A stretch of 64,000 nt of DNA from positions 744,001 through 808,000 of the forward strand of contig CM119371.1 of the NCBI GenBank assembly GCA_051294905.1, given 5' to 3'. The notes beneath the pieces are model-generated. The model made no database searches, was not told where the DNA came from, and saw only the letters and a program-made list of their open reading frames with translations. Shown one piece after another: positions 1 through 64,000 of this stretch (positions within the stretch are counted from its first letter, which is position 1; each line of letters opens with the position of its first letter). Both the position numbers and the translations under genes were made by a program. This stretch comes from Botryllus schlosseri (Eukaryota).

Positions 1-250
1 TTGATATTAATGATTGCATGGCCGGTATTAAAACGTCACACAAATGATTTAACACTGTACACCAGCGGCATGTAGATAAGTGCGTTTTAGTGCGACGATG
101 CCGTCATCGATATGAATCAATTATGACATCACAAGACTTGGCAACCTCGTAAAAAAATAAAAGTAGTCCCCTATGAATATAGGTATATATCTAAATATTT
201 TGAATTAGTCAACTGAGAGCCATACAATAGCATAGGATATTTAATATATA

Positions 251-1210
251 TAGGCGGAGAGGAGGCCAAGATGAGACACGGGGCAAGATGAGACATGCAT
301 TTTTTCACAGAAAGATTTTCGGATGGACAGATTCCTTTAACTATGTTGCTTCCATAATGTCATTCTATAGTCCCACCATTTTAAAAAGGCAAACAGATTC
401 GAGGTTGGGCAGAAAAATTCCAAAAACTATATTTTCATAGTCTATGTCAGTTATGTGAATTCATGTTTGTGAGGGCATACCTATCATAGTACTTCATATT
501 ATGAAACAACATTACTGGAGCAGTGCAATATTAGCAGTGTATTCATGCACTTACCTCTGAAAAGTAACAGACAGAAATTTTTTTTATTAAAGTTTATACT
601 ATAATTTAGCTGTGGGGGTAAGATGAGACAAAACCATGGGGGTAAGATGAGACATGGGTATCAGAGGGCTTTTCTATTGAAGGCCTCGGAAGATTCAAAA
701 TTTACTGCTGAAGGCACACAATACGTGTAATTTATCTAGCAGTTTACCAAATGTGACATTACAAGACCAAATAATAACGAAACTCTTATTGTTGCTGGAT
801 CATATGGATGGTTGGTTTTCAATGTCATTCAAATTTGTATATGATGTACAAATTCTTTTTAAAAGTGAATTATTTCATGATTATTATATTTTATTCACGA
901 TGTTGCTAGTTGATTCATCATTTGGGATGAATTAGTGGTGTGATGAGCAAGTATTGCTTGGTGTCTCCTCTTGAACACAGTGTGTCTTATCTTACCCTCA
1001 CCTGGGGGTAAGTTGAGACATTTGAGCAAAGATTTTCAAGGGTCAAAAAATCCATAAGTATGTTGTTCAATGTATCTCAAGCCATCGTCATAAATAGTAC
1101 AGATCACAGGCTTTCCATTGGTACCAAAATTAATCCTCAGAAGGCATTACTCTTTGAGTGGTGTTGAATTATCAGAAAAGTGTCTCATCTTGGCCTCCTC
1201 TCCCCTACTG
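251..1210. mobile_element. Non-autonomous Tc1/mariner (pogo-like) TIR element
   Basis: TIR GGAGAGGAGGCCAAGATGAGACAC at about 256-279 and its reverse complement at about 1180-1204; right end CCCCTACTG followed by TA; internal GGGGTAAG(A/T)TGAGACA repeats at about 615, 640 and 1005. Confidence 0.65.
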
Positions 1211-1244
1211 TATGTAGCACATTGCATGAAATCCTAACACGTAC

Positions 1245-1286
1245 TTGCGGTCATTGTCTCTTCAGGCTTAAAGATGGCGGTAACCT
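1245..1286 (-). CDS. Candidate 42-nt phase-1/phase-1 micro-exon (KVTAIFKPEETMTA)
   Basis: Acceptor ccattgcaatAG, donor GTACGT, open frame compatible with the candidate exons at 2383-2412 and 3928-4000. Could be chance. Confidence 0.25.
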
Positions 1287-1362
1287 CTATTGCAATGGAA
1301 TTTAATAATCAAAATACTGCAATGGCTACCAACTGACACCACAATACAACTATGGTATAGTA

Positions 1363-2349
1363 CAGGGGTGGGCAAACTACGGCCGCGGGACTCATGCGGC
1401 CCTCGACACCGTTATGTGCGGCCCGCGAGAGTCTAAAGAAACTTATCAAAAATATTGATAAATGCGCACCAAAAATCGAATTAATGCAGGGACTTCATTT
1501 ACCTTTTTCTTAGTATATTTCACCATAATAATTCTAAGAATTATTCTAATTCTAATAATTCTGGTTTTCAAACGGAGGGGCGCTCCCTCCTTGGGGGTCG
1601 TGAAGGCATCTGAAGGGGGCACAAAGCTGAACTCAACTGATTTTTTTTTTCGCGCTCGGCGCGATTTACATACAATTATAGGTTGCGTACTTCCTATATT
1701 ACTTTTATGTTCAATTTCTGGCGCGACAGCCCGATCTCAAATCTCACGCAGTTTAAAATGTTTCAACTGATAAACATCACAGAAATCCTAAACGACATTG
1801 ACATAATTCGGATCACGAGTGTGATTTCAGATTGGCCAGTTCAGTTTTAAATATTTCAGTGGTGTGCTTATAATAATGATTCGCGCGTGTCTTAGGTAGA
1901 TTCGTTCTCTGTATACGTACAATTAGGGTATTTTTATTTTGCCTACACATAGTAGAAGCGTGTTTGAAGCTACCATGGTTATGGTGCTGTCAGCATTGTG
2001 TGCCCTGGAACTGTACCAAAAGTGGAATTGGTAAAGCTATGAACAGATCGCTGCTCACAGATTCAAATTTCAATCCTGTTCAAAGAATTGGGGCAACCGA
2101 CGAATTTTTTATTGAGGTCGACCAGCCTATGAAATCTCGCCACTGTTTCTAACGCTTGTCCGATATCATCAAAGTAATGTTTGATTTGCATTGAATTAGC
2201 ATATATATTATTTCCATGTCAACACTATGTGATATAATCAAATACCAATACTGCGTTTTGGTGTATAGTCCCAATTTTATATAGTGCGACCCGCGAATCG
2301 ATTCAGATGTCGAATGCGGCCCGCGAGCTCAAAAGTTTGCCCACCCCTG
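1363..2349. mobile_element. hAT MITE (CAGGGGTGGGCAAACT TIRs)
   Basis: Terminal inverted repeats with a perfect 8-bp TSD GTATAGTA (1355-1362 / 2350-2357) and subterminal GCGGCCCG motifs. Confidence 0.9.
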
Positions 2350-2382
2350 GTATAGTATACTATCCCCGAACCCCGAACTTAC

Positions 2383-2412
2383 TGCTGCAATAAATATCAA
2401 GGAGTCGATCTC
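2383..2412 (-). CDS. Candidate 30-nt phase-1/phase-1 micro-exon (GDRLLDIYCS)
   Basis: Acceptor cattgcAG, consensus donor GTAAGT, in frame with the exon at 3928-4000. Confidence 0.3.
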
Positions 2413-2871
2413 CTGCAATGTCGAATTTTATGTCATAAAATCATAGTTGACGACCAAATAACGACTACAAAATCGATTATTCTGAAGCAAAGGGGTGAAC
2501 ATACTTCTTGAAGCATCTAGACATCAAGACATCTAACACATTTGAAGCCTTGCGCTTTTCCATTACACTATTATGGAACGTTTACAACCCTAAAACGATA
2601 ATATACAATATCCGAAATACGGCTACGTTACCCAGGAATTTCTGCATCATATTGAAGAAATTATTCTAAATCCTCTCTGGAGGAGTGACATCATCACAGG
2701 TAAATCTCTAATCACTTTGACGACAAATTTCCGAAACGTTTACAACCACAAATAAGCAGTACACTATGCGATATTTAGCACTGAAGCAGGCGCACGAGAA
2801 AGTAGCTTGAGAACCGATTTGTGGTTGCTATGCGCTACGGGTCACGTGATCCACGTCCTGTAAATAGCTTA

Positions 2872-3137
2872 TTGAGAGAGAGAGAGAGAGAGATATGATA
2901 TTCTTTCTCGCCTGCACCATCGAGATGCTTTGGCGACGGAGTTGCGATACGGCCCCATCAGGTCATCTAGTCTGCGCCCCCGTTTTTTCTCCTCCATGCT
3001 ATTCGTGATTGCTGAGCGCCTAGCAGGATAGCTGCGGATACCATTTTTCGAGTCTTTGGTATGACCCGGCCGGGGATCGAACCCACGACCTACCGCTCGA
3101 GAAGCCGGGCGCATAATCATTACACTATCTCGCTCGT
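2872..3137 (-). mobile_element. tRNA-derived SINE with (TC)n tail
   Basis: Minus strand shows an A-box-like TAGTGTAATG and a B-box GGTTCGATCC, then GGTCATACCAAAGACTCGAAAAATGGTATC...GCTAGGCGCTCAGCA, which resembles the MetaSINE core (recalled, not searched), and a TC-repeat tail. Confidence 0.8.
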
Positions 3138-3927
3138 CATTGCTGTGTGTAGGTCTATACTTCGAATTTCGCTACAACTGGTTGTAATTTAACCAAATTT
3201 GGTGAGCATTGTGTCTACTGTCTATAGACAACCTAACATTTTCATGGGGTGAACAGAAAATTTTGAATTTTCATTTATTTCCTTATAATATATAGTAACT
3301 TTCTTCTCCTGTAGCAATTCGGCTACTGGCTGGAATTGAACCAAATTTGGTGTGTAGGCTTAAACTAGGTAGCCTAACAATTTTATCAAAGAGCCAGTAC
3401 GATTTGAGAAAAAAGGCTGTTTTTAACACCCCTACCCTACCTACCTACTGAATAATCGCATATACAGCACACTATGTGCGAAAGGTGTAATCGCTGGCCC
3501 AAACACTACAGTCGCATGTTCAACAGGACTGGTGTGCACAACATATTCGTTGGCCTGAGCAATCGCGTCTGTACCTAATAGGCCTTGTGCGCATGATGGT
3601 GCTGGCCTGAGCTATCGCGTCGCGGGCCTTGCAAACTTTGGCTGAAATTTACTATCCTAACTATCGTTTAGAGACAATGCCGTTAATTATATAATGATTA
3701 GCGATCGCTATGTCATGATTGTTTCGCAGTGACATGGCAAAACAGAATGGCATCAGATACTAAAACATTAAAACATAACTATTCGTATTCATGTACTGCG
3801 AATTCAGGGTGCGTACTATACATGAGTACAGGCTTTTCCCCAGAATTTACATGACATTTTAAGGGTGCGGATTATACATGGGGGCATACTATATTTGGAA
3901 AATTACGGTAACTACGGATATCCTTAC

Positions 3928-4000
3928 CGGTAGCAACGGCTCGCGACGATGAAGGCACACCAGTGATATCAGGTTCTTCAAATCGATGCCTTTTCGCCAT
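3928..4000 (-). CDS. Candidate first coding exon MAKRHRFEEPDITGVPSSSRAVAT of an unknown host gene
   Basis: atcATGg start context, 24 codons plus 1 nt, donor GTAAGG at 3927. Confidence 0.35.
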
Positions 4001-7000
4001 GATAACTATCACGTGATGGGGATATTGAATAGTTACCGCATCATGCAGATAATGCAAGAAAAATAATTATGTTAAATCATGAACTCTATATGCACGACAC
4101 ATCGAGACTCAAAAATATGATCTGTTCAAGTCAGCGACTGTAAACTCTTGGAGGTCAAAAATTTACAAGTCTCATTATCTATGTGAAATTTGATTACCGT
4201 TCAGTAAAAAAACACATCAACTGTGCAAGAATCAAATAATTTTTTTATATGTTCATGTCATTTACCAGGAGTCCAACCCCAACCTAGCGATCCGTAACAG
4301 TCAACAACTAAGCGGAACGCAACTTCAAAACCTATTATTCTCAGAGAACAGTTCAAGATCTGAAAATGTTTTAATTTCAACGTGAATGATCCATGACTGG
4401 CAACCTGTCATTCCTCATTTTACTCTAAATACCACTCATGAATGTCAAGCCATGCTGGAATAATTCAACCAGAAGTGTGTCAAGTAGACGATTGCAAAGG
4501 AGACAGTAGGCTCAGCATCCTATAAGATCAGTAATTTGTTGCTTACATGCAACACAACTGGGTTCTCAGTTGATATTGAGTAGTTCACATCCTGGTAATT
4601 GATTGCTGATTGTAACATCGGTATGGGCTACATTGCTGCAATTCCTGAATAATGGTTACAACACCTATTGAAAGAATATCACTATTCAAATTTGCAGGCA
4701 TATACAGTAACACAATGAAATTTGGCACTCCAATAAAAAATTGGGTACTTGTGAAATAAATGCCCGGAGGTCTAGGCGGCAATAGTTGTTGCATCATAAA
4801 ATGGGTGTGTTGTGGGATAGTAAGTGTTTTACATGTACATTGAAATGAGGGTGAAAAAATCACTAGGTCTGGTCAGGAACAAGTGAAAAAAATAACCCTG
4901 CCATATAAATAGCACGGGATCAAATAGGAGAGAATCGTATAGTTATGAGTTGTCGAGAAAAACGACGTTAGCCCCGCACATGGCGGTAGGGATCTGATAG
5001 TCCACACATGTTGTGCTGTTTGCCTACGCAGATCTACGCAGGCCGTCAAAGAAGGACATACAATGTACTGCGCTTGGTCCCGTCAAGGGCAGTACACAAA
5101 TGTCACACGAATAAACACCACAAGCATTTCCGATGAGACACCTGAACAAAATAGACCAAACGTCAATATTCGAGCCACAAGCGGTGCTATTGTAGCGACC
5201 ATGATTCCGGCCGCGGTTCCATCGTCTGGACCGCCCAGTTCTAGTAGAATGAAATCATCCCAACTTAATACCCCGGATGTGACCGGGCTACATAGGATGT
5301 CAAGTCCAGTATTAAAACCGCGGGTGCGCAATACGTTCGAAACTGAGCTATATACGCGACCCATTCGTGTAATCAATCGTCTCGTAACAACAACACAACA
5401 CCATGACGAAGTGCCTGACACAATACAAGTGGCCAGAGAAATCGAAACGAACAACTACGTCACAAGCAAGAAACACTTCAGCACCAGGGCGGATTACCAT
5501 ACCCTAGATTAAGGTCTGAAGGTAAGTACCAAATTAACCAAATTCATTTCGTCAGGAGATGGCCAGAATGTTCCAACAACATTGGGCCGAAACGACGTGA
5601 CGGAGAGCTGGACGCCAACTGCGAACATAATATTTGCAACGATTAGACCAGGGACCAAATAATAATAATAATACTGTTCGCAACGACCACAGCACATAAC
5701 ATAGGGCTGAGAATATCGAGTTGGTCCAAGTACTGCAAAAACAGGACTAGAAAATATATTAGGGGTGTTACTCGTAGTAATAACCAGTAAACGTAAATAA
5801 CAGCTATTGCTTTGCAGGACAAATTAAAATCGTCAATAAAAAAGACGTAATAATTGAACTAATGAATTAATAATTGTATTTCTTGAAGGTGGGGGAGATT
5901 GTTGGTGTTAATTTTATGTCCGTCTACCGTCTGAGCGATATTATTTTTAACTATGGAAGCTTTGAAACCTCCATTTGCCACATCGCAACATATTAAGCAT
6001 TCAGTACAAAGCTACGCAATATGCACGTTATTGAAATGGCATATCTATGAAGACGTGTGTGTTCACACCACAGTCTGACGATCACTTTTGGTCAAAGGTG
6101 AACGCACACAGTGTGAATGTGCACTTTTGAATCCAAATTGAAATTAGCTGACATTATAATGTAGAATTGCGTGATGTAACAAGCCACAAAGTTACGGAAA
6201 ACACTAGCTTTGAATGCTCAAGGAAAATATATCTGTTGTAGCGGACTTTGCTTGACGAATATGCTAATAAATAGAAAAATGTTGAAAGGCCCGCTGAAGT
6301 AATAGTCGTTAATTTAATTGCCCCGGTGACGAAGAAGTAACCCCACCAATGTCTACCATACTAGTCCCCCAAACATTCGGTAACTTACTGCTTTATCAGT
6401 AACTCGTGAATTCTAACTATTGGCTAGCGAGTGAATAGCTGTGGCACAAAAGTATTAACAGCAATTCTAAATTGTTATCATGGTCGGTGTTGTAAGCTGC
6501 ATGAATGCAGGTGGTTATGCGTGCATACCGCATCACCATTTGCATTAGATATTTCGGAACCAGTAGGTAGGTTTTTGTGTCGGGTGAGTTGATTTTCCGA
6601 CACCTCTGTCAATTTGGTTTTTACAACTACTGCTATCTAACGACACGAAGTGAATACCGCTTGTTTCGCGGCTTTAGTTTAGTATAAGTAAATTGCATTA
6701 TACAGCGCGCTACATCGTGCATTCGAGTATACAAATAAGAGTGGTATTTCTGACATATGTCAGTGGCAAAACAGTATTTTCATAGCGCCAGTCATGACTG
6801 CGCGTAAAATCAATAATTGAATTAAAGTGTAACTTATAGGTTTGCGCGGTACCAGTTTTCTGCAAAAAGTACCGGAAATCGCTTGTGCGATGCTAGCGGT
6901 TATGAATAGGTACACTGTTGAAAGGCCATAAAAGAGTATAGCAATGTGACAGCTCAAAATGGTGGAATACGAACTCTCAACAGTTGCAGTTTAGGCAAAA

Positions 7001-10000
7001 AAGTACATGGTTTTGAAATAACAATACCTAGAATAATCTGCGTGGTGTCGACCCTATTTTGAATTTGGACTGCGCAGATTCCACACACATTATGAATGTA
7101 CTATGTAGGCCTACTATAGCAACATTTACGCCTGGCACTAGAAAAATGCACATTTTGAAATAACTGAATAAAAAGGTTGTTGTACTTGGCATGACTTGTC
7201 AAAATTATGGGACACAGAGACAGTGCAGGCGTGCAATTGCGTCGCGGCATAGTGAATTCTGTCACGTTGAAGTTTTGCGGCCGTGGCAAAATGTAATTTC
7301 CATCTAAATCTATTTAAGTCTAAATATAAAATTATCTTCGAATATTAGATCAGATAAATAACAACACAATTACTGAATTATTTTGCCTTGGTAATTGGTA
7401 TTGTATTATGGTGCTAGGCAGAAATGGCTTGATGAATCATGTTGTACCTAAATGTTACGTAGCAAGGAAAGGTTCAATCACCTAACATTCCGAGGGTAAC
7501 TACTGCTGTCGAGCCCACCAGTTTGTTATCCGCCATCTTTCATTGGCGATAATAACGTGGATGAAGATACCCAGGTTCTAACCTCGTTACGACCCTTTGA
7601 AAAGTTACTAAACCTCATGACAGATTCTGCGGACAACTTGCCTCAAACAGGGGTGTTTTCCGCTAACTTGCAGATCAGGATTGAGTAATACGTTAGTGTG
7701 TAAAATATGGGAGCAGATGGCGTGATTCTTGTAAAATGCAACCATAAATGACTGTGAGAATGTGAATGTTGCAATGGCATATTGACGCACAGGAAAATAT
7801 AAAATTTAGCAGAAACGGCAAAATACGACCTCAATTGGGGGGTTGATCACACCATTGCAAAACTCTTGCACAATAGGGCCATAAATGATGGTGGAAAGGA
7901 AGCGCTGCAGTGGAAAATTGAGGCACAGGAAATAATTAACTGCAGCAAAATGGTGAAATTTGGCTGTAATTGGGGGCTTAATCATGCCGTAGTACGGAGG
8001 ATAGCGACAAAAATTTGCTTGATGAATGTTCGGATGTACGTCAACCCCTACTTTATAAAAATAGCAAATTGCTCGTGGTGATGGGGGTGGATGCGTGCAC
8101 GTCAACGACTTTTCGCTCAAAACTGAATATAACTCGAAGGGTGAGGCCCGAAAATTCAGTTGACTCTGCACCAAACTGTAAAGTGTTAAGGGAGTTGATT
8201 GCCGGTAGCAGTTGGAAAGAGAAGTTACTGGGAGTAATGACGAATTTTGAAATATATTTTGAATAATAGCCATAGGACATTCCATAATGATTGCAAAATA
8301 GGTAAATATTGAACGCAATGATAGAGTCTTAGACTGTCCAGTTATAACCAATCTTCGAGTGATAGTTAGTTTATCTATATATAGGTTGACACTCCACAAG
8401 TTATGGTGTGTCAAGTTAACAGATCTGAATAGTACTTGGGTCATCATGGTACAGACTGCCAATGTTACGTAAAAACTGAATCAGTTATGCCAACTAAGTG
8501 AAACTTGGGTAGTGATAGATGTTTGTTTTCGTTAGTAGCCATTAGCATGTAGGTAGCACAGGTATTTTATTGAAAAAGTAACTATCGTTGCGTGTCTGCA
8601 TCTACAAAAGTAAGTGTTGCATATTGAAGATGGCGCATAAATCGTAGATAATTAGCAGGTGCGTTTGTATGTTTGAAAATTAATTTATATAAACGAAAAT
8701 CATAGACAAAATTATAAAATAATAAAATCCCTTGTGGGGGGGGGGGGTGAGATTTATTGATAAATAATTGATAAATGTCTTAATGAGTATGGAGTATACT
8801 TTATAAGTTCTGAATGAAAGTTGAAGATATTATATTATATGATGCCACTTCATGAATATAGCAAACCGGACACTCAAACTTTGGCACACTGCTATTAGAA
8901 GTCAATTGTGCTTTTGAGTACAGCTTGCTTCGTCGAGTCTAAGCATTGTAGTGCAATAATCCAACACCTAATAGTTGCGACAACGAGGTCCGAGCCGCAT
9001 AGACAACTCCCAGGGGTGTCAAACTCAAATTACGTTACGGGCCGGATAATTGTTGAACAATAACGACTTTGCGCAATACGCCCTATCTAGAAAAAGGACT
9101 TGAAAGTTAGGAATGCGCTAGTCATATGTATGTGACAATTCCTACATCGAGGCGCAACTATTCTAGTTTGTGTACGTTAAAATTTGATGAGCTACGAATT
9201 TATTGATCCGCTTTAATGTGTGAAAGCTATGACTATCAAAGTCGTACCGTTCTCAAGCCTCCCTTATGTGCCAAGATGCTAACATAAATATAATACGGTG
9301 GACTATTCACAATTCAATAGCGTGGAAACGCTGGTGTAAGTTCGTGCCTTTTCGAAACGAGCCGCATTGTCACTAAGTTTCAAATGCATAAAGCCGCGCT
9401 TCACGGATTGTAGCTGTACAAAGTAAAAGGTCGTAAATTTAAGCTCTCAACAATAGGCACTGCAAATCTTATATTTCAGAGAATGCCTACACTGCCCCTC
9501 CAAATTGTTAAGGAAAGGAATCATAGTAACCGAAAAAATAAAGGTGACTTCTGTAGTCATGAGGCTGCCCATATGAGCCGTTATTAAGAAGAATTGCCGT
9601 TGCGTAAGCAACAGATATAATCACCCTAAATAAATCTCAATAGAATAAAAAATAAAATTCTTGTATACAATAGAAAAGTACACACATCATATTTTGCGAA
9701 ATTGATGTGTCGAAAATTGAGTCCAAGGGTTCACGCTTTCTTTTCATGAGATCGATTGCGTCAACGCTAAATTTGCAGAACGTGTTCGAACTCTATAATT
9801 GCCGATACTCACTATCGTGTTGAGTTAACAAAAATGCCGCCATTTTGTATTTCGAATTTGCGCATGCATGGGTTAATGAATGAACTGTCGAATATGCTTT
9901 GTGGATTTAGCCGTTGTGTTGATAGCACTTTGTGCTTATCTGGAATTGTCGTATGCATGTTAGTAGTTAGCTATACCATCAGGTTGCTTTACCGAAAATG

Positions 10001-11285
10001 GCGCCACCATTTTTCCATGTATGCGAACTTTTGCAGTGAGCTGAAGTATATGTAATATATGGGCGTATGCATATTGCATATCCATGCCATGTATGGTGCC
10101 CACATGAATTGTACATTCAGTTGTAATATCCAATGACTACCAATGCAGACATCATGAATGTGTCCTCTATTGTTGGCTAATTTCTAGCTCTACCAATGTA
10201 AAGCCACCAGCAGTCCAGCACTCTCGAAACACAGCCCAAAACGAAGCATCCGGTATCAGACTATATCCACAAGACAGTATATTGACGATTGATTGCGGGA
10301 GGTTCTAAAGTCTTTCGGCATTGAGGGGTGATGTTCGCATGTCCCCCTGGAAGCTCTTGACCTTATAATGATTGGATCGGCTGCTTGCCACAGATGCAAA
10401 GTATACAGAAATAAAGCAGTGCAATAAAATGGGATTGACTGCTAGCCGAAGTTGCAAAGTATACAGAAATGGAGAAGCCAAATGAAATGTGTTGGAATAG
10501 CTCCATGAAGTCGATGAACTAAAGATGAAAAGAGCCAAGAGTATAGAGATATTGCATTCGGAATCTCTGCCTACGACGAACCCTCAACAAACGCCGCCTT
10601 CTGTTGGAATGCGCGATCCCCGAATCGACACGAAAAGTATTTGATGATGTAAAGTACTCAACAAGGGGTCGGTTTCTGGACTGATTTCGGTTCTATACCT
10701 GCAGCTGGAAGACTGGAGAACTCTTATAATACACGAGTCTGAAAGTTGGTCAACTTGAACTCTGAGTGTATTTTTTGTAACATCTATTGGCATGTTTCTT
10801 GTATATTGCATATGCTTGTGTGTCGAGGCAGGAAAGGCCTTCACATTTATATGTGTAAACTAACCTTGGAGTATTGAAAAGTTATCAATCATGCATGACA
10901 TATTTATAGGCCTAGCTTTTACTCGTATTCTGATAGACCCGTACGGGACGATATTTATAGAAGCGCCCTATTTTTGTGTCCATAATTGGTTGATAATGAT
11001 TGGAGTATTTGGTTGTTATAAGGTTTTAGAGAACACGTATAAGGTTAGATTAGAATCTTGGACCTAATGGTCATTGGCTGTTTGGAAACAAAACAAAACT
11101 GCAACTACGGAATACCTCAATCAACATTTACGACTGTGAAAAATCTCCGATCAACATCTACATATCTACGAACGTTGTCAGTACTACAAGAGAGCAAAGA
11201 GCGTCAACTTTGTACTACGAAGTATCCCGAACAAGTGTAGACTACCCGCATAGCAATCGTTATTGGGGCTGCACTCTAAAATAAT

Positions 11286-11303
11286 TGGTGGCCAGTACGG
11301 GGA
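11286..11303 (+). promoter_or_regulatory. Primer-binding site complementary to tRNA-Ile(AAU) 3' end
   Basis: TGGTGGCCAGTACGGGGA is the reverse complement of ...TCCCCGTACTGGCCA-CCA, a known metazoan tRNA-Ile 3' end; it lies 85 nt before the gag ATG. Confidence 0.8.
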
Positions 11304-11387
11304 GCTCCAACTGCACCAGAATATGACCCTCCGGCTTACGTTCCTCTCACTGAGCAGCCGTCTGGTAACGTAAAACAAGGACCAACG

Positions 11388-12770
11388 ATGACGGTTCGCA
11401 AGGGTCTGGATTGTCATACTGTAACGGCCGTCTATCCTAAGCTACCACGTTCTGACTCGACCTCGTTGTCAGACTCTCGAATGGGAACGGCACCATGCTT
11501 CCACGTGGGAAGTGGTGCACGCGCCAAACAGAATAAGCAAAACCCCGTGGAAACGCCAAGCTTCATTAGACTTGGGGGGAACGAGCTCGAGCCCCCCGTT
11601 GCGTCAAAACCAAAAAAGAAACCCTTAGATAAATATATGGGGTATCGAGGATGGCAGGAACGTCGTAACGAGGAGAGGGATTCTCGAAGACGAGCAGGAA
11701 GTGCGGATGGCGAATCCCGACGGGTGACCTTCCAAGAACAGGGTGATACTAGAGAAGATGCGGAAGACACTGGAGACGACGATTACGATGCTCGTATGCG
11801 ATTATTGGCTCGAGAAATAAAGGAGATTGGGAAGTCTCTCCGAAGTTCCGAAAATTCGTCGGAGGAAGATACGGATGAGGGCCGACCTAACAACCCGATT
11901 TATCCAAATATGCCTCGTTTTACCTCTACTCCTAACGATCGTAGCAGACGGTCAGGCCAACAACAGCCGCACCGATATCCCGGTGTTTCGGCCCCATTGC
12001 TCAATGTGTCTGCTAAAATCCAATCAGAAAAAGAAATGCTTCAGCTTATGATGGACCCTGGAGACATGCCACTGCTAAAATGGATGGAGAATTCAATGCG
12101 ACGAATACGCCACGGTCCCGGAAATACGGATGTGGATGTTATTTTGGCTAATGCGCTGCAGAAGAAATTGAGGGCTGCTGGCCGACACAAGCAGGCTACC
12201 CAATTGGGAAATTTTTTTAATACCAATTCGGGGGAAGCAGAATGGGAATCGGTTATGCGATCTCTTTCATTATCTAATCGCCAGGGTTTGGTAAATGATG
12301 AAAAGATCATTGGGGATTTCCGCAGAAATTATCGGTGGGAGGATGAGCCCCTACCTCTGCTGAATAGCGCTTTGAAGCAACTGGAAATAGACATGGATAG
12401 TAAAATTAAGAAAAATCCGGACGGATTGCGTCTTTTCCGAAATCTACGACAGCGACTACCAGAAGCGCTTAGATTGATGTTAAGAGGATGGGAAGAGGAT
12501 AAAAGATGGCGGGACGTTGGGGAGGAGCTACAATTTGTTTGGAACTCCGAGTTTCTGGATGAACAAGAGACGCGCCCTAGGAACCAGGAAACAAAGGAAG
12601 TGTGTGACACAAAGTCATCTTTACCGCCTGCACACTCGTCCCGACGTAATAGCCAAGTGGCTTGGGCGGAACCTCAATACCCTGATCATCCACGTCGATA
12701 TGATGCTTCATATTGGACGGATGATGAACTGAATCAAGATATTCGACTCTCGATCGCTTGCGGGAGCTGA
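11388..12770 (+). CDS. Gag-like protein, 460 aa (charged low-complexity N-terminus, helical capsid-like C-terminal half, no zinc knuckle)
   Basis: Long intact ORF directly after the PBS and directly before a protease-like frame. Confidence 0.7.
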   Translation: MTVRKGLDCHTVTAVYPKLPRSDSTSLSDSRMGTAPCFHVGSGARAKQNKQNPVETPSFIRLGGNELEPPVASKPKKKPLDKYMGYRGWQERRNEERDSRRRAGSADGESRRVTFQEQGDTREDAEDTGDDDYDARMRLLAREIKEIGKSLRSSENSSEEDTDEGRPNNPIYPNMPRFTSTPNDRSRRSGQQQPHRYPGVSAPLLNVSAKIQSEKEMLQLMMDPGDMPLLKWMENSMRRIRHGPGNTDVDVILANALQKKLRAAGRHKQATQLGNFFNTNSGEAEWESVMRSLSLSNRQGLVNDEKIIGDFRRNYRWEDEPLPLLNSALKQLEIDMDSKIKKNPDGLRLFRNLRQRLPEALRLMLRGWEEDKRWRDVGEELQFVWNSEFLDEQETRPRNQETKEVCDTKSSLPPAHSSRRNSQVAWAEPQYPDHPRRYDASYWTDDELNQDIRLSIACGS

Positions 12771-13268
12771 TTGATCCGGTAAATCAGCTCCCAGATAATT
12801 TATTACCGCAACATACAAAAACTGTACATAACTCTTCTTTACCCTTATCTACATTTCTTGATACACTGGATGACCCCTTGTAGCCAAATTTTACGGAATT
12901 GTTCGGCGGCCAACTCTTGTATTCAGTTGATACAACAACAGGTACGAAATTCTGGGCCGACACGAGATGTGTCCTCAATTTGAAAAACGTCGTCGAAACC
13001 AAACACCCACAAAGCTTGGAGGAGCGACAACCCATACCCATAGACATGTGGTATGGGTGACTCCTCCCACGTTGTCTCCTTGGTAATAATTGACTTTGAC
13101 GGACTTCTGGTTCTATTTGCAACTGGGAAAGGAGTCCCTCTCAATATCGTTGGTTTCAAATGGATTGATCAAGTACAGCAATTACCAAGCATAGTAATTG
13201 GGTTGAAAACGCCGTCTAATGCGATTGAAGAGTTGTCTTTAGTAACTCTACATGATGGGATCTCATGA
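12726..13268 (+). pseudogene. Degenerate retropepsin (aspartic protease) region
   Basis: The -1 frame relative to gag reads LLYSVDTTTGTKFWADTRCVLNL (compare Gypsy LFVxDxxTGxKFLVDTGA) and, after a frameshift, PLNIVGFKWI (compare ILGRDWL). It has an in-frame TAG, and the catalytic DTG is changed to DTR. Confidence 0.55.
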
Positions 13269-13320
13269 GATTAACGGGACGGAACCAAAGTCGGAAGCAG
13301 TACTCGCGACACTGTAACCG

Positions 13321-14097
13321 ATGATGGGGTTGATGGAAGCTGCAAATCAAATAAGCATCGAGCCGGCACGCTGGCCGTCGCCGCTGGCCGTTGCCGCTGG
13401 CGCAAGTACCGAGATGGTAATCACCACTGGTGCGAACGACGAGTTGAAAATAGCAACTAACGTCACACTGAACCCATGGGAAACTATTGGTGTTGAGACA
13501 GGAATGCCTGCTAACACCGTTAATGAAGACGTCGAGCGTGGAATCCCCGCTGGCGTAAATAAGGACCTGCACGAGAAAACTGGTCCCGAAGGCTCTTGCG
13601 GATGCACTTGTCCGGATAACTGTAAAAATCCGGCCCATAGATGCATGGCGACTGCCACAGCTGACATCGAACGAAGAATGTCCGCTGGTGAAAATAAAGA
13701 CCTGCACGAGAAAACTGGTCCTAAATGCTTTCGTGGATGCACTTGTCCGAATAACCTTAATGAATCGGCCCATAGATGCATGACGACAGCCACAGTAATG
13801 AGTACTTTTCCAAAAGGTTCAAACGAAGCAGCGGTTGCCGGTCAACCGGATACACACCCGGTCATGTCCGACAAGGAGTCTGGGGATTTTAGGATGCACG
13901 TCTCCCCAGAAAAAGGGTCCCCGGCGGAAAAGGAGTCCGTCGGCGTGACGGTAGGTGCGGGCACGCACCGAGATCAGAGGCCTACATCGAAGGACCTCGC
14001 CCTCTCTCCACCAACAATAAAACCCCGTTCATCACGAGATTCACATTGGCCAATGGCTGGCCAAGTTACCACAACAAGGGACCAGTCCAAGCGTTAA
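13321..14097 (+). CDS. Unknown 258-aa ORF with a 45-aa Cys/His-containing duplication
   Basis: ORF track; GACCTGCACGAGAAAACTGGTCC occurs at 13564 and 13699 (135-bp period). Confidence 0.35.
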   Translation: MMGLMEAANQISIEPARWPSPLAVAAGASTEMVITTGANDELKIATNVTLNPWETIGVETGMPANTVNEDVERGIPAGVNKDLHEKTGPEGSCGCTCPDNCKNPAHRCMATATADIERRMSAGENKDLHEKTGPKCFRGCTCPNNLNESAHRCMTTATVMSTFPKGSNEAAVAGQPDTHPVMSDKESGDFRMHVSPEKGSPAEKESVGVTVGAGTHRDQRPTSKDLALSPPTIKPRSSRDSHWPMAGQVTTTRDQSKR

Positions 14098-16061
14098 GAC
14101 GGAACTCAAGAGTCTCATTGTCTCCATGATCTTTGTAATGACTCGGTGGAAGGATATCATCCCTGGAAAGGAATTTGCGGCGTCATAAAAAGAAAATGGG
14201 GGTGCAAAGGAAAATTGAAGAAATCAAGAACGTCATGAAAAGGTGAGATAGAGTAATATTCTCGAACTATGGTTTGGCGGCTGCCCATGGACATACAAAA
14301 GGGTTGCCTCCTCCGCACTGTAAATAGAAAGGCAACGAGATATTGTACCACATGACGACTAAAAACAATGCAAAACAGATAATGTCCGCAGGCATTGAAC
14401 GAATGAACAGGAGATTCATTCATTTGACCAAAACGATAACGAAGATAAGAAAAAAGCGGAATGTGGTAATTTGCATGAAAGCAGCAGATATAAGGAATTA
14501 GGGAGTCGTACTGCTGCAATAAAACGTACAAGAAGTGGTGTTGTGCGAAGGCCATATACCACCCAAAGCCATACAAAAGATGTAAAGCTTTTTTGGCAGA
14601 GTGTAAATAAGTATTATAGGAAGGGCAAACGGACAAAATTCCTATAATGGGAGTAAACGGAAAAAACTGAAACCTCGTAACTAGAAAAAATGCTGAGTCA
14701 GCATTTTTAAGCTCGTGCGGAAAAACGAGAGAGTAAGAAGAAAAAAGGTTTAAGTGATAGAAGAAGGCAATTGAATTAAATGATCATGGGGAATCATGAT
14801 GAATGACGTCAAGTATACACACGAGTAAAGCGGGCATATACTGCACTTGTTCCAAAAATTGGAATGGAAAAAAATGGAGCTTGTATGGGCGATAGAATTC
14901 AACTCTGAGAAGGATAATGTGCGTTAGCTTATCTAATCGATAGAGCACATAGAACAAGGTGACCCGTTTTACAGGAATCCATGATCTAGTGTTACCTGTG
15001 TGTAGGTATATAACACAACGACTACATTCTCAATCATACCAGCGCATCTAATACCTATACCGATGTATGACATAATAAGAAGAGCTGAGCGGTTCACAAG
15101 TTCAAAGTTTGTCCTTGAGACTCACAATCCTCACATACATACAATCCTCTGATTTGCCTATAATGATAAACCTTGTAAAACGTATAGCTGAGCGATTGTC
15201 CCTATACCAAAATATCGATCATGTGCGCGTAATAGGACTGTTCAATAACAACTTTTTTCTAATTTCATAAGCTAGGCCAATATATTTTATAAAATTTTTA
15301 GATTGGCCAAAAATCGCTGCACACCAAATTTGGCACAACTGCAACCTGTAGCCGCATTGCTACAACAGAAGAACACTTTGAATTTATTATACCAAAAATG
15401 AAAAAAAAAAAAACATTTTGTCAACATGAAATTGTTAGGTTGCCTAGAGTAACGCTCCACACAGAGTTTGGCTCCGATTCCAGCCAGTGGAACCAGTGGA
15501 AGTTATTGTGGTAGAAATTTGACAAAATACTACTAATAGACTAATTCTAGGTCACCATGAATACTATTTTATTCAAATCCATAATTTTCTACTGCAATAA
15601 CTATACACTTTCGCTGATTGGAAATGAGCGCAATTTGGTGTGCAGGTTTATTTTTAGCCAACCTAAGGAAACAATTTTATCAAGTATAGCCAGTGAAAAT
15701 TGAAAAGGTATGTTTAAAGAGCCCCAATGTGAATGTACTCGATTACAATTACAATTAATTGTGATTTTGCCCTGCCTGGTGCAACCACCATCCCTATGAT
15801 TGTTATTGTAATCAATCATCATGAGCTTTATTTATTGATCCTATATATTGGAGTTTTAAAAAAAAAAACTTATTTATGTGGTGAAATTGTCACGTTGACC
15901 AAATAAATTCTGCATTACGAATTCGGCTTAATTTCAGCATACATAAATATTTCCATTAAACGAGTCAGCTAAAGTATCATTCATATCTTTACCTTGAGGC
16001 CATTGAGAAATATATGTACCTTCTCTATCTGCTCTGCATGGTAGCGCTAACTGGAGAGGTT

Positions 16062-17296
16062 CAGTGTTGCCACTCTAGGTTCCCGGAAAAACACAAGATT
16101 ATGTCCTGAAAAAACACTAGATTGGCGAAAAAACACTAGATTAGTAAATTGGTCGAAACGTTTGCCCTTGCCAAGTAATCATGATGATCAAGGTACAAAT
16201 CCACAGATAAGAAGTGTTCCACACATGAATTCGATTTCGATACATATGCATGATATACTGCATGACTATTCAATGAAAATTAATGAAACGAATTCAACAG
16301 CGCAAAAAAAAATCAAATTTGTCGCTTTCGAATTGTGCGGCATCATAAAAATTATCTTTCGATTTGTACACCATCCATCAAACATAAGTATATATCTATT
16401 GTGGGGCATCTTGCTCACTACCGCACATCTTCAACCAAACAATGGAGAGGTTTCCATATGCAGCATACTTCAATTCCACGAATGCAGTGGAATATGGCGA
16501 TGCCAAGAGATTCGTCATGAGCTTCCCCAGTAAATGGAATTTTGATTCACCGAATCCACTGTGCACAGATTTCAATTTTTGCAATAATTCTGGGCGAAGG
16601 CATTGACTGATAAACTGCAGCTCATTTTGCGATCTTGCCAAAGTTCAAGTTCATCAAATAATTTCACAGAGGGAAATTGCACAGCTAGAGGAATGATTGA
16701 TTTTACTATTCTTCTTCTTATACTATTCTTCGGCCTGCTTACATTTTTCAATATTTATTGATGACGCAAGACTCGAATTGAACAATGCTTGATTAGCATT
16801 CCATCAATGCAGCTGGCGGGATGATCCGCAGTACCGGTAATCCCGAAGGATCGTATCGCTGCAGCATGAATTATATTTTTATTGCAATTTTGTTCAATAA
16901 AACTGTCTGTCTGTCTCGGCAAATTAAAATATTGCCCGAATCTGCAGACTGAGTTCAACAAGAAACGACAGAGCATCAGAGCGAAATCGCTCTTCATTTT
17001 TTCAGAGACTTTCGCTCATAAGTACGGATTCTCAACACGCCCTGTTACGTAATAATTGCGTGATATTGCACAACAACATAGAATTGTTGAAAACAAATAC
17101 AGCCAGAGACACCAAATCGCCTCATTAGCGATAAATTTAGCGTATAATTAAGTCGTCTAACGTTCGAATATTCATTATTCGCATAATTGCAGAAAAACAC
17201 TAGATTAGCAAAATTTAGCGGAAAAAAACACTAGAACACTAGGACGATCGAAAAAACACTAGATCTAGTGTTAAGACACTAGGAGTGGCACCACTG
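16062..17296. mobile_element. Non-autonomous hAT-like element with AAAACACTAGA subterminal repeats
   Basis: TIRs CAGTGTTGCCACTC / CAGTGGTGCCACTC, with multiple AAAACACTAGA(T) copies at both ends. TSD not evident. Confidence 0.7.
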
Positions 17297-17301
17297 AGTC
17301 A

Positions 17302-18883
17302 CCGTGGATATACTCAGCTATCGCAGCTATCGCAGCTCCCGTAGCTATCGCAGCTATCACAGTGTGGAAATACTCAGCTATCACAGCTATCGCAGCTATC
17401 ACCAAATTTCGCAGACAGAGAGGTCATTTAAAGGTCACGTATCGTTTAGGGCGCAGCTATCAGCGCTGGAGCTTGTCTGGGTTGAATTAGTGCGCAGCTA
17501 TCAGATCCGGAGCACGTCTGAGTTGAAATAGTGCGCAGCTATCAGCTCCGGAGCACGTCCTGGTTGAAATAGTGCGCAGCTATCAGATCCGGAGCAAGTC
17601 TGAGTTGAAATAGTGCGCAGCTATCAGCTCCGGAGCACGTCCGGGTTGAAATAGTGCGCAGCTATCAGATCCGGAGCAAGTCTGAGTTGAAATAGTGCGC
17701 AGCTATCAGCTCCAGAGCACGTCCAGGTTGAAATAGTGCGCAGCTATCAGATCCGGAGCAAGTCTGAGATGAAATAGTGCGCAGCTATCACATCCGGAGC
17801 AAGTCGGAGTGGAAATAGAGCGCAGCTATCAGCTCTGGAGCACGTCCGGGTTGAAATAGTGCGCAGCTATCACTACTGTGACCCAGCTATCGCAGCTATC
17901 ACCAAAAATTGCAGACATACAGGTCATTTAAAGGTCACGTATCGTTTAGGGCGCAGCTATCAGCGCTGGAGCTTGTCTGGGTTGAATTAATGCGCAGCTA
18001 TCAGCTCCAGAGCACGTCTGAGTTGAAATAGTGCGCAGCTATCAGATCTGGAGCACGTCTGAGTTGAAATAGTGCGCAGCTATCAGGTCTGGAGCACGTC
18101 CTGGTGGAAATAGTGCGCAGCTATCAGCTCCGGAGCACGTCTGAGTTGAAATATTGCGCAGCTATCAGATCTGGAGCACGTCTGAGTTGAAATTGTGCGC
18201 AGCTATCAGATCTGGAGCACGTCCTGGTGGAAATAGTGCGCAGCTATCAGCTCCGGAGCATGTCTGGGTTGAAATAGTGCGCAGCTATCAGCTCCGGAGC
18301 ATGTCTGAGTTGAAATAGTGCGCAGCTATCAGCTCCAGAGCACGTCTGAGTTGAAATAGTGCGCAGCTATCAGATCTGGAGCACGTCCTGGTGGAAATAG
18401 TGCGCAGCTATCAGATCCGGAGCAAGTCTGAGCTGAAATAGTGCGCAGCTATCACATCCGGAGCAAGTCGGAGTGGAAATAGTGCGCAGCTATCAGCTCC
18501 GGAGCACGTCCGGGTTGAAATAGTGCGCAGCTATCAGCTCCGGAGCATGTCTGGGTTGAAATAGTGCGCAGCTATCAGCTCCGGAGCACGTCTGGGTTGA
18601 AATAGTGCGCAGCTATCAGCTCCGGAGCATGTCTGGGTTGAAATAGTGCGCAGCGAGCACCTCCGGAGCATGTCTGAGTTGAAATAGTGCGCAGCTATCA
18701 GATCCGGAGCAAGTCTGAGTTGAAATAGTGCGCAGTTATCGGTTCCGGAGCACGTCCGGGTTGAAATAGTGCGCAGCTATCAGATCCGGAGCAGGTCTGA
18801 GTTGAAATAGTGCGCAGCTATCGGCTCCGGAGCACGTCCTGGTTGAAATAATGCGCAGCTATCAGCTCAGGAGCACTTCCGGA
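17302..18883 (+). repeat. 41-bp satellite array with a shared AGCTATC-rich head (head partly duplicated at about 17870-17990)
   Basis: Unit GTGCGCAGCTATCAGCTCCGGAGCACGTCCTGGTTGAAATA (period 17531 to 17572 = 41), about 30 copies. Confidence 0.95.
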
Positions 18884-19351
18884 TTCAGATTCATTCATTA
18901 CACGGCATGCAAGGACTATCTTCGTGATTTTCAGTGTACGGGCGGTGAACAGATATTCTGACATCCACACGGGATCAAAAAAAAAATCGTTACTTTGTAT
19001 TAAAAGCTCTGCTTACGAATAATTATGCAGCTGTAAATACATATTTGTTTTAATATTGACTAACACCTGTGCGATTCCGTGGATGTAGCGTAGGCTTTCC
19101 CTACTGACGGCTCTGCCTATCATAGATATTCACTGATCTGATATCGGACGTGTGCGACTGCAGGTACAGTATATGGAGGCCTATTATTCACTACACGGGC
19201 CTTATACGTATCTAATTAATATAATGCACACTCCAAAGACAATATTTCGATACTGGTGCACCAGAAGAAGGGTGTGTTACTTTGATTGGTATGTCATGAA
19301 TAGAATATAGCTCAGAGACCTACTCGCCTGGTAACTTTATCAAAATACTAT

Positions 19352-19655
19352 GAGTAGCCTAAATACAGTCCATCCTCAAGATTACCGGACCACGACTTAC
19401 CTATCGATCTCGCTTCCCATGACATGCCGCCCTATTTCTTGCCCGCTTTCTTTTTCTATACTATCTTCTTTACTTTCATTCAGTGTGCACTGTGCATGCC
19501 TCCTCTTTACATCGCCTATAGGCCAAGGTGGGTGTCAGATTCCATAGACTACTCCTTGTCGCTTCGACATCTTCCTGTCTTTTCATTGTATCGCATTTTT
19601 TGTGGTGTATTGAACTGATAAAATTGCTAATAAACCAATGATGATGATGATGAAG
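19352..19655 (+). mobile_element. 5'-truncated LINE (CR1/L2-like) or LINE-dependent SINE 3' end
   Basis: Ends in AATAAACCAA(TGA)n; near-identical to the minus-strand copies at 25886-25985 and 30560-31760. Confidence 0.6.
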
Positions 19656-19780
19656 CCGCTTCACATTCCATGCATAAGGGTGCGTGCCAACAAAACTTGA
19701 TTCAAACATATTTTCGTGAAATATATCCGCGATTGGATGAGACGAATGTCTCACGTTTTACATAATGACTAAAGCTACAC

Positions 19781-21147
19781 CAGTGGTTCCCAACGTGGGC
19801 GATATCGCCCCCCAGGGGGCGATTTGTCGGTCCAGGGGGGCGAAAATAGCCAAGGGGGCGATAGGGGGCGAAAACGGACGAAGGGGGCGATGGCGCGTTG
19901 AAATGGCTATATTGGCGTTCATGACCGTAACTGCCACACATAAACCCCCAATTGGGATGGGAGGCCCGAGCTCTAAGGGGGCCCACAATTTTTTCGCGAA
20001 TTAACATTAATTATAGAGTATTATTATGGAAATTTAAACAACTTTTTAAAAAAAATTCCGCGCTGCGTGCCATTTCGTGGTCGCATATTTGTTACTTATT
20101 GGATACCCTCCCTCCAAGAAACAATACGCACGAGGTATAGAAAATAGGCATCTCGGCGTCAGCTATTATCACACCATGACGCACCAAGACATATGAAGTT
20201 TCAGGCCATGTAACATGCGAGAAGAATGCCAGAACGAGAAAACCTTGGCGGAAAAGGCCTGCCTTTATGCTGACCGACTTCGATATATATATACGATATA
20301 CATATATGTTTAATTGTCCATAGGCGCCTAAATGGCTGGCGCCAAATTTCCCTGTCCTGGCAATCAGAACCCCACAAAAAATGCCATCTCGCCGAGAAAA
20401 ATTAATTTTCAGTGCAGAAATACCAATTTGAAATCGTGTGCGTCTTTTAGTTTAGTACGTATGGGCGATTTGAATGTCTTTTGACAGAGCAGACAGGCCA
20501 CGAAATGTCATTACGTAACGGAGTCATTATACCGCCCGAATATGTTCAATTGTTATTTACGGGCCCTACATTTTCAATTGTTATTTACGGGCCCTACATT
20601 TTCTAAGACAGCTCACTCAGCTTTACCGGTAAATTTAAATACATGAGCAGAGAGAGGATAAAAAATTGACAGCAATATGCGATTCCCAATCACATTGAGA
20701 GATTCAATCATGACTGAAATTTTTTTTTCGCGCTTCGCACAAATTAAGCCGACTAACTGAAGAGTCCAACAATTTGTGCTGAGAAGTAACGACTAAGAGG
20801 TATCGGGGGAATTTGATCTGAGGGGCGCAGAAGTTTGCTTTATCGCCCTATGGAGGGGCTCAATCAAGACCAACGTATTGGGGAGGGGGCTGACGAAGTG
20901 CTGTTACGGTTCTTTTGGAATCAAGTCGGAGAAATCACCTTTTTGTTAGTCAACTCACCAAAATTTAGCTGGAAAACTGAAATTTCGAGGCCGAGCCGAA
21001 ATTTTGACCCTTTTTCTTGATCAAATCGCCGGTGATTTCAGTCTGTATGCCCATTTCGGTTCCCAATATTTTTTTTGGGGGGGGGGGCGATGATCGGTGT
21101 GGAGTTTGAAAAGGGGGCGATGAGCCGAAAAAGGTTGGGAACCACTG
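19781..21147. mobile_element. hAT MITE (CAGTGGTTCCCAAC TIRs)
   Basis: TIRs with a perfect 8-bp TSD AGCTACAC; subterminal GGGGCGA repeats. Confidence 0.9.
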
Positions 21148-22447
21148 AGCTACACTATGCATATTCTGAGTTGAGATGGGCTATTGACGTCAGAGAAGAG
21201 AGTATGCTGAGCTCGCGAACACGTGCGTTAGACTGTGATTGCATCGGAGTCAGTGGCTTCTCGGGGCTAGCCTATAGATAAGAACTACAGGTTATCTCAT
21301 ATTTAGGGCAAGGCAGTCTTAGATCTAAAACGTGAGGCAATAGTATTTACGTTCGGTATTTGTGAGATATCGTCTCACAAATTGTAATATTGTAACGTCA
21401 GTCCCAGTGTTTGTAAGATTCAATTCTGCAATCAAAATATTATGTGATCAAGAGCCAACTGCAATGGTGTTTCGTGTAGACCAGCTTGTCAAGGCTTGCA
21501 GTTGAGGTTTTTCGTTTACACCATGTCACATCAGCCCTGCTCGAATAAATCGGATGTAGTGTTTGATGAGGTTGTCAGTCATGAAATAGGCTGTAGTGAA
21601 AAGAGAAGTATAGGCTATATACCAGTGGTTCTCAACCGCCGGTCCACGGACCGGTGCCGGTCCGCGACGACATTCCTGCCGGTCCGTCATGTATATTACA
21701 ATTTTATACCTTGATTTCAAGATGCAATGTTGAAGGCGCCTACAGTAGTAGCCTACAGAATAGATACGAGCTGACTCATCGCTGAACAGCGCAGTTTGCG
21801 CGATCATTCGTTTTCGATCATTTATTTATTGCAGGACCGTAACTGGGGCACCCCAAACCGCCCAATTGGAGATGGGGCGAGTGTGAAAAGTGCCAAAAAT
21901 TATCTTGCAGATGAACATAATTCATAGAGTTTTTTTTTGTAACTTTTTCCAACAAATTTCAATTTATTTTCGCGCTTTGCACGATTTAGTGTGAATAAAT
22001 GCCTCGCTTATAGGTGCCCTTTACCGAGAAATACGCGTGATATATAGAAATAGGCATTAGGGCGTTAGCCATTACCGCGCCACGATGTACCAACACATAA
22101 TGAAGTCTAGGCTAACATGGGATTCCGAAAGTTGTGCAGCGAGAAAACAGATTCAGTCATGAATGATCCAAAATACGGAAATGACTCGACAGCGGAATTA
22201 TTGCCGTCGAAAAATTTGGATTATGAATGAAATAGTATTTACGGTGATTAATTCTTTAATTCTTTATTATAGTGGCTCCCATCGTAAATTTTTCATTATA
22301 TTTCGAACCACACACTTGGCTATCGCCCATCGGTGTTGTGCTGATGACGAAATTTAGGGTATACCTCCGGACGGAGCTGATAGATGCGCACCAAATACCT
22401 CCAGGCATGGCTCAGAGCTGATAGCTGCGCATAATTTGAGTCCAGAC

Positions 22448-23961
22448 CAGTGTTGAGATCAAGTCACTGCCTTTGAGTCATTTCGAGTCATTGCACATTT
22501 TGACTCGAGTCGAGTCAAGTCAAGTCACAAATCAAGTCAAATTGAATTTTCGAAGTATGAGAGATGATTCAAAGTCAGTACATTTTGCTAGCTGTGTGAC
22601 AGACAGATTAATTTGCTATTTATCTTGAATCAAATAACCAATATGAAGTTAAATATACATGCAAAAGGCGTTGTATCGCTTACGCACACGTAGAACTGCT
22701 AATAAAACACGTGATAAATATAGAAACGAATACAGAGAGAGGTTGAAACAAATTTATATGGTACAATAGCCTACACCACCCATCTACACATCCGTGAGAA
22801 TATAAACAAACAGACTATATCGTTGTTCTATTTCAATCATACAAAAGGGTAAGTAAAGGTGAGCACTGCGCAACTTGAGCATTGAGCCGTCTAAGAAACA
22901 GAGACACATTGCTATTTGATCTACTACTACGGCTACGTAAGCTGTGATAGCTTTGTTTGCGGTCCATGGAATCATACACCCACCTTGGCCTAGGCTAGAG
23001 GTGTCAAACATACGACCCGCGGGCCCCATCCAGCCCGCCAGACGATTTCATCTCGCCCACGAAGCAATTTTGAGTAGATTGAAAAATGTGAGTATTATTA
23101 TCAAGTACATTTCTGGAAAATGTTGGTGTTTTTAGTAAGAAATACTTGTATTAAATAATCCCTCAAGACATCAGTTGTAGAGTATGTTCATAGGCCACAT
23201 TATAACTATAACCGACAACGGTGTTGTGGTTTCAATCCAGTCAGCATTAGAAACAAATAGCTGGCATTGACACCCAATTACGAGGAGGCATACTGATCAC
23301 AGTATTTTATGGAAAAAAAATGACCAAAAACTAGATATTCACAGAAGTGAAATGCTTATCGCGATTTAAGAATAATTAAATAAATTTCAACGTGCGCATT
23401 TACAGTTGAATCTGCTGTATTCCTCACACGCAGGGTTGATGCCAGTACCATTAAAACTTGATGACTTGAAATTGACACGTAAATTTTGCTCCGAGTCATG
23501 ACTCGAGTCACAATTTTCTGATGACTCGACTTGACTCAAGTCATTATCTCAAAATACGGAAATGACTCGACTCGACTCGAGTCTATATGTGTAATGACTC
23601 GACTTGGACTCGAGTCATTGCACATGACTCGAACCAAGTCGTATGACTCAACACTCAGACGGCCAAGACCTACATTTCATTGCAATTTCGAAGAATAGTA
23701 AATTAACCACCCTATTGTTACTGCATGATACTTCAAAATGCGACCAGAAACTATTAAAAGTGAGGAAAATTAGTATATTATAAATGCGAACCATTCGATA
23801 TCACCAAACATACTTATAGAAAGTGGGTAAAGTGGGTTTAACAAGATTTTAAATGGAAAATGAGCAGTCAACACAATCACTTGGACTTGGACTCGAGTCA
23901 TAATGCCATGACTCGGACTCGAACCTCCGCTCGATGACTTGGACTCGGGCTTGACTCGGTG
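22448..23961. mobile_element. GACTCGAGTC-rich non-autonomous element inserted in the tail of the minus-strand satellite
   Basis: Dense GACTCGA/TCGAGTC motifs at both ends, the same family as 27268-27850 and 62685-63235; satellite units flank it on both sides (22365-22447 and 23962 onward). Confidence 0.65.
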
Positions 23962-25174
23962 GCTGCGCACTATTTCAACTCAGACTTGCTCCGGATCTGA
24001 TAGTTGCGCACTATTTCAACCTGGACGTGCTCCGGATCTGATAGCTGCGCACTATTTGCATCTGGACGTGCTCCAGAGATGATAGCTGCGCACTATTTCA
24101 ACCTGGACGTGCTCCGGATATGATAGCTGCGCACTATTTCAACCCGGACGTGCTCTGGAGCTGATAGCTGCGCACTATTTCCACTCAGACTTGTTCCGGA
24201 TGTGATAGCTGCGCATTTTTTCAACTCAGACTTGCTCCGGATCTGATAGCTGCACACTAATTCAACCAGGACGTGCTCCGGAGCTGATAGCTGCGCACTA
24301 TTTCAACCCGGGCATGCTCCGAATCTGATAGCTGCGCACTATTTCAACCTGGACGTGCTCCGGATATGATAGCTGCGCACTATTTCAACCCGGACGTGCT
24401 CCGGAGCCGATAGCTGCGCACTATTTCAACTCAGACTTGCTCCGGATCTGATAGCTGCGCACTATTTCAACCTGGACGTGCTCCGGATATGATAGCTGCG
24501 CACTATTTCAACCCGGACGTGCTCCGGAGCTGATAGCTGCGCACTATTTCAACTCAGACTTGCTCCGGATCTGATAGCTGCGCACTATTTCAACTCCGAC
24601 TTGCTCCGGATGTGATAGCTGCGCACTATTTCAGCTCAGACTTACTCCGGATCTGATAGCTGCGCACTATTTCAACCCAGACTTGCTCCAGATCTGATAG
24701 CTGCGCACTATTTCCACCAGGACGTGCTCCGGATCTGATAGCTGCGCACTATTTCAACCTGGACGTGCTCCGGATATGATAGCTGCGCACTATCTCAACC
24801 CGGACGTGCTCCGGAGCTGATAGCTGCGCACTATTTTAACTCAGACTTGCTCAGGATCTGATAGCTGCGCACTATTTCAACCAGGACGTGCTCCGGAGCT
24901 GATAGCTGCGCACTATTTCAACCCTGGCATGCTCCGAATCTGATAGCTGCGCACTATTTCAACTCAGAAGTGCTCCGGATCTGATAGCTGCGCACTAATT
25001 CAACCCAGACAAGCTCCAGCGCTGATAGCTGCGCCCTAAACGATACGTGACCTTTAAATGACCTCTCTGTCTGCGAAATTTGGTGATAGCTGCGATAGCT
25101 GTGATAGCTGAGTATATCCACACTGTGATAGCTGCGATAGCTGCGGGAGCTGCGATAGCTGAGTATATCCACGG
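23962..25174 (-). repeat. Second 41-bp satellite array with the same head, inverted relative to 17302-18883
   Basis: Reverse-complement units (about 25) and a near-identical head CCGTGGATATACTCAGCTATC...GGTCATTTAAAGGTCACGTATCG. Confidence 0.95.
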
Positions 25175-25189
25175 GGCCCTCAGCTGGTG

Positions 25190-25580
25190 AGGTTGTAACA
25201 ACTAAAACGGGCATCCCTAAAAGACGGAAAAGCGGAAACAGCGGAAACAGCGGAAACAACGGAAAACGAACTCTAAAACGCGGAAACAGCGGAAACAATA
25301 AAAAAATGCCGATTCCTAAAAGACGGAAAGACGGAAAGACGGAAATAGCGGAAAACTTAACCATCGATTAAGTAGCGGACTTTGATACTGACATAATCTG
25401 CTCGCTGCGGAATCTAAATCAGCGGAAAACGGATTGTAGCCGAAGCAGCGGAAAATTTAACCATACCAATTGGAGGCGAATATGACGGAAAATTTGACCA
25501 TCGATTACATAGCGGACTTTGATGCAGCGGAAAATTTAACCATACCAGTTGGAGGCGAATATGACGGAAAATTTTATAAT
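25190..25580 (+). repeat. GCGGAAA/ACGGAAA-rich subrepeat region with an internal duplication of about 80 bp
   Basis: Many GCGGAAAC copies; GCAGCGGAAAATTTAACCATACCA...GGAGGCGAATATGACGGAAAATT occurs twice. Confidence 0.6.
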
Positions 25581-25885
25581 TCGCACGCAGCCCGGCAGAC
25601 AGGGCCACAGCTGATAGTGAAGTTGCCACAGCAACCACAGCAAACCTAAATTGTCTTGTGCCGCTAGTGCGGTATGATCGACCATACGTTATCCACAATG
25701 CGAGCAACCGCAATAATATCTTGACAGTCACATAAAATAACATGGTGGGTTTATATTTTTGATCTGAACAAGGCACACACAATGTACAATGCGATAAGAC
25801 AAAATGCGATGTTATGAACAGATTAGGAGGATATAGAACGACACGCTTCAGTAGCGATCCTTTACTCTAACACCCACCCCGGCCT

Positions 25886-25985
25886 ATCATCATCATCATC
25901 ATCGGTTTATTAGCAATTTTATCAGTTCAATACACCACAAAAATGCGATACAATGAATAGACAGGAAGATGTCGAAGCGACTTGG
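25886..25985 (-). mobile_element. LINE/SINE 3' tail (same family as 19352-19655)
   Basis: CATCATCATCGGTTTATTAGCAATTTTATCAG...GATGTCGAAGCGAC. Confidence 0.6.
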
Positions 25986-26682
25986 ATTTGTCAATGTCAA
26001 TGGCCTAGAGTGCCCGATGTTTTCGATGTTGATCTCATTGAATCCGCGGTCCTTTATACTACTTCTTTTCCAGTCATTGTGAGTGCTTTCTTTCGTGGGG
26101 TCTTTTTCTGGGCTTGCTGGGCGCTTATCGTAACCACTACACTGTCTTGCCCGCATAGGAGTGAACACACTAGAATTCACTTGTTCGACACTAACGTGGG
26201 AACAGGGTCCAACTACGACCCAACTGAATTCGCCGGTCTACATTCTGATTCATTAACTTTTATGATCGCCGACCCCTTCAACTTTACTTGCGCGTAATCG
26301 TAATATCGCTCGGCCTCTCGACCCTTTTAGATTGATTTAAAGCCCTCGAGGGACGTCTTTTCATTATTATTTTTTAGTGATAGCAATAAAGCGTTCATCT
26401 TCAATTTCTCGATCAGCTCTTTCTCGATCAGCTCTCTCTGTCTCTCTAGATCAGCTGATCTCACTCCATGTTTGACACGAGATTTGGCAATCAATGTACG
26501 TGAGGCATTAGTGCCATCACACAGGTGAAAGGCCGGCGTCAAATCAATAGCACTCATCCAGATCGTTATTATAATTACTACATGTTCAATTTAGTTATTT
26601 TCCTGTGCACAATGTTAATACTGCAAAAGATGCGATGCGAATCATCAACATTTAAAAGAACTATATGGGGTATTCCCTAAAG

Positions 26683-28254
26683 CAGTGATTCCCAACCGGG
26701 GAGAAATTCCCCCCTTGGGGGGAATTTTGCAATTTTTAGGGAGGAATTCCACTTTAGAATTGTAAAGGATTTCCAAAAATGTTCATGTCCGAAATGTCAT
26801 GTTGGAAACCAGTTATATCAGAGCGTAGGCATATGCTCCTTATAGCAGTTTTTTGCTGAAAGTATGTTCAAATGCTATTTGAAATCTCTTTCACCCATAC
26901 AAGTTTGCCCTTGTTTTTTTAACTAGTTCAGCTGTGGTGCAGTTCGCAAGACAATTTTGTCCGCCAGCGACAGCCTATTAATCAAATATATTCTAAGCGA
27001 GCAAATTTCGTGCCGAATCTATCGCAACAAGGCCTCAAGCGAAAGTATTTATCTTATATTTTCATGTCAGGATTTTCATAAAGTGACCAAATATTCCAAT
27101 GTCATCGATTCAGGTCAAAGAGGTCGCTAGACTTGCTTTATTTTTAGTGAACAGCTACTCGATCGAAAAATGCATGTTAAACTTGTTGCAATGTTGCCGA
27201 AACCGAATGAGTGTCCTGAATTTCAATGAGCTCAAGCAGGAAATCTGATCACGTACATGTTATATATCAGTGCTGTAACCAAGTCATGAGGCTCCGAGTC
27301 CCATGTCAATTTCACTTTCATAGTTTTGACTCGAGTCAAGTCGAGTCATTTTCAATTCACCATTGAGTCAAGTCCGACGGTCCAAGTCACCGAGCATAGG
27401 GTCGATAGTCCGAGTTATGGTATTATGAGTGTATGACTCGAGTCCTAGTCCAATTCCTTGTTTTGACTGTTTCCAGTTAAAGTCTTATAAATTTCCCTTT
27501 TTATAACTCTGTTTGGTGATATTGAATGATTTTGATTTATAATATACTAATTTTCCTCACTTTGTGCAGTTTATTGTCGCATTCTCAAGTACCAGGAGCA
27601 ATAGACGAAATTCCAATAGGAAGGCCACTTTACTGTTCTTCGAAATTACAATAAAATGTCGGTATTGGCCGTCTTATAGTCCCGAGTCATATGGTTTGGT
27701 GAGTCATGTATACAATGACTCCAAGTCGAGTCAATACACAGAGTGTCTCTACCGAGTAGGGTCGTTTCCCTATTTTGAGAAAATGACTCGAGTCAAGTCG
27801 AGTCATCAGAAAATGCTGACTCGAGTCCGTCTCGAGTGTGGTCAATCCTGCTATATATGAAAATACCAATATTATTGGCCAAATGCATACCCACACTTGA
27901 GAAGAAAAATCGCGAGACCAGCAAATTTATGCATACTGATTTTTCACAGCAGTTATATTAGCGATTGGTGCATGATAAGCCGAAAACACAAATTGAAGTA
28001 TGGGGGGTCTGTTGAGTCAAGCCTTCCAGAATTTGTTTGATTGGGACCAAGACAATTGTTTTTGGAGGTCTACAAGGTGTTGTTAAAGCCCTGCTAGAAA
28101 CAGACAATCCGTACATCCCGTCTTTTTCTTCGGCCAACAGGTGATTGCGTGGTAAAAAATGACCTTTTTTAATCATCGATTTCTCCTAAGGGGGGAATTT
28201 TGGCTCAAATTTCGGCCAAGGGAGGCATGAGATGAAAAAGGTTGGGAACCACTG
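26683..28254. mobile_element. hAT MITE containing a nested element
   Basis: TIRs CAGTG(A/G)TTCCCAACC; TSD CCCTAAAG/CCTTAAAG (7/8). Confidence 0.85.
27268..27850. mobile_element. Nested GACTCGAGTC-family hAT-like MITE
   Basis: Ends CAGTGCTGTAACC ... GGTCAATCCTG; TSD TTATATAT/CTATATAT (7/8). Confidence 0.75.
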
Positions 28255-29050
28255 CCTTAAAGCGAGACATGCCATCTCGACAATTAGTCAACTACTATGG
28301 TCGTACAGCTCAAAAGCTGCGGAAACATGTGTCTATGTCTAAAGTATAGAAAGTTTTCTCTGTTGTCTAGTGGGCAACCACCTTTTCTAAACAACTTACG
28401 TGTCAATTAACAACTTACATCTCAAGCATATTTGTTGATGGTGCAAAATCAAAAACATACACCGGTTTCGATACTTATGGTTTTACATTGACAATCATGC
28501 AGTAAAAAGTGAAAGGTTAATAACACCATTTTACAAGGAAGAGACGAATTTGCTTATCAATCTTCTTGGCTAGCGTGACGTGCACATTTATAATAAGAAT
28601 CTGTCCCGTGCTTTTCCGAGTTGTGAATTATACTATATTGGGATTTCACTTGTGAATTTCGATACCTTTCAGTGATAACACTGGCTGGCTGGCAGACTTC
28701 TGATGACCCACCTTGTAATTACATGTTTTTGAAATGCAGAGTCCCGTTGAAACTATCAACTGTATTTCGGCTATTGTGTTTCTTATGAAGGATATACGAC
28801 TTCATCGTTTTCTATATTCCAATTTACTGTCAAACATAATCGAATTTTACGGTAGAAGTCTATAATAGCATTCACCTCTATTACTGGTCTGTCAGGAGTT
28901 CTAGGCAAATTGTAAACAGTTACATACAAATCTTGCAGGAATATGACGTAGGATAAGTCATAGTAGAGGAGCTGCCGATATCACTACATATGATCAACTG
29001 CAACTACCATATGATCAGGACGGAATACAAGAAAACGCATTGCTCTATTA

Positions 29051-30110
29051 CAGGGGTGGGCAAACTTTTGAGCTCACGGGCCGCATTGAACATCTGAATC
29101 CATTCGCGGGCCGCACTATATAAAATGGGGATTATTAACCAAAACGCAATATTGATATTTGGTTATATAGTGAGGACATGGAGATAATATACGTAAGTGC
29201 TTATTTCAAACAAGCCATACATTGCTTTGATGATATCGTACACGCATCAGAAACATATAGTGACGAGATTTCATAGACTGGCAGACCTCAATAACCAATT
29301 TGTCGAAATTATAGAGATGAAAGTAAGTTGGCCCGATTCTTAGAACAGGATCGAAATTTAAATCTTTGAGCAGCGATCTGTACATAGATTTACTAATTCC
29401 ACTTTTAGTTCAGTTCCAGGACACACAATGCTGACAGCATCAAACCCATTAGGGTGGAGTAAAAATGACTTTTTTTTCAAATCAAAAAATGCCTTCCTCA
29501 ATCCTGACAAATGACCTAAAACTTCAATTAAAAATGACTTCAGGGTGTTTCCCCCATTTTTCTTCTGAAGAAAGTTTTCTCTATTGTGAATACAAAATGA
29601 GTTGCAGCCAAAAAACTATATATACGCACATTTTTGTTGAAATTCAGCATTTATTCTGACGAATTGTGATCTATTCTCTAAACCGATAGCAGACGATATA
29701 GATAATATAGAATTGTGATCTGTCATCAGTTTTTTTAAAGTAAAGTAACACAGTGGCAATACCGAATATTGGGCCCATATCACAAATATATTCACAACAC
29801 AGTCCTTTTAAAAGCGGTTCAAAACATCATAATGAAACATTCACATTGAACGACTTATATTAAAAATGCATTCTTTTGTCAAGTTTTTTCATCAGTTTAC
29901 GAGACTTAATTTTTCGGCGAATGAGGCCATCTCTGCCCCCCCCCCCCCCCCCCCCCCCGTTTGAGAACCACTGTCTTGGAATTATCATGGTGAAATATAC
30001 TCAGAAAAATCAAGTCGCATTTTATCAATATTTGAAAATAGTTTCTTTAGACCCTCGCGGGCCGCACAGAACGGTTTTGCGGGCCGCGGGCCGTAGTTTG
30101 CCCACCCCTG
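29051..30110. mobile_element. hAT MITE, same family as 1363-2349, opposite orientation
   Basis: CAGGGGTGGGCAAACT TIRs; TSD CTCTATTA/CTCTATCA (7/8). Confidence 0.85.
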
Positions 30111-30559
30111 CTCTATCAAGTATGCCGGACCCCAATCGTGGAACATCTCGCCGGCTATCAGACAGTCGTCGAGCATGTCCGTGTCCGTATTCAAGTCGAA
30201 ATACAAGCGATTTCATCTGAATGAAAACTAGCCAACCTCAAGTTCCAAGTCGTTTAGGCACCTTGCTATCTTTTCGTTGTATCGCAGTTTTTTGGTGTTT
30301 TGAAATGATGAAATAATAATAAAACTGATACTGACAATGATATCACTTCCGTTATATATTCAACACGCAACATGATTGCAAGGCAATGAAAAGGTACATC
30401 ACCCAAGGAATTGATGCTAGTAAGACAGAGCTGCCTGACAACTGCAAAAAGTTAGAAGTAGCCTACTTAATTACTGATCATATTACCATGCTTAATACAT
30501 TACTGATAGCTGCAATTTTTGAAGGTATTATCAGTTATTGTCATACTTATTTCACCTAG

Positions 30560-31760
30560 TTCATCATCATCATCATCGGTTTATTAGCAATTTTATCAGT
30601 TAAATACACCACAAAAATGCGACACAATGAAAAGAAAGGAAGATGTCGAAGCGACGGTTTCCAGTGAACCCGTCCCTCGGTGAACCCGTCCCTCGGTGAA
30701 CCCCGCCCTCGATGAACTCGACCCTCGGTGAATTCCGCCCTCGGGAAATTTTGGAATTAAGTGTATTAACAAGTAGGCCTTAATATGAATTATTAAACTA
30801 ATAATGTTATTATCAACTGATTTGTCGATCTTGTAAGGAGGTCAGGGCATGCGTAGATCACGCAGTCACGGAGTGATCAGATCACGTGATCACGATTGCG
30901 TGGTCGGCTCATTGTTGAATTGACTTGGCGAGGGGCGGACGTGCGACGTTCGACATCCTCGTATCTGTTCATGACATCGCATTGGATCTTATCGCATTGT
31001 ATATTGTGTGTGACTTGTTCAGATGAAAAATATATCCCAACGATTGTTATTGCTCACATATCAACCACGCGTGGTCTGCTCGTTATTGCATCTGTAGGTT
31101 GAGGTGGGGTGTTAGGGTTGGGTAGGGTAGGGGGAGACAATAGGGTTCGGAGAGTGGGACATTGGGTTCGGGTAGGATACTAGGGTTGGGGGATGGTGGG
31201 ATATTAGGGTTGGTGGAGGTGGGATATCAGGTTTAGGGTTAGGATTGCCGGAGGTGAGATATTAGGGTTGGGGGAGGGGGGATATTAGGGTTGGGGTAGG
31301 ATATTAGGGTTGCCGGAGGTGGGACATTAGGGTTGGGGTAGGATATTAGGGTGGGATATTAGGGTTGCCGGTGAATACAAAATTTCCCGAGGGCGGAATT
31401 CACCGAGGGCCGAGTTCATCGAGGGACGGGTTCACCGAGGGACGGGTTCACCGAGGGACGGGTTCACTGGTAATCGAAGCGACTAGGAGTTGTCTAATGT
31501 CTATGGAATCAGACACCAACCTTGGCCGAGGCGATGTAAAGAGGAGGCATGCACATTGAATAAAAGTAAAGAAAATAGTATAGAAAAAGGAAGCGACAAG
31601 AAATAGGGCGGCATGTCATGGGAAGCGAGATCGATAGGTCAGTCGTGGTCCGGTAATCTTGAGGATGGACTGTATTTATTAGTTGTCGTGACATACACCG
31701 ATAAAAGTGATTCGAATACATCCTCGACCCACTTCCTACTGAATAGGCATAGGTAGTTTT
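30560..31760 (-). mobile_element. LINE/SINE 3' end interrupted by a TIR element
   Basis: Tail at 30560-30655 and body at 31476-31760 rejoin to match the uninterrupted copy at 19352-19655. Confidence 0.7.
30656..31475. mobile_element. Foldback/Mutator-like non-autonomous element with about 105-bp modular TIRs and an internal TTAGGG-rich G-tract
   Basis: TIRs built of CCCTCGGTGAACCCGT subrepeats; 8-10-bp TSD (TC)GAAGCGAC; G-rich ATATTAGGGTTGGG minisatellite at about 31100-31370. Confidence 0.85.
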
Positions 31761-32730
31761 CGTTCCTTTCATGTTTTTTTCGTAAGATATACACTGACTC
31801 AAGTAGCTTAGCAATGACATGATACTGTTTCACACGATCTGTGCATGCGCAATTTTAACTGATTCAAATCGCTGACATTGATGAGAATTTGAGTAGAGGC
31901 GCACCATTCTGGCGTTTTCCAGTTCTCTTGCCATTGTTACGTTTATTGGTTTCAACCCAATAGCATTACTCGCGGGCTAGCAGGCCAGTCAATATCATTT
32001 CCGTGCAGAACAGTAAAATTGCACGATTGTTAAGGGCTATCTGGACCATCTCTGCCTTTTTGGATATCGTCTCGGCGAGGTGTTATTCTCTTTGGAACAT
32101 TGCATCACATTGCATTGCATTCAAATCGTTTTCGGTCTGCAAATAAACGAGGGGTCAACACTATATAGGCTCTGTTGCAGTTTGAAAGAAATATCGGTAT
32201 TTGCCATTGAAGGTAATGAATATCGCAAATTTTCATGGTATCGCAAATCACAGTAGTAGGATTCAGAGAATTATAATTTACAAAGGCTATACTGAGAATA
32301 TCGATCGATTTCTTATAGCTTTTAGGTCAAAGTGGTCACGTAGTCATTGTTGGTGCTCAAGTAGAAGTACGGTAATGTCGTACAATCTGGAGTAGAAGCA
32401 TATCATAATTTTCCGGGTATGATACGCCTCAACGTATAATACGCACCCTATATACAGCAGTCAAAAACAATCCAGTAAACTGGCTTGATCATGGCTTAAG
32501 GTTGAACTTAATCAGACTTGCAGCATCAATTTAATTCAGTAATTTCATTCTCAAGTGAGGCAGGAACGAACGATCGATACTCCATGGAAACTCGCAAATC
32601 TTGTTTGATAGAAGCTGTAAGCCAATATGTTATCGGTGTCTCGTACGGACTATAGACTCTACTGAATACACACAGGTGTGAAGCAAGACGCTGGGAACCG
32701 TCTTGGCACACCAAACATATTACTCTAAAC

Positions 32731-34267
32731 CAGTGGTTCTTAACCTTTTTTCTTCCAGCGCCCCCTTTCAAAAATTAGCGTGCTCCAGCGCCCCCCAAAC
32801 CTCATATTGTAAGGAATGTAATAAAGACAATGAGTAAGAGGGAGGGCCGTAACAGCACTTCGTTAACCACCCTAAAAACGATTGCCTTGCGCACCGATAG
32901 CGTGATAAACCGAACTTCTGAGGGCTTCGCCCCCACGAACCCCATATCGTGATTTTGATGGTCAGCAAAGTTTGTGTGGCCTGGTCGCCCTAGGTACCAA
33001 AATTTTTCATAATGCATGAAGGAATAGGTGGTATTTACATATATAAGTCGCTATCAACTTTTAATCCTCTCAGTCAACGTTATCAGATTTACCAGTAGCA
33101 CTGAGTGAGCTGTTGTATAGGAAAATAAAGGGCACGTGATTAATAATTAAACATATTCGGACGTGCCCGCAGGTACAATTATTCGTTACCAGGGCCGTAA
33201 CAGCACTTCGTCACCCCCCCCCCCAAAACAAAAAACGTTGGTATGGGCCCCCACCGGGTGATAAACCAAACTTCTGGGGGACTTCACTCCCAGACCGCCA
33301 TTAGGCTGTCCGCTATTTGCTGATAGCCTATTAGGTAGCTACATTGGGTGTCCATTTAATAAGGCTGCTATTCTCGTCTATTCGCGCGAAGTGCGAAAAA
33401 TTTCACTAATTGATGATTGAATTGGTCAATATCATCGGGAATTGCATGTAAATTGAGATCAATTTTTATCCTCTCTCTGCTCCGTAAACAGATTTACCGG
33501 TAGAGCTGAGTGAGGTGCAATGATTCCTCTAAGCTGCGCACGTGCGCACTGCTGACACGGTCTCTGCACACAGAAAATCTACGTTGCGCACAACAAATCC
33601 GGAGTTATTACCTTTTTTAGACGTTATGCACTGTTGTCCGAGGGTCAGCACAGTGAATTGTTGAGTGTGCGCAGACTCATCAAAACTTAAAGCGAACATT
33701 GTGAGGTTTCTTTTAAACTGTACGGCCCGATTCTAATAAGTAAACATATTCGGGCGGGCGAACCCGTTGGTATGACTTCGTTGCATGACGTTATTTCGTG
33801 ACCCCCTGTCTGCAATAAAAAAAAATATAGAATCGCTCAACGGGGATATCGCCCAACAGGAATATCCCTGTCGCCCAATCGTACTAAACAAAAATACGCA
33901 CACGATTTCAGATTGGTATTTCTTCACTGACATATATTTTTCTCTTACAGATGGAATTCGTCTTCTGGGGTTCAGATTGCCAAGACAGGAACATTCGGTA
34001 TCAGTCATTTAGGCGCCCATGGACAATTAAACCTATATGTATTTTGAAGGCTATATGTAACGAAGTTTTCGGTGTTAATTTGCTCTGAATACTCATTAAG
34101 GATATGTCCTATCACCACATCATCTACTGCGAAGCCATTTTTCTCCAGCGCCCCCCATACCGCCCCCCTGAGCCCAGCGCCCCCCATATCGCCCCCCAGC
34201 GTTTCTGCCCCCTTTAAGATCGCCATCGCCCCCTAGGGGGCGCTGGGGGCAAGGTTAAGAACCACTG
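32731..34267. mobile_element. hAT MITE (CAGTGGTTCTTAACCTT TIRs)
   Basis: Perfect TSD CTCTAAAC; subterminal CAGCGCCCCC repeats; shares internal segments with 19781-21147. Confidence 0.9.
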
Positions 34268-34654
34268 CTCTAAACGTATCAGGATTCCATTTTCGGGCAT
34301 AAACACTTCTTCCTTGGCGAGAGCGATTTTCAGAGTACGGGGTTACCGGTATTGACTATCAAGCCATGTTACCATTTCAAAAGATTTCACATCACACCAA
34401 ACCTTTCGTAACAAACAGATGCAGCCAGAGGCCATCACAATTTCGAGTTGGTAACCTCTATTCCTATTGATATACCAAGACTGTACTACTGTATGTGAGC
34501 ATAGTAGAAGCGCGAAACGGTATGCCAATAAAGCACTGGTCTACAATCAATCAAAGCTTTACCCAGTAATATAAGTGAATCAGCCTGTACTCTGAAACAT
34601 ATTAGCTATATCTCCAACGTCCGATCGAATTAAAACTGATATTAGTACACTCAA

Positions 34655-37204
34655 CAGTGATGAGCGGATGTTGATTTTTGAGAATCCGAATCCGTCCGAC
34701 AGTTTTTGTGTCTGCGGAACTATCCGTCCGACTCCAAAGAATCTCATCCAACTATCCGACTTTATCCGGGAATCTCGTACAAGAATCCGAAAAATCCTTA
34801 CCGAATAATGATATCGCAGCATATCAATTGAACAGCTGAGCTTAGATACAGTTCTGCACTAAAAGATCACAAATTGTATCTATGGAATGAACAAAAAGAA
34901 ACAGAACAAAAATTGGAATTTTAATTATAGGAACGTTAACGCGTAGAAACAACGCTACTAATTTAAAGTTAGTGTGCAAATGAAAGTGGGGTCTCGGGTC
35001 AAAAGAAAATTAAAAATGACAGATTATTAGGCAATCAGGCATTTAACCAAATTACCCAATATCAAGAAGTAATAGTATCAAGTTGTAACCATGGAATTTT
35101 ACAAGCTCAGATGGTCAATATTGGATGCAGATAATCCACATTTTGTCCACAAATATGCTGCAACGTGTGAAGGCCCGTTCAGTAGAAACTTGCTGATGCT
35201 TATAATACCTTTGGCAAATCAGTTCAAAGTTTTGAGCACGACGCTTATAGTCGAGTCACACAAAACGTCAATAATAGCGCCATCCTGAATGTCCCTCTTT
35301 AGCTGTCCAAATTTCCTCTCCAGTGACTAATAGTAGGTCAGTAGTAGTCTTGTCGACTTGGTTATTGGAAGAGAAGAAACTTATCTTCAACTGTGCTGTA
35401 TCCTTGGCCTTTCGGATATGATTTCTAAGGTGCATTGGGCCACTTGAAAAGTTGTGGTGTTTCACTTGAACATAGCAATTATCGCATAGAGGCAGTGTCC
35501 CATAAATCAGGATGCAATCTCTCCATGCTTCACTCTTGCTGTGCTAGCACTCAAGACGTCGACTTTCCTCATTGATCCATTATTACGGAGAAACGAAACT
35601 CAGACAGCACGAGCAGTTTGACAACATTCGAGGTCTTCATATAATGCAAAGTAAACTGTACCGTACGCGGTACACTTCGAACAGTTGAAGGAGCTCCACT
35701 CAAGAGAAATGATGCATCCATAACGCACTGATCACCACTGCTTGGTGTTGACTTTCAAACTGTTAACATGATCTCTCGTTTAAATCATATAGGAAAGCAC
35801 CATACTAACGCTAAATTTTTTTTTCACAATTCGTAAACTGAAATCAAATTCATATGAACAGACCATTCGTTGAAAAAAAAAACTAACAGCTTTTGTTTAT
35901 ATGGCTCAGTGGTTCTAGATGATTGATTCCGTCAATCATATTGGAGAAAATATAGCTGCTGAAGGAAGGGTAGTGTAAGCACTTAAGCAGGAGTTGAATA
36001 GGTTTGGGTTTCGTTGTAAGTGTAATTCTGGATTTCATAGTCTTGCTATATGTTCTTAGTATACGTTAGTAAGGTTTGCATGTATCTTGAATGATTTCAA
36101 AGGGGACGATAGGCTACTGTATAGTCGAGGCATCGTTATAATAATTATCGTCATTTTATCTGTCTACATATCTTTTTATATAACTTTCTATATAATTTTC
36201 TGACTGCAGAAAGTTACTTGTATATGTTTGTATGCATATTCTTATTTGATTGGTCGGGCTACAAGTGTGTGGGTACTGTAGATGTTAACACGACGTGCCA
36301 AGCTGACGCAAAGTCCAAGTCCACACTGGGAATACCTTCTCACAATCACAAAATGGAGTTAATACATTGTTGAACGTCATTGGGATATATTCCGTTATGA
36401 TCATGAACTGCCGGAAGACACATGGTGGCTAAATATTGTGCCATAGCACAAGCACCGCTGTATAGTGCTGATTGAAAGGGTGTCATACAACTACTGTGGT
36501 AGTATGAAAATCAGTCATGCAACAAAGTACACAAAGAGGGATTTGTCTTATATTTATCTACAGAAGACTGCCACAACAACTACTTTGAGGATTCTGGAGA
36601 TTGTATGCCCTATTGTGACAGTCGTCAGCTATGGGTTCAAAAACTACATGTCAAGGTGGAAAGCAAATGCAGTTCTGCGACCGATGTTGAAACAAAACCT
36701 TCAATTTTGTGAACTTCAGAAACTGCTCTGCGAGAATACTGTACTGATGATAACTATGACAGGAGAGCTCATGTCTGATCATACCATCTTTTATCAGTTC
36801 ACATATTATAGATCGTTAGACTGGCAAGTAGGCCTATGGTATACTTGATGTGTTTTAGCAAATAAAGTATTGTCTACTCTTGAATGGTAAGAATGGTAGT
36901 GGCGATGGTTTATTTGTCTTTTTTTGGACTCTTGACAGACATTTTTAGACTGCTACCATTCATATCGCAAGGTGTCAGCTGTCTGTATTTGGTTAACTAT
37001 TGAATCGATGACTTTTTTCTATTGGCCTGTAATCAAATCTCACATCTAGTTACAACTATCCGGAAATATCCGTATGAAAAGGTACAGCTATCCAACAATA
37101 TCCGGAAAAAAATCTGCGATAATATCCGAATCCTATCCGACTGCCAAAAAATTGTCTAATATCCGGTCCAAATGCTATCCGAGTCCGTCCGATGCTCATC
37201 ACTG
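34655..37204 (-). mobile_element. Internally decayed hAT transposon
   Basis: TIRs CAGTGATGAGC, perfect TSD ACACTCAA, ATCCGA subterminal repeats. Frameshifted minus-strand remnant FAKGIISI..VSTERAFT..GLSASNIDHL at about 35090-35230 resembles the hAT dimerisation domain. Confidence 0.8.
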
Positions 37205-37689
37205 ACACTCAATCAGCTGATTTCATTCCATGTTTTGACTCAGAGCCATTCATGCACGTGAGACATTAGCTCCACCACGCGGAAAATCGAAAGGCGTTAA
37301 ATCGATAACATCATGCAGTTAGATATTACATTTCCTTCATAACCTATTTGTTTTTGTCATCTCTCCTAATTTTATTCTCACGTACATGTCGGTATCATCG
37401 GATAAGTCGATAAAGCGCACACTAGAATAGGGTGCGTATTATAAGCATTTAAAAGAACTATACTGCTAGAAAAGTTAGGAGCCATCGATGCATGACGTCC
37501 TTGGAAGCCGAGGAGACCGCTTGCCTAGTAACCACTGTATATATATCGTTTTGCACTTGCCCTAAGCCACGGGCGGGCAACTTGTCCGGTCAGTGAGCCG
37601 CAAATGGGAAAATTAGGCACTTGGCGGGCCAGATTACAGAATATATACAATTATATATTATACCATTTATCCACCGCTACAAGGAATCA

Positions 37690-38037
37690 ATTGTGTTTAA
37701 TACCAGCTATCCGACAGTCGTCGAGCATGTCCGCATTCAAGTCGAAATACAAGCAATTTCTCCTAAATTCATACTAGCCAGTCTTTGGTATTGCCGGACC
37801 ACGACCTAACATCGACCTCGCCACATGCCACCTCATTTTGTCGCTTGCGTCTTATATTCTCTGCATTACTTTTCAGTCAGTATGTCCATTCCTCTTATTT
37901 ACTTCGCCTAGGCTAAGGTTGGTGTCTGATCTTAATGGCTGCTCAAGTTGTTTCGACACCTTCCTATCTTCGCATTGTATCGCAGTCTTGTGATGTTTTG
38001 AAACGATGAAAATATTAATAAACCTGATTGATTGATG
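37690..38037 (+). mobile_element. LINE 3' end variant (also at about 30120-30330)
   Basis: Shared GACAGTCGTCGAGCATGTCCG...TTCAAGTCGAAATACAAGC segment, and AATAAAC followed by a TGAT tail. Confidence 0.55.
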
Positions 38038-41000
38038 TAAACTTCAAGTTTAAAGCATAGAGATCAAAAAGAGTATTTAATGAATTTATTTACAACAGCT
38101 ATTGAAGTCAATTAGACATCTATGGTCACTCAATACTAGATTTTTGAACTCTGATTGCATGTCATATGCAAATACCCTTAGTGAAGACTGCTAATGTTCG
38201 TGGCAGTGCTGGGATTTAGTCACTGCCTTCGAATCACAAGTCATCTCGAATCATTGCACATTTTGACTAGAGTCAAGTCAAGTCACTCGATTTTTGGAGG
38301 TGACCCGAGTCAAGTCACGAGTCATTTAAGTTGAAATTTCAAAGTACTAGATATGATTCAAATTCATTACTAGGGCGATTTTTTTGACACTTCAAAAGAA
38401 GTCAAATTTTGTTTTACATAATGAGTTTGATTTATTTAGCTGTTCTTGTGTAAATCACACTAGCATGTAATTTAGTTACTCCCGCCATTTACCGGCTTCA
38501 AAAATCTAGCGTTTTTCGGCTATAACTCTTTTTGTGTTCACAATAGGAAAAACTTTCTTCTTAAGACTGATAGAAACATGATGTTCTGGCAGCTTTCATG
38601 ACCCCATGACTAGTGGTTGTCGAGATGGGCAATTTCACCCCCTATCGCTCAGACATTGGGTAATACCGGCTGGAAAATAGAGGCAGTCCCCTAAAACCAA
38701 TTTTTATTGAAGTTTCAAGTCATTTTTCGGGACTTGAAAACCCCCTTTTTAGGATTTGAAAAAAAGTCATTTTCACTCCACCCTACAACGCATGCCTATT
38801 AACATTCCAACATTTAACGACAAATGACGATACATATTCTCACTTCTTCACCAAGTCTACCTACCTCTCATTCGAATTAAGTTCTGACACACGAAACAAT
38901 TGTCTGGCATATATCCAGATTGCTATAGAATCTTTTGTCAAATTGTTCGCGTTAAATAAACCAAATAAAATGCAAGGCTGAAATAACTGAATAATATTTA
39001 TTTCAAATCGATTCTATACATTTCATAACAAGAAAACGCAGCCCAATACAACATAAAATCACGGAAATTTCAGCCACTACTCTCTGAGTCTAAGATGCAG
39101 ATACTGATTAGCAGTCATTAACAATACTCTTGAGTTATAAAGAGTTGCGAATAATGTCAGTATAATTGCAAATTAGTCACAATGGACGGTAAGCGTAATT
39201 TATAGAATGTCAAGTAGCAAATCATAATATCTCAGTGAAAAGGGTACATTGAATCACATCCATAAGATTATCTGAAATTTCGATTGTTATGGATTAACAA
39301 TTTGCCTCTTTTTCTGTTAACTATGGTGTATAAAGTCATTTAGAAGGAATTAATCACATATCAATAATAAACGAGGTCATCAAGAGAAATGAGCCAATTA
39401 TATTATGCTCGAAGCAATTAGAAACGCCAAGGTAGCAGAAAACTTGGTCATTGTTCAAAGAAGCAAGATAAATCGTTGGCTCGAAGTACAGCGACCGTCA
39501 TTCTACAGAATAATATGAAGGCCTTGAAATATTTTGGTAATGAAAGTTTTTAAACTCGGTAAGTATACCTTTCCACACACTCCAGAAGTCAACTGTACTA
39601 AAGATATAGAGAAATATCACTAGATCATGATGGAGCATGGAGAATCCTACATAATTGACATTACAATGGATTTCATATACTACACTACATTCATTTTCGA
39701 CAAAATTTTTAATTTTATATTTTTTGGGGGTTTTGTGAAGTATTTAATTTCTATCATAATCCATCACACAAAACGTAAAGACAGTACACAGTACACACTG
39801 CACAGTACACATCTAACAATATAACACTTTTATCGTTTTTCCATATATATGATTTTTAAGTAATTTTTATTATAATCAATTATTTTTATGTAATTTTTAT
39901 TATAATCAATTATTTTATAGGTGTAGGACGATGGTATATATTTATTTTATCCCGGAATCGATCCTAACTTGCGAGTAAATCCTTATAATAGCAAACAATT
40001 CAACAGGATAACGGCTTGAACTCTACTGTAGTCAAACAACCTTCGCATTCAAATCCATTCAACCAGTAATTTGTGCCGCAGAGCATTCCTCTTCGGAAAT
40101 ATGTAGGTTCGACGTGACATTTATGGCATTACCATTGTTTTCGTCGATTTGTGAAGATTTATGCAACTGTTTTGATTACTTAATTGTAAAATGCATATTA
40201 GAAATAGTTTCATGAAATTGCATCGATTGAACATGAAATAGTCAGTTTGAATTCTGAAACGAATAGCAGTAATTCTGCTCTACACGTCTCAATTTTGTTG
40301 ATGACGATTGGCTCTTCTGTGACACGAGTTACAATGTTGCATCTAATGCCTTTTCACCCACTCCCTGAAAAATAAATACCTCCGAATAAATCACTATCCC
40401 AGTTAATCAATTACGTCAGCAAACTATTCGGACTATTTGCAGAAAATTAACTGTTTGCACGGGTATGTCATAACAATGCACAAAATAGAATTCGACTGGC
40501 TGTAGAATACCTGGGTTCAAAGTCGGATGCCTCGTAGGGATTGAATCTACAGGACGATTCGGCATTTAAATTTTCGCGAGACGATTCTCCCGTATCGTCG
40601 GCACACAATCCAATATACGGTAACATATTTAGTCAGTACACGAATTTCATGAAAATAAACTTGCAGACAACACGTCGTATCGCGGGAGCAGTATTGGGTG
40701 GGACAGTGTACTTGCTAGAGGACTTTGTTAACAGTTAACATTTCGATGAGAGAAATTGCAGTGCAGTTAACAATATCGAGTATCAATGACAATCGAAAAG
40801 TATCTATCGGCTTGTTTTATGGAAAGTCTAAAATATAGGTGACGATAAGCGTACTTCTGTCAGATTTTGATAATTAGATAAATTCTAATTGTCTTATTAG
40901 ACTAATTAGAGCAAATGCCGGTAATCTGACTTGAATCTATTTTGTGAAATGATTCTCTTCACTAATTCTAATCTAATTGGTGAAAAAATTTTCTCGTTTT

Positions 41001-41587
41001 AATTCAAACCCTATCTCTGGTTTTCCAGTAAATACTACTGAGAGAATTGTATAGTGCAAAGCGAGCAAAGCTTGTTGTACAGAGTTTTGATGTTATCATG
41101 CTCATAAAAATGAACCATGATTTGATAATAACGGAACTGGATTCAACGACCTAATTTTTGCGTCTTCAGTAGGCCTAATTCTAATTCCAATCTGATTTGG
41201 AAAAATGTATCGCCATAAATATAGTTTTTGAGTATTTTGAAAAAAGTAACGAGATGATCAAATTCTACTATAGTTTGGAAAAAACTGTGTAGCGTCAATT
41301 CTAATTCTACTGTATGTTGGAAGAAATTGTAACTGTAATTCTAGTTCTAAGCTAATTTACAAAAGTAGGAAATCTTCTAAATGACCGAGTCTAACTTAAA
41401 ATTAATCTCAAATCTTGTCGATTTGCGGCACTACTCTTGATCACCTTTATTTCAAGGCGATAGATGGGTATGGAAAATTTGTAAGTTGTCATTTGCAATT
41501 ACCTAAGAAAAGTATTCGAAAACCCGTCCCTGTAATAATATTCGAAATTCACATGCTCTAGTACTTTTCAAAGCTTCATTTACACAC

Positions 41588-41910
41588 CAACGGTTATCAA
41601 CCTTTTTTAGCCACGCCCCCTTTATGATAGTGAAAAATCTCGCGCCCCCTTATCGTCATATCACGGAATCCAACCGGGATGCTCATGCTAGCAACTTTAA
41701 CGGATTTACTGGTGGGTGGCATGGAAGGATATGACTGTTTATGAGAGAATTAAAAAATAGGAAATTCGGTCCATATATAGAGAAACGCTTGTAAATTTGA
41801 GGTTAATCGTGCATAGCGGGAAATTTTTCCAATTGACCGCTTCTTCGCGCCCCCTTCAGATACTTTCACGCCCACCAAAGGGGGCCCGTCCCCCAGGATG
41901 AGAACCATTG
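41588..41910. mobile_element. Short degenerate hAT MITE
   Basis: Ends CAACGGTTATCAACC / GGATGAGAACCATTG; ATTTACAC occurs near both flanks. Confidence 0.6.
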
Positions 41911-44900
41911 ATTTACACTATTGACACAGGCTCCCGATTAAAAAAAATGTGCAGGACCGCTCCAACTTCTGTTCGAGTATATCGATAGTTACTATGAAAT
42001 TGATGCAACTAAATACTACGACCATTGACTCTATTTATTTCACATCAAGCAGCTTAACAATCTAGACGTATTGATTGTTGACCTATGTCGTGTTGACATA
42101 TAAATTTTTCGAGTATCTCATCAAATCTCTCGCTTTCTAATATAGCAAATATTTCTCCCAAGAAAATGATATCGGCCTGGTCTGATTGAAACAAGTAATC
42201 ATGCATTGAAGTGACGCATTACTGCCGAAGATCAACTTTACTATTGCTCATTACTTGAGATGGTCAGTAACCAAGTACTTCTACTTTTTTAAAGTACAAA
42301 AGTACGTGTTTCCCACTTTTACTACTTACTGAAGCATTTACAATACTGATTACTTTTATTTCTACTTCACAATTTTCATTTTTTTACCAAAACAAGGAAT
42401 GATGTGATAAGTTTGTTGCGACTCGATCTAAAATGATGTATGGCGACGCTGTTACATTATTGCAGGAAAAGCAAAGATTTTTTTTTGATCAAAGATACAT
42501 GTTGTCTACCGCGTGTCATCGTTATGACGTCACTTTCCGACATCACAATAAATATTATTGTATAATAATTTGAATATTACACAGAGCGTGCCACAATATT
42601 TCTAGGATGTTTATGAAACCGGATGTGCATGAAAATGGATGGACGTTGTAATGGAAGGACAAATCTCAACTTTCATTTTGGAACAGTCAGACTTCGCAAC
42701 ATCTACTCACCTATCATAAAAATTGTAGTCGAGTCTCTGCAAGGCATCTTTAACAATGAAGAAAGGTGGCACTAAAATGAAAAAGAATATACAGATACAA
42801 GATATTTGTTAGTAAAAGATGTATGCATCCTATGAATTGTGCTCTGTTGCTGAAACAATCATCTGGCTTGAAGATAGTTGATATAATATAGAATGTATAG
42901 AGAAGAATATATCGTAATTAGGCGTACTGAACCAGCGCTTGTCTACTATTTTAAATCCGGATCCTATTCCAGATGATCCATTCAAATCTAAGTACAAATC
43001 CCTATTTAATTTTGTATCGCGTCCATATCCAAGTCCAATCCAGTAATGGTGGAGACTTGATTAAAAAGTCGCATGGAAATGAAAAGTTACGAGAATTTCA
43101 TGTCAAAGTACAGATGCAAATACATCTTCGAATGGATCATAAATAAACATCAAAAGCCAGGTACAAGAGACGCGTGACCTTAATACCATAGATATGCATA
43201 ATCAAAATCGCTATATTATTTGTTCTAGTTTCCGTTCAAAAGCGGTGGCTTTCGAAGGGAAGGTTGCTGCGGCCAAAATGTTTTTCACATTCTCCACTTT
43301 CATTTCATGCAATATTATATTTAGAGCGCATTGTGGTTTTAATGTGTTATAGTTATGTCAGTTGGCAGTGAAATAAGAAATCACACCCAATATAATGCCG
43401 CGACATTACAATGCATATTACATATATCTAATCCAATTAGATACGGGAATGAGTGAAAGTAACTCTTATCCATTTGTAAAACATTCCCTGCAATATGCAG
43501 CTAATTATTTACGTATTGTCAATCGATTCAAATCACTAAACTTATATTCGATTTATATTCGCACCGGTTCCACGTTCTGTGAGATACTTTCACAGAACGA
43601 ATATGAAATTCGTTTTCGTATCAAGGGTAAATCGGAAGAAGTAATCCCGAATGTTATTTTAAGACAAGACGATTTCGGAATTAATGCAATTTTGTTGATT
43701 ATAATTCAGTTCTATGTAAAAGATGGAACAATGCACATGAATGATGAAATGGTTCGTATCAACGCCAATATAAAAAGTGGGATGCTGTATGACATAAAAC
43801 CACGATTCCTGCGGAGAGTTGTTCATTAACGTAGTAACTGTACTTTGTCAGACTACTCAAGTAGTGCTGTCTACTCGTATCGCTTAATCAAGGGGTTGTC
43901 ATTTTGGACTACTTCTGTTTCTACTTTTTGTCACAGTTGTTAGTCAAAACTACTTACTTCATACAATATTGACTTTGACAAGTATCAAGCTGTTCCTAGC
44001 TGTGTATTCGTCATCGTTTTCAGTGAAATTTTTATGGGAGGCGCTTTAAATAGCCATGTATCACGGTGACTGCATGAACGTATTTTCAAAGATTCCACTC
44101 ACTTACAGTGTCTTTAATCTTTTTGCATTATCCGCGAAGACATATCTTGCAATTTGGAAAGTAGATATCTCCTATAAACTGCTAAACGTATGCGGCCCGT
44201 AGACCAAATCTACTTTTTAAAACAACGTATTTCACTACATTTCAGACTAATAGATTTTCTACTCCCACCTCGAGTCAATTTGTGATTTGTTGAAAATTGC
44301 TACTTTTACTTGTATATCGGCAGCAGCTTACGGTGCTATTTATCGTTCTCCACGAGTCTTAACTCCGACTACTTTGACTACATCTAATCATTCATGAACT
44401 CGTGTTAGCAACTCTCAGAACCAATCGGAGTCTGCTTGGACACCAGATGTCGTAAATAATCTGGATGAAGTATTAAATTTGTTTCAAAGTTATATAAGTA
44501 TATGAAAGTGATTTACAAGTTTGTTTGACTTATCGTCCCCTTATCAAGCTCGATATATCTTTATCACACCCCATAACGGTAGAAGTACTATCAGCAGCGA
44601 AGTACTTGTGCTTTTCTGTAATAGTTATTATTATATACTGGTTTCGCTTACTCAAGTAGTTTTGTTCGTATACTGCCTCTACGTCAACAATTTTTATATG
44701 GTGAATACTAATTTTTGCAGACTTGACATTGTCAAGTAAAAGTAGATTTTGACACACTTTAACGTTGCCTTGCTTAGAAATTGATATGCAAGCTCACAAT
44801 CAACAACGTGTGAGAGATTATGCCTGAATTCCCACAACAATTATTCGTATTAAGGATGGGATATCGGATGAAACTAAAAGTCATGAATACCATGCAGTAT

Positions 44901-45077
44901 CACATAACCCTGATAACGACACAATGTCAAGCATATAACTAAAGCCTCATGATTTCTAGCGTTAGTAACGTATTGGACCTGTTGCGTGAACGGACCATTT
45001 CATTCAAAGTGATTGCGCCCATGTAATATACCCAATAAAACGTATCTAAGATACGATGCAACCAAACAATGACTCAC

Positions 45078-45267
45078 TTTTTAAAACTTCCAACTCAGTA
45101 TTGACATCATCTGCTATCTTCTGGACTTTCTGCAATTCGTCTCCTTGCAACATATCGTGTCCCCACCCGTATATGAATGTTACTTTCTTCAAGTAGGAGT
45201 TGTTGACGAGAGACGAAATATCATGGAGTGAAGCAGGATACCGTAATATGCATCGAATATATTCGAT
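45078..45267 (-). CDS. Candidate host exon IEYIRCILRYPASLHDISSLVNNSYLKKVTFIYGWGHDMLQGDELQKVQKIADDVNTELEVLK
   Basis: Strong acceptor tttgtcactgcAG and donor GTGAGT; only one frame is open (63 codons plus 1 nt). DISSLxNxxxLKKV is weakly LRR-like. Confidence 0.6.
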
Positions 45268-45715
45268 CTGCAGTGACAAATTATGACTAATAATATTGTG
45301 TATTACAATGATGCTTACCACTATTGTTGACCATTTCACCAGGGACCATCATGTATTACAATATACTTTGAATCACAAGTTTGGACTGTTTAGTCTGCCC
45401 CACTAGGCGATTCTGAAAAAATGGCCGTATTACCCGGCGCATTTCTAATACATGTTGAAATTTCTAGTTGGAATCATTTCCATTCTCTCATGACAGAAAA
45501 TGTCGAGCATTTTCGGTTCAGGTCAAATTATAACCATACGACCGTGTTGTTGAGGTTACACTGTAGTCACCATCAGCAACAAGTCACTGCCATTGACACT
45601 AATTACCATATGTCCTCTTTTCTGACTTTTTTGAAAGTGTTCTAGGAGCACTAGGGGTGTTTAAAAAATACTTTTTTTTAATTTCATCGGCTTAGTTGTC
45701 AAATCATCAGGTTAC

Positions 45716-46142
45716 CTAAAAAACGTTGCACACCAAATTTGACTCAATTCCAAACAGTGGAAGCCGTGGTCACAAAAATTGAAATTTCGGTCATTTTTGA
45801 AATAATAGTATTTACGGTGACCAATTTCGTTACACCGACATGACCAAAAATCGTATTCCAGGTACGCCGGGAGTGGCAGTGATGTCTTTTTGACTTTTTT
45901 TGATCTTGATACGGGCCTACGGCGGGGTTTGGATGAAGACATCGCCAGTAAACGAAAAAAATATATGACACAGACTACCTGGAAATTGGTCCACTTCATT
46001 GAAATAGACATGTCAAAACGATGATGAGATAATTTTCAAATAGAGTAGACCTACTACTATACACCCACCGAAATTAACAACCACGAAAAGAAAATGAACT
46101 GACAAGCAGGCAGAATCCAGGAAAATATATTTCTCAAGTGAT
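45716..46142. repeat. Left arm of a dispersed-repeat inverted pair; the right arm is 46764-46892 plus 54773-55066, split by the BEL insertion
   Basis: The reverse complement of 45990-46050 reads ...CATCGTTTTGACATGTCTATTTCAATGAAGTGG..., which is the reconstructed empty BEL site. Confidence 0.85.
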
Positions 46143-46892
46143 CTATATTCTTGGTCGGTCCAATGTAAATTTCTTCACGATACAATTTGATATTATATGA
46201 TATTTTATTATTTGCCCTGCACCACTCCTAAAGTACTATCAGAGGCTTATTATGAGACTTATGGTCATTGTGACAGATCTTCTTCCCATCAAAAGTTATC
46301 GTCCTTTATTCATGTCATCCTCTCTCCATATTCGATTACTATGATCTAATTGTATCCATATATCGTGGTAAAACACCAATGCCTTTATAACTATATGACA
46401 AGGGGGTCCTGGTGATATTGAAAGACCAGAAAATGACTAATGTGCTTCATAAGCTCACTGGTTTACCATTTGGTTTCCCCGAATCTCGCATATGTGAAGT
46501 ATCAGAAATGTTTTTCAAATCATAAATACTATTCAGTGGCATAGCCCATTCTGAATTGCAATCAGTACCATTTTCAGCATCCTGGATCAGTCAATGTCAA
46601 GCAGCAGAGAAATATTCGAACACTGAGCTGCAGAGGAATGCAACAGATGTCTCTGTGGATGAGGTTTTGGGAACTTTGCAATCAGTAAAATATGCCAGGC
46701 TTAACTGGGATAGATTTCGTCAAACCTAAATTTGTCTGAGAAAAAATACTTCTAGATATGACTATCACTTGAGAAATATATATACCTACCTGTATTTTAC
46801 TTGCTTGTCAATTCATTTTCTTTTCGTGGTCGTTAATATTAGTGTGTTGAGTACTCTATTTGAAAATTTTCTCCCCATCGTTTTAACATGTC

Positions 46893-47277
46893 TGTCCTTG
46901 TTGACAACGTGATCAGTTCTGCACAAGAACTGGTACAACTCGTCGGCGAGTTGGACTGGGCTATTCACTGCGAGTATGCCTGACTTCGTAGTATTAATAA
47001 CTGACTGCCAAGTCCAGACACAATAGATCCCCGATGTGTGTATTACAGAATGACGTACGATGAATCCAGACTATAGCATAACGTTAAAAATTACGTTGGC
47101 AAATACTCTAAAATATGAGATCACAATAATGACAGTTAGAATCAAGAACAACAAAGGACCCTGTTTACAATGCGGCGACTATGGAAAGACTGAGCATGTG
47201 CTACTACACTTGCCCTCATGCGGCGAGGCGGTCATGTGTGACGTTATCATAGATACAGTCTGAAAACCAACTTGACA
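46893..47277 (-). repeat. 3' LTR of the BEL element
   Basis: 385 bp, 7 mismatches versus the 5' LTR. Confidence 0.97.
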
Positions 47278-47289
47278 TGGCCGCCCCCG
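47278..47289 (-). promoter_or_regulatory. Polypurine-tract-like site (CGGGGGCGGCCA) abutting the 3' LTR
   Basis: G-rich run immediately upstream of TGTCAAG in element orientation, as in BEL elements. Confidence 0.65.
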
Positions 47290-47516
47290 TGGCGAAACAT
47301 AATTGCAAAAGGCAGTTATCGTTGAGACACAGGAATAAATGAAGGAATGGAGGTTTTCAGATTATGAAGACAATCGGGGAGTGAAGAATTATACAAACCA
47401 GAAACAATGTACAGAAAGCTAATATAGCATCAGCAAGCGAAGGCAATGTACAGAATGTGCATCATGAGTAAATGCGATGCAAATTGGCAAGAAGAAGAAA
47501 GCATGCAATATGAAAA

Positions 47517-49067
47517 TTATTCCAGTTCAAGACGACACAATTTGTGGATGTCGCGGCTATAAGTACCAATGGGCGTACGTACGGTAACTTTACGCACCAA
47601 TCCGTGCTGATCAGGGAAAACCTCCTCAACAATAGCCTTGGGCCATTTGCCGCGGGCCGCATTTGAGTCGGACATGAGAACTACATCTCCTACTTTGAAG
47701 TTAGGTGTTTGGTCAAGCCACTTGGAGCGAGATTGCAACAACGGTAGGTACTCTTTTAACCACCTTTCCCAAAAGAGATCGAGTTTGCGCTGGACACAAC
47801 GCCAATTTTTGGAATAGTCATCTGCTTTACAGAATTTGTGAGTTGGGACAGAGGGGATAAGCCTTCCGAGAATTATTGAATTGGGAGTCAGACACGGTAA
47901 ATCGCCTGTGTCATCGGAAAGTGGCGTCAATGACCTATCGTTTAAAAAACGGGCGACTCCATAAAACAGTGCAGATAATGTGTTATCGTGAAATATTGCA
48001 TTGTGATCCAGAGCATAAAGAACACGTTTGCACAAGGCTACCACTCGCTCGACGCAGCCATTGAACTGCGGGGCGAGACTGGGTGAAAAGTGCCATTGGA
48101 TGCCTCTGTCGGCTAGGGACGAGGCCACTTGCTTTGAGTTTAGATTATCGACAGCCTTCGCAAGTTCTTTTTGCGCACCAACAAAGGTTGTAGCGTTGTC
48201 GCTGAAAATGTGGGCTGGCCTGCCCCGGATGTCACAGAATTTGAAAAATGCCATCAGAAAGGCTGATGTTTCTAGGGATTTGACCACTTCTAAGTGGACA
48301 GCACGAGTACATAGGAAGGTGAATACGCAGCCGTAGCGCTTGAGCTCGGTACGATTGCGTCTGCAGGACAACGGACCAAAATAATCAACCATTGTGTAAT
48401 TGAAAACATTTTTGTGTGGCGTGAGGCGGTAATGCGGGAGGTCGGCCATGTATTGGGAGCCTAGAGTCGCTTGGCGACATTGACAGAATATACATTTGTT
48501 GAGCACTTTGCGAATGGAAGTCTGGCCTCTCATGATCCAGAATTTTTCTCGAATTAGGGACAGAACTTGTAGCGTGCCACAATGGCCATTCGTGACATGG
48601 TAGTGGCGGATGATCAAGCGAGTGACATGGTGCCCGGAAGGCAATATCATAGGATTTTTTGCATCCTCCGGGAACTGAGAGCGATTTAGTCGGCCTTTTA
48701 CACGCATAACCCCATTTGATACGTACGGTATCAAGTTAGCCAAAGAATTGGGAACAAGCTTTTTGTTAACGAGAAACTGATCGGTGGCGCGTGCGTTGTC
48801 ATGAAACGGTTTGGTGGCACCAGGGAACGAATCGCTTTGCACGAGCCTATTAATTTCTCTTGTCGCTTCCTCCAGCTCATCGACGGTGAGGAAACCGGTG
48901 CGCGGTGCAAGCAGCGGGTCGCCAGACGGGCCTTTTGTCTTCTTGCGCAGCACAGAACGTAGTCGTAAGATCCAGGCGGTCGAGCGGACGAGTTTCGTGA
49001 AAGAGGAGAAACTGTTCAGGTAGTCGTTAAGCGATCTCGTTGTAGGTGTTACGTCTATCGAAAACAC
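47517..49067 (-). CDS. BEL pol C-terminal part: integrase
   Basis: HCGT...CIFC zinc motif, MADLPxxR, DYFGP, AVHLE, SDNATTF, NGCVER, WLKEYL and a C-terminal VGDVVL..GLVRKVTV. In frame with the RT ORF across a TAG at 49134-49136 (GPDF*LQPADSWP). Confidence 0.95.
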   Translation of the reverse strand: MFSIDVTPTTRSLNDYLNSFSSFTKLVRSTAWILRLRSVLRKKTKGPSGDPLLAPRTGFLTVDELEEATREINRLVQSDSFPGATKPFHDNARATDQFLVNKKLVPNSLANLIPYVSNGVMRVKGRLNRSQFPEDAKNPMILPSGHHVTRLIIRHYHVTNGHCGTLQVLSLIREKFWIMRGQTSIRKVLNKCIFCQCRQATLGSQYMADLPHYRLTPHKNVFNYTMVDYFGPLSCRRNRTELKRYGCVFTFLCTRAVHLEVVKSLETSAFLMAFFKFCDIRGRPAHIFSDNATTFVGAQKELAKAVDNLNSKQVASSLADRGIQWHFSPSLAPQFNGCVERVVALCKRVLYALDHNAIFHDNTLSALFYGVARFLNDRSLTPLSDDTGDLPCLTPNSIILGRLIPSVPTHKFCKADDYSKNWRCVQRKLDLFWERWLKEYLPLLQSRSKWLDQTPNFKVGDVVLMSDSNAARGKWPKAIVEEVFPDQHGLVRKVTVRTPIGTYSRDIHKLCRLELE

Positions 49068-49133
49068 TGGTTCGATTTTTGTTGCGGAACGGTGAGCTTT
49101 GTTGTGTCCAGGCCATGAGTCTGCAGGCTGGAG

Positions 49134-51350
49134 CTAGAAGTCGGGCCCCTCGAACCACATTCTTGCGAGCTGCCAACGATGGGGCATTACGCCACGTGAG
49201 CCAGTATCTGCTGGATTGTTGGCGGAGGCAACATGCTGCCATTGCTCGACTCGCGACAGAGCACGAATCTTGAGTAGTCGTTGATGTACAAAAGTTTCGA
49301 ATCGGGCCGAAGTGCTCCTGATGCTTTGGAGCACTGAGGTACTGTCGGTCCAGTAGTGAACAGTGTCGATATTGTAGTCAACATCTTTTATAACGTCTCG
49401 GGCGAGCTTGATGAAGGTTACGGCAGCCGTGAGTTCCAGTCTGGGAATGCTGGGAGCATTCTGCGGCACGACCCTGGAGATGCCTCTGACAAATGATATG
49501 TGGACGTTGCCGTCAGAGTCCTCGAAACGAAAATAGAAACAGGCTGCATAGCCGGATTTACTAGCATCGGCAAAAGCGTGTAGTTGAATGTTCACGGGCG
49601 AGAATCCTGGTGGTTTATAACACCTGGGAAATGAAAGCTTTTCGAGTTCCGGAAGCGAATTGACCCATTTGGTCCACTTCGCACTGAAACTCTCGTCGAT
49701 CGGTGTGTCCCAAGCTAGGTCGAGACGAGAAATTTCCTGTAGAAGTGCCCTTGCTGGTAACAGGAACGGGCTCAGGTATCCGAAAGGAGTATAGATCTGA
49801 GCGATTTGACTTGCGATGCCTCTGCGAGTGAAAGGCTTAGGTACGATGTTAGTGCGTGCACGGAGTGTGTCTTCATTCATGTTCCAGATAACACCCAACG
49901 TTCGCTCGTTATCTGAATTTGCGAAGTCGAGATCAACGAGATTGGAAGTGCGGGCTTCTCCGGGAATCCGGGACATAATCGCAGAACTACCGCTGGCAAA
50001 TTTCGTCAGATTGAATCCGTAATGTGCGAAAAGCGTTCGCAGTTCTTCGACGATCTTGATAGAGGTCTCGAGATCATCTGATGAATGGAGTATGTCATCG
50101 ACATACGTGTTCCGCAGGATACAGTCGAGAGTAGGCTTGGCGGCGTTCGTGCCGTTTTGCAAGACTATTTTTCGTAGGCAGAATTGAGCAACACATGGAG
50201 AGGACGTGCTTCCGAATACGTGAGATGTCATCTGGTAATCGGTTGCTCTACCGTCTAGTTTGCTGTCAGCGAACCAGAGGAATCGCAAGCTATCCGCGTC
50301 TTCTGGATAGGTTTGTATTCTTGAGAACATCTGAGCGAGGTCTGCAACCCAAGGGTGCCTGCCCATACGGAAACGGCATAGGACCCCGATGAGAGAAGAA
50401 TTCACGTCAGGGCCACTGAGCAGTTGGCTATTTAGACTGGTACGGGAGAATTTGCGACTTGCGTCGAAGACTATTCGCATCTTTTGTTGCCGGGTGTGAA
50501 AATGGACGAGGTAGAACGTTCGCTCAGAGGAAGGCAGCAATTCTGGCGGAACAACTTGAGCGTACCCTCGAGATAGATACTCGTCGATTTTTTCCTTGTA
50601 CTTTCGAAAGAACTCGGGATCTTTCGCGAATTTCAAGCGCTGGGATTCGAGCGATTTCTCAGCGGCTGCTCTGTTGTACGGGAGCTTCACGTCTTTCGTC
50701 CGCCACGGAAGGCCTACCTGGAAACGACCGTTCAGTATGCGTGCCGTATTTTTCATCAAGGCGAGCGCGCGCTCATCGTCGATCGAATGTTGAGATTCGT
50801 AGGGGTCAACCCAAATATCCGAAAAATCAGCGTTACAGCTAGAACACAATGGCAATGTACGCGAATCGAGATGCTTAGAAATGCGTGTATCAACGTGTAC
50901 GAAATTAATATCGATAAAATTGGCACTATTAGGCTCGGAAACGGAGCTCGCCATGGTATAATCTGAACCCCCAAGACACCAACCAAAGACCGAGAGCTCG
51001 GCCCCCGGCAAGCCGTTCTGAGGCTTGATAACTTCAGTGCTGGGGTAGCGCATTAGGAAATCTTTCCCAATGACCAAGTCGACATCATTTGTGTCGGCAA
51101 CCGGTATATTAATGTGGCTGAGGTGAGTGCATTTAGAAATGGTATCAACATTTGGAGAGTGATTGAACACATCAGGAAAGTGGGGAGAGGCAAGCACATC
51201 AGGTATATCAATCACCGTGCTCTGATAAAGGCCTCGGACGGAAAGAGCCACCACTTCTACCTCCCCCTCGGCGGTGCCCGTAGCTGTCTTGGTTCGACAA
51301 GCAATACGATCACCATGTAGATTCAATTTTTGCGCAGGCGCTCTGTGCAC
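49134..51350 (-). CDS. BEL pol: protease C-terminal part, reverse transcriptase and RNase H
   Basis: RIVFDAS, ADLAQMF, FGSTSSP, YVDD; HAFADAS, IPRLEL, WTDS, NNPAD. Confidence 0.95.
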   Translation of the reverse strand: MHRAPAQKLNLHGDRIACRTKTATGTAEGEVEVVALSVRGLYQSTVIDIPDVLASPHFPDVFNHSPNVDTISKCTHLSHINIPVADTNDVDLVIGKDFLMRYPSTEVIKPQNGLPGAELSVFGWCLGGSDYTMASSVSEPNSANFIDINFVHVDTRISKHLDSRTLPLCSSCNADFSDIWVDPYESQHSIDDERALALMKNTARILNGRFQVGLPWRTKDVKLPYNRAAAEKSLESQRLKFAKDPEFFRKYKEKIDEYLSRGYAQVVPPELLPSSERTFYLVHFHTRQQKMRIVFDASRKFSRTSLNSQLLSGPDVNSSLIGVLCRFRMGRHPWVADLAQMFSRIQTYPEDADSLRFLWFADSKLDGRATDYQMTSHVFGSTSSPCVAQFCLRKIVLQNGTNAAKPTLDCILRNTYVDDILHSSDDLETSIKIVEELRTLFAHYGFNLTKFASGSSAIMSRIPGEARTSNLVDLDFANSDNERTLGVIWNMNEDTLRARTNIVPKPFTRRGIASQIAQIYTPFGYLSPFLLPARALLQEISRLDLAWDTPIDESFSAKWTKWVNSLPELEKLSFPRCYKPPGFSPVNIQLHAFADASKSGYAACFYFRFEDSDGNVHISFVRGISRVVPQNAPSIPRLELTAAVTFIKLARDVIKDVDYNIDTVHYWTDSTSVLQSIRSTSARFETFVHQRLLKIRALSRVEQWQHVASANNPADTGSRGVMPHRWQLARMWFEGPDF

Positions 51351-52228
51351 AGTATAGAGCCACAGCCTGGATCTAGGAATGCGTTAGAGATCACTCTAAC
51401 TTTTGAATCGGGGGAGGTGATTATGACCGGTAGGACGGCTAAGCGCACAGGATTCACTTTCCCGTTTAGCGAGGATGACATCGTGTTGACGTCAGCGAAT
51501 ATTTTATTTTGGAAACCCCAGTGGAGTAGGGTGTGATGCAATGAGTTGCAGCCGTCGATGTAGCACTTGCATTCTGACTTACATGTACGGGGTTCATGCC
51601 CGTAATTCAGGCAGGTGGTGCAGATCCGTTTTTCTTCCACGCACTTTTTACGCTCATCTGGGGTCTTCTGATGGAAGACGTCGCATTTGTAGATCTGGTG
51701 TGTGCCACTGCAGAGATGACAGCGCGGTGGCGGCGGTCTTTGCGAATTGCTTTGTCGACGTTCACTGGAGGCACCGACGGGGCGCTCGACGGTTGTTGCG
51801 TTCACTTTCACTTGCGTGGTGCATCTTGCGGCTCTGGCGTTCGGCATGTTGGCTACGAGTCTTCCCATGCGAGTTCTCCCGATATCAGCTGCACACTGCA
51901 CACACAACGAAGTCGACGAAGTCGTCAAAGGTTGGCTCGATGCCGTTTTTCATCGTATCATTGTACTTGTTGGTGAATCTTGTCATAAAGTTTTTGGGGA
52001 AGCGCTTTACTATTTTGTCAAAAACGCCTGTCGCGTTCACTTGCGCTTTTGCTCTAAGTTGTGCAAGGACGTACCTGGCCGTTCTGAGCTCGTCAGATAC
52101 TTTTTGCAGCGCCCTACTGTCGCTAGGTTCAACATGATTATCTTAAGTTAAATTATCAATGAATGCATCAATAACGTAGTTTTCGCGGCCAAATTTATCG
52201 TACAGAATTTTGCGGGCATGTGAGTAGC
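51323..52228 (-). pseudogene. BEL gag C-terminal part (capsid-like, three zinc knuckles) and protease N-terminus, disrupted
   Basis: GYSHARKILYDKFG (frameshift at about 52230), TAA at 52143-52145, frameshift at about 51905, CHLCSGTHQIYKC / CTTCLNYGHEPRTC / CYIDGCNSLHHTLLH, FLDPGC catalytic motif, 1-nt deletion at about 51335. Confidence 0.9.
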
Positions 52229-54352
52229 CTACGCTTCCTCGTCATGCTGATTAGCACGACAACCAGAAAGTGAAGACTCCGCATCACCAGTACAAAACGA
52301 GATCAATCTATTTAGTTTGGTCCGGGCTGAGTGTCTCTCACTAGGATGTGCATTTACAGGCTCGAAAGCGGAATCAAATTCATCGATAAAACGGTAGTAA
52401 TCTCGCGGGCTGCCATCAAAACTTGAGATTGTTATGGTATGTAGGTCCATCCCACGTTTCATGGAGCCTAGCATACTGTTCAATGACATGGCACAAGGAT
52501 CGTTAAGCGAGTTCACCGAACCGTGCGGTGGAATAGAAGCGACATAATCCCCATGCGGGCGATAATAACTAGAACCGGTTTGGTCGCGGGAATGAGGACT
52601 GTGCCAAGTGTGCTCATATGGCGCGTAATGTCTATCGGCGCCTGGATCGCGATAGCGAGAGGTGAGATCAGAGTGCCCATGGGGCGCGTAATGACTATAG
52701 TCGGCTTGACCGTGGTAATGAGAGGTTGTATGGGTGTGCGTGTATGGCACGGTATGACTATGGGCGGTTTGATCGCCATAGCGAGAGGTTGGGTCGGTGT
52801 GCGCGTACGACACGGTATGACTATCGGCGGTTACATCGCGATAACGAGAGTTTGGATCGGCGTGCCCATATGGCGCGTTATGACTATCGGCGGTTCGATC
52901 GCGATAACGAGAGGTTGGATCGGCGTGTGCGTACGGCACGGTATGACTATCGGCGGTTACATCGCGATAACGAGAGTTTGGATCGGCGTGCCCATATGGC
53001 GCGTTATGACTATCGGCGGTTCGATCGCGATAACGAGAGGTTGGATCGGCGTGTGCGTACGACACGGTATGACTATCGGCGGTTACATCGCGATAACGAG
53101 AGTTTGGATCGGCGTGCCCATATGGCGCGTTATGACTATCGGCGGTTCGATCGCGATAACGAGAGGTTGGATCGGCGTGTGCGTACGGCACGGTATGACT
53201 ATCGGCGGTTTGATCGCGATAACTAGAGGTTGGATCGGCGTGAGCGTACGGCATGGTATGACTATCGGCGGTTTGATCGCGATAACGAGAGGTTGGATCG
53301 GCGTGCGCGTATGGCACAGTATGACTATCAGCGGATTGATCACGATAGCGAGAGATGGGATCGTTCTGCCACTGTGGAGTACTTTGCGAATACGAGGGAG
53401 TTGCTGGCTCCGAGCGCGAATTAAAGGGCCGGGAATGTGTGCCTATCTCTCGAGCCTGGCTACCAAGATCATCAGCTGCGAAACTGACGGACAGACGACT
53501 GCTACGGTTAGGGGTTTGTCTTAGATCATGCGCGACTTGTGTACTAGCCAATGCCGTCGACTGATGAGTGTCTGTCAACGATAGGGTTACCGCCGGCTCC
53601 GTTGCGAGCCTCTGCCCAGCACTACTGGCTGTGGCAGATGCAGGCGTTCCCCAGGTAACGAAACTCGATGTTTGCGTAGTGAGCAAATCTAAAGGTTCAG
53701 TACTCACAGCACCATTTTCTCCTTCGAGGACAAGTGATCCGACGGAACCGCCGCCGGATTCTTCTTCGGCAATTTCCAAGTTTGAAGTAAATTCGAGAAT
53801 CTCCAGATTTTCTTCAAGTTCTTCTGCGATGCTAGCTTCTTTGGCTTTTTCTGTAGCTCTTCTTGCTTCTTGTCTGAGTTTTATCTTTTCGATTGACAGT
53901 CTAGCATCGCGTGCTGCGGATGATTTTTTGGAAGATGTGACAGAATGAGGACTCGCAGGTATCTCCGAGGTTCGAGGCTTAATGTAGTCAAGGGTGACAT
54001 CGGAAGAAGAGTTTACGTTTTCTTTTCGGTAATCTTGGAAGGCACGACCAGCCTGACGCTGACCCTGTACGACTGTCAACAACAGTCCTTGTATCTGCAA
54101 GACGCTCTCCTGTAGAGCAGGATTCATTTTAGCTTTTTCGATCAATCCGTAGAAGTCGTCAATGAGTTTACTGCATAGTTCATCTAGTTCGCAGTTACAC
54201 TTGATAGCGTTTTCAGTAGACGACGTATTCTGTATGGCGGAGGAGAAAGCGTCTTTAGCTTTCTCGTAGGCAACTCTGGAACTTTCCAGGACTGCGTCGA
54301 TATGCTGCTTGTTCAACTCTTGTTGACCAACGGCTTGTAAGGTTCGATCCAT
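52229..54352 (-). CDS. BEL gag N-terminal part with 12 x 21-aa repeats
   Basis: First ATG at 54352 (the ORF track begins at a GTG at 54370); coiled-coil region, repeat block, then ISSFDGSPRDYYRFIDEF..KLNRLISFCTGDA (DUF1759-like). Confidence 0.9.
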   Translation of the reverse strand: MDRTLQAVGQQELNKQHIDAVLESSRVAYEKAKDAFSSAIQNTSSTENAIKCNCELDELCSKLIDDFYGLIEKAKMNPALQESVLQIQGLLLTVVQGQRQAGRAFQDYRKENVNSSSDVTLDYIKPRTSEIPASPHSVTSSKKSSAARDARLSIEKIKLRQEARRATEKAKEASIAEELEENLEILEFTSNLEIAEEESGGGSVGSLVLEGENGAVSTEPLDLLTTQTSSFVTWGTPASATASSAGQRLATEPAVTLSLTDTHQSTALASTQVAHDLRQTPNRSSRLSVSFAADDLGSQAREIGTHSRPFNSRSEPATPSYSQSTPQWQNDPISRYRDQSADSHTVPYAHADPTSRYRDQTADSHTMPYAHADPTSSYRDQTADSHTVPYAHADPTSRYRDRTADSHNAPYGHADPNSRYRDVTADSHTVSYAHADPTSRYRDRTADSHNAPYGHADPNSRYRDVTADSHTVPYAHADPTSRYRDRTADSHNAPYGHADPNSRYRDVTADSHTVSYAHTDPTSRYGDQTAHSHTVPYTHTHTTSHYHGQADYSHYAPHGHSDLTSRYRDPGADRHYAPYEHTWHSPHSRDQTGSSYYRPHGDYVASIPPHGSVNSLNDPCAMSLNSMLGSMKRGMDLHTITISSFDGSPRDYYRFIDEFDSAFEPVNAHPSERHSARTKLNRLISFCTGDAESSLSGCRANQHDEEA
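52609..53365 (-). repeat. 63-bp in-frame tandem repeat in gag (ADPTSRYRDRTADSHNAPYGH-type), central units in a 126-bp A/B alternation
   Basis: Read directly from the translation; units 4-9 alternate ...RDRT..NAPYGH / ...RDVT..TV(S/P)YAH. Confidence 0.95.
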
Positions 54353-54371
54353 ATCGAGGTCGGTCAGCACT

Positions 54372-54384
54372 CGTAATTTTTAAC
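54372..54384 (-). promoter_or_regulatory. Putative self-priming PBS (GTTAAAAATTACG), complementary to LTR segment 54578-54590
   Basis: Lies 3 nt from the end of the 5' LTR; no TGG tRNA-type PBS is present; perfect 13-nt reverse complement within the LTR. Confidence 0.7.
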
Positions 54385-54387
54385 TTT

Positions 54388-54772
54388 TGTCCTTGTTGAC
54401 AACGTGATCAATTCTGCACAAGAACTGGTACAACTCGTCGGCGAGTTGGACTGGAGTATTCGCTGCTAGTATGACTGACTTCGTAGTATTAATAACTGAC
54501 TGCCAAGCCCAGACACAATAGATCCCCGATGTGTGTATTACAGAATGACGTACGATGAATCCAGACTATAGCATAACGTTAAAAATTACGTTGGCAAATA
54601 CTCTAAAATATGAGATCACAATAATGACAGTTAGAATCAAGAACAACAAAGGACCCTGTTTACAATGCGGCGACTATGGAAAGACTGAGCATGTGCTACT
54701 ACACTTGCCCTCATGCGGCGAGGCGGTCATGTGTGACGTTATCATAGATACAGTCTGAAAACCAACTTGACA
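54388..54772 (-). repeat. 5' LTR of the BEL element
   Basis: 385 bp, TGTCAAG...CAAGGACA in element orientation. Confidence 0.97.
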
Positions 54773-56118
54773 ATGTCTATTTCAATGAAGTGGACCAATT
54801 TCCAGGCAATCCGTGTCATATATTTTTTCGTTCACTGGCGATGCCTTCATTCAAACCCCACCCTGGGACCTTGTCAAGATTAAAACAAGTGGAAAAGACA
54901 TCCCTGCCACTTTCGGCATACCTGGAACACGATTTTTGGTCATGTCGGTGTGTTGAAATTGGTCATCGTAAATACTATTATTCAAAAAATGACCGAAATT
55001 TCAATTGGAGTGACCTCGGTTTCTACTGGTTGGAATTGAATCGAATTTGGTGTGCAACGTTTTAGCACACTCAAATGACCTATTTTCGAGAATTTGTCCT
55101 CTCTTTTGAAAATTCTGGTAGTAAAATGTATGTGAAAATTCAACTGAGAAATTTGAAATAAGTACTGAAGTAACGCTCCGGCAGGTCTTTCGGGAATTGA
55201 GCCAGAATGGTGACCTTTTTTTTACTCAACCAACTACAAAATTGGAATAAATTTGCCAATTTTTTTAAATTTCACTCCTGTATTGCCACTCTGAATTTTT
55301 TTTAAAGGTGTCCTCCTTTCAGATTCCCAAAATATGGTAACCCTAATCGACACTCAATTCTGAGTCGAAAAAGTGCTCAGTGTCTGTGAGTTCACAGTTT
55401 TATGCAAAAACGGACCACAAAGTAGTGATCTACAGAAGTTGATTATAATTATGACACCAAAATATAATTTAAATATATGTAGTCGCACTTCTTTTGCGTT
55501 TACCATTCAACATCTCCTTGGCTCCTGGAGAAACCCGAATCGCGATGTAAAAATCACGAACCAAATTTCAACGTGTACGTTTACGGTTAAATCGCTTGTA
55601 TACCCCACAATGCTTACACAGGATTGTCAGATTCCGACTAAAACAAAGCAAGCATAGCAATTCGCCAACGTATATCGTCGGTCCGGCCCTTCATCGTAAT
55701 TTAGCCAATTCGGTTCTTTGCAACTAATGAAGGTATTGAGGGAATAGAACCATATGGCCGTGATATAACGTGATTAATATAATGCGTATAAGCTTTATAA
55801 TAAAGTATTCAAGTGAAAACAAGGGCATGGATTTAAGTGTAATATTTTGGAATCATTTGACTGGTCCGGCCCGCGAGTGCTCATAAAGTTTGACTCTGAC
55901 CCGCTACGCCAGTTGAGTTTGGCACCCCTGCTTTAGATGAACAAATTACAAGAAATCACGAACTCCGCAACTGCGATGGATATCTCGGCCATGGAATAGA
56001 ACTTAATTCATGTGGATTGGACTCATACTGTGCGGCAGAACTCAATGATAAACGTGCGATGGTGGTAGGAGAACGTTCAATACATCCAATGCAACTAAAA
56101 CTGGATGATAAATACAAC

Positions 56119-56286
56119 CTTTTTTTGCCGACAAGCTTCTAACGTCTTCCAGAATTCATCTGTGTTCCCAACGTAAAACATGGCATGAATATTGCCAAAA
56201 ACGGAAATTGCTGTCCTGCGCTCCAAAATTCGGCTGTAATCCTGGACAGGTATCAGGCCATTCACGGCAATATCCAGGAGATCCAA
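56119..56286 (-). CDS. Candidate host exon LDLLDIAVNGLIPVQDYSRILERRTAISVFGNIHAMFYVGNTDEFWKTLEACRQKK
   Basis: Good acceptor gttttgcattttAG, 56 codons, phase 0/0; the donor GTTGTA is weak. Joins in phase with 45078-45267. Confidence 0.4.
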
Positions 56287-58925
56287 CTAAAATGCAAAAC
56301 ACAGTTTATCCCAGACTTTAATATAGCTGCCTAAGAGATGATTGGTTTCAAGTCATATGAAATGATAGGTAAATATAAATGCGTTTGAAAATACTTTGAG
56401 AATAGAATCAGGAATCATACTTGATACTTTTTCCAGCAAGTCTCAATCAACGACCAATCAATGATTTCTTCTTTTTCCGTGCAATCGAACAGGATCTTGC
56501 TTATCTAAACACAATATTGATTTAATTACGTAAGATGACGAAATTGTCTCGATGTTTTCCTATTTGAATAATTATTCATATCGGTAAAGTTCAATACTGA
56601 TTCATTAGAATTCTTCGATTCTCCATAATGCATATGCTACATCGGTATTAGTCTCATTCCAGACAATTATTTTATCTCAAGTAGAAGTGAAAGTAGCGAT
56701 TCACAATTAGGTAAAATATAATTATTGCATGCCTAGTTTTGCGTGAAAATGAAATCTGCCAAATAGAAGTAGTATGAAATCTTAACCACTTGAGTACGCA
56801 GGAAAAGTAGGATAAATCTACCTGAAGTACTACAACAAGTAGAGGTACATTGTTACTGACCACCTCTAGATAAATGTTGTAAGGAACGCAGGATAGCCTA
56901 TGTAACGATGTCGCTTATGTTTATGCAAAGGATTAATTTTATCCAGACTGTAAAACATATTAGAATCTGCGTAAAAATGGCACGGAAAGAAGCATACCCT
57001 ATTTTAAATTTTATCTACCTGCTTTTGAAACCAACATTTCGAGCAGGCATTGTTGCTTTTCACCTCAGACTACGCCAATGCTTTAGCGCACATTGCGAGA
57101 TGATCAGTAGCAATCTGCTTCTACTTCTTAAAAGTATGTGGTTGATGTAACGATTTCACTTATGAAATTGATGCAAAATTATACCAGAAACATGTACTGC
57201 ACTCTAAAAATTATGTAGTCTCACATTGAAGGGCAAAACGAAAACAAAATTTGGCCCCAGCCATTTTCTACAGAACGCCACCGTACTGGAGCTGCAATTT
57301 ATTGAAATTTCCGCAGGACCTTCACGCTTCAGCAGTCATACAGAGATCGAACTTTATATAGTTGTCAGTCAATGTTATGAAGGAAATATGTCGTACATGT
57401 CAAGGTGGTTTAGATACCGCGTTCAACGGAAGATGCTCAGTGAGGAGATTTATGTCAAAATTGGGCCTAGTGTATTCTATTTCTTCAGGACAGAAATAGA
57501 TGATGCTCAACAATTTTCTTATAAATAAACAATATTTTATGCATAAGAATAAGACATGATTTTAGACTACTTTCACGCAAAATTGCTTACTTTTCACGAA
57601 ATGGATTTTGAGTGATAGAAAGTAGTTTTGTGTTACGTTTGTATCACTGTGATGCGTGAAATCGTCTTAAGAAATCGCAATAGACATTATGGTAACTGTT
57701 GAATCTAATTTCCAATATTATACAAATTTGCAATAATAATCATTTTTAGTTACTCGCAGAGACTCATCTTCTAATTTACAAAGTAACCGCTAGCGATAAA
57801 TCACCAAACACTTACGAGCGATCGACCAAAACTACTTTTCGAAACTCAAGTACTTACAACGGTACTTTTCAAACTTGTTACTTTCTACCTCCACTTGAAG
57901 TAGTCTTAACACATCGTGGACACATCTATTTCTACATATAATTGCATATAAAATTAAAACGTTTCTTCTACTTCTTCGCGATTAGCAAAGCTGACTACTT
58001 TCACCACATCTACGCACAATCGAGACTCGACACTTGACACGCAATACTAGAGATGCAAGTAGAGTAGAAATTCACAATAGAAGTTTTTGTCGAACAGTGA
58101 TGAGCGGATTTGAAATTTCACAATACAAATCGTCTTCAAATCCAGAATTAATTTTGTCTAAACTCTAAGTCCAAATCCGATAACGGTTGAAATTTGTCCA
58201 AAAGTATCATGGAAATTGAACAATATCGGAAAATATTTTGCAATAATATTATAGGAAATGTATCTAATACCTTGTTTAATTTATAGTCAGATAACTTCTG
58301 CAAATCATCCTGCTTGGCCAACAGTTGCATTTGTTCTTTAAATTTGATAAATTCAGCATCAAAAAGTATTCCAAGAAATACAACGTCAGCTACGTCATGA
58401 GCCCAGTTGAACGATAGACTGGAATCCTGGAAAAAAAATGTCAGTCACGTCACCATCTGCACCAATAAGACAGAGGCACGATCATACATGAGCAGATTAT
58501 TGTTACTACTGAAGGCTAGTGCGGGTGAGGCGATTGCTATGATGCTTGTCTGCTGGGAAATGCGATGTGAAAGAAACTCATTCCTTATTTTTTGAAAGAT
58601 GTAACCTAACCTTTCCAATTAACTTGATAATCAAAGTACAGTGCCGGTAATTTTTTTCATAAATTCATCATGTAAAAACTATTTACTATATAATCAGCAC
58701 AAATTGTTTGCTTACTATTCTCAACAAAAGCATCTCGTCTTCATGACGCTCATCATTACGTAATAATCTACATCCTGGCAATACTACACCGCAAGGTCAT
58801 TGTTGTACGTGCCTAGTGTAGCTGACAGCTTCTTACAGTAAAGTCAGAGAAATGAGCGAAACTTCATTCCTATCATTAGTATGGACTCGTTATCAAACTT
58901 GAATCGTCTTGCATTCATGCATCAC

Positions 58926-59078
58926 CTTCATGTGACCTTCAATCCAGCCTCCACTTATCTTGATGACATCTTCTTCGTTCTTCAATTCAACATCCCATTC
59001 ATCTACAGTCAGCTTAACAACCTGAATTTTATCCAGATGTGAAACTTGACATTGTGCATTATATCGATCATCCACCAT
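58926..59078 (-). CDS. Candidate host exon MVDDRYNAQC...ISGGWIEGHMK
   Basis: AG/GT bounded, 51 codons, phase 0/0, protein-like composition; weak splice contexts. Confidence 0.25.
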
Positions 59079-62000
59079 CTATCGTGAAGTCATAGCTTAC
59101 ATACAGTGACGACCGCAGCCTCACAGATCATCTTGTGCTATACTTCTTTGACACGGGTCACAGATTTCACTGAAGTTTTTGCCGGTGGCGGCATTTTGCT
59201 ACTTTAGTGGCTCGATATCTCAAAAAATACTTGTTTATATCAGGTAAGAAATATCATGGCGGAATGCGTAGAAAAAGTATAAGTATGGAGACGAATATAT
59301 TTTGGGCAATATAGTTGACCTTTAATCAAATCGTAAGCACCCGGAACCGTATTCCTGCATTGACACGAATTCATGAGCTAATTACTTTCCTATTGTGAGC
59401 ATGTAAATCAGAATTACTTCATTGATAACATAGTGAGTCCCATAATACAAGGGAAATAAAACACTACAGTCAAAAACGCTGTTACAATTAGGGCTGGCAC
59501 AATGATTCGAGTGCTCAAATATGAATCGAATATCAATTTTAATGATTCTGGCCGAGTAGTAAAAGTCGATTTTCTCAAGTACCGAAATTGTGCGTTCGTC
59601 GACACTGAAAGTTACTTTATTGACAAAAATTGTAGTTTTGACACTATTTGTCACTGGTGAAACCTTGAAATCACGATTGGCCGCATAGCTTCATATCAAA
59701 CATATGGTACAAAGCTACGAACCTTAATGGAATAACATATTTTCAAAGTCATGATCATCGACCAAAATTGCCACAAATTGCAATGAAATTGGTATGTTCA
59801 AAAAAATACTGAAGTATCCTTTATTGTGATGCATAACAACAGGCATTATATTATTTGTGGTGACATAAAAGGAAGGCCTACATATATGAACTTTTACATA
59901 TTACATTCTGTTATGACGTCATGTAACGAGTAATACTCGAATAGACGACTCGACTCTAAGCTTTATGTGATTTTGAATCAAATCACTCAGATACTCGATT
60001 TTTCCCAGCCATGGTTATAATCAGTGAACAATTTCGCTATGCAATGTCAAAAGCATTGTGTTGGCCTGAAAGCCAGATGCGCACTTTGTTGAATAGGAGT
60101 AGTAATATTCTGTTGCGTACTAATTCATGTGGACATACACACTTTTGAATTTTGACGATGCTGACAATGTTACTTTTCATTTACGCAGTACATTTGTAGG
60201 GGCACGCGGCGTTTGCTTACGTAAAAGTGACATAATTTTTCAAAATATTGATGAGCAAGTCGATCATGGCCTGACTGGCTGGTATCGATCACACGTCACA
60301 CCAATATCAAATTTCATTACATTGCATTCATTCCATTCATTGTCAATCTAGTAGAAAATTGATATTTGTTGATGAAGTCGTGACATTAGCTCAGCGCTCT
60401 TATTGCTACCACTACTCTACATAATCCACCATTTTACCAAATTCGATCACATAGCTCGATATGAATGACACAGTGCGGATTATTAAAACATCATATAAGT
60501 GGGTAAATACTCTACGGCTTAGGGATGAAAGCAGAGTAGGACTGTTCAAAATATTTTTTTAGATTTCACTAGACATGCGATAATATTGTCTGGTTGGTTG
60601 AAGCAACGCTATAAACCAAATTTGGCTTCAAGTCCAACCAGTATAAGTGAGATTCTTGCTGTATAAAGAAAAGAATTTTTTTCTTTCAACCCATAAAATT
60701 GTTTGACTATCAGTAGAGATGATGTATCCCAAATTTAGCTCAAATCCAATCACTAGAAGCGAAGTTATTGCAGTAGTAATATATCCAATTCCATGATTTT
60801 ATAAGAAATGATTCTAGCTTTCACTACAACATATTTACTGAACTTAAAATACTTTTCGGGTGTCTCTTTAAGAGTTAATTGCACAGTAAAGGGATTTAAA
60901 TGGATTTAGAAGCGAAACCAAATCTCTTCAACTCCCTTCAGTGTGCCGGCAACTCTTGAAAAGAGGCGTCCGAAAAGTCTCCAAGATTAATAAATATTAA
61001 ACTACGATTGCAAAATTTGGTAAGCATCATCCCTACTGAAAGCCTACAAATTTGATGGGTTGACAGGAAAATTTTGATTTTTTTTTCATTTTTAATGATA
61101 AATCCCAAACTGTCTACTGCAAGAAACTAGCTTCTATTGATTGCAATTGACCCAAAGTTGTTTTCACCAACCTAACAATTTTATAACATTGCCATTGGAA
61201 TTTGAAGAAAAAGTTTTTTTTAGCAGCGTTTAATAATGCAGAGGTATGTTGTATAATGCTGTCTATTACGACTATGACGTCACAACTCTCCGCATATCCC
61301 CTTAAAATTATAGTGCAGCGCCTATAGGCCTATGATTGTTAGTAAACAACTCAATCACTCGATCTCACTTCCCAATCCAATTTTTCAGATAGCGATTCAA
61401 TCAGACGATGCCCGAGAAGTGAACGTAGCGCTTTTGCTGAGAAATTGTTGCAGCGCATATCCACTACTTCCACCTGGAATGATGACAATATTTTACGAAA
61501 CATTCAAGAGAACTAATCGAGAAAGACAGTTGGAAGCCACAATCTATTTTCATTATGGCCGAAGGATATTCCATACAACGTACATTATAAAGCAAATGCT
61601 GATACTTCAAAGTTCCTGCTGTCAGCAAATTCGCAAGCAATTAAATTTCATTGGATACATATTTTACAAGCAATATGATGCGAATTCATTGCCTTTATTA
61701 AAAATAATTGCAAAATCGACACAGATTTGGATTTCAAGAATATTAGTCATTTTCAGATTTACATATTTATGCTAGTGTCACTATATTATTGTGGCACTAT
61801 TTAGTACCTACTAGCTAGCGGGTTTCACGATAAAATATCGATAAAATACATGCCAATATGATATCAAACTATCTGAGCTTTGCCCAGGCTTACTCAGAGC
61901 ATATTTTGGAAGCAGAGTATGTTCAACATCCTTGCGATCCCCATAATGAAGGCAAACGACCGTAGGTTCAAAGCCACGGTCTCTTACTAAACCATTCAAA

Positions 62001-62684
62001 CGGCTTCCAGCGGTCACAACGGTCAGATTTATTTGTTTTTAATCTCTGTCCAGTACTGAGGCTTGCTGCAACAATTTCAAAAAGAAGTTTTCAACCAAGG
62101 CTTCATCCAACTTGATCACACATTTGTAGATATGTTATCTCAATGTTAGCTTAATTTACTGCGGCCAGAAACTTTCCGCACCCTAATGTTCATCAAATGC
62201 AGTCTTACAGTTTATGAGCAAGTGAAACGTCAATGCGAACCTAATCTTTGTAATTTATATCGATTGGGACACTCCTTATCGGTATCATCCTTATCGCCTT
62301 ACCAATTGCATTACATTCACCTTACTCAGCTCCGAGTATTCGTTTGACTGGATTTCATTGACTGCCTTGTATCCTATTCGCTATTTGTCGTTGCCAGTCA
62401 CTCAAACTTTTTGTTGTTTATAGTCGCCTAAAAAAATTTCTCTGTTTTGTATTTTTCAGTGCTCATGATTAGAAATAGTTCAAATACGTTCAGGTTTTTA
62501 GTTCTAATTAAAGGTAATTCTACAGTACGAATCATGATTGAAATATGAATAGCTTGAGATTGTTGCTAATTACATCGCTACAGTTTTCAAAGAGCACCTC
62601 TCTAGCGAATCGATCAGACTTTTACCAGTAATTGTAATTATAATTGTATTTACTTACATGTTTACCAGTAATTGTAATTGTGGT

Positions 62685-63235
62685 CAGGATTCTAAAGACT
62701 CGAGTCACGATTTTCAGATGACTCGACTTAACTCGAGACATTTTTGCAAAATTCCGGAGTGACTCGACTCAACTCGAGTTAATCGGTGTATTGACTCGAT
62801 ATGAACTCGAGTCATTACGCATTACTCGAACCAAGTCATATGACTCGAGACTCAGACGGGCAAGATCAACATTTCAGTGTAATTTCAAAGAATAGTGAAG
62901 TGATCACGCTATTGGGATTTCGTCTATTGGCCCGGTACTTGGAAATGTTACCAGAAACTGCTACAAGTGAGGAAATTTAATATATTGTGAATTCGAACCA
63001 TTCGATATCAACAAACTGGGTTATAATAAGTGGTTTACCAAGACTTTAACTGGAAGCCGAGCCGTCAACACAATGACTTGGACTCGAGTCATACTATCAT
63101 GACTCGGACTCCAGCCTTTGATCGCCGACTTGGACTCGGTTGTGAGTTGATAATGAAACGACTTGACTGGAGTCAAAACTATGAAAATGAGATTAACTTG
63201 TTACTCGGAGCCTTTGTGACTAGGTTACAGCCCTG
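62685..63235. mobile_element. GACTCGAGTC-family MITE inserted in a GTAATT-rich repeat
   Basis: Ends CAGGATT... / ...GGTTACAGCCCTG; flanks ATTGTGGT/ATCGTAGT (6/8); same internal sequence as 23500-23950. Confidence 0.7.
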
Positions 63236-64000
63236 ATCGTAGTTGTAATTTGATATTTTTAGCATAGAGTAATTTTAATCATAATGTAATTAAATCATGC
63301 AATAAAGTAATTGTAATTGAATTTAATTAATGTAATTGATCCAACTCTGGAGGTGGCCCTATATTCAAATTAATACACAGTGTACTAAAGAAAAAATTTC
63401 TGCTATTATTGTTTATGTTTGTTTGGAAAATATTTTGAGCGTACTTCAAGCCTTCAAAATTGCGGACTTAGAGCCATATATTAGAATTTCCTTCCGGACG
63501 CAACTTTAACGGTGAAGTTCCGAACATGTCCCGGAAAATCCGGACGTATGGCAATCCGAATATATACCTCAACCCAATATCGCAGCAATATATGTTATAC
63601 TATTCGGGAACACGTCTCATATTCGAAATAACTTGAAAATTTCGGACAATCATCCGTGCCCACTTTTTTTTAACAAAAGCAATGTTATTGTAATGCATCG
63701 ATGCGTTCAGAAAATATCCTCACAGCACTGTGATGATCGAAATCAGTGGTGCCGGAGAAAACGAATGTTGAGTAATATTGATAGGCCAAATTATACCCAC
63801 TCTAGTGGCGAAATGTGCGCAGAGTTTACAGGTTTATGCAAAATGTATCGCTAAGTAATTCTTCATAGAAGCGAAAACGCAATACAAAACTGTTATATTC
63901 ACGTCACACGGAGAATGAAAAGTTACAAAAATATAGTTCTGATCTGTTTTCGCAGCGCCACGTCAGTTTTGGGTCAAACGATCCCTGGCCCCCACAGAAA

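Follow-up and report, generated by a model that had tools for sequence, protein, structure and literature searches.

Self-priming of reverse transcription has been proven for the retrotransposon Tf1, the RNase H of the element itself making the cut (PMC7175516), and has been predicted for the Tcn1 (gypsy) and TAR (copia) lineages (PMC6317226). For the BEL/Pao superfamily, the ICTV profile of the Belpaoviridae describes priming by host tRNA, with the 3′ end of tRNA-Arg or tRNA-Gly being complementary to an 18-nt site (PMC8742986), and the primer site of Achilles, a BEL/Pao element of the olive fly, matches tRNA-Tyr (PMC4580426). The replication of BEL/Pao elements has been called 'poorly understood' (PMC8742986), and the large surveys of the superfamily never discuss priming (PMC3118150, PMC554778). 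In the literature searched, the coverage of which is incomplete, no proposal of self-priming for BEL/Pao was found. The sequence-only reading of the present locus had started from the same view of BEL/Pao elements as tRNA-primed, in agreement with the ICTV profile, and had proposed that the element described below may be primed by its own RNA.

The window, i.e. the whole 64-kb stretch of Botryllus schlosseri DNA that was analysed, carries on its minus strand a complete BEL/Pao element of 7,880 bp running from 54772 to 46893 (Table 1). The two LTRs have TG..CA termini and differ at 7 positions per 385 bp, and a 5-bp target duplication, GACAT, flanks the element (54777–54773 and 46892–46888); the copy is young. 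The Pfam domains detected, namely RVT_1 (reverse transcriptase), Peptidase_A17, Integrase_H2C2 and DUF5641, make up the BEL/Pao set, and in this pol domain set as well as in the LTR termini and the short target duplication the element resembles canonical members of the superfamily, from which it differs in having no TGG primer site. Phylogenetic membership in the Tf1/sushi group of Ty3/gypsy was considered and rejected on account of the Peptidase_A17 and DUF5641 domains and of the nearest proteins, all of which belong to BEL/Pao. The gag-like frame had no Pfam match, and homologue searches matched its repeat region only; a tandem array in this frame (52484–53413, minus strand) consists of about 14 units of 63 nt, each of which encodes a 21-residue repeat similar to ADPTSRYRDQTADSHTVPYAH. 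The window also contains a 41-nt tandem repeat in two arrays, with about 28 registered copies at 17343–18921 and about 25 at 23855–25138. At least 150 Peptidase_A17 matches were found in the genome, many of them within open frames of about 1,900–2,150 codons, so that BEL/Pao elements are both abundant and recently active there.

Table 1. Features of the BEL/Pao element, in coordinates of the window
Feature	Position	Strand	Remarks
5′ LTR	54388..54772	(-)	385 bp, TGTCAAG...GGACA; 98% identity with 3′ LTR
Tentative RNA 5′ end	54604	(-)	14 nt upstream of LTR 13-mer; about 8 reads, weak
LTR 13-mer CGTAATTTTTAAC	54578..54590	(-)	LTR positions 183-195; proposed self-primer, 5′ copy of R
U5 hairpin CAACTCG-CCGA-CGAGTTG	54431..54448	(-)	about 45 nt upstream of primer site
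Spacer AAA	54385..54387	(-)	3 nt, between LTR terminal CA (54388) and primer site
Primer-binding position GTTAAAAATTACG	54372..54384	(-)	exact reverse complement of LTR 13-mer
gag-like first open frame	52229..54352	(-)	707 codons, ATG at 54352
pol region	47517..51928	(-)	three open pieces: 51928-51323, 51350-49134, 49067-47517
Purine tract ACGGGGGCGGCCA	47290-47278	(-)	directly before 3′ LTR
LTR 13-mer, 3′ LTR copy	47083..47095	(-)	same sequence, exact match
3′ LTR	46893..47277	(-)	385 bp; purine tract precedes, GACAT follows

Three nucleotides past the 5′ LTR, after the spacer AAA, the minus strand reads GTTAAAAATTACG (54384–54372), a stretch without TGG, and the exact reverse complement of this 13-mer lies in both LTRs (54590–54578 and 47095–47083); in both respects the sequence-only reading of the locus proved correct. 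Throughout the window, CGTAATTTTTAAC has three exact matches only, i.e. the two LTR copies on the minus strand and the inverted one at 54372–54384; the chance expectation is 0.18, and three matches were reached in 0 of 100 shuffles. In an internal control, the longest reverse-complement match to the LTR did not exceed 10 nt in any of the 7,031 internal 20-nt windows of the element, the corresponding value at the primer position being 13. From the 5′ LTR to the gag ATG there are 38 nt, without any TGG in the focal element or in the aligned copies; 22 of these nucleotides follow the primer site, where the sequence varies among subfamilies, and the space before the ATG is too short for another primer site. 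In other subfamilies TAA takes the place of AAA as the spacer, which has a length of 4–5 nt in distant copies.

Duplex energy did not single out this site, the GC-rich control windows beating the AU-rich pair; it is the AU-richness of the site that makes such statistics fail. A chance origin of the complementarity in AT-rich sequence has in its favour that AT-rich 13-mers are commoner than under uniform odds, and that 0.3% of the control windows equal the score of the focal element when mismatches and G:U pairs are tolerated. It is effectively excluded, however, by the counts of exact matches given above (0 of 100 shuffles and 0 of 7,031 windows) and by the conservation of the pair, its co-variation and its recurrence in other species.

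The LTR 13-mer and the primer site are separated by about 190 nt of R-U5, which include the perfect hairpin that had been read from the sequence with the correct coordinates (Table 1). The 7-bp stem of this hairpin is unchanged in 12 of the 13 aligned copies, with CCGA, CCGT or CCGC as the loop. The R-U5 fold as a whole is not more stable than that of shuffled sequence (z = -0.48). When a consensus fold was calculated with RNAalifold, the program, unprompted, closed R-U5 with the 13-bp helix. In the alignment of this helix 99.2% of the cells pair, as against 31–44% when the partners are slid by 1–3 columns, and 88% of the columns within the helix are invariant as compared with 62% elsewhere. 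One pair of the helix is changed on both sides, in 4 of the 13 sequences, and the count-based co-variation score was equalled by 2 of 500 shuffles.

This arrangement is similar to that of Tf1 and Tf2 from Schizosaccharomyces pombe and of the Tf1/sushi group, which have no tRNA site and, beside the 5′ LTR, a primer site complementary to a short part of their own R (PMC7175516). As in Tf1, a U5 stem-loop is positioned between the paired segments, and the geometry is such that the paired stretch has to be cut at its 3′ end. Unlike Tf1, a Ty3/gypsy chromovirus, the focal element is a member of the BEL/Pao superfamily as judged from its Peptidase_A17 and DUF5641 domains; its paired stretch comprises 13 nt instead of 11 nt, and the duplex is AU-rich and strongly conserved in sequence. 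Similarly conserved hairpins and long-range pairings near the primer site are found in the U5-IR and U5-leader stems of retroviruses; there, however, the primer site stays free for the tRNA, whereas the pairing described here occupies the primer position itself.

A query of the genome with the LTR plus leader yielded 41 places with 73–100% identity, in 15 of which both the 5′ LTR and the leader were aligned. The LTR 13-mer is kept in about 58 LTR copies, either as an A form or as a B form. In the B form the LTR reads CGTATTTTTTAAC and the primer position GTTAAAAAATACG, a both-sided change that restores the pair: the LTR changes from CGTAA.. to CGTAT.. and the primer site from ..AATTACG to ..AAATACG, so that A:U is replaced by U:A. 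Genome-wide pattern counts gave 16 elements with both 13-mers, 4 of them A-A, 12 B-B and none mixed; the compensatory co-variation that had been suggested as a check is thus present, with zero discordant copies. The A/B switch represents essentially one evolutionary event inherited by many copies rather than a series of independent events. The limits of the complementarity are identical in A-form and B-form copies. In two decayed copies the only differences leave G:U wobble pairs, and in one further copy the T run of the LTR is shorter by 1 nt and the A run of the primer site is correspondingly shortened. Four distant copies have a very different R-U5 and spacers of 4–5 nt, yet both 13-mers are kept; at the place equivalent to that of the U5 hairpin, these four carry another stem, GCTCA-GCT-TGAGC. 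Copies with a normal TGG site or without the LTR complement had been named beforehand as evidence that would speak against self-priming; the related copies are without a TGG site and keep the pairing between LTR and primer site.

That the two 13-mers serve a protein as inverted binding sites in DNA, for instance as an AT-rich promoter or a TATA-like element together with its mirror, instead of being the strands of an RNA duplex, appears very improbable in view of these copies. The motif is indeed AT-rich and located in the promoter-proximal part of the LTR, and in two of the relatives from other species described below (L068 and L069) similar motifs lie between a TATA-like stretch and AATAAA. 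The preference of a host protein, however, would not switch in step at both sites between subfamilies, and the tolerance of G:U-type changes is consistent with pairing in RNA. Some primer would, moreover, still be needed at exactly this position, and the sharp limits of the complementarity coincide with the expected 3′ end of the primer.

Some further variants were seen among the copies in the genome. One copy (L019, G000 C12:18585318–18585674) has a partial internal duplication of R-U5, with 331 nt between the 13-mer and the primer site instead of about 190 nt, both being of the B form. The sequence CGTATTTTTTAGC, in which A is replaced by G at position 12, occurs in four LTR copies (G000, C10:2803295, C10:3373454, C10:3811606 and C1:6988435), and would still pair with a B-form site via G:U. 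A third variant, CGTGATTTTTAAC with GTTAAAAATCACG, had been guessed from look-alike matches and was absent when searched.

In other species, the identity of pol homologues does not exceed 45%. For eleven of them the surrounding DNA was examined, and usable LTR pairs were present in eight; L063, L065 and L067, without a usable LTR pair, are outside the comparison. In none of the eight relatives compared (L061, L062, L064, L066, L068, L069, L070 and L071) is the 5′ LTR followed by a tRNA site of the TGG type. Several of them start with GT(T/A) directly after ...ACA. The element from Styela clava, the sister of the focal element in the pol tree (support 99/95), has LTRs of 639 bp and the target duplication ATACT. 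It carries a different pair of 11-mers, ATTAGTTTTAT (LTR positions 410–420) and ATAAAACTAAT, the latter 5 nt after the LTR. The Styela motif is found at three places only in 23 kb, and no internal window of the element reaches an 11-nt complement; in the scoring that tolerates mismatches and G:U pairs, its score is equalled by 3.6% of the control windows.

The element from the Topomyia mosquito (L068), with identical LTRs, has in its LTR the 11-mer GTATTTTTTAA, which is nearly of the B form, and the inverted copy 2 nt after the LTR; AATAAA follows 24 nt downstream of the LTR motif. Its primer site, ATTAAAAAATACG (L068:6273–6285), shares 12 of 13 positions with the B form of the site at 54372–54384. 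Its LTR motif agrees with the B form at 12 of 13 positions as well. In the pol tree the Topomyia element is placed in a separate clade and is not the closest relative of the focal element; shared ancestry, constraint or transfer may account for the near-identity to the B form. Complements of only 8 nt, at +1 or +2 and not significant alone, were found in L069 and in the Eurosta fly element (L071). The L069 motif lies between a TATA-like stretch and AATAAA, and in the Eurosta element (L071:8190–8260) the complement to the primer position overlaps the AATAAA signal of the LTR. A self-complement, like a TGG site, is missing from the other four of the eight relatives (L062, L064, L066 and L070), and this lack of a complement speaks against self-priming.

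The LTR end marks the start of minus-strand synthesis, and the 3′ end of the primer must therefore fall within a few bases of 54388. The primer position has no complementarity to a tRNA 3′ end, as seen from the absence of TGG and from a search of the genome with the 15-mer complement, i.e. that of the 13-mer with two conserved flanking bases. This 15-mer complement has 20 copies in the 495-Mb genome, all of which are primer sites of this BEL/Pao group, so that no separate host RNA locus matches; a complementary host RNA, which had been named in advance as an argument against self-priming, was thus encountered nowhere outside the element group. A run of five or six T terminates Pol III transcription, which makes a nuclear tRNA with the 13-mer inside implausible. 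Furthermore, the existence of two forms of the primer site means that priming by the host would need two host RNAs. The 18-nt tRNA-complementary primer site of the ICTV description was not found in the focal element.

These results bear mainly on the principal rival of self-priming, according to which the stem formed by the 13-mer and the primer site is only regulatory or structural (masking, packaging, dimerisation or translation control) and the primer is a non-tRNA host RNA with the sequence of the 13-mer. Co-variation demonstrates pairing and not priming, and stems around the primer site are well established in retroviral leaders. The best argument for a host primer is the near-identity of the B-form and mosquito primer sites across pol clades, which looks like that of shared tRNA sites and resembles the conservation usually produced by a shared host primer; it also counts against self-priming as such. 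We nevertheless regard this alternative as unlikely, since the two host RNAs it needs would each have to be matched by the corresponding LTR, outside the elements no locus has the 15-mer complement, Pol III would be stopped by the T5/T6 run within the host RNA, and the Styela sister element has a different sequence pair.

The RNA data comprised one 3′-end single-cell run and one bulk run (X24) from a near relative, 95–99% alike. In the single-cell run, U3 and the 13-mer are covered about 200-fold by sense reads, which extend into the purine tract and thus derive from the 3′ LTR. Transcripts of the family are in the sense orientation, and both A-form and B-form 13-mers are expressed. In the bulk run, a depth of 6–10 was found over 54450–54604 and of 0 over 54625–54699; short inserts span about 54550–54604, and a strand-switch joint is located at 54604. 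This stop is not an effect of alignment, because upstream of 54604 single-cell reads of the same subfamily do align well. Over 54470–54560 the expressed copies differ from the copy in the window, and the reads are clipped there. The bulk data, about eight reads, suggest that about 14 nt precede the 13-mer at the 5′ end of the RNA, so that the 13-mer, although near this end, probably does not begin at base 1. The start at about 54590 that had been predicted from the sequence was therefore close by, the end suggested by these reads being upstream of it, near 54604; a start far from 54590, named in advance as an argument against self-priming, is not indicated. In Tf1 the paired stretch begins at base 1 of the mRNA, whereas the 13-mer of the focal element apparently lies about 14 nt inside the RNA, on the weak signal of these eight or so reads.

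Taken as a whole, the comparison makes it fairly probable that reverse transcription of the focal element is initiated by its own RNA, in a manner similar to Tf1, and not by a host tRNA. The proposal is based on the pairing, its position, its conservation and its co-variation, together with the lack of a tRNA-type site and of a host locus with the complement. The self-priming suggested in the sequence-only reading has in this way gained support: the pairing itself is well supported, and the use of the 13-mer as primer is deduced from its location together with the absence of an alternative. The full-length transcript would start in the 5′ LTR, at or slightly upstream of the 13-mer CGUAAUUUUUAAC, which would fold back over the approximately 190 nt of R-U5 and pair with GUUAAAAAUUACG three bases past the LTR, presumably either within one RNA or between two packaged RNAs. 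A putative cut following the final C of the 13-mer (the end of UUUUUAAC), made by an enzyme that is likewise inferred, would provide the 3′-OH from which the reverse transcriptase would extend through the spacer and U5. Such an extension would explain the position of the LTR end. The prediction of self-priming for Tcn1 and TAR was likewise made from sequence alone, i.e. from complementarity between LTR and primer site in the absence of a matching tRNA (PMC6317226; PMC7175516); those elements, from plants and fungi, belong to the other two superfamilies, whereas the present case concerns BEL/Pao and an animal.

Self-priming may also be widespread and old in a large part of BEL/Pao and not a quirk of one family, a possibility that we regard as somewhat less likely than not; it is raised by the focal element, the Styela element with its different pair, the Topomyia pair and the lack of a tRNA-type site in all eight relatives compared. 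If so, the conserved duplex of U run and A run might be a specific recognition signal for the RNase H of the element.

The initiation of reverse transcription is a defining step in the replication of retroelements. If the focal element is indeed self-primed, BEL/Pao would be the third superfamily with this mode of priming, which would then occur in all three superfamilies of LTR retrotransposons. This would bear on the idea of a hairpin- or self-primed ancestral LTR element (PMC3601003), and would explain why, for many BEL/Pao elements, annotation pipelines that search for tRNA sites are unsuccessful. The 13-bp RNA duplex and the predicted cut site offer a precisely defined target for testing. 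Should self-priming prove widespread in the superfamily, the textbook statement that these elements are tRNA-primed would be wrong for many Belpaoviridae.
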